The notes under the pieces are model-generated. The model was given only the letters and a program-made list of their open reading frames with translations. It was not told where the DNA came from and searched no databases. A program made the position numbers and the translations under genes. Shown here piece by piece: positions 1 to 64,000 of a DNA stretch of 64,000 bases. Every line of letters begins with the position of its first letter. Within the stretch, counting starts at the first letter, position 1. Origin of the DNA: Planctomycetota bacterium (GTDB taxonomy: Bacteria; Planctomycetota; UBA1135; UBA2386); assembly GCA_965228735.1 (NCBI GenBank), contig OZ245838.1, positions 1,184,001 to 1,248,000 of the forward strand, read 5' to 3'.

Positions 1-459
1 GTGCTCGGCGCGCGAACGCGGCGCGATGGCACCCTCGCGGGCGGGCTCGATGCCATGCGAGAGCAGCTCACCGCGATGCAGGGTCAGCTGCCGAGCGGGT
101 TCGTGCTCGCGGACGGTTCGGGACTGTCGAAGAACAACCGGGTGTCCGCGCGGCTGCTCGCGCGCGTGCTGCACGACGCGAAGCGGCGACCGTTCGGGGT
201 CGCGCTGCGGCAGGCGCTGCCGATCGCGGGGCGCACCGGCACGCTCAGCAAGAGGTTCCGCGGCACCGGACTCGAGGGCCGCGTGCGCGCCAAGACGGGT
301 TGGATCCGCGGCAGCTCGTCGCTGTCGGGCTACGTCGACGTGGACGGCCGGACGTTCTCGTTCGCCGTGCTCATGGGCTACGATCCGAAGAAGAGCGGCG
401 TGAACAAGCACCTGAAAGTGGCCCAGGAACGCATCGTGGCGGGGATCGCCGGCCGATGA
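1..459 (+). CDS. dacB: D-alanyl-D-alanine carboxypeptidase/endopeptidase (peptidase S13, PBP4 family), C-terminal part; 5' truncated by window edge
   Basis: DGSGLS..NR motif, LPIAGRTGTL, and KTG motif (RAKTGWI) followed by SLSGYV. Confidence 0.9.
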   Translation: MLGARTRRDGTLAGGLDAMREQLTAMQGQLPSGFVLADGSGLSKNNRVSARLLARVLHDAKRRPFGVALRQALPIAGRTGTLSKRFRGTGLEGRVRAKTGWIRGSSSLSGYVDVDGRTFSFAVLMGYDPKKSGVNKHLKVAQERIVAGIAGR

Positions 460-1313
460 CCGCGCAGCAGGAACGCGACGTCCGCGACGAGATCCTCGAC
501 CGCGCGCGCACGCTCGCGCTCGGGCTCTCGCGTATGGCCGGCGTCATGCTGCTCGAGCGGCGCGCCGCCGCGCAGTCGACCGTCGAGTCCAAGGGCCGCC
601 GGCGCGAACTCGTCACCACGGCGGACCGCGAGGCCGAGGCGATGATCGTCGGACCGCTGCTGCGCGAGTTCCCCGATCATGCGGTGCTCGCCGAGGAAGG
701 CGCGATGACGGCGCAGGGCGAGGCGCACCAGGACTCCGAATGGACGTGGATCATCGATCCGATCGACGGCACGACCAACTTCGTCCACGGGCTGCCGTTC
801 TTCGCCGTGTCGATCGCGCTGGCGCACCACGACGTGCCGGTGCTCGGTGTCGTGCACGCGCCGGCGCTCGGCGAGACGTTCGTGGCGAGCCTCGGTCGGG
901 GCGCCGAACGCCATCGCGGGGATGCCATCGAACCGCTGACGGTCACGAGGACCAGCGAGGTCGCCGACGCGCTGCTCGCCACCGGGTTCTCCTACAACCG
1001 CAACGAACCGGGGCGCGACGACAACTCGGCCCGGCTCGCGCGCGTGCTGCCGCTCTGCCGCGACCTGCGCCGGCTCGGCTCGGCCGAGCTCGACCTCTGC
1101 CTCACGGCGGCGGGCGTCTACGACGGCTATTGGGAGCTCTACCTGCAGCCCTACGACGTCGCGGCGGGCGCGGTCATCGTGCAGGAGGCCGGCGGCCGCG
1201 TGACCGACCTCGACGGTGGTGACGACTGGCTCTACGGCGGCCAGGTGCTCGCGACGAACGGCTTGCTCCACGACGCGCTGCTGCCGCTCGTGGGACCGGC
1301 ACCGACCGGGTAG
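456..1313 (+). CDS. suhB: Inositol monophosphatase family protein (SuhB-like)
   Basis: ELVTTADREAE, EE, WIIDPIDGTTNFVHG, LRRLGSA, PYDVAAG motifs; ATG 456 overlaps dacB stop (ATGA). Confidence 0.88.
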   Translation: MTAQQERDVRDEILDRARTLALGLSRMAGVMLLERRAAAQSTVESKGRRRELVTTADREAEAMIVGPLLREFPDHAVLAEEGAMTAQGEAHQDSEWTWIIDPIDGTTNFVHGLPFFAVSIALAHHDVPVLGVVHAPALGETFVASLGRGAERHRGDAIEPLTVTRTSEVADALLATGFSYNRNEPGRDDNSARLARVLPLCRDLRRLGSAELDLCLTAAGVYDGYWELYLQPYDVAAGAVIVQEAGGRVTDLDGGDDWLYGGQVLATNGLLHDALLPLVGPAPTG

Positions 1314-1324
1314 GGGCGGACCGC

Positions 1325-1684
1325 TCAGAGCGTCTCGCGCCGCGTGCGGCGCACCCCGTCCGGGTCGACCACGGCGAGTTCGAACGCCGCTCCCTCGCGA
1401 AAGCGCGACCGCGCGATCACCGGCCGAATGACCGCGACGGTGCGCTCCGGCGCCTCGCCGCCGAAGAACAGATGGCATTCGGAGTTGCCGAGTTCGGCGC
1501 CCTCGAACTCGCCGGCGCCCTCACCCGCTGCGACCAGCGCATCGTCGAGATCCTCCTCGAGCTGATCGAGCGCGTCCTGCTCGCTCTTGCTGCCAACACT
1601 GCTGCCGAGGCGAACGATCGCGACGACGCTCGGCTGCTCGTCGGGCTCCATGGGGAGGTCGGCGGGTTGGGATCGTTCGGTCAT
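1325..1684 (-). CDS. Small acidic hypothetical protein (~119 aa)
   Basis: Fills the gap between convergent suhB and divergent uvrA; protein-like composition (LEEDLDDAL..GEFEGAELG..CHLFFGG); start uncertain. Confidence 0.65.
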   Translation of the reverse strand: MTERSQPADLPMEPDEQPSVVAIVRLGSSVGSKSEQDALDQLEEDLDDALVAAGEGAGEFEGAELGNSECHLFFGGEAPERTVAVIRPVIARSRFREGAAFELAVVDPDGVRRTRRETL

Positions 1685-1869
1685 CGGCGCGCGCTTCGGC
1701 TGGCCAGGGCCTTTGCCCGGGTGGTCGCCGCCACTCGACCGAGCGACGGCAAGTCGGCAAACTAGCATGAGTTGGAAGCGCGGTCACGCCCGCGGCGGCG
1801 GCCCGATCGCGTTCCTATCCGTGTCGCTGGCCAAGCGGGCACCCCGCGCTATGCTGCGGGGTTCGGCCT

Positions 1870-4800
1870 GTGGTGACGAACTCGAAAACGACCCCTCCGA
1901 ATGGCGCCCGCAAGCCCGGGAAACGGGCTGCCCGAGCCGCCGCAAACGGTGGCGTCAACACGGATTCGGTAGTCGTTCGCGGCGCCCGCGAGCACAACCT
2001 GAAGGGGGTCGACGTCGCGTTCCCGCGCGACAGCCTGACGACCTTCACGGGCGTCTCGGGCTCCGGCAAGTCGAGCCTCGCCTACCACACGATCTACCAG
2101 GAGGGGCAGCGGCGCTTCCTCGAGAGCCTGAGTTCGTACGCGCGGCAGTTCCTCGGGCGCATGGAGAAGCCCAAGGTCGATCTCGTCGAGGGCCTGTCGC
2201 CGACGGTCTCGATCGACCAGAAGTCGACAAGCCACTCGCCGCGCTCGACCGTCGGCACGCTGACCGAGATCGGCGACTTCCTGCGCCTGCTCTACTCGCG
2301 CCTCGGCGATCCGAGCTGCCCCGAGTGCGGGGCGGCGATCGAGGCCTGGTCGCCCGAGCAGGTGACCAACGCGATCGTCGAACAGCACGACGGCCACAAG
2401 GTCATGGTGCTCGCTCCGGTCGTGCGCGAGCGCAAGGGCGAGTACCGCAAGGAGCTCGCGGAGTGGGCGGCCAAGGGGTTCGTGCGCGCGCGCATCGACG
2501 GCGAGGTCCGGCGCCTCGACGAGGACATCCAGCTCGAGCGCTACGTCTACCACACGATCGAACTCGTCATCGATCGCCTGACCGTCGAGGCCGACAAGCG
2601 ATCGCGACTCGCCGAGGCCGTCGAACAGGCCGTGCAGCTCGGCGAGGGGATGGTGGGGCTGACGTTCGCGGACGGCGGCGGCGAACCCGAGTTCCGGCTG
2701 TTCTCGACGCTGCGCAGTTGTCCCAACGGTCACGGCGCGCTGCCCGAGATGGAGCCGCGCCTGTTCTCGTTCAACAGTCCGATCGGCGCGTGTCCCGAGT
2801 GCGACGGACTCGGTCACACGTTCGGCTTCGCCCCCGAGCTCATCGTCAAGGACCCGGACAGGTCGATCCGCGAGGGCGCGCTCTACGCGTTCAACGACGA
2901 CGGCAAACTGGTCTACGGCACGCTGACGCTGAAGCACATGGAGAAGGTCGCGGCCGCGTTCGGCTTCGACCTCGACAAGCCGTGGAAGAAGCTCGGCAAA
3001 CGTGCCCAGAGAGTCGTGCTCTACGGCTCGGGCAGCAAGAAGTTCGAGTTCAAGTGGCGGCGCAGCTCGTCGATGATGTCGACGTCCGGTAGCGACCGCA
3101 TCGCGTTCCCGGGGATCATCCGGCACTTCGAACGGGTGTATCGCCCGTCGCGCGCGCGCAACCTCGACCGCTTCCGGGCCGCGACGCCGTGCGGCGAGTG
3201 CGAGGGCACCAGGCTCACGGCCGCGGCCAACGCCGTGACGTTCGACGGCCGGACGCTGCCCGACGTGCTGGCGCAGTCGATCGATGACGCTGCCGCCTGG
3301 ATCCAGGGCCTCGAACTCACGGGCTCGGCGGCCGTGATCGGCGAGCCGATCGTGAAGGAGATCGATCGGCGCCTCACGTTCTTACGCGACGTCGGCCTCG
3401 GGTATCTGACCCTCGCGCGCCGCGCGCCGACGCTGTCGGGCGGCGAGGCGCAGCGCATCCGGCTCGCGGCCCAGGTCGGCGCCGGCCTGCGCGGCATCCT
3501 CTACGTGCTCGACGAGCCGAGCATCGGCCTGCACGCCCGCGACCAGGAGCGGCTGCTCCGGACCCTCGAAGCGCTGCGCAACCGCGGCAACACGGTCGTC
3601 GTCGTGGAGCACGACGAGGAGACGATGCGACGCAGCGATTTCCTCGTCGACGTCGGTCCCGAGGCGGGCGTCGACGGCGGGGAGGTCGTGGTGGCCGGCG
3701 ATCCCGACGAGGTGGAGCGCAGCGCCCGATCGCTCACGGGGCGCTACCTGCGCGGCGAGCTCAGCGTGCCGATGCCGGAGCAGCGGCGCGCGGGCAACGC
3801 CGGCGTGCTCCAGATCCAACGCGCGCGCCACCACAACCTGCAGGGCGTCGACGCCGAGATCCCGCTCGGTCGGTTCAGCGCCATCACCGGCGTGTCGGGC
3901 TCGGGCAAATCAACGCTCGTGCACCACGTGCTCGTGCCGTGGCTCAAGCGCGAGCTCATGGGCGCGGACGCCGGGCCGTCGCACTGCAAGTCCATCGCGG
4001 GCGTCGATCAGCTCGACAAGATCGTCGAGATCGACCAGGCCCCGATCGGCCGCACCCCGCGCAGCAACCCGGCGACCTACACCGGGGTCTGGACGCACGT
4101 GCGCGACCTGTTCGCGATGCTGCCGGAGAGCAAGCTGCGGCAGTACGAGAAGGGGCGCTTCTCGTTCAACGTCACCGGCGGGCGCTGCGAGGCGTGCGGC
4201 GGGGCGGGCGTAACGACGCTCGAGATGAACTTCCTCGCGCCCGTCGAGGTCGTCTGCGAGGAGTGCGGGGGCGCGCGCTTCAACGCCGACACGCTCGCGA
4301 TCCGCTGGAAGGACAGATCCGTCCACGACATCCTCGCGATGTCGATCGACGAGGCCGTCGCGTTCTTCGGCGAACAACCGAAGATCGTTCGCGGACTGCG
4401 GGCACTGCAAGATGTCGGACTCGGCTACGTGCGCCTCGGGCAGCCGTCGACGACGTTGTCCGGCGGCGAAGCCCAACGCGTCAAGCTGGCCACGGAGCTG
4501 CAGCGACCGGCGACCGGCAGGACGTTCTACGTGCTCGACGAGCCGACGACGGGGCTGCACTTCCACGACGTCGCGAAGCTCCTCGACGCGCTGCAGCGGC
4601 TCGTCGATGCGGGCAACACCGTGCTCGTCATCGAGCACAACCTCGACGTCGTGCGGGCCGCGGACTGGCTCATCGAGCTCGGGCCCGAGGGCGGCACGGG
4701 CGGCGGGCGGGTCGTCGCGACCGGCACCCCGGAGGATCTGGCCGACGGCGACGAGTCGCACACCGGCACGGCCCTGCGTGCGATCGGGCTCGGCAGCAAG

Positions 4801-7800
4801 CGAAAGAAGCGCTGCGCCAAAGCCAGCCAGAACGGCAAGAACGGGAGCGGCAAGAGCGCCGTCGGGCGCGCGCGCAAGCTGACATCGATCGCGGTGCGCG
4901 GCGCCACGACGCACAACCTCGCGGGCGTCGACTGCGACGTCCCGCTCGGCGAGTTCACGGTCGTGACCGGCCCGTCGGGCTCGGGCAAGTCGAGCCTCGC
5001 GTTCGACACGATCTTCCAGGAGGGACAGCGGCGCTTCCTTGAGAGCATGTCGACGTATGCGCGCCGCTTCCTCGGACGCCTCGACCGCGCACCCGTGGAG
5101 ACGATCGAAGGGCTCGGCCCGGCGATCGCGATCGATCAGAAGCGCACGGCGCGCAGCCCGCGATCGACCGTCGCGACGACGACGGAGATCCACGACTACC
5201 TGCGCCTGCTCTACGCGCGCATCGGCCGCCACCACTGTCCGGAGCACGGCGGCGAGCTGATCGCGTGGTCGCCGACGAAGGCCGCGAAGAAGGTCGCCAC
5301 GGATCACGCCGGCCGGCGGGCGCATCTCATGGCGCCGATCGCGGTGCCCTCCGATCTCCGGGACGACGGGGCACGCGCCGGGCCGTGGCTGGAGGCGCTG
5401 TGGCTGGAGTGGCGTCAGCAGGGCTACGTCCGGGCGTTCCTCGACGGCGACGAGGTCCGCATCGACGCGACCCGTCCGAGTGCGGTGCCGGACGAGTTGC
5501 TGCTCGTGATCGACCGCGTCGCGATCGCCAGCGCCGACGACAAGGGCGGCCTCACGCGGCTCAGCGACTCGATCGAACAGGCTCAGGTCGCCGCCGCGGC
5601 GCACGGTGGGGCGCCCGCCGCGATCGTCCAGTTCGCCGACGACCGCGAACGCCTGTGGTTCCGCACCGCGGCGGCGTGTGCCGAGTGCGGCTTCGAGGCG
5701 CCCAAGGACCCGCATCCGCGCTGGTTCTCGTTCAACCATCACAGCGGTGCGTGCCCGACGTGTCTCGGCCTCGGCGAGGTCGTCCTCTGCTCCGAGGCCA
5801 TGCTCGTCAATCACCCGGACAAGCCGACGTTCGGGGGCGCGATCAAGCACCGCGGCGCGGCCTTCACGTTCCTCACGAACCCCGAGGGGTGGTATGCGGC
5901 CGTCGCGCTCGAAGTCGCGGAGAAGCACGGCTTCGATCTCGACACGCCGTGGCAGGACCTGCCGCGGGCCGCCCGCGACCTGCTGCTGCGCGGCACCGGC
6001 AAGGAGCGCCACGAGGTCGTGTTCACGAAGCGCGACGCCAGACGCAAGCGCGAGTGGCGCATGTCGGTCGCGTGGAAGGGGCTCGCCCGCCAGGTCGAGG
6101 AGTGGTTCCACGGCAAGGGCTCCGACGAGGGGCAGAGCGGCGGCGACGAGCGCTACCGCGACGTGATGCGCAGCCAGCCGTGCCCGGATTGCGCCGGCGA
6201 ACGCCTCATGCCGGGACCTCGACACGTCAAGGTTTCGGGCGTGCGGCTGCCCGAGCTCCTCGCGGCGACGGTCGACGCCGCCGCGGAGCGGATCGAACGC
6301 TTCCGGCTGAACAAGACCGAGGCCCGCATCGCGGCCGATGTGCTCAAGGAACTCGAGCACCGGTTGTCGTTCCTGCGCGAGACCGGGCTCGGCTATCTGA
6401 CGCTCGATCGTTCGGCCGCGACGTTGTCGGGCGGGGAGGCCCAGCGCATTCGACTCGCCACGCAGCTCGGCAACAAGCTCGTCGGGGTGCTCTACGTGCT
6501 CGACGAACCGACCGTCGGCCTGCATCCGCGCGACACCGAGCGGCTGCTCGCGACGTTGCTCGAGCTGCGGGATCTCGGCAACACGGTCGTCGCGGTCGAG
6601 CACGACGAGACGATGGTGCGCGCCGCGGATCACGTCCTCGACCTCGGGCCGGGCGCGGGTCACCGCGGCGGCCGCATCATCGCGCACGGCACGCCGGCCA
6701 AGGTCGCGCGCAGCAAGGGGCTCACGGGCCAGTGGCTGCGCGGCGAACTCGTGCTGCCGGCACCGACCGAACGCCGCACCCCGCGCGGTCACGCCAGCCT
6801 GCGCGACGTGCGCATCCACAACCTGAAGGGCGTCGACGTCGACGTACCGCTCGGTTGTTTCACCGCGATCACGGGGGTCTCGGGGTCGGGCAAGTCGACG
6901 CTGATCATGGACGCGCTCGTGCCCGCGTTGCGGGACCAGCAACCGATCGTCGAAGTCGACGGCGAGGAGCAACCGCGCTACCAGCTCGTCGTCGTCGACC
7001 AGAGTCCGATCGGCAGTTCGCCCGCGAGCAATCCCGCGACCTACACGGGTGTGTTCACCGCGATCCGCGAGCTGTTCAGCAAGACCAATCTCGCGCGCCA
7101 GAAGGGCTTCACCCCGGGGCGGTTCTCGTTCCACGTCGCCGCGGGCCGCTGTCAGCACTGCGAGGGCAAGGGCCAGATCCAGGTCGAGATGCACTTCCTC
7201 GCCGACGTCTGGGTCGAGTGCGAGATCTGCCGCGGCAAACGCTACAACGCCGAGACGCTGAGCGTCGACTACCGCGGCAAGAACATCGCCGACGTGCTCC
7301 GCATGGAGGTCGACGAGGCCCTCGCGTTCTTCGGCAACCATCCGAAGATCAAGCGCCCGCTGCAGCTGCTGCACGACGTCGGCCTGGGCTACCTGCAGCT
7401 GGGTCAGCCGGCCAACACGTTCTCGGGCGGCGAGGCGCAACGCATCAAGCTCGTCACCGAGCTCGCGACGAGGCCACGAGCGCACATGATCTACGTGCTC
7501 GACGAGCCGACGACCGGGCTGCATCTCGACGATGTGAAGAAGCTCACGGGCGTGCTCGAACGGCTGCTCGACCGCGGCGACTCCGTGCTCGTCATCGAGC
7601 ATCACCTCGATCTCATTCTCGCCGCCGACCAGGTGCTCGAGCTCGGGCCCGAGGCGGGGGCGGATGGCGGCGAGGTCGTGGCGCAGGGCACGCCCGAGGA
7701 GGTCGCCGGCGTGGCGTCGAGTCACACCGGGCGGTTCCTCGCCGAACGGCTCGGGTTCGGTTCTGCGAAGAACGAGGCGGCGCCGCGACGGCCGGCGAAG

Positions 7801-7935
7801 CCCAAGAAGAACGCCAGGAAGGCCAAGAAGGCGACCAGAAAGACCGCGACGACCCGCAAGGCGAAGAAGGCCACGGCGCCGGCGGCGCGGCGGCGATCGC
7901 CGCGCGGCAAGAGCTCGGCAGGAGGCAACGCGTGA
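1870..7935 (+). CDS. uvrA: Excinuclease ABC subunit A, double-length (two fused UvrA modules)
   Basis: Four Walker A motifs (GVSGSGKS x3, GPSGSGKS), four (L/F)SGGEAQR signatures, four LDEP Walker B motifs, several CxxC zinc-finger pairs, GAREHNLK start. Confidence 0.96.
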   Translation: MVTNSKTTPPNGARKPGKRAARAAANGGVNTDSVVVRGAREHNLKGVDVAFPRDSLTTFTGVSGSGKSSLAYHTIYQEGQRRFLESLSSYARQFLGRMEKPKVDLVEGLSPTVSIDQKSTSHSPRSTVGTLTEIGDFLRLLYSRLGDPSCPECGAAIEAWSPEQVTNAIVEQHDGHKVMVLAPVVRERKGEYRKELAEWAAKGFVRARIDGEVRRLDEDIQLERYVYHTIELVIDRLTVEADKRSRLAEAVEQAVQLGEGMVGLTFADGGGEPEFRLFSTLRSCPNGHGALPEMEPRLFSFNSPIGACPECDGLGHTFGFAPELIVKDPDRSIREGALYAFNDDGKLVYGTLTLKHMEKVAAAFGFDLDKPWKKLGKRAQRVVLYGSGSKKFEFKWRRSSSMMSTSGSDRIAFPGIIRHFERVYRPSRARNLDRFRAATPCGECEGTRLTAAANAVTFDGRTLPDVLAQSIDDAAAWIQGLELTGSAAVIGEPIVKEIDRRLTFLRDVGLGYLTLARRAPTLSGGEAQRIRLAAQVGAGLRGILYVLDEPSIGLHARDQERLLRTLEALRNRGNTVVVVEHDEETMRRSDFLVDVGPEAGVDGGEVVVAGDPDEVERSARSLTGRYLRGELSVPMPEQRRAGNAGVLQIQRARHHNLQGVDAEIPLGRFSAITGVSGSGKSTLVHHVLVPWLKRELMGADAGPSHCKSIAGVDQLDKIVEIDQAPIGRTPRSNPATYTGVWTHVRDLFAMLPESKLRQYEKGRFSFNVTGGRCEACGGAGVTTLEMNFLAPVEVVCEECGGARFNADTLAIRWKDRSVHDILAMSIDEAVAFFGEQPKIVRGLRALQDVGLGYVRLGQPSTTLSGGEAQRVKLATELQRPATGRTFYVLDEPTTGLHFHDVAKLLDALQRLVDAGNTVLVIEHNLDVVRAADWLIELGPEGGTGGGRVVATGTPEDLADGDESHTGTALRAIGLGSKRKKRCAKASQNGKNGSGKSAVGRARKLTSIAVRGATTHNLAGVDCDVPLGEFTVVTGPSGSGKSSLAFDTIFQEGQRRFLESMSTYARRFLGRLDRAPVETIEGLGPAIAIDQKRTARSPRSTVATTTEIHDYLRLLYARIGRHHCPEHGGELIAWSPTKAAKKVATDHAGRRAHLMAPIAVPSDLRDDGARAGPWLEALWLEWRQQGYVRAFLDGDEVRIDATRPSAVPDELLLVIDRVAIASADDKGGLTRLSDSIEQAQVAAAAHGGAPAAIVQFADDRERLWFRTAAACAECGFEAPKDPHPRWFSFNHHSGACPTCLGLGEVVLCSEAMLVNHPDKPTFGGAIKHRGAAFTFLTNPEGWYAAVALEVAEKHGFDLDTPWQDLPRAARDLLLRGTGKERHEVVFTKRDARRKREWRMSVAWKGLARQVEEWFHGKGSDEGQSGGDERYRDVMRSQPCPDCAGERLMPGPRHVKVSGVRLPELLAATVDAAAERIERFRLNKTEARIAADVLKELEHRLSFLRETGLGYLTLDRSAATLSGGEAQRIRLATQLGNKLVGVLYVLDEPTVGLHPRDTERLLATLLELRDLGNTVVAVEHDETMVRAADHVLDLGPGAGHRGGRIIAHGTPAKVARSKGLTGQWLRGELVLPAPTERRTPRGHASLRDVRIHNLKGVDVDVPLGCFTAITGVSGSGKSTLIMDALVPALRDQQPIVEVDGEEQPRYQLVVVDQSPIGSSPASNPATYTGVFTAIRELFSKTNLARQKGFTPGRFSFHVAAGRCQHCEGKGQIQVEMHFLADVWVECEICRGKRYNAETLSVDYRGKNIADVLRMEVDEALAFFGNHPKIKRPLQLLHDVGLGYLQLGQPANTFSGGEAQRIKLVTELATRPRAHMIYVLDEPTTGLHLDDVKKLTGVLERLLDRGDSVLVIEHHLDLILAADQVLELGPEAGADGGEVVAQGTPEEVAGVASSHTGRFLAERLGFGSAKNEAAPRRPAKPKKNARKAKKATRKTATTRKAKKATAPAARRRSPRGKSSAGGNA

Positions 7936-9635
7936 CCGAACCGCCGCTGATCGTTCAAACGGACTGCACGGTGCTGCTCGAGACCTGGCACGACGACTAC
8001 GAGGCCGCGCGTGACCGGCTCGGCCGCTTCGCCGAGCTCGAGAAGTCGCCCGAGTACGTGCACTTCTACCGGCTCACCCCGGTGAGCATCTGGAACGCCG
8101 CGGCGCTCGGGGAGACCGCGGAGGACACGCTCACCTGGCTCGAGGCGAACGCGCGCTACCCGGTCGCGCCCGCGGTGCGGAAGCGCCTCGAGGACTGGTT
8201 CCGCCGCTACGGCCTGCTGCGACTGACGCCGGGCCCGGCCGGCCGCCTCGTGCTCGAGTGCGAAGACGACGAGGTGCTCGATGAGCTGCTCGAGGACGAA
8301 CGCGTCGCCGAGCTCGTGGAGTGGGACGATGACGAGCGCGCCACGATCGCGGCCGCAGCCCGCGGCGAACTCAAGCAGGCGCTAGTGCGGGCGGGGTATC
8401 CCGTCGACGATCGCGCGGGTTACGCGGCCGGCAACGAGCTCGCGTTCGGGTGGCGTGACCGCACGACCTCCGGCTCGGCGTTCGCGCTGCGTGACTATCA
8501 GACCGAGGCCGCGGCCGCGTTCCACGCCGGCGGATCGGATCGCGGCGGCTGCGGTGTCGTCGTGCTGCCGTGCGGTGCCGGCAAGACCGTCGTCGGGATC
8601 GCGGCGATGCAGTTGCTGCAGAACAACACGCTCATCCTCACGACGAACACCGTCGCGGTGCGCCAGTGGTGCCAGGAACTCCTCGACAAGACCGACCTGC
8701 GGCCCGAGGACGTCGGCGAGTACACCGGTGACCGCAAGGAGATCCGACCGGTCACGGTCGCGACCTACCAGATGCTCACGCACAGGAAGGGGAAGACCGA
8801 CGAGTTCACGCACCTGGGCCTGTTCGACAGCGGCGGCTTCGGCCTCGTGATCTACGACGAGGTCCACCTGCTGCCGGCGCCCGTGTTCCGCGCGACGGCC
8901 GGGATCCAGGCCAGGCGCCGGCTCGGGCTCACCGCGACGCTCGTGCGCGAGGACGGGCGCGCGGACGAGGTGTTCTCGCTCATCGGACCGAAACGGTTCG
9001 AGGTGCCGTGGCGACAGCTCGAGGACGGCGGCTTCCTCGCGACCGCGCACTGCGCCGAGGTCCGGGTGCCGTTGAGCGCGGAACGCGAGGCCCGCTACGA
9101 GGCCGCGACCGCGCGCTCCCAGATCCGCATCGCGGCCGACAACGAGCAGAAGATCGACGTGACGGGCGCGCTTCTCGAGTTGCACCGCGACGACCGCGTG
9201 CTCGTGATCGGCCAGTACATCGAACAGCTCCGGCAGCTGGCCCAGGTTTTCGGCATTCCGCTGATCACCGGCCAGACGCCCAATGCGGAGCGGGAGCGCC
9301 TCTACGAGAGGTTCCGCGTCGGCGAGCTGCCGCGGCTCATGGTGAGCAAGGTCGGCAACTTCGCGATCGACCTGCCCGATGCCAACGTCGCGATCCAGGT
9401 ATCCGGGACGTTCGGCAGCCGGCAGGAAGAGGCGCAGCGCCTCGGGCGGGTGCTGCGCCCCAAGGCCGATGGCCGCGCCGCGCACTTCTACACCCTGGTA
9501 TCGGCCGCGACCCGCGAGCAGGAGTTCGCCCAGAAGCGGCAGCTGTTCCTGACCGAGCAGGGCTACGGCTACGCGATCCTCGAAGCCGATGAACTGTCAG
9601 AACGCGCCCGCAAGCTGCGGGAGGAGCGTGCATGA
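7932..9635 (+). CDS. XPB/Ssl2/Rad25-like SF2 DNA repair helicase
   Basis: N-terminal LIVQTDCTVLLE domain; VVLPCGAGKT (I), DEVH (II), TATLVREDG (III plus XPB RED motif), QRLGRVLRPK (VI); GTG 7932 overlaps uvrA stop (GTGA). Confidence 0.93.
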   Translation: MTEPPLIVQTDCTVLLETWHDDYEAARDRLGRFAELEKSPEYVHFYRLTPVSIWNAAALGETAEDTLTWLEANARYPVAPAVRKRLEDWFRRYGLLRLTPGPAGRLVLECEDDEVLDELLEDERVAELVEWDDDERATIAAAARGELKQALVRAGYPVDDRAGYAAGNELAFGWRDRTTSGSAFALRDYQTEAAAAFHAGGSDRGGCGVVVLPCGAGKTVVGIAAMQLLQNNTLILTTNTVAVRQWCQELLDKTDLRPEDVGEYTGDRKEIRPVTVATYQMLTHRKGKTDEFTHLGLFDSGGFGLVIYDEVHLLPAPVFRATAGIQARRRLGLTATLVREDGRADEVFSLIGPKRFEVPWRQLEDGGFLATAHCAEVRVPLSAEREARYEAATARSQIRIAADNEQKIDVTGALLELHRDDRVLVIGQYIEQLRQLAQVFGIPLITGQTPNAERERLYERFRVGELPRLMVSKVGNFAIDLPDANVAIQVSGTFGSRQEEAQRLGRVLRPKADGRAAHFYTLVSAATREQEFAQKRQLFLTEQGYGYAILEADELSERARKLREERA

Positions 9636-11548
9636 GTCGTTTGAGTCTGAGAGCGTTGCTGCAGCGCGCGGACCAGGAGTCGGTCCGTGACTGCGTTGCG
9701 CATTGGGTCGAGAAGAACCCGCCTGCGCAGCGCCGGATCGCGATCCAGCGGGCCGCGGCGGCGATGGAGGACGAAGCCCTCGTCTTGCGCCGGATGGGCG
9801 CGCTGCCGCGCAAACTGCAGGACCTGCTCGAGGTGTTCTTCGGCGAGAACGGCGCCGTCCGGTGCGTGAAGGAGCTCTACGCCGAGCTCGGCGAGTCGTT
9901 CAAGAGCCGCTTCGATCTCGAGGCCACGCTCGCGGCGCTGCATCGCGAGGGCTTCCTCTGGCAGGCGACGGACAAGCGCTGGGCCGAGGAGGACAGCCCC
10001 GCGTGGGGTGTGCCCGGCGAGCTCGTCGAGTGCGTCCAGCAGTATCGGCGTCGCAGCGAGCGGCAGCTGCAGGACTCGATCACGCTGCAGGGCTATCTCG
10101 ACGCGCGCTACTTCCGCGATCGCGAACAGGCCGGCGACGGCGACCAGAACGGCGCGACCAACGCAAATGGCAGCGACGATGGCAGCCGGAAGAACGGTCG
10201 TGCTGCGAAGAACGGGTGCTCGGCCAAGGACAAGGCCGCGGATCACGCGCGCAAGATCTACAAGCTCTACACGATGGATAGCTCGATGCGGCAGCGACTC
10301 GAGAAGCTGCCGGATACGCTGCGGACGGTCGTCGACGAGGTGCTCGGTCGGCACGGGGGCATCTGCGCCTGGGACGAGCTCGCCGAGGAGATCGAACTCT
10401 CCGAAGGCGCCGACGCCGACTTCGTGAAGAAGGGGCTCGAGGAAGCCATGATCGGCACGGTCGGCACCCTCGACCTGACCCGGCTCGGGATCCAGGCCGT
10501 CGACCGCGGGGTCATCGTGTTCCACGAGGTCGCGCTCTTCGCGATCCGCGCGCGCGGCGAAGCCAGCATGCCCCAGGTCACCGAGGAGCTGGTCTGCGGC
10601 GGCGACTTCGCCACGAACGTCGCCCGCTTCCTCCGGGAGCTGCAGCAGAGCAAGGTGATGTTCACGGCCGATGGCAAGCTGTTCAAAGCCTCGCAGAAGC
10701 GCATCGCGAACACCCTGCTGCCCGTGCCCGGCGAGTTCCTGCCGCCGGAGTCGCTGCTCGAGCAGCTCTACCGCTTCTGCCTGCAGCGGCGATTGATCGA
10801 CCGCCGGGGCGAACGTTCGCTGCGCCCGACGCCGGCCGGGCAGGAGTTCGACCGCAGCGCGCTCAACGACCAGACGAAGATGCTGCTCGCGCACTTCGTC
10901 GAGGACCGCGCGCTGCCCGGCGAAGGCTATCACCAGGTCCGCATGCGGCGGGTTCTGTTGCGTCTGCTCCGCCGGGCCGAGCCGATGCTCTGGCAGGACG
11001 CCTCCGTGCTGCCGTTTCTCGCCCGCAACGCCTACCTCGCGCAGCTCGACGGCAAACAGACGGAGGAGTTCTTCGCGACGCGCTTCCAGGGTGGTGGCTA
11101 CGCCCCGAGCGAGACCCTCCAGCAGATGTGCTGGAACCTGCTCGTCTGGGTCAAGAAACGGCTGTTCCCGCTCGGCATCGTCGACCTCGGCCTGCACTCG
11201 GGTCGCCTCGTGGCGATGCGGCTGTCGCAGCTCGGCGCCGAACTGCTCGATGCGGAGCCGGCCGGCAAGGTCGGCGGCACGCGCAGCAGCCTGATCGTAC
11301 AGCCGGACTTCGACGTGCTGTTGTTCAGCGGCGACGACGTCCACGACGCGGTGCACGTGCTCGACCGCTTCGCGCGGCGCATCAAGAGCGACCACGTGCA
11401 TCAGTTCCGACTCGAGCAGCAGAGCGTCGAAGCCGGCCTCGCGGAGGGCCTCACGATCGCCGAGATCGTGCAGGAGCTGACCGACCGCGCCCGCGTGCCG
11501 ATCCCGCAGAACGTGCGCTACAGCCTGGAGGAGTGGGGTCAGCAGTGA
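9632..11548 (+). CDS. Helicase-associated protein with C-terminal XPB-N-terminal-like (Helicase_C_3) domain
   Basis: C-terminus LIVQPDFDVLL..LDRFA..VHQFRLEQQSV..GL..IPQNVRYSLEEW resembles the N-terminal domain of the upstream XPB; no helicase motifs; ATGA overlap with XPB stop. Confidence 0.8.
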   Translation: MSRLSLRALLQRADQESVRDCVAHWVEKNPPAQRRIAIQRAAAAMEDEALVLRRMGALPRKLQDLLEVFFGENGAVRCVKELYAELGESFKSRFDLEATLAALHREGFLWQATDKRWAEEDSPAWGVPGELVECVQQYRRRSERQLQDSITLQGYLDARYFRDREQAGDGDQNGATNANGSDDGSRKNGRAAKNGCSAKDKAADHARKIYKLYTMDSSMRQRLEKLPDTLRTVVDEVLGRHGGICAWDELAEEIELSEGADADFVKKGLEEAMIGTVGTLDLTRLGIQAVDRGVIVFHEVALFAIRARGEASMPQVTEELVCGGDFATNVARFLRELQQSKVMFTADGKLFKASQKRIANTLLPVPGEFLPPESLLEQLYRFCLQRRLIDRRGERSLRPTPAGQEFDRSALNDQTKMLLAHFVEDRALPGEGYHQVRMRRVLLRLLRRAEPMLWQDASVLPFLARNAYLAQLDGKQTEEFFATRFQGGGYAPSETLQQMCWNLLVWVKKRLFPLGIVDLGLHSGRLVAMRLSQLGAELLDAEPAGKVGGTRSSLIVQPDFDVLLFSGDDVHDAVHVLDRFARRIKSDHVHQFRLEQQSVEAGLAEGLTIAEIVQELTDRARVPIPQNVRYSLEEWGQQ

Positions 11549-11674
11549 CCGGATCCCGGAGCCGGGACCGCTGCATCGCATCTTCACACGGCCGATGACA
11601 GCGGCGCTTGCAAAGCAGCCGGCATGCCGTTCAGGTTCTGCGCCGATACTCGACCTCGCCTCCTCGCCTGATTG

Positions 11675-13120
11675 ATGGAACCCGAAACACTCATCCTCGG
11701 CGCCGGACCCGCCGGTCTCGCCTGCGCCATGGAGCTGTCGCGCAAGGGCAAGCCGAGCGTCGTCATCGAGAAGGACGCGCAGATCGGCGGCCTCGCGAAG
11801 ACGCTGCGGATCCCGGTGGGTGACCAGGAGTTCCTGACCGACATCGGGCCGCACCGGTTCTTCTCGAAGAACCAGTACCTCTACGACTTCATCGAGGACC
11901 TGCTCGACGAGGAATGGCGGCTCGTGCCGCGGCAGACGCGGCAGTTCATCGACGGAAAGTTCTACGACTACCCGGTGAAGGCGATGCAGACGTTCAAGAA
12001 CCTGGGGCCGCTGCGCAGCGCCAGGATCCTGTTCGACTACTTCGCGGCCCGCATCACCTACGGCGTCTTGGGCAAGAAGCTCGAGACGTTCGAGGACTAC
12101 GTCGTGTCGAACTTCGGCCGCTCGCTGGCCGAGTTCAGCATGATCAACTACTCGGAGAAGATCTGGGGCATCCCGGCCGCCGAGATCCACCCGGACTGGG
12201 CGCGGCAGCGCATCAGCGGCCTCAACCTCTGGAGCGTGTTCAAGAAGGCGATCGGCCTCGGCGGCGGCAAAGGGCCGAAGTCGCTCGTCGATCAGTTCTA
12301 CTACCCGCAGTTCGGCACGGGCCGCATCTACGAGGAGATCGGCAAGCACCTCGTCCAGGAAGGCGGCGAGATCCACACGGCCAGCGAGCCGGTCAAGGTG
12401 CGCCACGAAGGCGGGCGGATCACCGAGGTCGACGTCAGGGCGCCCGACGGCAGCGTGCACACGTATCGCCCGGACAACCTCGTCGAGTCCGTGCCGTTGA
12501 CGCGCTTCCTGCACCTGCTCGATCCGCTGCCGCCGACCGAGGTGCTCGAGGCCGCCGCCGGCCTGCGCTGGCGCGCGCAGGTCTACCTGTTCCTCACGCT
12601 GAACAAGGAATCGATCACGCCGGACAACTGGATCTACTTCCCCAACAAGGACATCCCGTTCGGCCGCACGAGCGAGATGAAGAACTTCAGCAAGGACATG
12701 TGCCCCGCGGGCAAGACGTCCTTCTTCGTCGAGTTCTTCGCGTTCGAGGAAGAGGCGATCTACTCGATGACCAAGGAAGAGGTCTTCGAGCTGTCGATGC
12801 CGTACTTCGAGAAGTGGGGCTTCTTCTCCCGCGACGAGGTGGAGAGCATCCACCTGATCAAGCGGCCGAACGTCTACCCGGTCTACGACCTCGAGTACGA
12901 TACGCGCCTCGCAAAGGTGCGCGACTGGCTCGACGCGATCGAGAACCTGATCTACATCGGCCGCCCCGGTCGCTTCCGCTACACCAACCAGGACCACAGC
13001 CTCGAGATGGGCATCCTCGCGAGCCGCATGATCCTCGAAGGGCGCAAGTACGACCTCGACACGATCGGGGCCGAGAACGAGTACTTCGAGAAGGGGCCGA
13101 TCTACGAGAAGCGCATCTGA
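11675..13120 (+). CDS. FAD-dependent oxidoreductase (protoporphyrinogen oxidase/UDP-galactopyranose mutase-like superfamily)
   Basis: ILGAGPAGL Rossmann motif, IEK..IGGL, DIGPHRFFSK, YSEKIWG, GRPGRFRYTNQDHS. Confidence 0.85.
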   Translation: MEPETLILGAGPAGLACAMELSRKGKPSVVIEKDAQIGGLAKTLRIPVGDQEFLTDIGPHRFFSKNQYLYDFIEDLLDEEWRLVPRQTRQFIDGKFYDYPVKAMQTFKNLGPLRSARILFDYFAARITYGVLGKKLETFEDYVVSNFGRSLAEFSMINYSEKIWGIPAAEIHPDWARQRISGLNLWSVFKKAIGLGGGKGPKSLVDQFYYPQFGTGRIYEEIGKHLVQEGGEIHTASEPVKVRHEGGRITEVDVRAPDGSVHTYRPDNLVESVPLTRFLHLLDPLPPTEVLEAAAGLRWRAQVYLFLTLNKESITPDNWIYFPNKDIPFGRTSEMKNFSKDMCPAGKTSFFVEFFAFEEEAIYSMTKEEVFELSMPYFEKWGFFSRDEVESIHLIKRPNVYPVYDLEYDTRLAKVRDWLDAIENLIYIGRPGRFRYTNQDHSLEMGILASRMILEGRKYDLDTIGAENEYFEKGPIYEKRI

Positions 13121-13809
13121 TGCCGGCGCCGCGCGACAGCTCCGGTCGCCTCGATCCGGCACTCCTCGAGGTCGTCATGATCAGCGACGGCCGCGGCGAC
13201 CTGCCGCGCCTCGAACGCACCGCGGCGGCAGTGATCGAGGCCGGCGTTCGCTGCGTGCAGATCCGCGAGTCGCGCTGGACCGCGCGCATGCTCGTCCAGG
13301 CCTGCGAGAGGCTGCGCCCGTTGCTCGACGCCGTGGCTGGCGTGCTGCTCGTCAACGACCGGGTCGACGTGGCCGCGGCCGGCGTCGCACACGGCGTGCA
13401 CCTCGGCCATCGTTCGTTGCCGATCGACATGGCGCGCCAGGTCCTCGGCCCCGATGCGGTCATCGGTTACTCGGCGCACGACACCGCGGAGCTCGAGCTG
13501 GCGGCCGTCGCACGCGCCGACTTCGCAACGCTGTCGCCGGTGTGGCCCACGAGCAGCAAGCCCAACGCACCGACGGTCGGGGAGAGCCGCGCCATCGCGC
13601 TCACCGGCAACGCGCGGCTGCCCGTCGTCTGGCTCGGCGGCATCACGACGCGCGAAGCCGCGTCGATCGCGCGCTACACCGATGGCCCGCAGCCGGCCGG
13701 GGTGGCGGTGCGTTCCTTGTTCGGCGACGCCGAGGACCCGGGGTTCACCGCCACCCGGCTGCTCTCGGCGCTGCGCGGTGACGGCGCCGTGGACGGCGCG
13801 ACGGACTGA
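13120..13809 (+). CDS. thiE: Thiamine-phosphate synthase
   Basis: VQIRE, LLVNDRVDVA, GVHLG, IGYSAH, LSPVWPTSSKP, LGGIT; start overlaps upstream stop (TGATG). Confidence 0.85.
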   Translation: MPAPRDSSGRLDPALLEVVMISDGRGDLPRLERTAAAVIEAGVRCVQIRESRWTARMLVQACERLRPLLDAVAGVLLVNDRVDVAAAGVAHGVHLGHRSLPIDMARQVLGPDAVIGYSAHDTAELELAAVARADFATLSPVWPTSSKPNAPTVGESRAIALTGNARLPVVWLGGITTREAASIARYTDGPQPAGVAVRSLFGDAEDPGFTATRLLSALRGDGAVDGATD

Positions 13810-13844
13810 CGGTCGGCAGCGACAGCCGGTCGCCAGCCGTTGCC

Positions 13845-14426
13845 CTACTCGTCCTCGGGACCGGCCGCGACGATCGGGAACCCGGCGCCGTCGGCTTCGA
13901 GGTAGGCCGCCAGGGTCTCGCTGTCGGGCGCCTTCAGCGTGCGACCACCCGGTCCCGAGTCAATGTGCACTGCATGCTGGCGCGGCGGGCCGTCCGCGAG
14001 GAACGCGGCGTGCTCCGGACTGTCCGCGCGGAAGACCCACACCCGGTCGTCGACGACTTCCACTCGGAACCCGACGCGCGAGCAGAGGTAGGCGTCGATC
14101 GTCGCTCCGGAATCGGCGCAGATCGTCATGCCGTCCGGACCACCGTCGTTGATGCGGACAGCGCGCGCGAGCGACGGGCCGTTGGCGACGAACTCCTCGC
14201 ACGCCGGGCTGTTCGCCTCGAAGACCCAGAGCCGGTCGCCGCGCACGAACGCCGAGTAGCCCGGTCGCGCGAAGCTCGGCTGTTCGACGGTGACCTCGGG
14301 CGCGGCGTCGGCGAAGAGGGCCCCGGCCGGGCGTTCCGCGGGACCGCCCGCGCAGCCGGCCAGAGTAGCCAGAGCAGCCAGACCCGAGAGGGCGAGTGAG
14401 AGAGACAGCGTGCGGAACTGCATCAT
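13845..14426 (-). CDS. Lipoprotein with two ~60-aa internal repeats, function unknown
   Basis: Lipobox LAGC; repeats G..V..DR(L/V)WVF...S...F..G...GP.G.T.....T..AYL; alternative GTG start at 14444 overlaps pstS stop. Confidence 0.75.
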   Translation of the reverse strand: MMQFRTLSLSLALSGLAALATLAGCAGGPAERPAGALFADAAPEVTVEQPSFARPGYSAFVRGDRLWVFEANSPACEEFVANGPSLARAVRINDGGPDGMTICADSGATIDAYLCSRVGFRVEVVDDRVWVFRADSPEHAAFLADGPPRQHAVHIDSGPGGRTLKAPDSETLAAYLEADGAGFPIVAAGPEDE

Positions 14427-14440
14427 GGAATCTCCGTCGG

Positions 14441-15565
14441 TCACTTGAACTTGGCGCGCTGGGACGCAGCCGCCCGGAACGTGAGTGGCAGGTAGCCCGC
14501 CTCGACGACGTCGAGCTGGCCCTGGCGACTGAGCACGTAGCTCAGGAACTCGCGGCGCAGCGGATCGAGCTCACCGTCGCGGTCGTAGTTGACGTAGAGC
14601 AGCAGGAAGCGGCTCAGCGGGTAGTCGCCCGAGTAGGCGTTCTCGGCCTCGGGCGCGAAGATCTCGCCGCGCTCGCGGTCGGCCTCGGCACGCGCGAGCG
14701 GCACGGCGCGCACGGCGTCCGAGAGCAGCCCGATGCCGCTGTAACCGATCGCGTAGCGGTCAGCGGCGACGGCGCGCAGCACGGCGTTGCTCGTCGGCTG
14801 CTGCTTCACGATCGACCGGAACCGGCCGCCGCCCAGCGCATGCTCGCGGAAGTGCGCGTAGGTGCCCGAGCTCGCGTTCCGGCCGTGCAGCCGAATCGTC
14901 TGGTCTGCCCACGTCCCCGTTAGCCCGAGCTGCCCCCACGTGCGCGTACCGGGCTCCCGGTCACCCGACGTGTCACGGATGACGACACGCCCGTCCGCGC
15001 GCCGCGCCGGCTCGGGCGCCGCGCTGCCGCTCGGCGCCGGCCCGCCGAAGATCGCGGCGAGTTGCGCCAGCGTCAGGTCGCGAATCGGATTGTCCTTGTG
15101 AACGTAGATCGCGATCATGTCGACGCCGGTCGCGATGGGCGTCGGGCCGTACCCGAACTTCTTGCGGAACGCCCCGACCTCCGCCTTCGTCATCGAGCGG
15201 CTCATCGGCGCGAAGTTCGCCGTTCCCTGGGTGAGTGCCGGCGGAGCCGTGCTCGAGCCCTTGCCCTCGACGGCCACCTTGATCTCGGGGTAGAGCTTCA
15301 CGAATTCCTCGCCCCAGAGCGTCATCAATCCGTTCATCGTGTCCGAACCGACCGCTCGAATCGTGCCGGCCACGGCGGCGGCTCGCGTGTAGGGCGGCAG
15401 CGCCCGATCGACGCGGGCCGAGGCTTCCTGCGGAACGCCGCGTTGGCTGGCGGGCTGCTGACCTGGCACCGGCGACACGAGCAACGACAGGGCGCCGATC
15501 ATCACGAATCGATCGACGCGCGACCGGCCGCCGCAGGGCAGAACACGCAGAAGGCTGGCGAACAT
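14441..15565 (-). CDS. pstS: Phosphate ABC transporter substrate-binding protein
   Basis: VGSDTM, EGKGSSTAPPAL, APMSR, GRNASSGTY, IGYSGIG, YPLSRFL motifs; start uncertain (15565 or 15502). Confidence 0.9.
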   Translation of the reverse strand: MFASLLRVLPCGGRSRVDRFVMIGALSLLVSPVPGQQPASQRGVPQEASARVDRALPPYTRAAAVAGTIRAVGSDTMNGLMTLWGEEFVKLYPEIKVAVEGKGSSTAPPALTQGTANFAPMSRSMTKAEVGAFRKKFGYGPTPIATGVDMIAIYVHKDNPIRDLTLAQLAAIFGGPAPSGSAAPEPARRADGRVVIRDTSGDREPGTRTWGQLGLTGTWADQTIRLHGRNASSGTYAHFREHALGGGRFRSIVKQQPTSNAVLRAVAADRYAIGYSGIGLLSDAVRAVPLARAEADRERGEIFAPEAENAYSGDYPLSRFLLLYVNYDRDGELDPLRREFLSYVLSRQGQLDVVEAGYLPLTFRAAASQRAKFK

Positions 15566-15618
15566 GGTTCGGGTTGGCGCCGACCGGCGGGAGCCGTCGG
15601 CCCGGAGCACCGATCCGA

Positions 15619-15660
15619 ACGCTAGGTAGCCGTGTTAAGGAGTCGTCAAGACTGTTTGAG
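15619..15660 (-). promoter_or_regulatory. Possible Pho-box-like direct repeats and promoter upstream of pstS
   Basis: Minus strand CTTGACG and CTTAACA 11 bp apart, then TAGCGT (-10-like), in a locally AT-richer intergenic region. Confidence 0.35.
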
Positions 15661-15767
15661 GGGACGCGGTATTCGCGATCCTCGAGGCCGCGGCGGGTGC
15701 GGAATCGGCTGGTAATCCGCCAAATCCACACGGATGGCATCAGTATCCGGGGCATGCTACGGGCGTC

Positions 15768-16199
15768 ATGACCGCTGCCGATCTACCGGCCCACGAACGC
15801 GCGATGAGCCGCGTGCGCCTCGCCAAGCGCATCCGCCGCTGGACGTTCCTGCTCGGAATCATCGCGATCGCGTGGTCCTGGCTGTGGTTCGGCGGCCGCT
15901 GGGTCCCCGAGGGCATGGACACCGTTCCGGAGATGCCCCCGGGAACGTTCTGCTTCATCGCGAAGCGGAGCGGCGGCGTGGCGGTCGACAGCCACGTCTT
16001 CATCAAGATCGGCGGCGGGGACGTCGTGCTCTCCCGCGTGGTCGCCGTGGATCACGGTGCCGGCACGGTCTCGATCCGGCACCCGAACCCGGACTCCAGG
16101 GTCCCGGACAGCCGCGCCCTCGGGGCCCTGCCGCTGGCCGACGTCGAGGGGTTGGTCATCGGCTCGTTCAAGCCGAACACCGGCGATGGCGGGCGCTGA
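15768..16199 (+). CDS. Membrane-anchored S26/S24 peptidase-fold-like protein, probably degenerate
   Basis: N-terminal TM helix; P..PPG, SRVVAV and DSRALG.(L)P...V.G segments resemble signal peptidase boxes. Confidence 0.55.
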   Translation: MTAADLPAHERAMSRVRLAKRIRRWTFLLGIIAIAWSWLWFGGRWVPEGMDTVPEMPPGTFCFIAKRSGGVAVDSHVFIKIGGGDVVLSRVVAVDHGAGTVSIRHPNPDSRVPDSRALGALPLADVEGLVIGSFKPNTGDGGR

Positions 16200-17121
16200 A
16201 CGCGCGTTCACGGCGCAGCTCGCGCGCTTCTTCCGCGCCGCGCCGCGGCTGCCCGTCGACCTCGGCGACGACGCGGCCGTGGTGCCCAACCGCGGCTCGC
16301 GTTCGGTCCTGTGCTGCGATCCCGTGATCGGGGACGTGCACTTCACGGCCGCTGACCCGAGCCGGCTCGTCGGCAAGAAGGCCGTGAACCGCAACCTCTC
16401 TGACCTCGCCGCGATGGGGGCGCTGCCCGACTGGCTCCTCGTCAGTCTCGTCCTCGCCCGGAGCACCTCACGAACGTGGACCGACGGCCTGCTGCGCGGC
16501 ATCCGCGACGCCGCGCGTGCGGCCGGCGCGCGAGTCGTCGGCGGCGACGTCGCCGTGCACGACGGCCCGATCGTCGTCACCGTGAGCGCGATCGGGCACC
16601 TCGCCGGCAAGCGCGCCCTCGTGCGCAGCACCGCCCGGGCGGGGGACACGATCCACGTCTCCGGTCCGCTCGGCGGCTCGCGCGCCGGCCACCACCTGCG
16701 CTTTCGCCCGCCGCTCGCGGTCGGCGCCTGGCTTGCCCGCCAGAACGGTGTCGGCGCCGCGATCGACGTCAGCGATGGCCTGCTGCTCGACCTCGCGACG
16801 GTCCTGTCCGCGAGTTCGGCTCGCGGCGCCTCCCTCGGCGCCGAACTCGATGCCGCGCACCTGCCGATTCGCGCCGCCGCCCGCCGCGCCGCCGACGGCA
16901 ACTTCGAGGCCGCCTGCGAGGCGGCGCTGACGGACGGCGAGGACCACGAACTGCTCTGGACCCAGCGGCGATCGCTTGCGGCCGGCGGCCCGTTGTCGCG
17001 GCGCGCCCGCGGCCCGATCGGCCGGGTGACGAAGGCGCCCGGGATCTGGCTCGTCGGTCGCGACGGCGAACGCCGGCGCCTCGCGGCGCGGGGGTTCGAG
17101 CACGCGATCCGGCGCCGCTGA
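16186..17121 (+). CDS. thiL: Thiamine-monophosphate kinase
   Basis: LGDDAAV, VHF, NLSDLAAMGA.P, VVGGD, AIDVSDGL, GEDHELL, GFEH. Confidence 0.92.
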   Translation: MAGAERAFTAQLARFFRAAPRLPVDLGDDAAVVPNRGSRSVLCCDPVIGDVHFTAADPSRLVGKKAVNRNLSDLAAMGALPDWLLVSLVLARSTSRTWTDGLLRGIRDAARAAGARVVGGDVAVHDGPIVVTVSAIGHLAGKRALVRSTARAGDTIHVSGPLGGSRAGHHLRFRPPLAVGAWLARQNGVGAAIDVSDGLLLDLATVLSASSARGASLGAELDAAHLPIRAAARRAADGNFEAACEAALTDGEDHELLWTQRRSLAAGGPLSRRARGPIGRVTKAPGIWLVGRDGERRRLAARGFEHAIRRR

Positions 17122-17184
17122 CCGGAATTCGGCGCCCCGCCCTTTCCTCGGATCCGGCTGCTGGTTTGAGTGTGGATCGCCACG

Positions 17185-17691
17185 ATGTCCGCCCCGATCA
17201 CCACCTTCGAACTGCCGAACGAGCCGGCCGCGACCGAACGGCTCGGCGAGTGGTTGGGCGCGCACCTGCAGCCCGGCGACACGCTGGCCCTCGTCGGTGA
17301 GCTCGGGAGCGGCAAGACGACCCTGGTGCGGGGGCTGGCCCGCGGACTGGACCTCGACGACCCGGACGCGGTTGCCAGTCCGACCTATTTGCTCGTACTC
17401 GAGCATCCGGGACCGAAACCGTTGCGGCACGCCGACGCCTACCTGCCCGACAAGCTCACGGGCTTCCTCGAGGACGGCGGCCTGGACTACCTGCTCGACG
17501 GTGACTCGGTGGTCGCGGTCGAATGGGCCGACCGCGTGCGTGACATGTTGCCGGAGCGCACGTTGTGGCTGACCCTGAGCGTCGCCCCGAACGGCGGCCG
17601 GCTCGTGGAGCTGCGAACCGCTCGGCCCGAGGATTTCTCGTTCGCCGCAAATCCGCCGGACGACCGCCCGCAGGGTGCTGGGAACGCGTAA
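17185..17691 (+). CDS. tsaE: tRNA threonylcarbamoyladenosine biosynthesis ATPase
   Basis: L.GELGSGKTTLVRG, VASPTYLL, H.DAY, VEWAD. Confidence 0.92.
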   Translation: MSAPITTFELPNEPAATERLGEWLGAHLQPGDTLALVGELGSGKTTLVRGLARGLDLDDPDAVASPTYLLVLEHPGPKPLRHADAYLPDKLTGFLEDGGLDYLLDGDSVVAVEWADRVRDMLPERTLWLTLSVAPNGGRLVELRTARPEDFSFAANPPDDRPQGAGNA

Positions 17692-17817
17692 GATACGTCG
17701 CAACGACAGGTCCCCGGCAGGTCCGATCCGGGCCCGGAATTCCCGCTCCCGACTGAACCACCGCGGGCCGATCGTCGTTCCCGCAGAGGTCCCGCAGACC
17801 CCTCGAATCCGAACGCC

Positions 17818-18519
17818 GTGAAGCACCCGGCCCGCACACCACCTGCAGACTCGCCGACGGTCGATGTCGACCTGTTGGCGGCGTATCGCGCGGGCGACTC
17901 GCAGGCATTCCGCCGGCTCGTCGACCAGTTCCGCGACCGCATCGTGCAGTTCTTCTACCGCCTGTGCTGGGACCGCGACAAAGCGGAGGACCTGGCGCAG
18001 GAGCTGTTCCTCAAGCTGCTGATCGGCAGCAAGCGGTATCGCCCCGAGGGCAAGATGGTGACGTTCGTCTACCGCGTCGCCACCAACCTCTGGATCGATC
18101 ACTACCGGCAGATGCGCCCGCGGCCGCGCTTCCACTCGCTCGACCAGGTGACGTACCCGGACGGCGAGACGCGCAAGGTCGAATACGCGAACGACGACAA
18201 GGCGCCGGCCGAGCAACTGCAGGACGGGGAAGAACGGGCGGCGCTGCGCACGGCCCTCGAGTCGTTGACCGAGCCGCACCGACTGGTGTTCGAACTCGCG
18301 GTGTATCAAGAACGGCCGTACGCGGAGATCAGCGAATTGCTGAGCATCCCCGTCGGCACGGTCAAATCGCGGATGCACAACGCCGTCGCGGCGCTCAAGC
18401 AGATGCTCGGCGCCAGCGACAGTTCGGCGGGTGCGGACGGCCACGATACTGGCGCTCGGGAAGCTGGCCCATGGCAAGCTGGCGGTGGGGCGAGCGACCG
18501 CAAGGCGGGCGGCGCCTGA
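17818..18519 (+). CDS. ECF RNA polymerase sigma-70 factor
   Basis: AEDLAQELFLK and YRVATNLWIDHYR (region 2); YAEISELLSIPVGTVKSRMHNA (region 4). Confidence 0.92.
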   Translation: MKHPARTPPADSPTVDVDLLAAYRAGDSQAFRRLVDQFRDRIVQFFYRLCWDRDKAEDLAQELFLKLLIGSKRYRPEGKMVTFVYRVATNLWIDHYRQMRPRPRFHSLDQVTYPDGETRKVEYANDDKAPAEQLQDGEERAALRTALESLTEPHRLVFELAVYQERPYAEISELLSIPVGTVKSRMHNAVAALKQMLGASDSSAGADGHDTGAREAGPWQAGGGASDRKAGGA

Positions 18520-18546
18520 CGGCGTCACGATCCTGAAGCCACGATC

Positions 18547-20298
18547 ATGAATCCGGACAGCGACACGAACGACTTCGACGGCCTCGACGCGCGGCGCGGT
18601 CTCGCCCCTCGGGACGAGAACGGCGCGGGCTCGGACCTCGAGCCGATCGACCTGCTGTTGCGTGCGGGCAGCCCGGAGGAGCTGCAGGGCTTCCGCGATC
18701 GCGTCGGCCAGGATCCGCTGCTCGCGCTCGAGCTCGCGGACACGGTCGCGCTCGTCGAGCGGCTGCGGACGGTGCGCGTCGAACCGGATGCCGCGTTCGC
18801 GGGCAAACTCGCGGATGTCGTGCAGCGCGCCGAACGGCGCATGACGCCGGAGAACCAAGCCGGGCCGTGGCTCGCCGCGGCGGCGCTGATGATCGTCACG
18901 TTCGGCCTGCTCGCGTGGCTCGACCCGCTCGACCTGCGGCGCGACGACGCGGTGACCGGCGGGATGGCGGCGCTGCTCGCGAACGCCCCCCTCGGTAATA
19001 CTCCACTAGGCGGCGCAGCCGCAGCCGTGCAGGCCGGGGTCGCCGGGGCGACGGATGACGATCGGACGCCGACGGACGAGACCACGACTGGGTCGCAGAA
19101 CCGCGCCGACGCCGCGGCCTCGCCGGCTCGACGTGACGGCTCTGGGCGTCACAGAGCTGGGTTCGATTCGGAGCGCTCGCGGGCCGAGCGACCTGTACCG
19201 GAGCTGCCGGCGGTGGCATTCGACGAGGTGCCGACCGCCGACGAGATCGAGCACGAGGATGCGCTGCGCGTGATCCGCGAACGGTTCGAGATCGAATCGG
19301 CCGAGCACATGACCGCGGCGCTCGATCGCGCCCTGGCGGCAGCCGAGCCGTCCTCGGCCGACCAGCTCTCACGCTGGCTCGATCCGCAGAATGCGCTCGC
19401 CCGGCTCGCGCTCGATCACGAACTGCGCGAGAGTGTGGAAGTGCGGCGCGCGGCGCTGCGCAGCCTCGGCGCGATGATCGCGGCCGACAAGCGCGCGCAA
19501 GACCTGGCGGACGGCGTCGCGTCGGAGCTGCGCGCCGATGACGGCTCGCTGTCGACGACGACGGTCGCCCTCGGCGTGCGCGCGATCGTGGCCGCGGGGG
19601 CTTCGTCCCCGAACCGCCGCGCCGCGCTCGAACGGGGCACCGCGCGACTCGCGCGCGACGTGTCGCAGCTGATCGGCGGGGAGCGGGCGGCGGTGCTCGC
19701 GGCGCTCGTCGAATCGGCCGCGGTCGAACGCGTCCACGCGGGCGGCATCCGCGCGACCGGCGAAGCACTCGTCGACGAAGTGCTCAAGCTCGACGACGAG
19801 ACCTGGCGCCGCCGGCGGCCGGAACTGCTGTCCGCCCGCGTCGCGGCCGCGACGATCGGCGAAGCGGGCCGCACGCTGGCGCTGTTGCCCGCGTTCGGCG
19901 TGACCGGGGAACGCTGCACGCTCGTGCGGCGACTGCTCCTCGGCGAGTTGTGGGAACGGCGCAGCCGCACGGCCGGTGAGCGCCCCGAGGTCCTCGCCGC
20001 GATGCTCTACGGCTTCGCCGACCTGCTCGGGGACCGCGACTGCAACGAGCTCGTGCGGCAGCTGCGCCGCTGGAAGCCGGCGCATCTCGCGCCGGACTTC
20101 ATCACGGTGCAGCAGACGGCGTGGGGCGTCGAGCCCGGCCGCCTCGGCTTCACGGCGCTGCAGCGTGACCTGCGTCAGCTCGTGATCCTGCCCGAGCCGG
20201 TGGACCTGGCGCAGCGCGCGACACTCTGCATGTGCCTCGCGACGAACTACGCCGCGCACCGCGCCGAGTCACTGGCGCGGTTCACCGGCGGCCGCTGA
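18547..20298 (+). CDS. Putative anti-sigma-like membrane protein with large helical extracytoplasmic domain
   Basis: Directly downstream of the ECF sigma; short N-terminal domain, single TM (WLAAAALMIVTFGLLAWL), low-complexity linker, helical C-terminal region. Confidence 0.55.
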   Translation: MNPDSDTNDFDGLDARRGLAPRDENGAGSDLEPIDLLLRAGSPEELQGFRDRVGQDPLLALELADTVALVERLRTVRVEPDAAFAGKLADVVQRAERRMTPENQAGPWLAAAALMIVTFGLLAWLDPLDLRRDDAVTGGMAALLANAPLGNTPLGGAAAAVQAGVAGATDDDRTPTDETTTGSQNRADAAASPARRDGSGRHRAGFDSERSRAERPVPELPAVAFDEVPTADEIEHEDALRVIRERFEIESAEHMTAALDRALAAAEPSSADQLSRWLDPQNALARLALDHELRESVEVRRAALRSLGAMIAADKRAQDLADGVASELRADDGSLSTTTVALGVRAIVAAGASSPNRRAALERGTARLARDVSQLIGGERAAVLAALVESAAVERVHAGGIRATGEALVDEVLKLDDETWRRRRPELLSARVAAATIGEAGRTLALLPAFGVTGERCTLVRRLLLGELWERRSRTAGERPEVLAAMLYGFADLLGDRDCNELVRQLRRWKPAHLAPDFITVQQTAWGVEPGRLGFTALQRDLRQLVILPEPVDLAQRATLCMCLATNYAAHRAESLARFTGGR

Positions 20299-20409
20299 GT
20301 CCGCGCTCCGGAACGCCGAGGATCGCCCGAGCGGGCCAGCCCCGGTCAGTTTTGGCTGGGCTCGCGTGCCACCACCGGGTACTTCCGTTGCTGCACGTAG
20401 CGACGGTCC

Positions 20410-21990
20410 ATGAATCGAACACCACTCGTCCTCGTCTGCGCTCTCGCTTGCATGGCTTTGTTGCGGGGTCAGCAAGGCGGCCGGCCCGATGCGGCCGCCA
20501 CGGGTGGTCCGGATCCGCAGCCAGGCGTTCGTGAGCAGGACCCGCAAGAATCCGCGCCCGTCCCGACCGACGCCGAGGCCGATCAGCGCGGCAGTCCCGT
20601 CCGCGCCCTGTCGCTCGAGGATGCGATGCGCCTCGGCCGCACCAACAACGCCGACCTGCAGGCCGCCGAGCTGCTGCCGGAACAGGCGCGCCTGGATCTG
20701 CTGTTCGCCGAGGCGGGTTTCGAGCCCGAGGCGTACGCGAACGCGACGTACAGCGAGTCCGCGTCGCCCCAGCGCAACGCGTTCCAGCCGTCGGTGCAGC
20801 GCGAGCAGATCGACGCCACGCTCGGTTGGCGCCAGCGCGTCGTGACCGGCGGCTTGTTCGACCTCGCGTTCCGGCCCGCGCGCCTCGTGACGTCCGGCTC
20901 GGCCGCGTTCCCCGACAAGCTCTACACGGCCGAGTGGTCCGCGAGCTTTCGGCAGCCGCTGCTGCGCGGAGCGTGGACGGACTACAACCTCGGTCCGGTC
21001 AACTCGGCGCGCTACGCCGCGACCCAGGCGCGGCATGATTTTGACTTCGCGGTGCAGGACACGCTGATCGCGATCGTCGAGGCCTACTGGGAACTCGTGT
21101 TCGCGCGCGAGAACTGGCGCGTGGTCGGTTCGGCGCTCGCGGTCGCGGAAGAACAGCTCCGCATCACCGACGAGCGCATCCGCGTTCGGCAGCTCGCGGC
21201 CCGTGACCGCATCGCGGACGAAGCCGAGGTCGCGCGTCGGCGCGAGGAGCTCATCGTCGCGGAGAACTCGATCCGCACGCGTGAGGACGATCTGCGCCGC
21301 CTGCTCTTCGAGTCCTCGGACCCGCGGTTCTGGCAGGTCAACCTGCGCCCGATCAGCCCGATCGACATCGAACCGCCGCAGGAGCAACGCGCGTTCGAAC
21401 CGCTCGTCGGCGTCGCGATCGCCAATCGGCCGGACCTGCGCAGTCAGCGGGCCGCGATCGCGCAGGCCGAGGTCGCGCAGCTGCAGGCCGAACGCGACAC
21501 CCTGCCGGGGCTCGAGCTCGTCGGCAATTGGTCGAGCGACGGCGCCCGTGACAGCTTCCATCGCGCCTACGGCGACACGGTGAACTTCAACTTCCCGGAC
21601 TGGAGCGTCGGCCTCGAGTTCGCGATGCCGATCGGCAACAGCGCCGCGGAGGCCACGCAGCGCCGCGCCCAGCTCGAGGTCGAGCGCCAGCGCCGGCAGC
21701 TGCACGCGGCCACCCTGGAGGCCACGCGCGAAGTGCGGGCCGCAGCGCGCAACCTCAACACCCTCTCGGAGAGCATCCGGGCGAGCGCCGAATCGGTGCG
21801 GCTGGCGCAGAGCGACCTCGAGACGGAGCAGGTCAAGCTGCGCGTCGGCTCGTCGACCGCGTTCGAGGTGCAGCAGCGCAATCAGGATCTGCGGGAGGCT
21901 CGATCGCGGCACCTGCGCAACCTGCTGGACTACCACGTGGCCGAGAGCCGGCTGCTCTACGTCCAGGGCATTCTCGAAACGCCGCGCTGA
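20410..21990 (+). CDS. TolC family outer-membrane efflux protein
   Basis: Signal peptide, LSLEDAM..G..NN.DL, FRQPLLRG, AYWEL, A..NRPDL, WSVGLEF.MPIGN, KLRVG.ST.FEV. Confidence 0.88.
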   Translation: MNRTPLVLVCALACMALLRGQQGGRPDAAATGGPDPQPGVREQDPQESAPVPTDAEADQRGSPVRALSLEDAMRLGRTNNADLQAAELLPEQARLDLLFAEAGFEPEAYANATYSESASPQRNAFQPSVQREQIDATLGWRQRVVTGGLFDLAFRPARLVTSGSAAFPDKLYTAEWSASFRQPLLRGAWTDYNLGPVNSARYAATQARHDFDFAVQDTLIAIVEAYWELVFARENWRVVGSALAVAEEQLRITDERIRVRQLAARDRIADEAEVARRREELIVAENSIRTREDDLRRLLFESSDPRFWQVNLRPISPIDIEPPQEQRAFEPLVGVAIANRPDLRSQRAAIAQAEVAQLQAERDTLPGLELVGNWSSDGARDSFHRAYGDTVNFNFPDWSVGLEFAMPIGNSAAEATQRRAQLEVERQRRQLHAATLEATREVRAAARNLNTLSESIRASAESVRLAQSDLETEQVKLRVGSSTAFEVQQRNQDLREARSRHLRNLLDYHVAESRLLYVQGILETPR

Positions 21991-22021
21991 TGGCCGCTCG
22001 GCGCCCATCCCCCAGACCCCC

Positions 22022-22090
22022 GGTTGGGCCAGGTTGGGTCCGGCTGGGCCTGGTTGCGCCTCGTTGGGCCCGGCCGCGCCGGGTTGGCGG
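22022..22090. repeat. Degenerate ~10-bp tandem repeat (GGTTGGGCCN-like), intergenic
   Basis: ggttgggcca ggttgggtcc ggctgggcct ggttgcgcct cgttgggccc ... Confidence 0.6.
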
Positions 22091-22155
22091 CGAGTCCCGC
22101 CGCCGGCTTGCCGATAGGGAGTTTTGACCCGTGACGGTCGGTTGTTCCTGAACTA

Positions 22156-23913
22156 ATGCCACTCCCGATGCCGCGTTCGCTGTCCGCCTTTCGTTCCCCC
22201 CGGTCGGGTGCCCTGCCATGGCAGCGCGGGCTCGGCGCCGTGGCCGCGGCGATCCTGTTCGTCGGTTCCGCGATGACCCAGGTGGTGGCTCAGGCACCGC
22301 TCGAGGCGCAGGCGCCGCGCGTCAGCCAGTCGGACAACCCGTACGGCCTGCAGCCGTTCTACCCCGACTTCCCGGTCACGCTCGACTATCCGGACCACAC
22401 CAACATCGAATACGACCGCACGCGGCGCCAGGTCGTGGAGCGCATCGTCAAGAACCTCGAAGGCGCGGGCCGGCGCGAGGCCTGGAAGTTCGCGACCGAG
22501 TTCTTCTGGAACGCGACGGACGAGTTCATCGAGCCGCTGATCGAGGAGATGGACCGCGCACTGCTCGATCCGAGCCGCACGGACATGGTGCGCAACTGCG
22601 CCGAGGCGATGGGGCGGATGGGGCGCCCCGAGTTCGACGCGGCGCTGCGGCGCGCGCTCGAACACAAGAACGACAAGGTCCGGCAAGCGGCGCTCGGCGC
22701 GCTGGCGCGCTCGAGCACGAAGGACACGCTGCGGGGCATGGCACGGCTCTACCCGAGCATGAACGCGCGCGGCCGCCAGGCGTGGCTGCTCGCCGTGCGC
22801 GAACGGCTCGAGCCGGCCGAGGTCGTCGAGATCTACACGCCGCTCATGATGGCCAACGTCGCGCCGTCGATCCGCGACGAGGTCCTCCGCGAGACGATGA
22901 AGCTGCCGCCCGAGTTCGCCGCGCCGATCCTGCGCGGGCGCTGGGACGGGGCGCTCGGTGAGTTCAAGGCGATCATCGCGGGCATCCTGCACGCCGCGGG
23001 GGACACGGCCGGCACGACGTGGCTGCGGGACGCCCTGGGCGGCACGGACCTGCAGACCCTGACCCAGGCCATTCGGCATTCCCGCTTCGGCGAGCTCGGC
23101 CTGCTGCGCAACGACCTGCTGGCGCTGTCGACGCACCCCCGCGGCGACATCCGCCTCGAGCTCGCCCGGCTCCTGCGGCACTACGACGGCGACGACATCG
23201 CCGACGTCTACGAGGTCCTGAGTCAGCCCGAGGAGGCCTGGGAGATCAAGAGCCTGAGCCTGCGCGAGCTGCGCCGGCGTGGTCGAACCGCCGTCGCGAG
23301 CGCGCTGCTCGACGAGGTCAAGACCGCGAAGGGCACGCGCCTCCAGCGGGTGCTCGACATGCTCGGCGCAACGGCCGATCCGCGGGCCGTGCCGATCTTC
23401 AAGCAGCGGTTCGAGGCCGCCCCGGAAGGTGAAGGGCGCCCGTTCCTGCAGTCCCTGGCAGTGCTCGGCGGCGAAGCGTCGGCCCGCGCGATGCTCGACA
23501 TCTTCAAGGCCGAGGAGAAGGTCGTCGATCGCAAGGGCAACGCCGGACAGCTGACGACGATCAACTACATCCCGCTGCTCCTCATGAACGTGCGCGGGAC
23601 CGAGCAGCTCATCGTCGAGACGTTCCAGCAGCTCGACAAGTCCGACTGGCGACGCCGCGCGGCGCTGATGCCGACGATCCTCGGCATGGCCGCCGACAAC
23701 ACCGATCCGATCGTGAGTCAGCAGGCCGCGGAACCGATTCGCGCCGTCCTGTTCGATCGGAGCCAGGCCCCGCAGCTGCGCGTGCTCGCGCTCAACCTGC
23801 TCGCGCGCCGGCACCTCACGGTCGACGACGTGATGAAGCTGAAGAACCGGCGCTTCGACGAACAGCCCGGCCTGCGCACGCTGCTGTCGGACTTCCTCGT
23901 GCTCTTCTTCTGA
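22156..23913 (+). CDS. Exported HEAT-repeat protein
   Basis: N-terminal hydrophobic segment; HEAT-like units (VRNCAEAMGRMG, VRQAALGALAR, LRVLALNLL); start uncertain. Confidence 0.72.
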   Translation: MPLPMPRSLSAFRSPRSGALPWQRGLGAVAAAILFVGSAMTQVVAQAPLEAQAPRVSQSDNPYGLQPFYPDFPVTLDYPDHTNIEYDRTRRQVVERIVKNLEGAGRREAWKFATEFFWNATDEFIEPLIEEMDRALLDPSRTDMVRNCAEAMGRMGRPEFDAALRRALEHKNDKVRQAALGALARSSTKDTLRGMARLYPSMNARGRQAWLLAVRERLEPAEVVEIYTPLMMANVAPSIRDEVLRETMKLPPEFAAPILRGRWDGALGEFKAIIAGILHAAGDTAGTTWLRDALGGTDLQTLTQAIRHSRFGELGLLRNDLLALSTHPRGDIRLELARLLRHYDGDDIADVYEVLSQPEEAWEIKSLSLRELRRRGRTAVASALLDEVKTAKGTRLQRVLDMLGATADPRAVPIFKQRFEAAPEGEGRPFLQSLAVLGGEASARAMLDIFKAEEKVVDRKGNAGQLTTINYIPLLLMNVRGTEQLIVETFQQLDKSDWRRRAALMPTILGMAADNTDPIVSQQAAEPIRAVLFDRSQAPQLRVLALNLLARRHLTVDDVMKLKNRRFDEQPGLRTLLSDFLVLFF

Positions 23914-23943
23914 TCGGGTCGCCCGCTTCGCGGGCAGGCGCGT

Positions 23944-24142
23944 TCAACGTTCGATACGCGCATGCACGATCCAGCGTGGTCCTGCGCAGGACGCGGGCTC
24001 AACGTTCGATACGCGCATGCACGATCCAGCGTGGTCCTGCGCAGGACGCGGGCTCAACGTTCGATACGCGCATGCACGATCCAGCGTGGTCCTGCGCAGG
24101 ACGCGGGCTCAACGTTCGATACGCGCATGCACGATCCAGCGT
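23944..24142. repeat. Perfect 55-bp tandem repeat (3 full copies plus 34-bp partial)
   Basis: Unit tcaacgttcgatacgcgcatgcacgatccagcgtggtcctgcgcaggacgcgggc starts at 23944, 23999, 24054; partial copy at 24109 is the 3' end of the minus-strand CDS. Confidence 0.97.
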
Positions 24143-24732
24143 TCGTCGTCCTGCCCGTAGTAGGACGTCGTCCATTCCCACAGCGCCTGGCGGCGCTGCG
24201 CGCAGCCCGGCCGGGGATGCTTGTCGAGGCCCGCGTACTTGTCCTTGAGGTTGCGGGTGTAGGCGGGCAGCGCGTTGCTCGGGTGGAAGAACACGCTGTG
24301 GGCCGGACCGATCTGGCGCGCTGGCCAGGCCATCACCTCGTAGGCCGGGATCGCGACATCGGACGGGGCCTCGGTGCGCGCGCACGGGCTCGGAGCCAGG
24401 TGGAAGAGGTAGTGCTTGTTCTGCAGGGTGAGCAGCGTGCCGGGGAGCGCAGGCTCGACGACCTCGAGGTCCGCGGTGTAGATGCGCTGGCGTTCGGCGT
24501 GCCGCCAGAACTTCGCGAGCGCGATGTGGGCGTCCTCGGGCGTCAGCTCGAAGTCCCATTCCAGCATCGAATCGAGCAGCAGGGCGGCGATCGTGTCGGC
24601 GCGCTGCTCGACCCGCGAGTTGCGGCGCGCGGTCGCGAACGGGGCCCACAAGCTGCCCGCGAGCAGCGTGACCCCGATCGTCAGATACCAGGTCGCCGGA
24701 TTCAGGAAGCCTGCCCACCGCAGCCGCACCAT
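24109..24732 (-). CDS. Hypothetical membrane-anchored protein (~207 aa)
   Basis: N-terminal TM (WYLTIGVTLLAGSLW); YLFHL...YEVMAWPA..G..SVFF segment weakly recalls DUF2950/pilin-like proteins. Confidence 0.7.
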   Translation of the reverse strand: MVRLRWAGFLNPATWYLTIGVTLLAGSLWAPFATARRNSRVEQRADTIAALLLDSMLEWDFELTPEDAHIALAKFWRHAERQRIYTADLEVVEPALPGTLLTLQNKHYLFHLAPSPCARTEAPSDVAIPAYEVMAWPARQIGPAHSVFFHPSNALPAYTRNLKDKYAGLDKHPRPGCAQRRQALWEWTTSYYGQDDERWIVHARIER

Positions 24733-24754
24733 GCCTGCAGTATCGTGCCGCGCG

Positions 24755-26116
24755 ATGCGTGTTGCCAGACCCGAACTGCCAGCCGAGATCCCCGGCGCCG
24801 TGCGCGCGGTCGTCGATCGCGTCGTCGCGGGCGGCGGCCGGGCCTGGCCGGTGGGTGGGACGGTGCGCGACCTCGTGCGCGGCGTGGCGCCCCGCGACTT
24901 CGACATCGCGACCGACCGCACGCCGGCCGAACTCCTGGCCGTGATCCCCGACGCCGATGCGGCGAACGCGCGCCTCGGCAGCGTGCGGGTCGACACCGCG
25001 GTGGGCGAGGTCAGCCTCACGACGCTGCGCCGGGAGGCCGACTACTCCGATCATCGGCGACCGGACACGGTCGAGTTCGTGCGCGACCTCGACACGGACG
25101 CGGCGCGCCGCGACTTCACGATCAACGCGCTCTACCTCGACTGCGGCGCTGGCGAGATCATCGATCCGACGGGCGGCCTCGCGGACCTCGAGGCCGGCGT
25201 CCTGCGCACGATCGGTGAGCCCGTGACGCGCTTCACGGAAGATCACCTGCGGCTCCTCCGCGCCGTGCGGTTCGCCGCGCGATTCGACCTCACGATCGCG
25301 CCCGCGACCGCGAGCGCGATTCGGCAGACGGCGAACCACCTCGCGACCCTGGCCCCGGAACGCGCGTTCTCCGAGCTCACCGCCATGTTCACGGGTCCGG
25401 GTCGCGGCCGCGCGCTGCGGCTGCTCGTGGAACTCGGCATCGCCGCGGTGCTGCTACCGGAGGTCGCCGCGATGGACGGCGTGACCCAACCGCCGGAGTA
25501 TCATCCCGAGGGCGATGTCCTCACGCACGTCGCACTCGTGCTGGACCATGTGCCCGCGGGCGACGCCGAGCTCGCGTGGGCCGCGGTGCTGCACGACATC
25601 GGCAAGCCGCCGACGTGGCGCCAGGCCAAGGACCGGATCCGATTCGACGGGCACGACGCGCTGTCCGCCCGCATGGCGGTCGACGTGCTGCAGCGCTTCC
25701 GGGCCAGCCGCCGCCTCACCGATCTCGTCGCCGACATCTGTCGCGACCACATCCGGTTCGCAGCGCTGCCGTCGATGCGGCCCCGGCGGCGCGAGCGCTG
25801 GCTGCGGTCTCCGGATTTCGAACGGCACCTCGCGTTCCACCGCGCCGACTGCCTCGGCAGTCACGGCAAGCTGCAGATCCACGACTTCGCGGCGCGCGAA
25901 CTCGCGGCGCTGCCGCCGTTGTCGGAGCCCCTCGTCACCGGCAAGGACGTGCTCGCACTCGGCATTCCGCCGGGTCCGCACGTCGGGAAAATCCTGCGGG
26001 AGGTCGAGGCGCGCGCCGACGAAGCGACCATGCCACCGGACCGTTCGGCCGCGCTCGTCCTGCTGCGAGAAGCGGTCGAGCGCCGACGTCAAGCCGGCGA
26101 GCTCCCGGCCCGATAA
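24755..26116 (+). CDS. cca: CCA tRNA nucleotidyltransferase / poly(A) polymerase family, with HD domain
   Basis: VGGTVRD, DFDIAT, TLRRE..Y.D.RRP, D..RRDFTINA, EDHLRLLRAVRF, YHPEGDV..H, LHDIGKP. Confidence 0.9.
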   Translation: MRVARPELPAEIPGAVRAVVDRVVAGGGRAWPVGGTVRDLVRGVAPRDFDIATDRTPAELLAVIPDADAANARLGSVRVDTAVGEVSLTTLRREADYSDHRRPDTVEFVRDLDTDAARRDFTINALYLDCGAGEIIDPTGGLADLEAGVLRTIGEPVTRFTEDHLRLLRAVRFAARFDLTIAPATASAIRQTANHLATLAPERAFSELTAMFTGPGRGRALRLLVELGIAAVLLPEVAAMDGVTQPPEYHPEGDVLTHVALVLDHVPAGDAELAWAAVLHDIGKPPTWRQAKDRIRFDGHDALSARMAVDVLQRFRASRRLTDLVADICRDHIRFAALPSMRPRRRERWLRSPDFERHLAFHRADCLGSHGKLQIHDFAARELAALPPLSEPLVTGKDVLALGIPPGPHVGKILREVEARADEATMPPDRSAALVLLREAVERRRQAGELPAR

Positions 26117-26164
26117 CGGGAACAGGTCGGATGTCGCGTTCCGCGGCAGCCACCGGGAGGAGAT

Positions 26165-27073
26165 ATGTCGTTCGGCAGTATTGATTCAGACTTCGACCGC
26201 TACCGCAAGAACCGGATCCGGCACCAGACCCGGAAGAGCTCGGTCGGTACCGCCAGCGGCAACCCGTACGAGAACCAGGCGCTGCGCGAGCTCGAACAGG
26301 TCGAGGCACGCGAGCTGCAGGACCGCAAGCTGACGCGCGAGGTCCACGACTTCTTCGCCGACGCGACGCGGCAGGCCGCGACGATCGTCGAACGCATGGC
26401 GCAGCACGCCGAGGCGGAGAACGAGCAGAAGATCGACACCGAGATGGAGTCGTTCCTGCTCGACTCGTTCTCGCGCATGAACGGCCTCGTGATGCACATG
26501 CTGCAGCAGCGCCGCGGCCAGGGCGGGGAAGAGAAGATGGAGCCCAAGGTCGCCAACCTCGTGGGCCAGATGCTCGACGAGTTCCGCTGGGAGGGCACGG
26601 CCGACCTCAGCGACAAGCACATCGGGCAGGATCCGTTCGACACGGACCTCGACGAGGTGCGCCGCGAGTTCTTCGAACAGGTCGGCGAGTCCGAGATGGA
26701 CACGGACAAGACCGATCACGATGCGGCACCGATCGAGGACCACCTCGTCGCGACGGTCGCGGACGACGAGGATGCGCCCGTCCAGACCGCGGACGACATG
26801 CCGCCGGTCGAGGTCGTCGACGAAGCCGACGACGCAGTCGAGGACGAATCGGCGTACGCCGAGAACCAACCGGCACAGCCCGCGCCGCAGCCGGAGGAGG
26901 TCGCCCAGCCGACGGGCGCCGCCGCGGTGGCTGCCGGCAGCCCGTCGCGCGCCGAGCTCGAGCGCTTCCGCGAAGCCCTCAAGAGCCTCGTTCGCCAGGG
27001 CACGATGTCACGCGATGAAGCGCGCGCGGCGTGGTCCGCGCGCCTCGAGAAGCTCGGCCTCGCGCGCGGCTGA
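26165..27073 (+). CDS. Acidic hypothetical protein
   Basis: Strong SD (GGGAGG) before ATG; typical codon usage; helical N-terminus, acidic linker, short helical C-terminal motif. Confidence 0.8.
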   Translation: MSFGSIDSDFDRYRKNRIRHQTRKSSVGTASGNPYENQALRELEQVEARELQDRKLTREVHDFFADATRQAATIVERMAQHAEAENEQKIDTEMESFLLDSFSRMNGLVMHMLQQRRGQGGEEKMEPKVANLVGQMLDEFRWEGTADLSDKHIGQDPFDTDLDEVRREFFEQVGESEMDTDKTDHDAAPIEDHLVATVADDEDAPVQTADDMPPVEVVDEADDAVEDESAYAENQPAQPAPQPEEVAQPTGAAAVAAGSPSRAELERFREALKSLVRQGTMSRDEARAAWSARLEKLGLARG

Positions 27074-27097
27074 GGCGGCGTTCGCGGCGCCGGGCCG

Positions 27098-30000
27098 TCA
27101 ACGCGGCAGGGTCCGAGTGACCTCCTGTGAGGTCGCCGTGACCTGTCCGAGATCCAGTTCGGGCGCTTCGGCGCGAGGATCCTGGCCCGGCGCGAAGGCC
27201 CGCAGGTGCAAGCGACCCGGAGGTGCCGGGTCGAACACGATGCGGCCCGCGCTGTCCGAGCGTTCGCCCCAGCGCCAGGTGCGACTCAGGTGCGGATGAT
27301 CGAGCAACTCGGGCACGACGCGCACGTCCGCAGCCGGTGCGCCGGTCGCGTCGCGCACGGTCAGCACGAGGCGACTGGACGCGATCACCGGGCGGACGTC
27401 GACGATGCCGCCGGCGTCGACGGCGATCGGCGCGAGGTCGTACGCGTAGCGGTCGACGTCGGGCCGCGGCTCGAAGTGAGCGAAGGCCAGGTAGCGCCCC
27501 GGCTCGAGCCACGGCGAGACGTAGACCCCGTGCGCGTCGCGCGTCGCGTTGACGTGCCGCACACCGCCGTCACGCGTGAGGCGCGCGAACCCCGCGACCC
27601 CGGCCCAGGCCTCACCGTTCACGAAGAACGTGCCACGGACCCGCGCTGGCAGGTGTGCCGCGGCGTCGAGCGCGACCTCGACCGGAGCGCTGCCCGGCTG
27701 CACGTCGACGACGGCGAGCGGACCGTAGTTCTGGCCGCTGCCGCCCCGCGGCCCGGAACGGACGATGACCTTGGCCCAGACCTCGAACTGCCCCGCGGGC
27801 AAGCCGGTGAGTTCGAAGTTGCCTTGGGCATCGACGTAGGTCGCAGCCAGATCGTGATCCTCGCCGGCCGCACGCAGCAACACCTCCGGGTAGTCGTCGG
27901 CGAAGCGTTCCGCCGGGGGCGCGCCGATGCCTTGTTCGAACTCGGTGCGCGCGGCCTGCAGACGATCGGGGGCCGGCCCGAACCGGGTGACGAACGCCGG
28001 CGGACCGAGGACGCCGCGCACCCGCATCGCGGGATCCACCTCGATCCGCAGCGGCTCACCGGGCGCGGGCAACCGCACCGCGCGATCGGTGCGGGCGAGG
28101 CAATCCGGGCCGCTGACGAACACGACCAGCGGCGCGGCGAACTGCGGGACCTCGAGTTCACCGCGACCGGCACCGTTCGTCGTCGTGCTCGCGAGCACGA
28201 TGACGCTGCGGTGCGAACTGCTGCTGCCGCGCTTGCGCGCGCCGCGCAACGACGTCCGGTAACGGCCCAGGTCCGGCACGTCGATCGCATCGGCGGGGAC
28301 GACCTTGGCGATCTGGATCTCGACGCCGGCCATCGGTTCCGTCGTGCCGCGGCGGTGCGCGAGCACGTCGATCGAGCGGACGGGGGCGACCTCGATCGTC
28401 ATCGACTTGCGTTCGCCTTCCGCGAGCTCGATCGGGATCTCGCCGCGATCGCCGTACGGCTCGGCGGGGAACACCGACACCATCGCGCCGCCCGGCATGA
28501 GGTCCTCGAACTCGCGCACGCCGCCCGGATGCGAACGCACGGGCTGTCCCTTCAGCTGCGGCGAAGCGCCGTGCCGGAAGGTGTCCGACCAGCAACTCGC
28601 GCCGAACCATTCGACCGGCTCACGGCTCACGGCATCGATGACCGTGATCCGCAGCGTCGCCGGCGCGCGGCGACGCACGACGAGGCGCAGGTCGTCCGCA
28701 CCCCAGGTCAGCTCGCCGCCGTCGTCGATCCACTCGAGGTCGCGGCGGCTCTTCGGCAGGCGAAAGCGCCATGTCCCGCCGGACTCCCACGGCTTGTTGA
28801 TCGCGAAGAGGAAGCTGCCGTCGCTGGCGGTCCGAACCGGGTAGTAGCCGTAGCTGCCAGGCACGGGCAGCTGCAGCTCGACGTCGGGCACGGGTTCGCC
28901 GCGCTGGTCGACGAGGGTGCCACGCAGCGAGAGCTCGCGCGGCGGCGCCTGCAGCGCGATCGTGACGACGTGCCTATCGAGCTGCCGCGGCACCGTGAAC
29001 TCGCCGACGCGCGGGCCCGCGAACTCACATTCGAGGTCGTAGTGCCACGGCCCCCAGCCGACGACCCCGAGCTCGACGCGACCGCGCTCGTCCGTGTTGC
29101 CGTACCAATGCGTGCTCGTCGTCTCAGCGTCACGATCGATCGGCGCGGCGTTGAGCGGAATACCGGCGGCGGGGCGCCCGTCCACGCTGACCTCGACGAC
29201 GATCGGCGTGCCCGGCTCCAGCTCGAGGTCGCCGAGGTCGACGTCGGCACCGTCCGCGATCGAGTCCAGTCCACGGTGCGCGCTCTGGCGCCCGAGCGCG
29301 TCGATCTCGACCTGAAAGAACAGCAAGGGCGACGACGCGAAGCGGTACGCGAACGTGCCGTCCGCCGCGGTCTGAACGGTCCTCGGCTCGTGCCACTCGC
29401 GGGCGAGTGCCGCCGCGGTCCCGTTCCTCGGGTCATCACGGCCCAGTTCGTCCGCCCGCGACTGTTCGAGCGTCGCGCGCAGCATGACGTCGGCCAGCGC
29501 CAGCGGTTGGCCCGACTCGCTCGCGATCGCGCGGCCCCGAAGCACCGTCAGTTTCGGCTCGTCCGTTCGCTCCGGTATCGCCACCGCGGTGCGCTCGGCG
29601 TCACCGACCCGGGCGCTCGATCGTTGCCCGGGTTCGGCAGCGTCCATCGCGGCCGCGTTCGCGAGGCTGGCGCCCGGGACCTCGTTCGGTGGCGGCGCCG
29701 GCGCGCTCGCCTGCTGCACGACGAACGTGCCTGCAAGCAAGATCAGGATGCCGGCGGCCGCGAGCAGGTACTTGCCGGTGAGGGAGACCCCTACGACAGA
29801 CCCGGTCGCGGTGAGCGCCCCGAGGACCTCGGCACGGATCGCCGGCAGCCCGTCGCGCGCCAGCGCCACCTCCTGCGCGAGCACGGCGAGCAGGGCCGGG
29901 GCAGCGAGCCCGGGCGGCAGCGCACTGCGGAGCATCTCGAGGCCGCGCCGCAGCTTCGTGCGCACGGTCGCCGGTGGTTGACCCAGCGCGTGGGCGATAT

Positions 30001-30511
30001 CGACGGCGCGCAGGCCGTGGACGAGTCGCAGCGCGAGGACCTCGCGGTAGCCCTGCGGCAGACCATCGAGCGCGCTGCTGATCTGCGCGCGGGTCTCGCG
30101 GTCGATCGCGACCCGTTCGGGATCGGGCGTCGCATCGACGTTTGCGACGCTACCTGCGACAACAGTGGCGGGCACGGCACGCGCCTCACGCCGGCGGCGC
30201 CGCTGCGTCGAACGCCGCTGATCCTGCGCCCGGTGATTCAGGATGCCGAGCAGCCACGGCAGCACGGGCCGATCACCGTCGTGGTCCGCCGCGTCGCGCA
30301 GGACCTGCAGGAAGACGGTCTGCACGAGATCCTCGGCGAGCGCGGCGTCGTCGGTCAAGTGCATCGCGACGAGCAGCAGGCGTGGAGCCGCCGCATCGAA
30401 CACCCGACCGAGGTCCTCGGGTGACCGGGTGCGTTGGAAGCGCTTGAAGTCGCGGTCGATCGAGCTGGCTGCACTGCTGTCCGAAGAGCTGTCTTGCTGG
30501 GGAGCGTTCAC
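27098..30511 (-). CDS. ECF sigma-70 factor fused to a TM helix and long extracytoplasmic beta-sandwich (carboxypeptidase-regulatory-like) repeats
   Basis: AEDLVQTVFL, PWLLGILNH, LPQGYREVLALR..GL...IA..LG.P.ATVRTKLRRG; TM YLLAAAGILILLAG; repeated LRG..VD..G.PV....T..DG.F units. Confidence 0.88.
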   Translation of the reverse strand: MNAPQQDSSSDSSAASSIDRDFKRFQRTRSPEDLGRVFDAAAPRLLLVAMHLTDDAALAEDLVQTVFLQVLRDAADHDGDRPVLPWLLGILNHRAQDQRRSTQRRRRREARAVPATVVAGSVANVDATPDPERVAIDRETRAQISSALDGLPQGYREVLALRLVHGLRAVDIAHALGQPPATVRTKLRRGLEMLRSALPPGLAAPALLAVLAQEVALARDGLPAIRAEVLGALTATGSVVGVSLTGKYLLAAAGILILLAGTFVVQQASAPAPPPNEVPGASLANAAAMDAAEPGQRSSARVGDAERTAVAIPERTDEPKLTVLRGRAIASESGQPLALADVMLRATLEQSRADELGRDDPRNGTAAALAREWHEPRTVQTAADGTFAYRFASSPLLFFQVEIDALGRQSAHRGLDSIADGADVDLGDLELEPGTPIVVEVSVDGRPAAGIPLNAAPIDRDAETTSTHWYGNTDERGRVELGVVGWGPWHYDLECEFAGPRVGEFTVPRQLDRHVVTIALQAPPRELSLRGTLVDQRGEPVPDVELQLPVPGSYGYYPVRTASDGSFLFAINKPWESGGTWRFRLPKSRRDLEWIDDGGELTWGADDLRLVVRRRAPATLRITVIDAVSREPVEWFGASCWSDTFRHGASPQLKGQPVRSHPGGVREFEDLMPGGAMVSVFPAEPYGDRGEIPIELAEGERKSMTIEVAPVRSIDVLAHRRGTTEPMAGVEIQIAKVVPADAIDVPDLGRYRTSLRGARKRGSSSSHRSVIVLASTTTNGAGRGELEVPQFAAPLVVFVSGPDCLARTDRAVRLPAPGEPLRIEVDPAMRVRGVLGPPAFVTRFGPAPDRLQAARTEFEQGIGAPPAERFADDYPEVLLRAAGEDHDLAATYVDAQGNFELTGLPAGQFEVWAKVIVRSGPRGGSGQNYGPLAVVDVQPGSAPVEVALDAAAHLPARVRGTFFVNGEAWAGVAGFARLTRDGGVRHVNATRDAHGVYVSPWLEPGRYLAFAHFEPRPDVDRYAYDLAPIAVDAGGIVDVRPVIASSRLVLTVRDATGAPAADVRVVPELLDHPHLSRTWRWGERSDSAGRIVFDPAPPGRLHLRAFAPGQDPRAEAPELDLGQVTATSQEVTRTLPR

Positions 30512-30585
30512 GACATCGAATGCGTCACCGGCAGCCGGAACGTTTCACATTCCGCTCCTGCCCGCGTGTTCGAGTCTAACCGCTC

Positions 30586-31470
30586 CTACGTCAACGCGAT
30601 GCGGCGGGCGATCCAGCGCGCCGGCAGGATCACGCCCGCAATCGCCCCGGCTTCGACCCAGCGGCCGGCGGCCACCGCGAGCAGCGCCGTGTAGAGCATC
30701 GTGCCGAGCAGCAGATACATCATCGACCGGCGAATCGCGGCCTGGTCGAACTCACGAGTCTTCGTGTTGCGCCGCCCGAACCACAGGATCGGCACCAGCG
30801 CGATCGCGGGCGCGGGCCACAGACCGCCCTGCACCGCGAGGATACCGACGAGCGCGGCGAGCGGCGGCGCGGACTGGATGGACTGGACCGCGCGCGTCGA
30901 CACCGACTTCCGATCCTCGTAGATCCCGAGCACGGTGACCGCGCAGATGTAGATGAAGTAGCACAGCGCCGCGATCCGCAGATCGAGCCCGCGATCCATC
31001 CCCTCTGCGATGTCGAGGTCGAGGCCGGCCGGCAGCAGCAGCGCCGTCATGAGGTTCAGCCCGCGCAACGTGCCCATCGCGAGCGCGCCGAGCCAGTCGA
31101 TCTTCTTCAGCGCGAAGTCGTACGCGAGCACGAGGCCCGCGAGGAACAGGTGGAAGTAGCGACAGGGCGAGGCGATCAAACCGCCCGTGAGCAGCAGCGT
31201 CCCGAGCAGAACGGCGAACCACAGCGGCAGCGCGCCGCTCGGCAGCGGCCGCTCGGGCCGCTGCACGGCGTCCAGCTTGCGGTCCGCGACGTCGTTCCAC
31301 ACCATGCCCGCGGCGTAGATGCAGACGCTCGCCGCGACCGCGCGCCCGGCGTCCTGATCCCACGGCAGCCCGAGGATCGCGAGCGACGCGGTGACGTCGG
31401 CGGCGGGGGAGAACAGCGTGCCGACGCGCAGCAGCCGCAGCGTCGCGAGCACCTTCGAACCGTCGGTCAC
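30586..31470 (-). CDS. UbiA family prenyltransferase (EboC-like)
   Basis: YAAGMVWNDVADRKLDAVQRPERPLPSG Asp-rich motif, LAYD..LKK, MG..RGLN; multiple TM helices. Confidence 0.85.
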   Translation of the reverse strand: MTDGSKVLATLRLLRVGTLFSPAADVTASLAILGLPWDQDAGRAVAASVCIYAAGMVWNDVADRKLDAVQRPERPLPSGALPLWFAVLLGTLLLTGGLIASPCRYFHLFLAGLVLAYDFALKKIDWLGALAMGTLRGLNLMTALLLPAGLDLDIAEGMDRGLDLRIAALCYFIYICAVTVLGIYEDRKSVSTRAVQSIQSAPPLAALVGILAVQGGLWPAPAIALVPILWFGRRNTKTREFDQAAIRRSMMYLLLGTMLYTALLAVAAGRWVEAGAIAGVILPARWIARRIALT

Positions 31471-33296
31471 AGCAGGCGCAGGATGTCGTTGTAGGTCACG
31501 AACAGAACCAGCAGCAGGACGAACACGAGGCCGACGATCTGGCTGTAGCCGAACACCTTGGCGCTGACGGGCGAGCCCTTGACCTTCTCGATCAGCAGGA
31601 AGAGCAGGTGGCCGCCGTCGAGCACCGGGATCGGCAGCAGGTTGACGAACGCGAGGTTGACGCTGATCAGCGCGAGGAAGTACCAGAACCAGGACGGGCC
31701 GCGCTGCGCCGCCTGGTAGCTGACCTGCGTGATGCGGATGATGCCGCCGAGGTTGTTGGCGCCGACGTCACCGGTGATCAGCCGCTTCAGCGTCACGTAG
31801 CTCTGCTTGATGAGATCGAGCGAGCAGACCGTGCCGAGGTAGAGCGCGTCACCGAAGCCCTCGGCGCGGATCTCCTGCTGGACGATCGGCGCCACCATCG
31901 CGAACCCGTAGTCGAACTGATCGGGACGAACCGGATCGACGGTCACCGTCAAGGTCTGGCCGCGGGGCAGATCCCGCTCCGCGGCGTCGAACCACGCCGA
32001 CGTCGATTCGGCGTCGGCGATGCGCCGAATGCGCATCTCGATCGGCTTGCCTTTCGACCCCTCGATCCGCTCCCGCATGTCGTCCCAGGTCGACACCGAA
32101 TCGCCGCCGATCGCTTCGACCAGGTCGCCGGACTGGATCCCGGCCAGCATCGCGGGCCGATCCGGGACGGGGCGGATTCGCATGCTCTCGTCGGCTCCGA
32201 GCGCGACGAGATCGGCGAGTTGACCGCGCTGCTCCGGGGTGACGGCGGTAGCGAGCTCGACCTCGACGCCATTCCGTGCCACGCGCATCCGCAGCTCGGG
32301 CGGTCCGACCTCGAAGGGTTCGAGGTCACCCGAAAGGAAGGTGGTGCCGTCGACGGCGAGGACGACGTCACCGCGCTCCAGCTTCAGTTGCCGAAGCCAA
32401 TCCGAATCGCGCAGGCCAACGACCCGGCGCGGCAAGGATGTGATGCCAACCACGGCGGCCAGCGGGTCGAGCCGCTTCGGATCGCGAATCGTCGCAGTGA
32501 CGAGGTCGTCGCCGCGGCGCACTTCCAGCTCGAGCGGTTCGCCGGTGTCCTCCGCCTCCACGACTTTCTCGGCCGCGTCGGTCGATCCATTGGCGCGAAC
32601 GAGGACATCGCCGTCCTGGATCCCGGCGCGGGCAGCCGGGCCGCCCGCCTCGACCTTCGTGGCCTCGAAGTCGTGATAGCTCGCACCGACGCCGAGCTCG
32701 AAGAGCCCGGATCGGCGATTGAACTGCGGCACGGCCACGACCGTCTGCCGCTCGCCGTCGCGTTCGATCGTGAGCTCGATGGGGCGCTGCCCGTGCAGCG
32801 CGACCTCGACGCCGAGGTTCTCGAACGACCGGATCTCGCGGCCGTCGACCTCGAGCACGCGATCGCCGATCTGCAGCTCCGCTTCCCACGCGGCCGAGCC
32901 GTGGCCGATGCGCCCGATGATCGGCGCGCTGAAGTCGACGCCGACGCCGAACACGATCGGGAAGATCAGCAGCGCGAGCAGCAGGTTCATGATGACGCCG
33001 CCCGACCAGAACAGCGCGCGCTGGCCGATCGACTTGGCGTAGAGCGACTCCTTGGCCGGATAGCGCCGGTCCGTCGGTTCGGCGCCCGCGACCATGACGT
33101 AGCCGCCGAACGGCACCAGGGACAACCGGAAGTCGGTGCCGCGCCACTGGAACCCGCAGAGCCGCGGCCCGAAGCCGAGTGAGAAGACCTCGACGCGCAC
33201 GCCGGCGAGCCGGGCCGCGATGAAGTGGCCGCCTTCGTGGACGAAGATCAGCAGTCCGATGCCGACGATCGCGATGAGGATGTTCAGGAAGTCCAT
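31467..33296 (-). CDS. rseP: RIP metalloprotease RseP (M50) with multiple PDZ domains
   Basis: HEGGH, FSLGFGP, PFGGYV, GGV.MN, NLLPIPVLDGGH; several PA..AG...GD PDZ segments; follows dxr. Confidence 0.93.
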   Translation of the reverse strand: MDFLNILIAIVGIGLLIFVHEGGHFIAARLAGVRVEVFSLGFGPRLCGFQWRGTDFRLSLVPFGGYVMVAGAEPTDRRYPAKESLYAKSIGQRALFWSGGVIMNLLLALLIFPIVFGVGVDFSAPIIGRIGHGSAAWEAELQIGDRVLEVDGREIRSFENLGVEVALHGQRPIELTIERDGERQTVVAVPQFNRRSGLFELGVGASYHDFEATKVEAGGPAARAGIQDGDVLVRANGSTDAAEKVVEAEDTGEPLELEVRRGDDLVTATIRDPKRLDPLAAVVGITSLPRRVVGLRDSDWLRQLKLERGDVVLAVDGTTFLSGDLEPFEVGPPELRMRVARNGVEVELATAVTPEQRGQLADLVALGADESMRIRPVPDRPAMLAGIQSGDLVEAIGGDSVSTWDDMRERIEGSKGKPIEMRIRRIADAESTSAWFDAAERDLPRGQTLTVTVDPVRPDQFDYGFAMVAPIVQQEIRAEGFGDALYLGTVCSLDLIKQSYVTLKRLITGDVGANNLGGIIRITQVSYQAAQRGPSWFWYFLALISVNLAFVNLLPIPVLDGGHLLFLLIEKVKGSPVSAKVFGYSQIVGLVFVLLLVLFVTYNDILRLL

Positions 33297-33327
33297 GCTG
33301 CGGGCCCCGCACGCGGCGGGGAGGGGG

Positions 33328-34491
33328 TCACCGAGAGGCGGTCTGGGTCAGGCGGGCGGCGGACTGCCGCCCCTCTGCATCGGCATTCTGCACGTCGGAG
33401 AGGGAGGTGATCGGCCGCGGCGCCCGCTCGGCGAGCACGGTGCGGCATATGTCGACGATCGCCGGGAACGGGATCGCGCCGTCGAGGAACGCCTGGGTCG
33501 CGATCTCGTCCGCGGCGTTGAGCCGCGCGCCGGTGTCACCGCCAGCGGCCATGACCTCGTAGGCGAGATCGACGGCCGGGTAGCGTTCGCGATCGCAGGG
33601 TTCGAACGTGAGCGACTGCCAGCGCGCGACGTCGAACGGTTCGAAGTCGAACGGCAACCGCTCGGGATAGGACAGGCAGTAGAGGATCGGCACGCGCATG
33701 TCGGGCACGCCGCACTGCGCCATGATCGAGCCGTCGACGAACTCGACCATGCTGTGGACGATGCTCTGGGGGTGGAGCACGACCTCGATCTGCTCGGCGG
33801 GCAGGCCGAACAGCCAATGCGCTTCGAGCACCTCGAACGCCTTGTTCATCATCGTCGCGCTGCCGATCGTGATGCGCGGGCCCATCTTCCACGTCGGATG
33901 GGCGAGCGCTTCCTCGCGCGTGACCTGATCGAACGTGCCGAGATCACGCGTCCGCAGCGGCCCGCCCGAACCGGTGAGGAGCACGCGCCGGACGGCCTTG
34001 CGGTCTTCCCCGTTGAGGCACTGGAAGACGGCGCAGTGCTCGCTGTCGACGGGCAGGATCGTGGCGCCGTTCTGCTGCGCGAGCGGCATCAGGTAGTCGC
34101 CCGCGACGACGAGCGACTCCTTGTTGGCGAGCGCGAGCGTGCGGCCCGTCCGCAACGTCCACTCCGACGCCGCGAGGCCGGCGGCACCCATGATGCCGTT
34201 GAGCACGGTGTCGGGCTGCGTGCGTTCGAGGGCGTCGAGCACGCCGGCGCTGCCCGCGAACCACTCGGTCCCGGCCGGCAGGTCGGGGCGGTCGTCCACG
34301 CCCGTGAGACACACGGCATCGGCGCCGTGCGTGGCGGCCTGCGCCGCGATCCCGGCGGCGCTGCGGTGGGCGGCAAGCAGCACGACGTCGAACCGGTCGC
34401 CATTCTGCGCGAGAATCTCGAGCGCCTGCGTCCCCACGGAACCCGTGGAGCCGAGAACCGCGATGCGACGTTTGCCCACGGGATCGATCAT
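33328..34491 (-). CDS. dxr: 1-deoxy-D-xylulose-5-phosphate reductoisomerase
   Basis: VLGSTGSVG, LALANKESLV, PVDSEH, TGSGGP, HPTWKMG.RIT..SATMMNK.FE. Confidence 0.96.
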   Translation of the reverse strand: MIDPVGKRRIAVLGSTGSVGTQALEILAQNGDRFDVVLLAAHRSAAGIAAQAATHGADAVCLTGVDDRPDLPAGTEWFAGSAGVLDALERTQPDTVLNGIMGAAGLAASEWTLRTGRTLALANKESLVVAGDYLMPLAQQNGATILPVDSEHCAVFQCLNGEDRKAVRRVLLTGSGGPLRTRDLGTFDQVTREEALAHPTWKMGPRITIGSATMMNKAFEVLEAHWLFGLPAEQIEVVLHPQSIVHSMVEFVDGSIMAQCGVPDMRVPILYCLSYPERLPFDFEPFDVARWQSLTFEPCDRERYPAVDLAYEVMAAGGDTGARLNAADEIATQAFLDGAIPFPAIVDICRTVLAERAPRPITSLSDVQNADAEGRQSAARLTQTASR

Positions 34492-34574
34492 GGGCCGGCC
34501 CGACCGATTTGCAACCGACCCGGACGGGTTCCTCGGTTGCCGCGGCGGCGCCAGGGCCCGATGATGGTTCGGAC

Positions 34575-35648
34575 ATGAGCGATGCCCCTTCGGCCTATCG
34601 ACGCGCTGGCGTCGACATCGACAAGAAGTATGCGGCGGTGACGGGCGCGGGCGACGCGATCCGGTCGACGTTCACCAAGGGCGTGCGCGGCGACGTCGGC
34701 GCGTTCGGCGGCGTGTTCGATCTCGCGGCCGTCGGCGCCGAGGGGCAGCTGCTCGTCGCGTCGACGGACGGTGTCGGCACCAAGGTCATGGTCGCGCAGA
34801 TGCGCGCGCGTGCTGCGGGCGAGGGAGCGGACGCGCAGGCCCTCGTCGGCTCGGTCGGCGAGGACCTCGTGAACCATTGCGTGAACGACATCCTCGTGCA
34901 GGGTGCGCGCCCGCTGTTCTTCCTCGACTACATCGCGATGTCCCAGATGCGGCCCGCGGAGGTCACGGCGATCATCGCCGGTCTCGCGAAGGCCTGCCGC
35001 GAGAACGACTGCGCGCTGCTCGGCGGCGAGACCGCGGAGATGCCCGGCGTCTACCGTGACGGCGAGGTCGACATCGCGGGCACGATCATCGGCGCCGTGC
35101 CGCGCGACCGCGTGCTCGACGGCAGCGCGATCGCCGTGGGGGACCGGCTCATCGGCCTCGAGAGCTCGGGCCTGCACACCAACGGCTATTCCCTGGCGCG
35201 CCAGGTGCTGTTCGCCGATTCGGGCTTCACCGTGAGCGACACGCCGGACGAGCTCTCGGGCCAGACCGTCGGCGACGCGCTGCTCGCTGTGCACCGCAGC
35301 TACCTGCGGCAGTGCCTGCCGCTGTGCGAACAGGGCCTGCTACGCGGGCTCGCCCACATCACGGGCGGCGGGCTGCCGGACAACCTGCCGCGCGTGCTGC
35401 CGGCCGGCACCGCGGCCAGGATCGATACGAGCGCGATCCCGCGGTCGCCGATCTGCGACCTCATCGTCGAGCGCGGTGGCGTGGCGCGCGAGGAGTCGTA
35501 CCGCGTGCTCAACATGGGCGTCGGCATGGTGCTCGTCGTTGCGAGTGAGAACGTCGACGCCGTGACGAAGTCGCTGGTCGATGCCGGTGAGGAGCCGTTC
35601 GCCCTTGGCGAGATCGTCGCCGGCGACAAGAAGGTGGAGCTCGCATGA
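34575..35648 (+). CDS. purM: Phosphoribosylformylglycinamidine cyclo-ligase
   Basis: Y..AGVDI, GAFGGVF, STDGVGTK, NDILVQGA.PLFFLDY, GGETAEMPG, SSGLHTNGYSL, AHITGGG, NMGVG. Confidence 0.96.
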   Translation: MSDAPSAYRRAGVDIDKKYAAVTGAGDAIRSTFTKGVRGDVGAFGGVFDLAAVGAEGQLLVASTDGVGTKVMVAQMRARAAGEGADAQALVGSVGEDLVNHCVNDILVQGARPLFFLDYIAMSQMRPAEVTAIIAGLAKACRENDCALLGGETAEMPGVYRDGEVDIAGTIIGAVPRDRVLDGSAIAVGDRLIGLESSGLHTNGYSLARQVLFADSGFTVSDTPDELSGQTVGDALLAVHRSYLRQCLPLCEQGLLRGLAHITGGGLPDNLPRVLPAGTAARIDTSAIPRSPICDLIVERGGVAREESYRVLNMGVGMVLVVASENVDAVTKSLVDAGEEPFALGEIVAGDKKVELA

Positions 35649-36646
35649 CGCCCCGGTCGAACGCGTTCGTGCTCGCTGTCCTCGTGCTGGCGGGGAACGC
35701 GATCGGGCAGATCGAGACCGAGCAGGATGCCGCCGATCGTTGGTATTCGGCTTACGCGAAATACCTCGAGGCCGACGACGCAGCGGCGCGGCGTGAGCAC
35801 GCGGTCGCTGCCAGCAACGTGTATCTGCAGCTTCCCGAGACGGGACGGCGCCTGGTCGTGGACGGCGGGCTCGAAGTCCTGCTCGCCGCCGGGCGCGATC
35901 GTGTCGCCCTCGAGATCGCCGAAGCCCTGGGCACGACTCGGCTGACGAAGGCGGCGCCGTCGCAGCTGCGGCTGTTCGCACGCACCGGCCAGCTGGAGCC
36001 GTTCCTCGCGCTCTTCGAACTCGTGCTCGCGGAAGAGGCCGAGCCAGGGCTTGGCGGGCTGCAGATCGTCGTGGCATCGACATGGTCGGTCTTGCGGGAC
36101 GAAGAACGCCACGTGCTGCCTCTCGCCGATCAGGCGCTTCGCACGGGCCGCACGAAGCTCGGCCGCGAGCTCTTCGAGCGCATGGCGCGGCTCGAGCCGC
36201 CCCAGGCCTACCGCTTCAGCAACCTCGCGCTCTGCCTCCGCAACCTCGGCGACATCGAGGGTGCGAAGCAGGCCTACGACCGCGCACTCGAACTCCAGCC
36301 CGGCGACGCGCAGACGCTCAACGATCTCGGCCTGCTGCAGCGTGCAACGGGCGACACCGCAGCTGCGCTGAGGACGTTCCGCAAGAGCTACGCGCAGGAC
36401 ACCGCGGTCCCGGGCGGCCAGGCCGGGCAGGGCCCCGCCGTGACCAACCTGCTCTACCACGTGGCCATGGGGGAGCCTGACGTGCCCGTCGGCGCCCCGG
36501 ATCCGCTCGTTCTCGCCAGCAAAGCCCTCGCCGTTCGGCCCGAGGCGCGAATGCTGGGGCGCCTGACGATCGACGTCACCCTCGATCGGATCACCGCTTC
36601 CCGAACCGGCAAGGGCACGGGCCCGGGTTCGGCGCGGGATCGGTAG
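35645..36646 (+). CDS. Exported tetratricopeptide-repeat protein
   Basis: Signal peptide; SNLALCLRNLGDIEGAKQAYDRALELQPGD..TLNDLGLL TPR units; ATGA overlap with purM. Confidence 0.8.
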   Translation: MTPRSNAFVLAVLVLAGNAIGQIETEQDAADRWYSAYAKYLEADDAAARREHAVAASNVYLQLPETGRRLVVDGGLEVLLAAGRDRVALEIAEALGTTRLTKAAPSQLRLFARTGQLEPFLALFELVLAEEAEPGLGGLQIVVASTWSVLRDEERHVLPLADQALRTGRTKLGRELFERMARLEPPQAYRFSNLALCLRNLGDIEGAKQAYDRALELQPGDAQTLNDLGLLQRATGDTAAALRTFRKSYAQDTAVPGGQAGQGPAVTNLLYHVAMGEPDVPVGAPDPLVLASKALAVRPEARMLGRLTIDVTLDRITASRTGKGTGPGSARDR

Positions 36647-36756
36647 CCAACCCTGACGCGATCCGCTACTTTGGGGTCTCGCACGGGGCGCGCCGCCGCC
36701 CTATTCGACCCCTCTCACGATTTCTCCCGCGACCCGCACTCAACCGCGAGGCATCG

Positions 36757-38178
36757 ATGTTCGTACTGGCCACTCTGACCGCCACCTCCCTCACCTTCCT
36801 GGCGCCGACGCCGGCGCCGCTGCCGCAGGACCCGCAGGGCGAAGAGCAGACGATCCTGGACAAGTCGTCGCTCAACAGCCTGAACAAGAAGCTGCGCGAC
36901 TACCTGACGGCGCAGGCGGTCTACAACCAGGCCGAGGAAGCGCGGGATCGCGAGAAGGCCGCGAAGAAGCGCGAGGACGCGAAGGACAAGTTCCGCAAGG
37001 ATTGGGACAACAAGTCGAAGAAGGGCAACCTGCTCGCCTCGATGCCCGACCTGCGCGCGATCTACACCAACTGCTTCGCGCTCGATCGCCCGAAGAAGTC
37101 CGGTGGCACGACCCACAAGATGGAGGTCGAGTTCAGCGAGACGACGAAGTTCGAATACGCGATCCGGATCCCGCGCAAGTACAAGCCGTCCGATCCTACT
37201 CGCACCGTGATCCTGCTCCCGGGGCTCAAGGATCCGAAGGCGACGAGCTCGTGGATCGAGCCGCGCGCCTACCTCGACCAGGCGTTCCCGAAGAAGTCGG
37301 CAGCGCTCGAGAACACGATCTTCCACGTGCCGCTGCTGCCCGAGGGTCTCGACATGGACCCGGCACCGGACTTCAGCCGTGACGGCCAGGAGGCGCGCGA
37401 GGACCAGCGCATCGGTTCGATCTTCGGCTCGTTCGGCCAGACGATGGCGACGCTCAACGTCGACCGGCCGCGCGTCTTCCTCGACTGCGGCCGCGGCAAT
37501 TCGGCGTTCGGGCTGCGCTTCGTCTCGATGTTCCCCGATCGCTTCGCGGGCATCATCCTGCGTGACCCCACGGCCATCGAGGACATCCGCCTCGGCAGCC
37601 TCTCCGGCCTCCAGGTCGCGATGATCAAGACGGCCGACAACGGTGCCGTGGTCGACGCGCTCAAGGGCAAGCTCGAGGAGATCACGCCGGACTGCGTCAC
37701 GGTGATCGAGGCCAAGGGCGACTACCCGTTCGGGGGCAACGCCGACGAACTCGACGCCTGGATGAGCAAGCACCGCCGCAACATGACGCCGAAGAAGGTG
37801 ATCATCGAGCCGAACCACGACCGCTTCAACCGCGCCTACTGGGCGCGCATCGAGCGGATGAACCCGGTGCACGGTGTCGCCGCGTCCGATCGCCCGCGCT
37901 TCGAGGTCACCGCCGACAAGGAGAGCAACCGCATCGAGGTCAAGACGCAGGGCGTCGAGAGCTTCTCGTTGCTGCTCAACGACGATCTCGTCAACCTCGA
38001 CAAGGAGTTCACCGTCGTGATCAACGGCAATGCGACGACGGAAGAACAGCGGCGTGACCGCCGCGGGATGCAGCGCCGCATGCTCAACCGCCGCGACTGG
38101 GACTTCCTCTTCCCGGTGCAGTACGCGGCCACGGTGCCGAAGGAAGAGAAGAGCGGCACGGACAGCGGGTCCAAGTGA
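36757..38178 (+). CDS. Exported alpha/beta-hydrolase-fold-like protein lacking the nucleophile motif
   Basis: YAIRIP..Y.P...ILLPG and NVD..RVFL....FPDRFAGII match esterase/depolymerase framework; no GxSxG. Confidence 0.65.
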   Translation: MFVLATLTATSLTFLAPTPAPLPQDPQGEEQTILDKSSLNSLNKKLRDYLTAQAVYNQAEEARDREKAAKKREDAKDKFRKDWDNKSKKGNLLASMPDLRAIYTNCFALDRPKKSGGTTHKMEVEFSETTKFEYAIRIPRKYKPSDPTRTVILLPGLKDPKATSSWIEPRAYLDQAFPKKSAALENTIFHVPLLPEGLDMDPAPDFSRDGQEAREDQRIGSIFGSFGQTMATLNVDRPRVFLDCGRGNSAFGLRFVSMFPDRFAGIILRDPTAIEDIRLGSLSGLQVAMIKTADNGAVVDALKGKLEEITPDCVTVIEAKGDYPFGGNADELDAWMSKHRRNMTPKKVIIEPNHDRFNRAYWARIERMNPVHGVAASDRPRFEVTADKESNRIEVKTQGVESFSLLLNDDLVNLDKEFTVVINGNATTEEQRRDRRGMQRRMLNRRDWDFLFPVQYAATVPKEEKSGTDSGSK

Positions 38179-40235
38179 CCGCAGCAGCTGCCGGTTCTGA
38201 CGGGAACCGGCCGGAAGGCGGGCCGCCCGACGACGGGATCCGCCTCGGACGCGGCGCCTTGGTAGCCGGCCTCGCGGGCTTCTCGCTCATGGCGGCGGAG
38301 CTGACCGCGGTTCGTCTGCAGGCGCCGTGGTTCGGCGACAGCGCCTACGTCTGGACGAACGTCATCGGCGTGATCCTCGCCGCGCTCGCCGGCGGCGCGG
38401 CGCTCGGCGGCATTCTGGCCGGTCGTGACGCGCCCGCGCGCACGCTGTATCGCGCCCTGCTCGGAGCCGGCGCACTGCTCGCGATTCTGCCGTTCCTCGC
38501 GCGACCGCTCGGCCAGTGGCTGCTGCCCGGCGATCTGCCGCTCGATGCGGCAATGGGGGGGATCGTCCGCGGGTCCCTCGTCGCGACCGCGCTGCTCTTC
38601 GGCCCGCCCATGGTGCTGATCGGCATGCTCGGGCCCTTGCTCGTCACCGCGCTGACCGTCAGCGGTGTCCCGGTCGGGCGGGCGGCCGGAACGACGTCGG
38701 GTGCCGGCACGCTCGGCAGCCTCGTGGGCACGTTCGCTGCGACGCACTGGCTCGTGCCGACGTTCGGCTCGCGAGCCACGATGACCGTGACCGGGGTGCT
38801 GCTCGGGCTCGCCGCCCTGGTCCTCGTGCTCGGCAAGGCCCGGCGCGCGCAGGCGATCGCCGCGAGCGGACTGCTGCTCGGGCTCCTGCTCGTCTCGCTG
38901 CACGGCGGGCCACTGCGCGCCGCTCCGGCGGGCCGAGAGCTGCTCGCGGAGCGCGAGACCTCGTACCAGCTGCTGCAGGTGGTGCGCGAACGACCCACCG
39001 ACGCGCCCGCCCGTACGTTGCTCCTCATCAACGAAGGCCTCGACTCGTTCCATTCGATCGACGTCGCGGACTCGGCGTTCACGGGCGCCTACTACGACTG
39101 GCATGCCGCGGCGCCGTTCTTCCGCGACGGCGCGGCGCTCGCCGACCTGCGGGTGCTGTCGATCGGGGACGCCGCCGGCTCGCTCCGCGAGGTCTACGCC
39201 CACGTGCATCCGAACGCGACCGTGGATGGCGTCGACATCGATCCGGTGACGATGGCGCTCGGCGACGAGTTCTTCGCGGCGACGCGGGCCCCCGGCCGGA
39301 GCTTCGCGATCGACGGCCGCGTGTTCGTCAACCTGGCGACGGATGCCGCGTGGGACGTGATCCACGTCGACGCCTACGCGAACCAGATCTACGTGCCCGC
39401 GCACCTCGCGAGCCGCGAATTCTTCGAGCAGGTGCACGCGCGGCTCGCGCCCGGCGGCGTGATCGCGCTCAACGTCGGCGCCCTGCGTTCGGACGATCCC
39501 GTGCTGCGCTCGGTCGGGACGACGCTCGCCGCCGTCTTCGGCCACGCTCGCGCTCTGCGCGTGCCCGCGAGTCGCAACTTCCTCGTGGTCGCGCGCCGCG
39601 ATCGGGCGTGGGACGTGCCGGCCATGACTGCGACCGGCACGAAGCTCACGGGCGACGATCTCGCGCAGTGGCAGTCGATCGTCAGCGCCGTGAGCAATGC
39701 CGCTGCGTGGCGCGATGTCAGCAGCGGCGGCATCGAACTCGTCGACGATCGGCCGGTCCTCGATGAGCTGATGATGCAGAGCTACGTCGCCACCGACGCG
39801 AGCGCCGCGATCGTACCGTGCGACGGCACCCGCGAACCGCACCAGGCCGAGCTGGACGTGCAGGCCGCCTATCAGGTGCGCGACTGGGTCGGGGTGATCG
39901 CTGCCGTGCGGTCCAGCAAGGCGCCGACGAGTTACCTGCGCTGGCTCGCGGGGAATGCACGGTGGTCGATGCGCGAGCTCGGCGCGGCAGCAGCCGAGTA
40001 CCGGGCCGCGATCGCCCTGACCGAGGACCCGGCCCAGTGCGAGAGCCTCGAACTGCAACTGGCAACGCTCGCGGATGAACGGGCCCCCAACGAGGGCGCC
40101 GCCGCGATCGCCGCCCGCAACGGCTGGCTCGCGGCCGCCGTGGTCCTGCTCGCGTTGGTCGGGGTCGCGATGCTCTACAGGATGTCGAGGATGCCGGCCC
40201 TGCCGTCGGTCAGCGTGCTCGTCGACGCCCGGTAG
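38175..40235 (+). CDS. Fused membrane domain/spermidine-synthase-like SAM-dependent methyltransferase
   Basis: TM block (GFSLMAAEL..RL.APWFGDS.YVW..VIG), ERETSYQ, VL.IG...G, GVDIDP, DGR.F, WDVI.VDAY, P.HL.SREFF; extra C-terminal TPR-like segment and TM. Confidence 0.85.
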   Translation: MTAAAAGSDGNRPEGGPPDDGIRLGRGALVAGLAGFSLMAAELTAVRLQAPWFGDSAYVWTNVIGVILAALAGGAALGGILAGRDAPARTLYRALLGAGALLAILPFLARPLGQWLLPGDLPLDAAMGGIVRGSLVATALLFGPPMVLIGMLGPLLVTALTVSGVPVGRAAGTTSGAGTLGSLVGTFAATHWLVPTFGSRATMTVTGVLLGLAALVLVLGKARRAQAIAASGLLLGLLLVSLHGGPLRAAPAGRELLAERETSYQLLQVVRERPTDAPARTLLLINEGLDSFHSIDVADSAFTGAYYDWHAAAPFFRDGAALADLRVLSIGDAAGSLREVYAHVHPNATVDGVDIDPVTMALGDEFFAATRAPGRSFAIDGRVFVNLATDAAWDVIHVDAYANQIYVPAHLASREFFEQVHARLAPGGVIALNVGALRSDDPVLRSVGTTLAAVFGHARALRVPASRNFLVVARRDRAWDVPAMTATGTKLTGDDLAQWQSIVSAVSNAAAWRDVSSGGIELVDDRPVLDELMMQSYVATDASAAIVPCDGTREPHQAELDVQAAYQVRDWVGVIAAVRSSKAPTSYLRWLAGNARWSMRELGAAAAEYRAAIALTEDPAQCESLELQLATLADERAPNEGAAAIAARNGWLAAAVVLLALVGVAMLYRMSRMPALPSVSVLVDAR

Positions 40236-42226
40236 TTGCACTCCGTGGCATACGCGGTGTTCCACGGCAGCACCCGCGGGTCGCAGACGCTGCCGAGGCC
40301 GACGATCGCGAAAGCCCGGGCGAGCGGCGTGACATCATCCCGCTCCAACAGCTCGAGCAGCGACGCGATCGACCGCCGATCACCGATCTGGCCGAGCGCA
40401 CTCGCCGCGGCCGCGAGCTGCGCGAGCGGCGGGTTCTCGGCGGTCAGCTCGGCACACAGCAGGTCGACGACCCGGGGGTCGCCGAGCAGGCCGAGCGCCT
40501 GCGCGCAATGGAACACGGTCGCCGCCCGCCGGCGCGATGACTTCAGGACGTCGCGGACGACCGGCGTCGCGAGATCGTCGCGCAACATGCCGAGAGCGAC
40601 CGCGAGATAGCCGGCGAGCCCGCGCTGGTGCTTGCGCTCTTCGAGCTCCCGGCGGATCGGATCCGCCGCGAAGTCGTCGCCGACCAGGGCGAGCGCCATC
40701 GCGAGCGCGGCCTTCGCGCTCGGGTTGCGAGCCGCGGCGAACGCCGAGCGGAGCCGTTCCGCGATCTCGGCATCGACCTGGTAGTTCGCGCCCTGCCGCA
40801 AGCGCTCGGGCGTGACGAGCGCGCCGAGAGCCAGGCCGACCCAGGGCAGCTCGAGGGCCTTGCCGGCGCGGTCGAGCTCGCGCAACAGAACGTCGCGCGC
40901 GACGGGGCCACCGATGCGCGCGATCGCGACGAGCGCGAACCGTCGGGTCTGCTCGTCCTTGTGATCGCGATAGACCTGCAGCAACAGTCGGCCGACCGGG
41001 TCGCTGTCGCCATCCTCGCCCCACGGCGGCGTCAGGCCGCCGAGGGCGAGGGCACAGGACTGCGCGATGTGCACGTTCGTCTTGCGCGCGCGCGACGAGC
41101 CGGCCAAGGAAGCACCGAGATCGGCCGCGAACCGGGCCCGGAAGCGCGCCGCCTCGCGGTCACCCGGTGCGACGAGGCGCGCGATGGCAGGCGGCACGTG
41201 CGCCTGCACGAGCTCCTGTCCGGGTCCGAGGTCGCGCCCGTAGTAGTCCGTGAGGGTGGTGAGGACTCGCTGCCGCAACTTCGCGTGCGCATGCGTTCGC
41301 GGCCCACGCGGCAGCAGCCCGAGCGCTTCGATCGCGGCGACCGGCAGGTCGAACCCCGCGTCCTCGCCGTGCAGCGCACGGACGAGCTCGTCGACGATTT
41401 CCGCCGCGTAGCCGGCGTTCGCGCTCTGCTGCAGCAGCAGCCCGAGACCGAAAACGGCGAACGAACGGGTCCGCAGGTTCACCGCGCGCTCGCCCGACAG
41501 TTCGCGGCCAGGAGCCGTGTCGTGCGCGAGCGCGCTCAGCGCCCCGAGCGTCGGGTCGTCGAGCTGGCCGGCGATGCCGAGAGCCAACGCGGCGGTCTCG
41601 CGGACCTCCTGCGTATGGGAGGCGAGGAACGGCAACACGACCTCGCGCAGTCGCCAGCCCTTGCCGTCGATCCCGATCTTCGCGAGCGCGATGAGCCCGG
41701 CCGAGGCCACGTCGCGGTTGTCGTCGTGACGCAGCGTCCGGACGATGCGATCCGCGACCCCGGCGCGGTCGGCCAGCGTCGGCAACTCGACGCGCTGCAT
41801 CCGAGCGGCGAGCCGCGGGTTGAGCAGCGCGTCCTCGGCCGCGATCGCCCGTCCGCCCCGCACGCTCTCGCGCAGCTGCAGGAACGGGTCCTTCCCGAAC
41901 TCCCACCAGAACTCCCACGCCGTCAGATCCGACGTCAGTTGGATGCCGCGACCCGCGGCCCCGGGGCCGATTCCGGCAGCAGCCCCCGACGTCGCGGTCG
42001 CGGCGGTCCCCCGCGATGCCTGCCCGGCCGCTGACGGTGTCGTCGAGCCGGGCCCGGAGCTGCCCGCGCCGCCGCCGAAACCGCCGCCGCCCGGGGCGTT
42101 GCCCGCGGCCGGCGGCACGACGCACCCGGGACCGCGATACTGGCCGCCGTGAGCGAACGCATTGGCGACCGGCCCGCAGCACGCCAGGGCACAGAGAACG
42201 AAGCTCGAGAACGTCAGTTGGGTCAT
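40175..42226 (-). CDS. Exported HEAT-repeat protein, paralog 3
   Basis: Signal peptide, HGGQYRGPG, G/P linker, WEFWWEFGKDP, HEAT repeats, C-terminal NYRA..LT..GILDIL. Confidence 0.85.
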   Translation of the reverse strand: MTQLTFSSFVLCALACCGPVANAFAHGGQYRGPGCVVPPAAGNAPGGGGFGGGAGSSGPGSTTPSAAGQASRGTAATATSGAAAGIGPGAAGRGIQLTSDLTAWEFWWEFGKDPFLQLRESVRGGRAIAAEDALLNPRLAARMQRVELPTLADRAGVADRIVRTLRHDDNRDVASAGLIALAKIGIDGKGWRLREVVLPFLASHTQEVRETAALALGIAGQLDDPTLGALSALAHDTAPGRELSGERAVNLRTRSFAVFGLGLLLQQSANAGYAAEIVDELVRALHGEDAGFDLPVAAIEALGLLPRGPRTHAHAKLRQRVLTTLTDYYGRDLGPGQELVQAHVPPAIARLVAPGDREAARFRARFAADLGASLAGSSRARKTNVHIAQSCALALGGLTPPWGEDGDSDPVGRLLLQVYRDHKDEQTRRFALVAIARIGGPVARDVLLRELDRAGKALELPWVGLALGALVTPERLRQGANYQVDAEIAERLRSAFAAARNPSAKAALAMALALVGDDFAADPIRRELEERKHQRGLAGYLAVALGMLRDDLATPVVRDVLKSSRRRAATVFHCAQALGLLGDPRVVDLLCAELTAENPPLAQLAAAASALGQIGDRRSIASLLELLERDDVTPLARAFAIVGLGSVCDPRVLPWNTAYATECNYRASTSTLTDGRAGILDIL

Positions 42227-42269
42227 GCGGGTCAGGTCTGGCAGTAGGCGGGAGAGCGGCTTCCGTGGG

Positions 42270-44333
42270 TCAGAGGATGTCGAGGATGCCGGTGACCCCG
42301 TCGGTCAGGGTCGCGGTGTTCGCGCGGTAGTTCGTGTTCACCGCGATCTTGCTGCCCCAGGGCAACAGCTCCTTGTCGCCGACGCCGCCGAGCGCGACCG
42401 CCGCGAAGGCGCGGGACAGCTGGTTGATGTCGCGGTCGCCGAGGAGCCGAACGAGCGGCTCGATCGAGCCGCGATCGCCGATGAAGCCGAGCGCCGAGCT
42501 CAGCGACGACAGCCGCGCCAGGTTGCTGTCGCTGTCCTCGAGCATCGCGACGAGATCGCGCGCGGCGCGCTTGTCGCCGATCTTGCCGAGCGCCACGGCG
42601 GCCTGGTTGAGCAGCAGGGGGCGCCGCGTCGACGAGTGGATGATGTCACGCAGCGCCTCGCGGCTCGCGAGATCGTTCATGAGCGACAGGCCGATCGCGA
42701 GGTAGCCGCCCATCTCTTCCTTCTGCTGCGTGCTCAGCATGAGCTCTCGCATCGTGTCCGCCGCGTCGACGTAGCGGGCGAGGCCGAGCGCGATCGCGAT
42801 CGCGCCCTTCACGCTCGGGTTCTTCGTCGAACGGAACTCGTCGAACAGGATCGCGCCGAGGCCCGCATCCGCATCGATGGTGTTCTTCGCCTGCTTCTGC
42901 TGCTCGTAGTCGGCGTGCGCGAGCACGCCGAGCGCGAGCGCGCACCATGGCTTCTCGATCCCGTTGGCGTTCGCGAGCAGCCGCAGCACCTGCTTGCGGT
43001 TGGCCTTGCCGCCGATCTGACCGAGCGCCAGGACCGCGAAGTTCCGCGTCTGGGCGTCCCGGTCCTTCTGGTAGGTCGTCACGAGCTGGGCCGCGAGATC
43101 CGTATCGGACACCTGGCCGAGCTGGCCGAGCGCGAGCGCGCACGACCGGCGCAGATCGTGCGACCGGCGCTTCTGCTGGCCGAGCCGGCCGGCGAGCCCC
43201 TCGCGGAAGAGCGCGCGGAAGTCGTCGGCGCGCGGGTGGTCGCGCCCGAGGAGCTTCGCGATCGCGGTGGGGCAGTGCGCCTGCACGAGCTGGTCGCCGA
43301 CGCCGATGTCGCGGCGGTAGTAGTCCGCGAGCAGATCGACGGTCTCGTCGAGCAGCTTGCTCTCTTCGGGGCGGCTCGGGTTGAGCCGCAGCAGGCTCAA
43401 GCCGTGGATCGCCGCGACGCGCAGGTTGCGCCCGCTGCGCTCGACGGCGCGACCGAGGATCGGCGACAACGTGTCGAACGCCTGGCGCTTCAGCGCGACG
43501 TCACCCGTGCTGTGCGCCGCGAGGCCGATCGCGTAGGCCGCGAACGCCCGCGTCCGCTCGTTCACGCTCGAACCACCGCTGGCCTTGCGGCCGGCGCTGT
43601 TGTCCGCGACGAGGTCGCGCAGCAGCTCGAGCTGGCGCGGCATCGCGGTCGTCTCGCCGGCGATGCCGAGCGCGAGCGCGGCCGACTCCCGCGTCTCCTG
43701 GTTGTTCGCCGCGAGCCGTTCGGCGAAGACGTCGACGAGCGCGAAGTCACGGTGGTCCTCGCCGACCTTCGCGAGCGCCACGAGGCACGAGCTCACGACG
43801 TCGTTGTCCTGCGGCCCCGCGTCGTCGAGCGCGCGCTTGAGCGCTGGCACGACCCGGTTCATGAGGTCGTGCTCCGTCGGCCGCAACGTGTCGTCGGAGA
43901 ACTTGCGGGAACGGACGCCGAGCCAGTGATCATCACTGCCGGTGCGGACCTCGGGGCTGTGCACCTTGGCCTTGAGCATCAGGTACGGGTCCTTGTTGAG
44001 TTCCCACCAGTAGACCCAGCGGGTCAGGTCGTCGGACAGCCCGCCGCCGCCGCCGCCACGCGTCGTCGCGCCGCCAGGGCCGGGCACTCCGGGCGCGCCG
44101 CCGCCACCGGTCGCGCCGGGCCGGCTGCCGCTGCCCGTGGGGCCGGGCTGCGTCGGGCCACTGGGGCCGCCGGTCGTCGGGCCACCGGGGCCGCCCGAGC
44201 GGCCGCCGCGACCGCCGCCACTCGGGTCGACGACGTCACCGGGTCCGCGGTAGCGGCCACCGTGCGCATCCACGGTCTCGCTGAGGAGCATGCCCGCGCA
44301 GAGCGCGACACTGCAGGAAAGTAGGAGCTTCAT
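42270..44333 (-). CDS. Exported HEAT-repeat protein, paralog 2
   Basis: MKLLL signal peptide, HGGRYRGPGDVV, WVYWWELNKDP, HEAT repeats, C-terminal GILDIL. Confidence 0.88.
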   Translation of the reverse strand: MKLLLSCSVALCAGMLLSETVDAHGGRYRGPGDVVDPSGGGRGGRSGGPGGPTTGGPSGPTQPGPTGSGSRPGATGGGGAPGVPGPGGATTRGGGGGGLSDDLTRWVYWWELNKDPYLMLKAKVHSPEVRTGSDDHWLGVRSRKFSDDTLRPTEHDLMNRVVPALKRALDDAGPQDNDVVSSCLVALAKVGEDHRDFALVDVFAERLAANNQETRESAALALGIAGETTAMPRQLELLRDLVADNSAGRKASGGSSVNERTRAFAAYAIGLAAHSTGDVALKRQAFDTLSPILGRAVERSGRNLRVAAIHGLSLLRLNPSRPEESKLLDETVDLLADYYRRDIGVGDQLVQAHCPTAIAKLLGRDHPRADDFRALFREGLAGRLGQQKRRSHDLRRSCALALGQLGQVSDTDLAAQLVTTYQKDRDAQTRNFAVLALGQIGGKANRKQVLRLLANANGIEKPWCALALGVLAHADYEQQKQAKNTIDADAGLGAILFDEFRSTKNPSVKGAIAIALGLARYVDAADTMRELMLSTQQKEEMGGYLAIGLSLMNDLASREALRDIIHSSTRRPLLLNQAAVALGKIGDKRAARDLVAMLEDSDSNLARLSSLSSALGFIGDRGSIEPLVRLLGDRDINQLSRAFAAVALGGVGDKELLPWGSKIAVNTNYRANTATLTDGVTGILDIL

Positions 44334-44574
44334 GTTCGAACCTTTGTTCTTGCCGGCCAACCGGTGGCCGTTCCGACGCGAGTTCGGCGACGTGGAACGA
44401 CAGAGCAAGAGCCGGGCCAAAGGCCGAATGACCCCGCTGCGTGACAGCTGGCGGGGATTCGTTACGCAGCGTGCCCAATAGCGCGGAGGCGCGGGTCCCA
44501 GCGAGGACCGGGGCGATCGCACGCGCCGGCGCCCACGCTCGCTCCGACGCGGGCTCAACTGCCGGGCGGTACGC

Positions 44575-44613
44575 GAAAGAGCCCGCGCGGTCGATGACCG
44601 CGCGGGCTCTTTC
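44575..44613. terminator. Perfect 18-bp-stem hairpin, probable intrinsic terminator after paralog 1
   Basis: gaaagagcccgcgcggtc-gat-gaccgcgcgggctctttc. Confidence 0.75.
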
Positions 44614-44661
44614 CGCGTCACGCGCTGCGAGCGGCAGACCGCTCGCGAGCGCTGAAGCGCA

Positions 44662-46746
44662 CTACAGGATGTCGAGGATACCCGACGTCTGGTTCGTCAG
44701 CGTTTCGACCGCGGCGCGATAGTTGGTGTTGACCGCGATCTTGCTGTTCCACGGCAGCAGCTCCTTGTCGGCGACGCCACCGAGGGCGACGGCCGCGAAC
44801 GCGCGCGACAGCTGGCTGATCGACGTGTCGTCGAGCATCTGCTTCAGCGGCGTGACCGAACGCTGGTCACCGATGAAGCCGAGCGCGGACGCGATGGCCG
44901 ACAGCTTCGCGAGGTTGGTCCCGCCTTCGTCGACCATGAGGCGGCGGAGCTGATCCGCGACCTTCTTGTCGCCGAGCTTGCCGAGCGCGATCGCCGCCTG
45001 CTGCAGCAGCTCCGGACGACGCGTGGCTTCGTCGACGACGCGGCTGATGTCGAGGATCGACGTCGTGTCGTTCATCAGCGCCAGGCCGATGCAGAGGTAG
45101 CCGGCCATGGCTTCCTGCTGCACGTTCTGGAGCATCTTGCTCCGCATCGCGTCGGCGGCTTCCGTGTACTTGTTGAGCCCCAGGGCGACGGCGAGCGAGC
45201 CGATCAGGTTGGGGTTCTTCTCCTTGCGGAACGCGTCGTAGAGCGTCTCGCCGATCAGCTCTTCCGGCACGGCCGAGCCGCCGCTCTTCTGCTCTTCGTA
45301 CTTGAAGAACGAGTAGACGCCGAGCGCGAGCGCGCACCACGGCTTCTCGAGCGTCTTGGCCTTGTCGAACTCCTTCAGGATCGCCGAACGGTTGAGCTCG
45401 CCACCGATCTGACCGAGGGCCAGGATCGAGAAGAACTTCGTCTGCTGGTCCTTGCTGTCGTGCCAGCTGTCGAGCAGCAGCTTGTTGTACTCGTGGTCCG
45501 GGTTGTCCTTCTTGTCCTTGCTGTTGTTCGGACGGACGAGCTGGCCGAGCGCGAGCGCGGCCGAGCGCTGGATGTCACGGCTCTGGGCGCGATCCTTGTT
45601 CTTGCGCTCGAGGTCCTTCGCGAACATCGCCTTGAAGTGGTCGGCGCGCGGGTGGTTGCGGCCGATCAGCTTCGCGATCGCGGTCGCGCAGTGCGCCTGG
45701 ATCAGCTGGTCACCGGCGCCCATCTTGGTCGTGTAGTACTCCTCGAGCACGGCCACGGCCTCGTCGAGCAGCTTGGTCTCCTCGGGGCGGTCGGTGCCGA
45801 GCTTGAGCAGGCTGATGCCGTGGATCGCCGCCACGCGCAGGTTACGGTCGCTCTTCGGCGCCTTCGGATCGAGGATCGGCTTGAGCGCCTCGAACGCCTG
45901 CCGCTTGAGGTCGAGGTCCGCGGTCAGGTACGACGCGAGGCCGAGGCCGTAGGCCGCGAACGAACGCGTGCGCTCGTTGACCTGCGAGGCTTCGCTGGCC
46001 TTCTTGCCCGCGTCGCTGTTCGCGACGAGGTCGGCGAGCAGCTGGAACTGCTCCTTGGCCATGCCCGTCGGGCCCGCGATGCCGAGCGCCAGCGCGGCCG
46101 TTTCACGGATCTCCTGGTTGTTGGCCGTCAGGCGCGTGCGGAAGACGTCGTAGAGCTTGAAGTCCTGGTGGTCCTTGCCGACCTTGGCCATCGCCACGAG
46201 GCACGAGCTGATGATGTCGAAGTCGCGCTCCAGCGTGTCGTCCAGCGAGCGCTTCAGCACGGGCAGGATCTCGCCCATGATCTGCTCCTGCGTCGGACGC
46301 AGCGAGTCCTTGGCGTCGCTCTTGCGGCCCGCGCCGAGGTAGAAGTCGTCACTACCGGTCTTCGGACCGGAGCTGATGACCGCTTCGCGCAGGCGGATGA
46401 ACGGGTCCTTGTTGAACTCCCACCAGAACTCCCAGCGCGTGAGGTCGTCGCTGATCTGCATACCGCGCTGACCGGTCGAGGCCGCGCCGCCGCCGCCCGG
46501 ACCCGAAGGACCGCCGGTCGCCGGGCCGGACGCACCGGGCGTCGTGGGGCCGGACGGGCCAGGAGCGCTGGGACCGCTCGGGCCACCGGTCGTGGGGCCA
46601 CCAGGGCCACCCGTGCCGCGGCCACCGCCCGGCGAGGGCGGGACGACGTCACCAGGGCCGCGATACTGGCCACCGTGGGCGTTCACCGTGTCGGGCAGGG
46701 CGCACAGCCCAGCCAGGCAGAGTCCGCTAAGGACGAGCTTCTTCAT
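44662..46746 (-). CDS. Exported HEAT-repeat protein, paralog 1
   Basis: SD GGAG, MKKLV signal peptide, HGGQYRGPGDVVP, WEFWWEFNKDP, HEAT repeats, C-terminal GILDIL. Confidence 0.9.
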   Translation of the reverse strand: MKKLVLSGLCLAGLCALPDTVNAHGGQYRGPGDVVPPSPGGGRGTGGPGGPTTGGPSGPSAPGPSGPTTPGASGPATGGPSGPGGGGAASTGQRGMQISDDLTRWEFWWEFNKDPFIRLREAVISSGPKTGSDDFYLGAGRKSDAKDSLRPTQEQIMGEILPVLKRSLDDTLERDFDIISSCLVAMAKVGKDHQDFKLYDVFRTRLTANNQEIRETAALALGIAGPTGMAKEQFQLLADLVANSDAGKKASEASQVNERTRSFAAYGLGLASYLTADLDLKRQAFEALKPILDPKAPKSDRNLRVAAIHGISLLKLGTDRPEETKLLDEAVAVLEEYYTTKMGAGDQLIQAHCATAIAKLIGRNHPRADHFKAMFAKDLERKNKDRAQSRDIQRSAALALGQLVRPNNSKDKKDNPDHEYNKLLLDSWHDSKDQQTKFFSILALGQIGGELNRSAILKEFDKAKTLEKPWCALALGVYSFFKYEEQKSGGSAVPEELIGETLYDAFRKEKNPNLIGSLAVALGLNKYTEAADAMRSKMLQNVQQEAMAGYLCIGLALMNDTTSILDISRVVDEATRRPELLQQAAIALGKLGDKKVADQLRRLMVDEGGTNLAKLSAIASALGFIGDQRSVTPLKQMLDDTSISQLSRAFAAVALGGVADKELLPWNSKIAVNTNYRAAVETLTNQTSGILDIL

Positions 46747-46790
46747 TGTCGTGTGTTCTCCGCCGTCGCCGCGGTGGGCGACGGCCAGTT

Positions 46791-46868
46791 TTCGGAATGC
46801 TTGCGCTTCGGAATGCTTGCAGCTTCGGAACGCTTGCGCTTCGGAATGCTGTGCAGCGTTCGGAAGGC
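46791..46868. repeat. Array of five TTCGGAAnGC motifs upstream of HEAT paralog 1
   Basis: Copies at 46791, 46807, 46824, 46840, 46859 (spacing 16, 17, 16, 19). Confidence 0.9.
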
Positions 46869-47030
46869 TTGGGTGATCCGGATGGTAAGAGAATCCGGGA
46901 CCACGTGCCCAATGCAAAAGCGGGGCCAACGCTCGCAGAACGCGAAAGTGTGCCCCTGGGGAACCCATCGCCGGCCGAGTGTTACGAGGGCGAAACGACA
47001 AGGGGCGATCGACCGTCCGCGCGCCGCCTG

Positions 47031-47897
47031 CTACTTACGGCGTGGCCGAACCAGGCGCAGGAGCTGGCCGTGCAATCCCGGCGCCGCGCCGAGGCTCGGG
47101 AAGTGCGCGTGCTGCGCGGCCGCGAGATCCGCGAGCGGGAAGATCGGGGCCCCGGACCAGTCCGTGAAGCGCGCCCCGGCTTCGGCGACCACGAGGCCCG
47201 CCGCCGCGATGTCCCAGAGCCGCCCCTGCTCCTGCACGTTGGCGTCGAGCCGGCCCGCCGCCACATCGGCGAGCTGGGTCACCGTGCTCCCGAGGGTCCG
47301 AATGCGGCTGCCGCGCCGCTGCAAGGCCGCGACGAACGCCAATTCCTGCTGGCCGCGCAACCACTGACACCCGAGCACGGAGCCCGCATCGAGTCGGCGC
47401 GCTGGCACCGCGAGGCGCCGCCCGGCCCGCCAGGCGCCGAGGCCCCGCACCGCGGTGTACGCGACGTCCTCCGGCAGACAGTGCAGCACGGCGACGACGG
47501 GATCACCGGCCTGCAGCAGCGCGATGCTGACCGCGAAGTGCGGCAGCCCGCGCGCGAAGTTGCTCGTGCCGTCGATGGGATCGACGACCCAGACGCATTC
47601 GCGATCGAGGCCGGCCGGCGCGGTCTCCTCGCCGAGCCAGCCCGCCCCGGGCAGCAGCCGCCCCAGTTCGCGGCGCAGCCGGCGCTCGGCGCGCAGGTCG
47701 ACGGTGGTCACGAAGTCCCCGACCGCCTTCTCCCGCACGTCCGCGGGCCGCAGCCGCCCCTGGGCCGCGGCGACGTCCCGCGCGACGCGCGTTGCGATGC
47801 CGGCGACCGCCGCGGCGAGGGACTGCCGCCCGCGCGCCGTTCGGGGCAGGTTCTCGAACGCAGCGGGGGGTGTCGGCGGCAGCGATCGCGATGACAT
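47031..47897 (-). CDS. Inositol monophosphatase family protein (second copy)
   Basis: DFVTTVD..AE, LGEE, WVVDPIDGTSNF, R.LGS, WDIAAA. Confidence 0.85.
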   Translation of the reverse strand: MSSRSLPPTPPAAFENLPRTARGRQSLAAAVAGIATRVARDVAAAQGRLRPADVREKAVGDFVTTVDLRAERRLRRELGRLLPGAGWLGEETAPAGLDRECVWVVDPIDGTSNFARGLPHFAVSIALLQAGDPVVAVLHCLPEDVAYTAVRGLGAWRAGRRLAVPARRLDAGSVLGCQWLRGQQELAFVAALQRRGSRIRTLGSTVTQLADVAAGRLDANVQEQGRLWDIAAAGLVVAEAGARFTDWSGAPIFPLADLAAAQHAHFPSLGAAPGLHGQLLRLVRPRRK

Positions 47898-47982
47898 CGT
47901 GGCCGCACCTTAGTCGCGTTCCCGCGACACCACAAAAGGGATGCAAGGCGCTCGCCGGTGGCTACAAGTGCAGTCGCCAACC

Positions 47983-49338
47983 ATGGAACGAGACGTCCGT
48001 ATCCGGCGCGGCGGCCTGCTCGGCCTCGTGGCCCTCGCGGCCCTCGCGGCTTGCGCGAGCGGCCCCGACCCGGAGCCCGCAGCGCCCGAGCGCGGCTTCG
48101 GGGCCGGCACGACGTCGTTCGTGCGCGGCGGCGAACGGCCGGGACCGGCGCCCGGGCAGCCCCCGAGCAGGCCTCGTACACCGCCTGCCGAGGCCGTGAG
48201 CGCAGCGGCCCCGACCGTGCCGGTCACCGCGACCCCGGCGACGGCCACCGCGAAGCCCGGAACTCCGACTGCTGGTTCCCCGAATCGGGTCTCCTCGAAT
48301 GGGGGCTCCCCGAATGGGAGTTCCCCGGCGACAGGCGACCCGACCGCTTTGGCAGCGGCTCGCAGGGCGCCGGCGCCGGAGCGCCCGACACCGTCGGTGC
48401 ACCCGCTCGTGCAGCGCGAACGCGAGCTGCGCGAACAGCTCCGCGGGGACGGCGCGGTCGGTGCCGCCCTCGACCTGGCGGCGCTGCTCTGTGACCTCGA
48501 GCGCCATCGCGAAGCGCGCGGGATGCTGCGCGTCGTGCGCCAACGCACGCCGGACCATGCCCTCACCGTGGCCCTCGCCGGCGTCGAGCGCGACCTCGGC
48601 CAGCGCCACCTCGCGGCGCAGGAGCTCGAGCAACTGCGAGAGAGCGCGGGCGCGGCGGCGCTGCATCCGGGGCTGCTCTTCGAGCTCGCCGAGCTGCAGT
48701 GGCTCGAGGGCAACGAAGCGGCCGCGCTCACGACCCTCGAGCAACTGCGGCGCGTGCACGCGGACGACCCGTGGTGCACCAGCAACGGCGAGGAACTCGC
48801 GGCGCTCGCCGCCGAGATCCGCGAGCACGACGCGCCGCAGCGGGTGGCGATCCGCGACCTGCTCGGCAACCTGCGCGGCGGTCCGCGGCCTGGCATTCGC
48901 CTGCGGACGCTCGAGCAGCTGCTGAAGGTCGCGCGCGACCCCGCGACGAAGCGCGATCTCGGCGCGCTCGAACGACGCGCGCTGGCCGCGGCGGTCGCCG
49001 ACCCGTCGGCGGCGGTACGGGCGCGCGCGATCCAGCTCGGCCCGTCGGAGACGACGGATCGGCGCGCGTTCTTCGGCGTGGCCCTGGCCGACGCCGACCC
49101 GCTCGTCCGCGGGGTCGCGGCCGCGAGGGCCGTCGAACTGCTCGGCCGTGACGCGGGGCCGCTGCTGTTCGCGCGCCTCCTGGTCGAGCCGGACCCCGCG
49201 ACGTTCCGCGCCCTGGACAACGAGTTGCGCGGACTCGTCGGACAGTCGGTGAAGAGCACCCTGACGTTGCCGACCGCCGCCGACCGACTCGCGACGGTCG
49301 CGGCCTGGCAGGAACGGCGCGAGGAGCTCGGTTGGTAG
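47983..49338 (+). CDS. Lipoprotein with P/T/S-rich linker, TPR-like and HEAT repeats
   Basis: Lipobox LAAC; ADPSAAVRARAI and ADADPLVRGVAA HEAT units. Confidence 0.72.
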   Translation: MERDVRIRRGGLLGLVALAALAACASGPDPEPAAPERGFGAGTTSFVRGGERPGPAPGQPPSRPRTPPAEAVSAAAPTVPVTATPATATAKPGTPTAGSPNRVSSNGGSPNGSSPATGDPTALAAARRAPAPERPTPSVHPLVQRERELREQLRGDGAVGAALDLAALLCDLERHREARGMLRVVRQRTPDHALTVALAGVERDLGQRHLAAQELEQLRESAGAAALHPGLLFELAELQWLEGNEAAALTTLEQLRRVHADDPWCTSNGEELAALAAEIREHDAPQRVAIRDLLGNLRGGPRPGIRLRTLEQLLKVARDPATKRDLGALERRALAAAVADPSAAVRARAIQLGPSETTDRRAFFGVALADADPLVRGVAAARAVELLGRDAGPLLFARLLVEPDPATFRALDNELRGLVGQSVKSTLTLPTAADRLATVAAWQERREELGW

Positions 49339-50570
49339 AGCGCCAGGCTTCAGCACGATTCCGGCGGCGCCGGCTCGGCGGTCTCGGGTGGGCACTGGGC
49401 CCGCTCGCCCTCGCGGGCTGCTCCGTCGCGGACAACCTGACGTATCCCGAGATCGCGGGCGAGCTCGATCGGATCGTCGAGGTGCGCGGCGAGGGTGCCG
49501 AGCAGACCATCCGCTACGCCGACCGGGCGGAGGTCTCGGTGTGGTACATGCGCAACGTGCTGTTCCTGCCGTTCCGGCTGCTGCTGGGCTACGTCGCGGG
49601 CAGCACGAGCTTCGTCGAGCTCGAGAACCCGTCCCAGCACGCGCGCGAGCTCATGCTCGAGTTGCCCGACGAGGTCGGCGGCGACCTGTCGCGCGGCGCG
49701 GACGCGATCGCGCGCCTGCTCCTCGTCGCCGAGCTCGACGACAACCCGGCGAACGTCATCGTCGCCCTCGACGGTTCGGTGCGCGTCATGCGTCAGCTGG
49801 GGCTCGACGGGGTCGGCGATCCGGCGACGATCGACCAGCCGGTCGCGGTCGCCCGCATCGACGCCGCGCGTGCCACGATCCGATCGTCGCGACCGGGTGC
49901 GCGCGACGCCACGACCGCCGAGCTCACGGGCGAACTGCGCGACGATTACCGTACCGCCGTCGCGACGCTCGTCGAACGGCCGCTCCCGACGTGGTCCAAT
50001 CGCATCGCGCTGATCGGCGATCTGCTCGCGCTCTGGCAGCAGGAACCGGATCGCGAACTGCGCAGCGAGCTCGCGTCGCACCTGCGAACCGCGATCGCGC
50101 ACGCCGTCCGCGGCGCGCTGATCCGCGAGCTTCGCGACACGACGCGCGATCGCGCCGACGTCCGGTTGTGCGCGATCCAGCTCTTCCGCGGCCTCGGCGG
50201 CCCCGAGAGCGTCGCGTTCCTGCTCGCCCTGACGGTGGAACCGATCTCGAGCGCGCGCCGCACCGCCGCGCGGTACGACCCGGACCTGCTCGTGCAGCTC
50301 CGGCTCATCCACCTGTGCGGGCAGCTGTCGGGCGAACTCGCGACGCGCGCCGTGGCCCTGCCCGGCCAGGAGTCGTGGCAGGTCATCGCGCCGGCGGACT
50401 TCCTGGCCGAGATCATCCTCACCGAACGCGACGCCTACGAGGAGAGCCTGATCTACAGCCGCCTGCGGATCCCGGCGCTCATCGCCTTGAGCCTCGCGCT
50501 CGGCCGCCCCACCCTCGAGTTCGACGAGGCGTGGGTCAAGGCCTGGTACGAAGGGCGGCCGCGACTCTGA
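49332..50570 (+). CDS. Hypothetical helical lipoprotein
   Basis: Lipobox LAGC; overlaps upstream stop; start uncertain. Confidence 0.7.
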   Translation: MVERQASARFRRRRLGGLGWALGPLALAGCSVADNLTYPEIAGELDRIVEVRGEGAEQTIRYADRAEVSVWYMRNVLFLPFRLLLGYVAGSTSFVELENPSQHARELMLELPDEVGGDLSRGADAIARLLLVAELDDNPANVIVALDGSVRVMRQLGLDGVGDPATIDQPVAVARIDAARATIRSSRPGARDATTAELTGELRDDYRTAVATLVERPLPTWSNRIALIGDLLALWQQEPDRELRSELASHLRTAIAHAVRGALIRELRDTTRDRADVRLCAIQLFRGLGGPESVAFLLALTVEPISSARRTAARYDPDLLVQLRLIHLCGQLSGELATRAVALPGQESWQVIAPADFLAEIILTERDAYEESLIYSRLRIPALIALSLALGRPTLEFDEAWVKAWYEGRPRL

Positions 50571-50578
50571 AGAACCGG

Positions 50579-51160
50579 ATGACGGCCCCTCAGATCAGCT
50601 GGCTCGACGAGCCGATCCGCTACGACGGCACGCAGCTCGCGGCGCACTGGATCCTCGACCGGACGGGACTCGTCGGTGATGCGCTCGTCGGCTTCCGCGG
50701 TGCCTGTGCGGTCGCGACCGACGCGATCGCCGACCTCGCGGACCTCGACGGTCCCGGGATCGCAGGCGACGACATGGTGCACCTGCTGTGGGAGTGCTTC
50801 AGCGCGCCGGACCTGCTGCTCGCCGTGCATCGCCAACGGCTGCTCGCGGCCCAGGCCAGGGCACTGGTTCAGGAGCTCGCGCCCGCGCCGATCGCCGAGC
50901 TGCGCCGCGACGGCGACGATCTCTACGTCGGCGAGGCCAAGCTGTCGATCTCGATCGCGACCGTGACACCCGTCAGCAGCCTCGTGCACTTCGCCGTCAA
51001 CGTCGCGGCCACCGGCGCGCCCGTGGCGATCACCGGACTCGACGCGCTCGGCATCGACGCCAGGGAGTTCGGTGAGGCGCTGCTGCAGCGCGCCGCGGAC
51101 GAACAGCGCAGCATCGATACAGCCCGGGCACTCGTGCGGCCGAAGGGGGAGTGGCGGTGA
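50579..51160 (+). CDS. DUF366 family protein
   Basis: I.YDGTQL..HW, GD..V.FRG.C, AD..D, I.G.DM.H..WE, RQRLL, R.GDDLY, KLSISIAT. Confidence 0.8.
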   Translation: MTAPQISWLDEPIRYDGTQLAAHWILDRTGLVGDALVGFRGACAVATDAIADLADLDGPGIAGDDMVHLLWECFSAPDLLLAVHRQRLLAAQARALVQELAPAPIAELRRDGDDLYVGEAKLSISIATVTPVSSLVHFAVNVAATGAPVAITGLDALGIDAREFGEALLQRAADEQRSIDTARALVRPKGEWR

Positions 51161-52371
51161 ACAAGACCCTCGTCACGATCCTCAAGCTGCTCGCCGTCGC
51201 CGGCCTGATGTGGTGGGTGTTCGCGTCGATCAACTTCGACGACCGCCTGGTCTACCGCGAGCGCCTGCAGGGTGACGACACGAAGATCGTCAAGGAAGAG
51301 ACGATCGAGATCGTCGGCAGCTGGAAGAACGATCCGCTCGTGTATCGCTACGCCGGCGAGGCCGCGGATCAGACGGAGCGCACGATCGCGCTCGGGGTCC
51401 AGGACGACGGGCTGCTGCTCTCTGTGACCCCGGGGTTCCTGACCTACTGGCACAACCTCGATCCGTGGCTCTTCGCGCTCGGCGCGTTCTGCTACTTCCT
51501 CACGGTGATGATCGCGGGTCTGCGGTGGTGGTGGCTGCTGCGGGTGAACGGCACGGACGTGTCACCGCTCGAGACGCTGCGGTTCACGTGGATCGGCGTG
51601 TTCTTCAACACCGTGATGCCGGGCGCGACCGGCGGCGATCTCATCAAGGCGCTCTACATCATGAAGCGCTGCCCCGGCCATCGCGTCCAGGTGCTCGTTT
51701 CGGTCGCGGTCGACCGCGTCCTCGGGCTCGCGTCACTCGCGCTGCTCGGCGCGATCGTGGTGCTGTTCGCGCTCGATCGCTTCGGCTGGATCGCGCTCGC
51801 GGTCTGGGGCGTCATTCTCGGCGTCGCACTGCTCGGCGTGCTCGCGTTCAGCCGCCGCCTGCGCGAACGGATCAAGCTCAAGGCGCTGCTCGAACGCCTG
51901 CCGCACAAGCTCAGCCACCTGCTCAAGCTCGTCGACCAGGCCATCTTCTTCTACCGCGATCACAAGCGCGTCATCGGTCTCAGTCTGCTGATCGGCATGG
52001 GCAACCACGTCGTGTCGGTGCTCTGCGTCGTGTTCCTCGGCATGGCGCTCGACATCGGCGTGCCGCCCCTCGAGTACTTCGTGCTCGTCCCGATCATCAA
52101 CATCGTCTCCGCGGTGCCGCTCGGCCCGCAGGGCTGGGGCCTCGGCGAATGGGCCTACAAGAGCCTGTTCGGCAAGTACGCGGCCGTGCACCTGCCGGAC
52201 GTCGCCAACGCGAGCGAGGTCATGGGCACGCGCGGCCTCGCGCTGTCCGTGCTCTACCGCCTGCACCTGACGTTCTGGTCGCTGCTCGGCGGCGTGTTCG
52301 TGATGTTCGAGAAGGACCGCGTGACGAAGGCCGATATCGAGCGCGAGGAGCAGCGCGAAGCCGACGACTAG
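51151..52371 (+). CDS. Lysylphosphatidylglycerol synthase TM-region / flippase-like protein (UPF0104)
   Basis: LRWWWLL, IGVFFNTVMPG.TGGD.IK, SV.VDR.LG, P..P.GWG..E. Confidence 0.85.
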   Translation: MAVNKTLVTILKLLAVAGLMWWVFASINFDDRLVYRERLQGDDTKIVKEETIEIVGSWKNDPLVYRYAGEAADQTERTIALGVQDDGLLLSVTPGFLTYWHNLDPWLFALGAFCYFLTVMIAGLRWWWLLRVNGTDVSPLETLRFTWIGVFFNTVMPGATGGDLIKALYIMKRCPGHRVQVLVSVAVDRVLGLASLALLGAIVVLFALDRFGWIALAVWGVILGVALLGVLAFSRRLRERIKLKALLERLPHKLSHLLKLVDQAIFFYRDHKRVIGLSLLIGMGNHVVSVLCVVFLGMALDIGVPPLEYFVLVPIINIVSAVPLGPQGWGLGEWAYKSLFGKYAAVHLPDVANASEVMGTRGLALSVLYRLHLTFWSLLGGVFVMFEKDRVTKADIEREEQREADD

Positions 52372-52448
52372 GACAGCGGGCGGCGCCCGACGAAATCACC
52401 GAATCCGGTGGGGCCGGCCCAGGCCGCTCGCTAACGTCTTCGCCCGAC

Positions 52449-53354
52449 ATGTCACTGCTCATCGTCGGCTCCACCGCGTTCGACACGATCGAGACGCCGC
52501 ACGGATCAGTCGAGAACTGCCTCGGCGGCTCCTCGACCTACACCGCCCTCGCGGCTCGATTGTTCTGCCCCGTCCAGCTCGTCAGCGTCGTCGGCGCCGA
52601 CTTCCCGGACGAGCACCGCCAGTTCCTGCAGGGTCATGACATCGACCTCGCGGGCCTCGAGACGGTCGCGGACGGCAAGACGTTCCGCTGGCACGGCCGG
52701 TACTCGGAGGACATGAACTCGCGCGACACGATCGACGTGCAGCTCAACGTCCTCGGCGACTTCAAGCCGAAGGTGCCGACCAGCTACAAGAACACGCCGT
52801 TCGTGTTCCTCGCCAACGGCGCACCGGTCACGCAGCTCGCCGTGCTCGACCAGATGGAGTCCAAGCGCTTCGCGGTCGCCGACACGATGAACCTGTGGAT
52901 CGAGCACAACCTCGCCGAGTTGCGGGAACTGCTCCCGCGCCTCGATGGCCTGATCCTCAACGACGAGGAGGCCAAGCAGCTCACCGGCAAGGGCAACCTG
53001 ATCCAGGCGGGCCGCGCCGTGCTCGAGCTCGGCCCGAAGCTCGCGATCGTCAAGAAGGGCGAGCACGGGTGCTTCCTGTTCTCGCACTTCTTCCACTACG
53101 CACTGCCGGCCTACCCGACGGAGACGGTGGTGGACCCGACGGGCGCGGGCGACAGCTTCGCCGGCGGCTTCATGGGTTACCTCAGCAACACCGACTCGGT
53201 GACGGTGTGGAACCTGAAGCGCGCGATCGCCTACGGCACGGTCGCGGCCAGCATCACGGTCGAGGGCTTCGGGACGCAGAGCATCGCCGAGGCCGAGCGC
53301 GGCACGATCGAGGCGCGCTACCGTGAACTGATGCAGTTCGTGGCGTGCGACTGA
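52449..53354 (+). CDS. PfkB/ribokinase family sugar or nucleoside kinase
   Basis: VGS.AFDTIETP, LGGS, VVGADF, LNDEEA, KKGEHG, DPTGAGDSFAGG. Confidence 0.92.
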   Translation: MSLLIVGSTAFDTIETPHGSVENCLGGSSTYTALAARLFCPVQLVSVVGADFPDEHRQFLQGHDIDLAGLETVADGKTFRWHGRYSEDMNSRDTIDVQLNVLGDFKPKVPTSYKNTPFVFLANGAPVTQLAVLDQMESKRFAVADTMNLWIEHNLAELRELLPRLDGLILNDEEAKQLTGKGNLIQAGRAVLELGPKLAIVKKGEHGCFLFSHFFHYALPAYPTETVVDPTGAGDSFAGGFMGYLSNTDSVTVWNLKRAIAYGTVAASITVEGFGTQSIAEAERGTIEARYRELMQFVACD

Positions 53355-53366
53355 CCGGCCGCAGCC

Positions 53367-53446
53367 GATTCGGCCAGTAGGGGATCCGGCCAGTAGGGGG
53401 TTCGGCCAGTAGGGGATTCGGCCAGTAGGGGATTCGGCCAGCAGCA
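53367..53446. repeat. 16-bp tandem repeat GATTCGGCCAGTAGGG (4 near-perfect copies plus degenerate ones), between convergent genes
   Basis: Units at 53367, 53383, 53399, 53415, 53431. Confidence 0.92.
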
Positions 53447-53489
53447 GATTCGGGCCGGCAACGGATTCGAGCCGGCCCGAGAGCGGCAC

Positions 53490-54485
53490 TCAGTTGCCGA
53501 CGTAGACGCGACCGTAGTTGGTCGAGACGATACCGGCGGCGTTCGCGGCCGGATCGAGGATCGCGTACTGGGTGAAGAACCGCACGTTCACCAGGTTGCC
53601 GTTGTTCGGCACTGGGAAGGGCAGGCTACCGTTACCAGCTGCGTCGAGCAGCACCGCGATCGACAGATCCGGGCCGATGTACTGCAGGCAGCCGGGCATG
53701 CCCTGCGCCGTCAGATCCAGCGGGAACGGGGCGCCGTTGTAGAATCCGAACACGCAGAACGAGAGTGCATTCGGAGCCCCACTGCTCACGTCGAGATCCG
53801 CGGTGCCGCCGAGTTGCGAGCTGCCACCGAGGGTGTGCACCGGCGTGCCGTTCGAGCCGGCACAGGAGGTGCCGTACGAGGACAACTTCGCGGTCAGCAT
53901 GCTGATCTCGAACTTCAGCGCCGCGTTGCCGAGCGTGCCGCTCGGGGCCGCCGGCCCGCTATTGGCGAACCAGTAGAGGCGCTGGCGCGTATCGCGGTGG
54001 AACCCCGAAGGCGCGATCGCGTCGGTCGCCTTGATGTCGACGACGAGGTCGTCGACGCCGTTGTAGACGAACACGTCCTGCAGCCCCATCTCGTTCCACA
54101 CGTCGGCCGTCAGGTTCCACGTGAAGTTCGATGCCATGAGCACGGTCACGGCGGCGGGGGTGAGGTTGTTGTCGAACGTCGGATCGAGCGGGGAGCCGGC
54201 CGGATGGTGATCGAACGTCACCTCGAGCATGCCGTAGGTCGCCACGCCGCTGCTGCAGGGCGAGAACCCGATGCCCGTGATCAAGTTGGCCGTGCTACCG
54301 AGGTCGGCCGCCGTGGCCTTGCACTGGTAGCGCTGGTTGTAGAACGAGCTGGTGGTGCTCGACGAGCCGAACGGGATCACGTTGCACGTGCCCGACGCGG
54401 TCAGGTTGTCCGGGACGAACCAGTTCTGCGCGCTGACAAAGGGGGAGACGAGAACGGCCGAAGCCGCGAACGCGAGTGCTTTCAT
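53490..54485 (-). CDS. Secreted beta-rich protein with conserved-looking C-terminal domain
   Basis: MKALAF..SAQ signal peptide; C-terminus YGTSC.G...PGC...D..GNG..PFPVPN....FFTQY..LDP.AN..G..STN. Confidence 0.85.
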   Translation of the reverse strand: MKALAFAASAVLVSPFVSAQNWFVPDNLTASGTCNVIPFGSSSTTSSFYNQRYQCKATAADLGSTANLITGIGFSPCSSGVATYGMLEVTFDHHPAGSPLDPTFDNNLTPAAVTVLMASNFTWNLTADVWNEMGLQDVFVYNGVDDLVVDIKATDAIAPSGFHRDTRQRLYWFANSGPAAPSGTLGNAALKFEISMLTAKLSSYGTSCAGSNGTPVHTLGGSSQLGGTADLDVSSGAPNALSFCVFGFYNGAPFPLDLTAQGMPGCLQYIGPDLSIAVLLDAAGNGSLPFPVPNNGNLVNVRFFTQYAILDPAANAAGIVSTNYGRVYVGN

Positions 54486-54556
54486 GGTAGGAGCCAAGAT
54501 AGATTGGCGGAAACGTTGAGGTTTGCAGACAGGGTTGGTCAGGCAGCAGCCGACGA

Positions 54557-56122
54557 TCATCGCAGTTCGACGATCACCGGCGTGCTGATGGTCGGGTTCG
54601 GCGCGAAGCCACCCGCGGACTGCAGCACGAAGCGCAGGTTCGGGAAGGCGCCGGTGTTCGGATTGTTGAACGAGAACGCGCCGTAGCCGTTCGGATCGGT
54701 CACGGTGAGCGCGAGGGTGATCGTGTTGAACGAGGTGAAGACATCGGCGTGGCCAGGATCGAGCGTCACCGGCAAGCCGGCCGCCGGGATCGAGGACGCG
54801 AAGCCACCGGCCGGGCCGGGGCCGAACACCGCGATCAGGAACGCGACCGACGTCGGCGGTCCGTTCACGTCGAGTTCCCACATCGGCTGGTTGGTCGCCG
54901 TATCGAGGGCGCCGAAATCGTTCTGGTCGAGCAGCATCGGCTCGTACTCGAGCGCGTCGACGACGGTCAGCCCCATCACGGTCGGCTGGAAGTTGGGCGC
55001 ATCGAGCTGCACGCCGAGCCACGCGCCGGTCGCGGGGACACCGCTCACGAGGCTGCCGCAGAGCTGGCCGTTGATCGTCGCGATCGAGCCGCCGCCCGCG
55101 GTCGAGAAGATCGTGCCGCCGTAGCGTCCCGCATCCGACGTGAACACGAGATCGGGCTCGGACGTGTAGACCCCGGCGATGTCCGGGAACGTCGTCGTGT
55201 AGGTGCCGCCGGCCGGATCGAGACCGAGGCCGCTGATCTTGCCGAGCACGGTGTTGCCGCTCGTGCCGACGATCGGCGCGCCGCTGTTGTCGTGCGCGCC
55301 GGCCACGCCGACCATCGACCGGATCGACCGCGGGTTCGGGCTCGAACCGACGTCGACCTCCTCGATGCAGACGCGCGCGCTGCTCGGCGTGAAGCTGCTG
55401 ATGTTGCCGTTGGCGTCGTAGACGATGTCGGCCGCGGCGATCTTGACGATCGAACCGTCGTTCGCGAACACCGCGTTGCCGAGACTGCCGTTGGTCCACT
55501 GCCCGCCCTGGACGGGGGCGTAGTAGAGGTCGCCCGCCGCGGTCTGGACCAGCGCGTGCGCGCCGTCGACGCTGCCCTGACCCGCGGGCGGCGGGCCGGC
55601 AGCGACGGCGAGGTCCGCCGCCGTCATGAAGAACTCGACGTTGCCGTTGGGCAGGAGCCGGATCCAGTCGCCGGGCACCAACGTGTGCACGGCGGTGCCG
55701 TTGTTGGTGAACACCTCGAGGTCGGCGGTCGCGACATTGTCGCGCACCGTGAAGTAGACCTTGTCCCAGGTGACGTTGCCGCGATCGCTGTGCTTCACGA
55801 ACAGGCCGCCGATCTGGAACGACGTGAAGTACGACGCGAGACCGTCGAACTTGAGGTAGTTGTCGTCGGCGTTCGCGTCACCGAGATAGCACTGCATCGC
55901 GGAGGCCGGCAGCAGATTGCGGGCGACCGCGCCAGCACCGGGAGTGCAGTAGGTGAAATCGTACTTCGAGATCTGGTTGATCGCGCCGCCCGGCCGTTCG
56001 TTGACGGCGTCCAACCCGGCGAACGGGAACCGACCGGTGAACAGCAAGGTGTTCTGGGCGGAGGCAACGCCGGCGACAGCGGTGACGGCGGCGAGGAAGG
56101 AGAACAGGGACAACTTCGTCAT
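54557..56122 (-). CDS. Secreted beta-rich hypothetical protein
   Basis: SD AAGGA, signal peptide ending ASAQ; G/T/N-rich body; C-terminus TDPNGYG.F...P......F.LQ. Confidence 0.85.
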   Translation of the reverse strand: MTKLSLFSFLAAVTAVAGVASAQNTLLFTGRFPFAGLDAVNERPGGAINQISKYDFTYCTPGAGAVARNLLPASAMQCYLGDANADDNYLKFDGLASYFTSFQIGGLFVKHSDRGNVTWDKVYFTVRDNVATADLEVFTNNGTAVHTLVPGDWIRLLPNGNVEFFMTAADLAVAAGPPPAGQGSVDGAHALVQTAAGDLYYAPVQGGQWTNGSLGNAVFANDGSIVKIAAADIVYDANGNISSFTPSSARVCIEEVDVGSSPNPRSIRSMVGVAGAHDNSGAPIVGTSGNTVLGKISGLGLDPAGGTYTTTFPDIAGVYTSEPDLVFTSDAGRYGGTIFSTAGGGSIATINGQLCGSLVSGVPATGAWLGVQLDAPNFQPTVMGLTVVDALEYEPMLLDQNDFGALDTATNQPMWELDVNGPPTSVAFLIAVFGPGPAGGFASSIPAAGLPVTLDPGHADVFTSFNTITLALTVTDPNGYGAFSFNNPNTGAFPNLRFVLQSAGGFAPNPTISTPVIVELR

Positions 56123-56198
56123 TTGGGGGGATCCTTGGCGGCCAGGGAATCACCATCCATAATTGGCAACGCTCGCCCTGCCAACCGACCCGTACCCG

Positions 56199-57896
56199 AT
56201 GATCGCCCGCGTTACCGCCTCGATACTCTCTGCCGCGCTGCTCCTCACGCCGGCCCTGCCCGCCCAGGCGCCCTCCGCGGATACGAGCGTCGGCGTCTTC
56301 CCGTTCCTCGTCGGCAACATGGACGGCCGCGTCAACGAGCTGGCGAACAACTGTCAGCTCCATGGCATGGACACGCTCTACGTGAGCGTCTTTCGGGCGA
56401 CCGGACCGCAGACCGGCGATCTCTGGATCACCGACCGGGCCGGGAACTGGAATCCGGCGTTCGGCCCCGTGCGGCCGACCGGAGCCGGCATCGATCTGCG
56501 CAACCTGATCGCCGCGTGCCACGCCGTGAACGTCCGGGTCGTCGGGGTGCTCAAGTGCTTCGACAACTCGGTCCAGCCCGACAGCCTCGCGCATCGCCAG
56601 TACCTGCTCGACGTGATCGGCTACTTCGTCGACGCGTTCGAGGCCAACGGCCGACCGACCTACGACCTCGACGGCATCGCGCTCGACTACGTGCGCTACG
56701 TCGGCAGCGGCAACGCCAATCCCCAGAACGTCACCGATTTCGTGGCGGCGGTTCGGGACCGCATCGGCGGGCTGTCACTGCACGCCTACCTGCTCGCCAA
56801 CCGCTACACGTTCGACGGGCCGAACTACAACGGCAACTTCAACAGTTACGGCGCGGTGATCAACTCGCTCGCGTCGCAGTACGGCCAGCACTGGGAGCAG
56901 CTCGCGCCGTATCTCGACGTCTACATGCCGATGACCTACACGGCGAACGGGTCGATCTACGCCACCGCGGCGCTGCATCAGGCCTACACGCAGCAGGCCG
57001 CCGCGTACGCGCGCACGGCGTGCACGATCGCGGGCTACCCGGGCCGGCGGGTCTGCAACGTCGTCAAGACCTACTCGAGCAGCGGCGAGACGACGACGAC
57101 CCAGACGATCGACGCCTCGATCACGGGCACGCTGCTCGGCGGCGGCGACGGTTACCAGTCGTTCCGCTACCAGCACCTCGTGAACAACCCGTCGTGGTGG
57201 GGGCCGATGAGCAACCACGCGGTGCCAGGCTGCAACTGGCCCGTTCCCATCTACACCGCGACCCCCAACCGGCTCACGGTGACGGTCGACGCCGGCACGT
57301 CGCGCGATCACGAGGATCCGAGCGCGCTGCTGCAGCTGCGGGTCGATCGCGACGGCGACGGCACGTTCGACACCCCGTGGCAGGCCAACGTCGCGGACCT
57401 CGGCCTGGCCCGCTACCCCGGGACGTTCACGAGCACGGTGCAGGTGCGCGACACCGATGGCCACGTGAGCACGTCGCGGCGCCGCTTCAGTGCCGGTTCG
57501 CCCGTGTCGGTGTTCCCGAGCGTGGTCTCGACGGGCGCGGGCGGCAGTTCGTTCGTCACGTTCGACGTCGGCAGCGCGGGCAGCGGCCACGTCTATCTCG
57601 CACTCGCGACGCTGTCGGGGACCAGTCCCGGGTTCGAGTGGGCGCCGGGCTTCCCCGTGCCGATCAACATCGACTTCCTCACGACGTCCATCGCGGGCAA
57701 CCCGAACAGCGGCCTGATCAGCGGCGGCCTCGGCGTGTTCGACGGCACGGGTCGGGGGACGACGACGCTCAACCTGCCGGCCGGGATCGCGACGCCGTTC
57801 GCGGGGCAGACGGTGCACTGGAGCTTCATCGCGATGGCGCCGTTCACGGGGCCGAGCTGCGTCGGCGACGCGCGCCCGATGCTCCTGCTGCCCTGA
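56199..57896 (+). CDS. Secreted glycoside-hydrolase-like TIM-barrel protein with PKD-like and C-terminal domains
   Basis: Signal peptide; LDGIALDYVRY, YGQHW..L..YLDVYMPMTY (GH-like DUF187-type); VDAGTS.D.ED...D.DGDGTFDT PKD-like segment. Confidence 0.72.
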   Translation: MIARVTASILSAALLLTPALPAQAPSADTSVGVFPFLVGNMDGRVNELANNCQLHGMDTLYVSVFRATGPQTGDLWITDRAGNWNPAFGPVRPTGAGIDLRNLIAACHAVNVRVVGVLKCFDNSVQPDSLAHRQYLLDVIGYFVDAFEANGRPTYDLDGIALDYVRYVGSGNANPQNVTDFVAAVRDRIGGLSLHAYLLANRYTFDGPNYNGNFNSYGAVINSLASQYGQHWEQLAPYLDVYMPMTYTANGSIYATAALHQAYTQQAAAYARTACTIAGYPGRRVCNVVKTYSSSGETTTTQTIDASITGTLLGGGDGYQSFRYQHLVNNPSWWGPMSNHAVPGCNWPVPIYTATPNRLTVTVDAGTSRDHEDPSALLQLRVDRDGDGTFDTPWQANVADLGLARYPGTFTSTVQVRDTDGHVSTSRRRFSAGSPVSVFPSVVSTGAGGSSFVTFDVGSAGSGHVYLALATLSGTSPGFEWAPGFPVPINIDFLTTSIAGNPNSGLISGGLGVFDGTGRGTTTLNLPAGIATPFAGQTVHWSFIAMAPFTGPSCVGDARPMLLLP

Positions 57897-57944
57897 GCGG
57901 GATCGGGTAGCAGGCCGGAGCGCAAACCCAGGTCCGGTCGCGAT

Positions 57945-57992
57945 CCGATCCGTTCGTGGCCCGATCCGTTCGTGACCCGATCCGTTCGTGAC
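57945..57992. repeat. 16-bp tandem repeat CCGATCCGTTCGTG(A/G)C x3, intergenic
   Basis: Units at 57945, 57961, 57977. Confidence 0.92.
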
Positions 57993-58043
57993 CGAGCCAG
58001 AGGGCCTCGCTATCGTGCTCGCCCCCGCATCGACCCGACCCTG

Positions 58044-59594
58044 ATGATCCAACTCGAGAGCTACGTCTGTGGTAGCTGGAACGCCGGCAGCGGCGATCCG
58101 AAGCCGCTTCACGACCCGACGACCGAAGCCGTGCTCGGCGAAGTCCGCCCCGGCGGCATCGACTTCAAGGCGGTGCTCGCGCACGCCCAGGAGCAGGGCG
58201 GCCCGGCGTTGCGGCGGCTGACGTTCGCGGAGCGCGGCGCGATGCTCAAGGGGATCGCGGGGGTCGTTCACGAGCACCGCGACGAGCTGATCAAGATCGC
58301 GGGCGAGAACGGCGGCAACACGCGCGGCGACGCCAAGTTCGACCTCGACGGCGCCTCGGGGACCCTGGCGTTCTACGCCAAGCTCGGCGAGACGCTGCAA
58401 CCGCAGCACCTGCTGGACGGTGACGTCGACCAGCTCGGTCGCTCGCCGCGCTTCTCGGGGCAGCACATCCTCGTGCCGCGACCCGGCGTCGCGGTCCACA
58501 TCAACGCGTTCAACTTCCCGGCCTGGGGCATGGGCGAGAAGATGGCGTGCGCGCTGCTCGCCGGCATGCCGGTGATCGAGAAGGCCGGCCACGCGAGCGC
58601 GCTGCTGGCCTACCGCATCGCGCAGCTGATCGTCGAGTCGGGTCTCGTGCCGGAGGGGGCGTTCCAGTTCCTTCCCGGCTCGGTCAGCAAGCTGCTCGAC
58701 GAACTCGGTCCCATGGACACGGTCGCGTTCACGGGGAGTGCGGCGACGGGCGCGCTCATCCGCGGCAACCGCAACCTCGTGCAGCGCAACGTGCGCGTCA
58801 ACGTCGAGGCCGACTCGATCAACTCCGCGATCCTGGGCCCGGACGCCGAGACGGACAGCGACACGCTCGAGCAGTTCCTCACCAACGTCACCATCGACAT
58901 GACGCAGAAGGCCGGCCAGAAGTGCACGGCCGTGCGCCGTATCTTCGTCCCGAACGAGATGGTCGACGACGTCTGCAGCGAGCTCGCGGCGCGACTCGAG
59001 AGCACCGCGATGGGCAACCCGCTCGACAAGGACGTGCGGATGGGACCGGTCGCGAGCAAGGCGCAGTTCGACGACGTGCGCGCCGGCATCGATCAGCTGA
59101 CCGGGGTGGCCGGCATGACCATCGTCACGGGTGGCAGCGAGCCCGCGCGCGACACCGGCTTCTTCGTCAAGCCGACGTTGCTGCGCAGCCAGAACGGCGA
59201 CGCCGACCTGCTGCACGAACTCGAGGTGTTCGGCCCGTGCGCCACGGTAATTCCGTACTCCGGTAGCGCGGACGAGGTCGTCGGCCTCGTCAACCGCGGC
59301 GGGGGCAGCCTGGTCGCGAGCGTCTACTCCGACGACAAGAAGTTCGTCGACACCGTAGTACGGGGCATCGCGCCGTGGCACGGTCGCGTGTGGCTCGGCA
59401 GCGAGAAGACGATGGGGCAGGCGCTCGGCCCGGGCGCCGTGCTCCCGGGATCGATCCATGGCGGCCCGGGTCGGGCCGGCGGCGGCGAGGAGCTCGGCGG
59501 CCTGCGCGGGCTCATGCCGTACCTGCAACGCACCGCGCTGCAGGGGGACCGCGCGGTCCTGACGAAGATTTTCGGTCCGAAGGACAAGTCGTAA
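58044..59594 (+). CDS. CoA-semialdehyde dehydrogenase (PaaZ N-terminal / BoxD-type ALDH), no MaoC domain
   Basis: [58 protein letters not shown]. Confidence 0.88.
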
Positions 59595-59756
59595 CCCACG
59601 AGCTGACCGCTACTTCGAGCAGCCGTGCGGAAACTTCCGGGAATCGACCGGGTTCGCTGACCCGGTTCGGGACCAGCGCGCGTAACGCATCTGTCCGAAG
59701 CCGTGTTGCGAACCGGTCGGCATGATCGCACGCACGGCCCTCGGGCGCCCGAGGTG

Positions 59757-59897
59757 ATGACTACCGTCCTGATTCTCTGGTGCGTCGGCTCCATCTTGGT
59801 AGCCCCGGTGATCGGTGGCGCGATTCGCATGTCGCAAGCCCGCTGCCAGAACTGCCCGCGAAACTGCCCGTATCGCACGGACTCCTGCCGCGTCTGA
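59757..59897 (+). CDS. Putative small membrane protein with Cys-rich tail (46 aa)
   Basis: Hydrophobic VLILWCVGSILVAPVIGG then CQNCPRNCPYRTDSC; sits in an otherwise empty intergenic gap. Confidence 0.5.
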   Translation: MTTVLILWCVGSILVAPVIGGAIRMSQARCQNCPRNCPYRTDSCRV

Positions 59898-59943
59898 CTC
59901 CTGCCGCGTTTGGGCGGACCACCGGCTCCGGCCTGAGCGGAAC

Positions 59944-61377
59944 TCAGCGGGCGTCGCGTGCACGGTGCGCGAGGTAGCGTGCGTGCATCTCCGCCAGCAC
60001 GTCGGGCTCACGCGCGGCAACGTCGTCCCGTTCCCGCGGGTCCCGCTCGAGATCGAACAGCTGCCAGTCCGCTGCCGCTTTCGGCGCCCCGCGGCCGTAC
60101 TTCACGATCTTCCAGCGCCCATGACGCAGCGCCCAGCGATTCGTGCGTGAACCCCAGCACCAGTAGAGGTCGCGGTTGGGCAACGGCTCGCCCGTCGTGA
60201 GCCAGCCCGACAGATCGACGCCGTCCGCGGAGTCGCGGTCGAACGAACCACCGGTCCAGGTCGCGAGCGTCGGCAGCCAGTCGACGACGTGCACCGGCTC
60301 GCTCGTGACCCGGGGCGCGATCGTGCCCGGCCAGCACGCGAACGCGGGCACCCGGATGCCGCCTTCGAAGACGTCGACCTTCTTGCCGCGCAAGGTGCGC
60401 GGCTGGTTGAAGTCGGTGAGCTTCAGGTCGTCCGGATACGCGTTCCCGGGCCAGTTGATCTGCGGGCCGTTGTCCGACGTGAAGACGATGAGCGTGCGCT
60501 CGCGCAGGCCCCGGCGTTCGAGCGCGTCGACGATTCGACCGACGGCGGCATCGAGGTGGTGCACGGCGGCGAGGAACAACCGCCGCTCGGGATCCGGCTC
60601 GCGCTGGATCAACCCGTCGGGGTCGTGGAACCACTCGATCTCGTCCTCGTCGAGCCAGCGCGTCGGATCGTCGGGATCGAGCTGCGTCGGCCGCTCCACG
60701 AACGACCCGCGCTCGTCGAGCGGCGTGTGCACCGACTGGAACGGCACGTAGAGGAAGAACGGCGCATCACCCGCGGCATCGATCACGCGCACGGCCTCGC
60801 GGGCGACGAGATCGGTCGCGTGCACGCCGTTCTCGTGCTCGGGCAGCGGCTCGTGATCGCGGTGCCACGTCAGCACGAACTTGCCCTCGCGGTAGCGGTG
60901 GTCGTACATCCCGCACGCCCCGGCCAACGACCCGTAGCTCGAATCGAACCCGTGGCGGTTGGGCCCGTGCTCCGGCGCCGAGCCGAGGTGCCACTTGCCC
61001 GCGAGCGCGGTGCGGTAGCCGGCCTCGCGACAGACCAACGCCAGCGTCTCCGTGCCGAGCGGGAACGCGGGCCGGTTGCTCGCCTGCATCGCGGCGCCGC
61101 CGAAGCGCGATGGATACCGACCGGTCAGCAGCGCGACGCGCGTCGGCGTGCACTGCGGCATCGCGTAGGCCTCGTCGAACCGCACGCCTTCGCGAGCCAG
61201 GGCATCGAGGCGCGGAGAGTGGACCGCGGCGTTGTTGTAGCCGATGTCGGACCACCCCTGATCGTCGCTGACGATCAGGACGATGTTGGGTCGGCGGCCG
61301 TCCTGCGCCGGGGCGGCGGTCACTGCCAGCAGGCCGACGATGACCGCCGCCGCGCGACGAAGACGAGTGCGAACCAT
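59944..61377 (-). CDS. Arylsulfatase (formylglycine-dependent, S1 family)
   Basis: RPNIVLIVSDDQG, CTPTR..LLTGRY, GKWHLG, FTSDNG, FEGGIRVP, LFDL..DP.E. Confidence 0.93.
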   Translation of the reverse strand: MVRTRLRRAAAVIVGLLAVTAAPAQDGRRPNIVLIVSDDQGWSDIGYNNAAVHSPRLDALAREGVRFDEAYAMPQCTPTRVALLTGRYPSRFGGAAMQASNRPAFPLGTETLALVCREAGYRTALAGKWHLGSAPEHGPNRHGFDSSYGSLAGACGMYDHRYREGKFVLTWHRDHEPLPEHENGVHATDLVAREAVRVIDAAGDAPFFLYVPFQSVHTPLDERGSFVERPTQLDPDDPTRWLDEDEIEWFHDPDGLIQREPDPERRLFLAAVHHLDAAVGRIVDALERRGLRERTLIVFTSDNGPQINWPGNAYPDDLKLTDFNQPRTLRGKKVDVFEGGIRVPAFACWPGTIAPRVTSEPVHVVDWLPTLATWTGGSFDRDSADGVDLSGWLTTGEPLPNRDLYWCWGSRTNRWALRHGRWKIVKYGRGAPKAAADWQLFDLERDPRERDDVAAREPDVLAEMHARYLAHRARDAR

Positions 61378-61428
61378 AGCGCCCGGCATCCTAAACGCCG
61401 GGCGCCACGCGCCACTCGATGTTCTGCG

Positions 61429-63999
61429 CTACCGCGCCGTGTAGACGCGCAGCTCGAGCACGCTCGCGCCCGGCTGGAGGACCTGGCGGTTGAACGTGAG
61501 CGCGAAGCGGTAGCCGTTCGCGTTGTCCGCATCGAGGCCGGTGCCGAGCGCCGAGCCGACGTAGTCGCGCCACGGGCCGATCGAGCCGGGGATCGGCTCG
61601 CCGGTTACCGGGTCGAGGGTCGCGCCCTGGAAGCGCAGATCGATCGGCGTCGTCGGCGACTTGGCCGGCAACGTGCCAGCCGCGCCGGAGTCGGTGTAGG
61701 TGATGTCGACGAAGCCATCGCCGTTGGCGTCGAAATCGAGCTCGTAGCGCGACCAGGTCGGGAACAGCCCCGGGCCGGCGGAATACCAGAGCGAACCCTG
61801 ACCGACGAACGCGTCGCGGTCGGTCAGCGTGCCCGAGTTCGCGGCCGGGCTGTACGCCGGCACGTTGCCCGTCGACTGCACGAGGACCGACCCGTTGGTC
61901 TCGAGCCGGTAGTTGCCGACCGCGCCAGCGCCGGCGGCGGCTTCGAGCGCCTGCACGTTCACCAGGCCGACGTTGTCGATCCGGCTGCCGTTGCCACCGG
62001 AGGTGTCGAGGTCGCCGAGCACGAGGATGCTGCCGCCCGACTGCAGCAGCAGGGTGCCGCCGCTGCCGCCGCCGCCCGGCGACGACAGACCCCAGTTGGC
62101 AGCCGTAGCGGTCGGGGAGTCCCGCCCGTCGATGATCGCACCTTCACCGCCGCGGGCGGTGCACTCGCCGCCGGCAGCGACGGTCACGTCGCCACCAGAA
62201 CGCAGCGCACAGGCCCCGCCGCCACCCGAGCCACCGGAGCCCGCGATGTAGACGTCGCCAGTCACGAAGATCGTCCCGAGCGCGTGGGTCGCGCCGCCGC
62301 CGCCGCCGCTGCCGCCGACGAGGTAGTGGACGAGCGACGAACCGATCTGGGTGTACGGGCCGTACGGGGTGCTCGCCGCGGGTGCCGTACCGTACTGCAG
62401 GTTCACGAGGAACGACGGCAGCGGGTTCGTGAGCAGCGCCGGCGTGCCGCCCGGCCCGCCGTAGCCACCGCCGCCGCCACCCGGCGACATGAACGCGCGG
62501 TAGACGAACGCGATCCGCGGGGTGTTCGGAGCAGCCTGGCCACTCGGCGGATTCATCGCCGATCCGCGACCGCCGCTGCCGACCGCCTGGTTGACGTAGG
62601 CGTTGCCGGCGAGCAGTCGCACGTCCTCGCCATCGGCGCCGTCGGTGAGGTTCTCACCCGCGACGATGATCGGCCCGGTGCCGCGACACTCGTCGCCGCC
62701 GCGGCCGCCGTAGCCGCCGCCCGCGCCGGGACGACCGCCGGGCTGGCCGTTGATGAACGGCGCCGTCGACGACGTGCTGCCGCGGGCGTTGAACGTCTCC
62801 ATGCCGTCCGCATCGAGACTCAACGTACCCTCGACGATGCTCTGCCCGCGCACGCGGATGACCGCCGGCGCGGAGCCGATGAAGCGCACGGTCACGTTCG
62901 CCGGGACCACGAAGTCGGTGAAGTAGTACTGTCCGTCGGTGATCGTGTAGGCGGTGCCGGTGAGCGTGCGGTCCGCGGGGATGACCGAGTTGTCGGTGTC
63001 CCAGGTGTATTCGTCGGGCCCGGTCTGGGTCCCGAGCGTCGGATCGAACGAGCCGTGCCGTCCGTCGCCGCCGATCAGACCGGGCTGCGCGCCGCCGAAC
63101 GCCCAGTCGCCGGACGACGTGAGCGGATCGAGCTGGGCGTTCGAGTTGAACGTTTCCGTGATCACGAACGTCATCGTCCCGGACTGCTTGACCGCGGCAC
63201 CGCGCGTCTCGCTGAGCACGAACGTCGACTGCAGCGTCAACGTGCCGAACTGGAACCACAGCGCGAGCTCGTCGATCACCGGATCCTGCGGGACCGTGGT
63301 CTGCACGCCGATCCGGCCGCCGCCCTGCGGCAGCAGCGGGCCGTAGAGCACGCCGAGCGCCGGATCGACGCCGAGCACGCAACCCGGTTCGAGGGCCGGA
63401 CCCGTGACGTTGCCACGCGCGAGCGACATCACGAGGAACGTCGGGCCGGTCGCGTTCGCGGCCTCGACGTAGACGTTGCCCTGCACGATGGCCGGGCCCT
63501 TGTCGATGCGCGCGCCACCGCAGTCGGGCGTCATCGCCCGGCTCAGCCGCGCCGTGTAGAGCACGGCGTTGTCGTTGTCGCCACCGACGCAGAACACGCC
63601 GAGCGGCAGGCCCTGCGGCGGCTGCCACGCATCACAACCGCGCGGCGCACCGCCGAGTGCGCCATTGTCGATCACGCCGCGCAGGTTGGGCGGCGTCGTC
63701 ACGCCGTTCGGCAGCTCGACGTATTCGTGCGCCGTGATCTGTGCCGGGTCCGCGCTGATGCGCGAACCGGTGAACGCGCCCGTCATCGTGTCGAACAACA
63801 GACCGCGCTCACTCGGCGGCACGGCGAGACCGATGCTCGTCGAGAAGTTCGTGGTGCTGTAGCCGGTCGCGGAGCCGGCGACCTGGATGCGGCCGATGCC
63901 GTCCCACGCGATGCCGGTGCCGTTCGTGCCGGTCGCGCCGATCCCGGCGAGCAGGCCGGAGGTCGCGTTGTAGGCGTGGGGGGGATTGGGGGCGGCCAA
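61429..63999 (-). CDS. Large secreted-type Gly-rich protein, 5' end outside window
   Basis: Open to window edge; beta-rich N-part and repeated GGxGGGGG blocks in the C-terminal half. Confidence 0.82.
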   Translation of the reverse strand: MAAPNPPHAYNATSGLLAGIGATGTNGTGIAWDGIGRIQVAGSATGYSTTNFSTSIGLAVPPSERGLLFDTMTGAFTGSRISADPAQITAHEYVELPNGVTTPPNLRGVIDNGALGGAPRGCDAWQPPQGLPLGVFCVGGDNDNAVLYTARLSRAMTPDCGGARIDKGPAIVQGNVYVEAANATGPTFLVMSLARGNVTGPALEPGCVLGVDPALGVLYGPLLPQGGGRIGVQTTVPQDPVIDELALWFQFGTLTLQSTFVLSETRGAAVKQSGTMTFVITETFNSNAQLDPLTSSGDWAFGGAQPGLIGGDGRHGSFDPTLGTQTGPDEYTWDTDNSVIPADRTLTGTAYTITDGQYYFTDFVVPANVTVRFIGSAPAVIRVRGQSIVEGTLSLDADGMETFNARGSTSSTAPFINGQPGGRPGAGGGYGGRGGDECRGTGPIIVAGENLTDGADGEDVRLLAGNAYVNQAVGSGGRGSAMNPPSGQAAPNTPRIAFVYRAFMSPGGGGGGYGGPGGTPALLTNPLPSFLVNLQYGTAPAASTPYGPYTQIGSSLVHYLVGGSGGGGGATHALGTIFVTGDVYIAGSGGSGGGGACALRSGGDVTVAAGGECTARGGEGAIIDGRDSPTATAANWGLSSPGGGGSGGTLLLQSGGSILVLGDLDTSGGNGSRIDNVGLVNVQALEAAAGAGAVGNYRLETNGSVLVQSTGNVPAYSPAANSGTLTDRDAFVGQGSLWYSAGPGLFPTWSRYELDFDANGDGFVDITYTDSGAAGTLPAKSPTTPIDLRFQGATLDPVTGEPIPGSIGPWRDYVGSALGTGLDADNANGYRFALTFNRQVLQPGASVLELRVYTAR

Positions 64000-64000
64000 C

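Follow-up and report, generated by a model that had tools for sequence, protein, structure and literature searches.

A bacterial XPB helicase and the protein encoded directly behind it probably form a two-part DNA motor of their own, with the tandem UvrA protein encoded just upstream serving ordinary UvrABC repair. The three genes reside in a 64,000-nucleotide stretch of DNA from a Planctomycetota bacterium (the window), and we view the system as a bacterial TFIIH-like XPB-p52 module that operates beside normal UvrABC repair. Specifically, XPB and its partner would be the counterpart of the XPB-p52 part of eukaryotic TFIIH.

All three genes lie on the forward strand. ORF1 (1870..7935; 2021 aa) encodes a double-length UvrA, ORF2 (7932..9635; 567 aa) encodes XPB, and ORF3 (9632..11548; 638 aa) encodes the p52/Tfb2-like partner. 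Both the open reading frames and the bases as read confirm the coupled array described in an earlier note on this DNA, with the stop/start overlap GTGA joining uvrA to the XPB gene (7932..7935) and ATGA joining the XPB gene to the partner gene (9632..9635). A purine-rich GGAGG-type stretch precedes the start codons of both the XPB and partner genes. The overlaps alone are not unusual, because unrelated junctions in the window overlap as well, namely those between a dacB-like gene and an inositol monophosphatase (IMPase) gene (ATGA, 456-459) and between an oxidoreductase gene and thiE (TGATG). The IMPase gene (456..1313, forward strand; PF00459) and the thiE/TenI-family gene (13120..13809, forward strand; PF02581) are conserved upstream and downstream members of the surrounding gene block, and they serve as controls from outside the module.

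ORF2 passes the XPB equivalog model NF045503 (813.5 bits versus a cut-off of 610). Its GKT, DEVH, RED, and QRLGR motifs are intact, and an N-terminal domain (PF13625, aa 6-128) is followed by an SF2 core that carries the RED motif (PF16203). The only Pfam match above cut-off in the partner is also to PF13625 (residues 554-636). A predicted structure of the partner (pLDDT 91.6) contains an extra N-terminal winged-helix-like domain (~aa 41-144) and then a p52-like region (aa 226-638). When this model was used as a Foldseek query, every one of the top 20 matches was a p52/Tfb2 chain, with alignments mostly spanning 430-466 columns and a best E-value of 1e-7. In VIA, model residues 226-638 are colinear with p52 residues 48-397 at Z-scores of 14.3-14.9, with high rmsd. 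Against this likeness, global TM-scores between the partner and p52 are low (~0.2, with rmsd of 7-18 Å) because the domain arrangement differs, and sequence identity is 10-15%.

The clutch, or XPB-NTD-like domain, occupies aa 550-638 (11279..11545, forward strand; PF13625), with invariant residues at 559 and 561. It superimposes on the XPB NTD of 6ro4_A (Z 16.1, rmsd 1.3 Å) and on the p52 clutch of 6trs_B (Z 13.5, rmsd 1.9 Å), over 89 residues in each case. Likewise, a profile built from 77 partners and compared to the PDB picks out the NTD of XPB at E 4e-5 and, at E 0.003-0.017, the clutch of p52/Tfb2; a single-sequence PDB search with the partner gives no matches. The window's partner has no match to the Pfam Tfb2 family (PF03849), and none of 40 partners from Planctomycetota loci passes the cut-off of this model (best E 2e-5). 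One acidobacterial relative of the partner does pass it, at 39.9 versus 34.5 bits. In the ESM Atlas, matches were confined to hypothetical PF13625 clusters and fell short of its recognition threshold, and the partner matches no nuclease family. The window's partner stops 3 aa past the clutch and thus is without the C-terminal domain (a tail of ~70 aa), and at least 67 aa follow the clutch in 73 of the 77 aligned partners. A pair whose partner bears the tail occurs within the same family (G021). In a relative, clutch and tail together match both the XPB NTD plus DRD and the p52 clutch plus CTD.

One might argue that the partner is no p52 counterpart, being instead an independent winged-helix protein that acquired a copy of the N-terminal region of XPB. 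Winged helices are common folds, and both the clutch and the relatives' clutch plus tail are slightly nearer to the N-terminal region of XPB than to p52. We nevertheless consider this origin very improbable, given that the colinear match to p52 extends beyond the clutch: 6tru_D, which holds the N-terminal half of p52 without the clutch, aligns with model residues 226-540 at Z 10.8 over 211 residues, 6tru_A is also among the Foldseek matches, and full-length p52 chains have E-values four orders of magnitude better than those of XPB chains. Judging from the predicted structure, the partner appears to fold like most of p52/Tfb2 and to be more than a carrier of a clutch. The earlier description of a p52-clutch-like partner is therefore strengthened, in that the predicted likeness to p52 covers ~410 residues.

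Knowledge of TFIIH suggests how such a pair could work. The NTD of XPB and the clutch of p52 are reported to form a pseudo-symmetric dimer in TFIIH (PMC6422496), and p52 alone is reported to stimulate the XPB ATPase, with a further increase from p8 (PMC7708078). By analogy, the N-terminal domain of bacterial XPB would dock the partner clutch as a pseudo-symmetric dimer, the partner might tune the XPB ATPase, and its winged helices could hold DNA or other proteins. The pair may then be a translocase that assists genome maintenance without being essential and that opens DNA or reanneals it, with tailed or bubble DNA as its putative biological substrate. Its co-translation with uvrA would reflect an old shared gene block and, probably, useful co-expression with a repair gene, rather than lesion delivery.

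The tandem UvrA itself comprises two complete UvrA units. Each of two UvrA models, TIGR00630 and PRK00349, matches ORF1 in two places, and the halves of the protein are 45% identical to one another. It carries Walker A and LDEP motifs, four of each, that correspond to four ABC ATPase sites, followed by a basic, low-complexity C-terminal tail. The canonical UvrA features (ABC ATPase sites, zinc modules, insertion domain, and UvrB-binding domain) are found in both halves. The first UvrB-binding domain (aa 161-264; 2350..2661, forward strand; PF17760) is canonical, and it matches 4dfc_B (E 5e-23) and 3fpn_A (E 5e-18) in the PDB. The second (aa 1134-1242; 5269..5595, forward strand) is diverged, is without the RKGE-type motif, and has no UvrA match in the PDB at E<=1. 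This motif is missing from the second domain in all 33 XPB-linked tandem UvrAs and in 25 of 28 others.

As the earlier note stated, uvrB and uvrC are missing from the window. A check of the rest of the genome reveals a single full-length copy of each, both above their family cut-offs and located ~0.92 Mb from the window. The genome also encodes an Mfd protein that passes its cut-off and a UvrD-type helicase, and such a helicase is present in all five genomes checked, with or without XPB. XPB as a substitute for UvrB or UvrC is rejected by the presence of both genes, and a role as a substitute for UvrD or Mfd is unneeded, as these are encoded too. A second tandem UvrA in the genome is without a UvrB-binding domain. 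Since uvrB and uvrC are complete and the XPB-linked tandem UvrA is the only UvrA of the genome with such a domain, this protein is likely the ordinary damage sensor of the cell, loading UvrB for UvrABC repair.

These observations bear on a hybrid pathway, in which the tandem UvrA, much as XPC does with TFIIH, would bring in the XPB-p52-like pair at a lesion to create a second branch beside UvrB loading. The diverged second UvrB-binding domain could be free for another partner, but a role as XPB dock is unsupported, because tandem UvrAs from genomes without an XPB match show the same degree of divergence in this domain. Furthermore, uvrB and uvrC are retained both in this genome and in five of five relatives that have a degenerate UvrA, and no gene for a nuclease, XPD, p8, p62, or a p44/p34-like protein was recognized among the annotated neighbors of the trio. 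We consider the hybrid pathway improbable.

To examine this conservation, loci were gathered by search with an XPB alignment, and trees were built with FastTree. The partner gene lies no more than 1.1 kb behind the XPB gene in 99 of 103 scorable loci, and partner-like genes near XPB also occur in other phyla and in Thorarchaeota. Adjacency of uvrA and XPB extends well past close relatives, as it is found in 16 Planctomycetota families, which speaks for a hybrid pathway. Outside this phylum, in contrast, uvrA is beside XPB in none of 58 loci, 40 of which have at least 6 kb of upstream sequence. The gene block around the trio is old, and its unrelated members (IMPase, thiE) are retained over similar distances. 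Counted by family, the uvrA-XPB link is retained in 16 of 33, and links to unrelated neighbors are retained in 12 of 32 (partner-thiE) and 13 of 30. Therefore, uvrA-XPB synteny alone is no proof of a hybrid pathway.

The near-equal retention of unrelated links would also be expected if the uvrA-XPB adjacency were a meaningless accident of the ancestral block and the pair acted outside excision repair, for example at RNA polymerase or in recombination. Such pure inheritance is unlikely in our estimation, yet less so than a hybrid pathway. The uvrA-XPB junction, with an overlap of -4 or -1 in 32 of 41 adjacent loci, is the most conserved in the block and counts in favor of a hybrid pathway; overlaps occur in 49 of 80 loci at the XPB-partner junction, and in 35-67% at the six standing junctions of the block other than uvrA-XPB. 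Retention of the uvrA-XPB overlap in 13 of 16 families argues against simple inheritance, as does the persistence of the trio in families f19 and f53, where IMPase and thiE have mostly departed. Moreover, a WYL domain, described as a nucleic-acid sensor tied to damage responses, is present in some of the distant partners, which likewise does not favor a role remote from repair.

Separate losses weigh against any obligate partnership of UvrA and XPB. The XPB-partner pair is cleanly deleted in five genomes of the same family (G007, G015, G016, G022, and G147), leaving uvrA directly before thiE. Conversely, uvrA is gone from the block in 12 loci of three other families (f4, f33, and f61), where IMPase is within 800 bases of XPB and no uvrA lies between them. 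An obligate pairing of UvrA with XPB in the block is thus contradicted by clean losses in both directions, and the hybrid pathway is weakened accordingly.

A related idea is that, in this Planctomycetota lineage, the tandem UvrA with its unequal halves serves as a sensor for two routes: one half would load UvrB, and the protein would in addition recruit a TFIIH-like XPB-p52 motor to open DNA at lesions, with these jobs being split between proteins in families f2, f5, and f26. A degenerate UvrA is found beside XPB in f2 (4 of 4 genomes), f5, and f26, and other UvrAs are encoded elsewhere there. The degenerate XPB-linked UvrAs lack the insertion domains and, in these three families, also the RKGE-type motif. 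They nonetheless stay intact with dN < dS, a point in favor of the hybrid pathway as well. If this were so, these families would keep one stripped-down UvrA to serve XPB and a different one to serve UvrB, and a bacterial sensor would drive a eukaryote-type opener. We judge this version to be as improbable as the hybrid pathway itself.

Regulatory scans were also conducted. The sequence GTTC-N7-GTTC, which we take to be the alphaproteobacterial SOS box, occurs exactly before lexA and with one mismatch before recA in this genome. Unlike these genes, the window's uvrA has no such box upstream (1600-1970), as pure inheritance would have it. Exact boxes occur in none of 66 uvrA upstream regions, and one-mismatch boxes turn up at scattered sites in 20 of 66, with 10.6 for mononucleotide shuffles. 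A promoter and terminator scan yielded no sigma-70 sites and 3 terminator-like sites versus 4.2 expected.

On balance, a two-part XPB-p52-like motor beside ordinary UvrABC repair accounts best for the data. A direct hand-off from UvrA to XPB is possible but unlikely, because UvrB and UvrC are kept and because UvrA and the pair are lost separately in relatives. The earlier proposal that UvrA delivers lesions to the XPB pair is thus unsupported, given also that unrelated neighbors are kept over similar distances. The gene-block control directs the hybrid-pathway question to those lineages in which the XPB-linked UvrA is degenerate. The coupled p52-like partner provides a direct handle on bacterial XPB, so far studied alone, and the naturally tail-less partner in the window offers a ready comparison for the role of the C-terminal domain. 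These findings also suggest that, within TFIIH, the XPB-p52 part is a prokaryotic module of long standing.

Searches of a mainly open-access literature listed no account of a p52 homologue in bacteria or of an operon joining uvrA to XPB. Among the closest known systems is the XPB-p52(-p8) part of TFIIH (human XPB/GTF2H4 and yeast Ssl2/Tfb2; 6NMI, 8EBT, and 6TRS). As in that complex, an XPB with an N-terminal domain is accompanied by a motor-less partner that, in its predicted structure, has winged helices and then a clutch with the XPB-NTD fold. Unlike TFIIH, the annotated neighbors at this locus include no recognized p8, p34, p44, p62, or XPD. The bacterial partner also differs from p52 in bearing an extra N-terminal winged-helix-like domain and, in the window, in being without the C-terminal domain that is the positional counterpart of the p8-binding domain of p52.

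Similarly, the double-length UvrA resembles the Planctomycetota tandem UvrA described in UvrABC(D) repair (Mahajan et al., 2021; PMC8567305), as both consist of two fused uvrA units in a genome that also has uvrB, uvrC, mfd, and a UvrD-type helicase. Unlike the tandem UvrA as described there, the one examined here has XPB and its partner downstream and a diverged second UvrB-binding domain; the main text of that report does not mention XPB. The XPB of the window matches the actinobacterial XPB/Ercc3 (Balasingham et al., 2012; PMC3353954; NF045503) in family, domain layout, and RED motif. Corynebacterium glutamicum, used as a control genome, likewise passes NF045503. The actinobacterial protein was studied alone, whereas the XPB gene of the window has a p52-like gene in translational coupling with it and uvrA upstream. 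The same 2012 report on mycobacterial XPB states that p52 homologues had not yet been found in bacteria, and describes weak enzyme activity. The Mycobacterium tuberculosis enzyme is reported to carry out D-loop unwinding and strand annealing (PMC3353954), and its loss is reported to cause rifampin hypersusceptibility in one study and not in another screen (PMC10534295); both points speak for the pure-inheritance reading. Finally, the archaeal XPB-Bax1 helicase-nuclease (PMC13024598), as described, provides another example of XPB paired with a dedicated protein outside TFIIH. In that system Bax1 is a nuclease positioned on the thumb/HD2 region, whereas the partner described here is predicted to bind via the N-terminal domain.

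The three same-strand genes stand as the earlier note described them: ORF coordinates and junction bases agree on a GTGA overlap that joins uvrA to XPB and an ATGA overlap that joins XPB to its partner. Specifically, ORF1 (1870-7935, +) encodes a tandem UvrA that TIGR00630 matches twice, ORF2 (7932-9635, +) a bacterial XPB that passes the NF045503 model, and ORF3 (9632-11548, +) the partner, in which Pfam gives a single passing match, a C-terminal PF13625, the family to which the XPB N-terminal domain (NTD) also belongs. The UvrA halves, 45% identical to each other, both have an insertion domain and a UvrB-binding domain besides the ATPase motifs. Among the matches listed, the nearest loci bearing a taxon name are from Planctomycetota, a phylum whose double-length UvrA is already known from an earlier paper (PMC8567305).

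The likeness of the partner to p52 and its clutch, the domain that shares the XPB-NTD fold, is upheld by both Foldseek and VIA comparisons of its predicted structure. The model, built from 77 homologues, is confident (pLDDT 91.6, pTM 0.88), and its best 20 Foldseek matches in the PDB are all p52/Tfb2 chains (best E 1e-7), most of them aligned over 430-466 columns; XPB chains align over only ~88 columns. VIA places partner residues 226-638 on p52 48-397 (Z 14.3-14.9) with an rmsd of 7-17 Å, which is high because the domains are differently arranged. Separately, residues 226-540 match a clutch-less p52 half (6tru_D, Z 10.8), whereas residues 550-638 match the XPB NTD (Z 16.1, 1.3 Å) and the p52 clutch (Z 13.5, 1.9 Å). 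Residues 41-144 resemble assorted winged helices (Z ~8), which may merely reflect a common arrangement. The partner sequence profile weakly recovers the same two families, XPB NTD and p52. That the partner is not a true p52 counterpart is highly improbable, although this p52-like protein lacks two p52 hallmarks, the C-terminal tail and a Pfam Tfb2 match. It ends three residues past the clutch; 73 of the 77 aligned partners extend at least 67 aa beyond it. Within the window's family the tail is absent in 15 genomes and present in three (G010, G011, and G021), and the G021 clutch plus tail matches XPB NTD+DRD and p52 clutch+CTD alike over ~160 columns. A WYL domain forms the end of the protein in some distant partners (L126, L132, L204, and P0119).

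By analogy with p52, the most likely reading, and one that we hold to be probable, is that XPB and its partner form a p52-type heterodimer acting as an accessory translocase, while UvrA is ordinary. We infer from the same analogy that the partner binds XPB: the XPB NTD would dock on the partner clutch, the partner would tune the XPB ATPase, and its winged helices would hold DNA or client proteins. The pair would be a dispensable accessory in genome maintenance, co-expressed with a UvrA whose job would be to load UvrB.

Of 41 genomes from the same order, the window's among them, 34 have XPB, and a phylum-wide set of 201 yields 96. The XPB loci fetched number 110: the order sample gave 20, and the 101 phylum matches gave 90 once five fragments and six loci that were already included had been set aside; the partner lies behind XPB within 1.1 kb at 99 of the 103 loci with enough sequence. 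With 1182 clusters at E<=1e-30, the partner belongs to a large family. In a cross-phylum set of 80 XPB loci with taxon names, the best of at least 600 matches, uvrA adjoins XPB at 11/22 Planctomycetota loci and at 0/58 others; the upstream sequence reaches 6 kb or more at 40 of these others, and many of the 58 have a partner-like gene close to XPB. Three archaeal contigs of similar gene order, one from Thorarchaeota (Asgard), carry an NTD-bearing bacterial-type XPB (L221:9959-15129, L206:9938-15986, and L250:9983-16894), with a partner-like PF13625 protein of 571-583 aa a few kb downstream.

The genes uvrB and uvrC, which the earlier note suggested seeking elsewhere in the genome, are both present and full-length ~0.92 Mb from the window, and the genome (G000) also has mfd, a UvrD-type helicase, lexA, and recA. 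A GTTC-N7-GTTC direct repeat, which in this lineage is a candidate SOS box, is exact upstream of lexA (contig C1 4468018, -) and has one mismatch upstream of recA (C1 1314295, -). A second tandem UvrA (G000 C1:5260662-5265650, a 1663-aa frame) has no UvrB-binding domain in either half, the absence that marks class II UvrA (PMC9328131), and by sequence it classes as a doubled class II-like UvrA. The first UvrB-binding domain of the window's UvrA aligns with the interaction domains of solved UvrAs (E 5e-23), so this would be the only one of the two able to load UvrB. Alignments of that domain to solved UvrAs conserve an RKGE-type motif, which we take to be part of the UvrB-binding face. The second domain has diverged, and there the motif is missing from 33/33 XPB-linked and 25/28 other tandem UvrAs; the divergence is thus not tied to XPB. 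A reversed type in families f33 and f5 (L172, L173, and L174) keeps the motif in the second half and has lost it from the first.

Synteny of uvrA, XPB, and partner is not confined to close kin. The conserved block runs dacB-like, IMPase (inositol monophosphatase), uvrA, XPB, partner, thiE, thiL-like, tsaE, and ECF-type sigma, dacB and thiL being labels that we assigned from motifs and an AIRS match. Link retention was scored with hand-coded states on 89 rows, which represent families whose partner is of the full-length type. Another 22 rows, holding second copies or partners of a different type, were omitted, and uvrA lying 1.7-7.8 kb upstream (five loci) was scored as unlinked. The uvrA-XPB link is kept at 43/79 scorable loci and in 16/33 families (6 changes, counted on a FastTree XPB tree), the partner-thiE link at 33/76 loci and in 12/32 families (4 changes), and IMPase in the block at 34/67 loci and in 13/30 families (11 changes); these counts are descriptive because related genomes are not independent. 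Lineage-specific insertions in the window's block are an FAD oxidoreductase (11675-13120, +), a PstS-like binding protein with a small lipoprotein-like gene (13845-15610, -), and a 147-aa ORF without assignment (1325-1768, -). A 143-aa ORF without a Pfam match (15768-16199, +) is conserved between thiE and thiL in f1, f7, and f10.

Both uvrA and the XPB-partner pair are lost without the other. uvrA directly abuts thiE, with no pair between, in G007, G015, G016, G022, and G147; conversely, IMPase lies <800 bases from XPB with no intervening uvrA at 12 loci of f4, f33, and f61. In G093, G116, and G138, IMPase and uvrA are still together and the pair is located elsewhere, and in many genomes that have XPB, the single or tandem UvrA is not linked to it. 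These two-way losses, the presence of uvrB and uvrC, and the similar retention of unrelated links argue against the earlier note's proposal that UvrA hands lesions directly to the XPB-partner pair, which we now regard as quite improbable. In G014 (L049, contig C11) the XPB and partner frames are intact but strongly diverged (branch length 1.38), which suggests that the module is decaying in some members of the window's family. A single stop codon in frame, or a break in the frame, possibly an assembly error, interrupts uvrA at L051 (G013) and L065 (G056) and the partner at L035 (G028) and L111 (G092).

Given such retention of unrelated links, the uvrA-XPB adjacency might carry no functional meaning, an unlikely reading. 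Some observations nevertheless speak for a link. The uvrA-XPB junction permits a -4 or -1 overlap in 32/41 adjacent loci and 13/16 families; the figures are 49/80 at XPB-partner and 11/23, 7/17, 16/30, 6/9, and 9/26 at five unrelated junctions. The trio also persists in f53 (2 loci) and at 3/4 f19 loci where the flanks are gone, with no IMPase within ~5 kb and no thiE within ~4 kb. Finally, all four f2 genomes (loci L037, L038, L255, and L256, and L151, L257, and L258) retain beside XPB a degenerate tandem UvrA of 1570-1630 aa, which lacks the insertion domains and, in its second half, most ATPase motifs. These genomes also have a separate pair of near-complete single UvrAs, the UvrB-binding domain being sound in one and weak in the other, which suggests a split heterodimer. 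Families f5 and f26 resemble f2. The degenerate XPB-linked UvrAs have dN < dS, with dS near saturation in most pairs, yet evolve faster than XPB. In f9, a degenerate UvrA of ~1330 aa (e.g. L040:767-4795), with two ATPase sites, a weak UvrB-binding domain, and no insertion domain, is the sole uvrA match in 24/26 genomes; in 23/26 it sits upstream of XPB on the same contig, at a hit-to-hit distance of 1.7-2 kb. Both f9 genomes examined have uvrB and uvrC, suggesting that UvrA remains able to serve UvrB even in stripped form.

Neither tandem UvrA nor XPB in bacteria is a new finding; this analysis adds the control on the gene block, the clean losses in both directions, a comparison of junctions, and the partner variant without a tail. 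The literature searched yielded no description of a bacterial p52-like partner, and the 2012 mycobacterial XPB paper states that p52 homologues were not known in bacteria (PMC3353954). As that paper reports, mycobacterial XPB by itself is a weak 3'-5' helicase that requires a 3' tail, opens D-loops, and anneals strands, but fails to open bubbles (PMC3353954). The weak activity of this lone enzyme could be explained by the absence of its partner.
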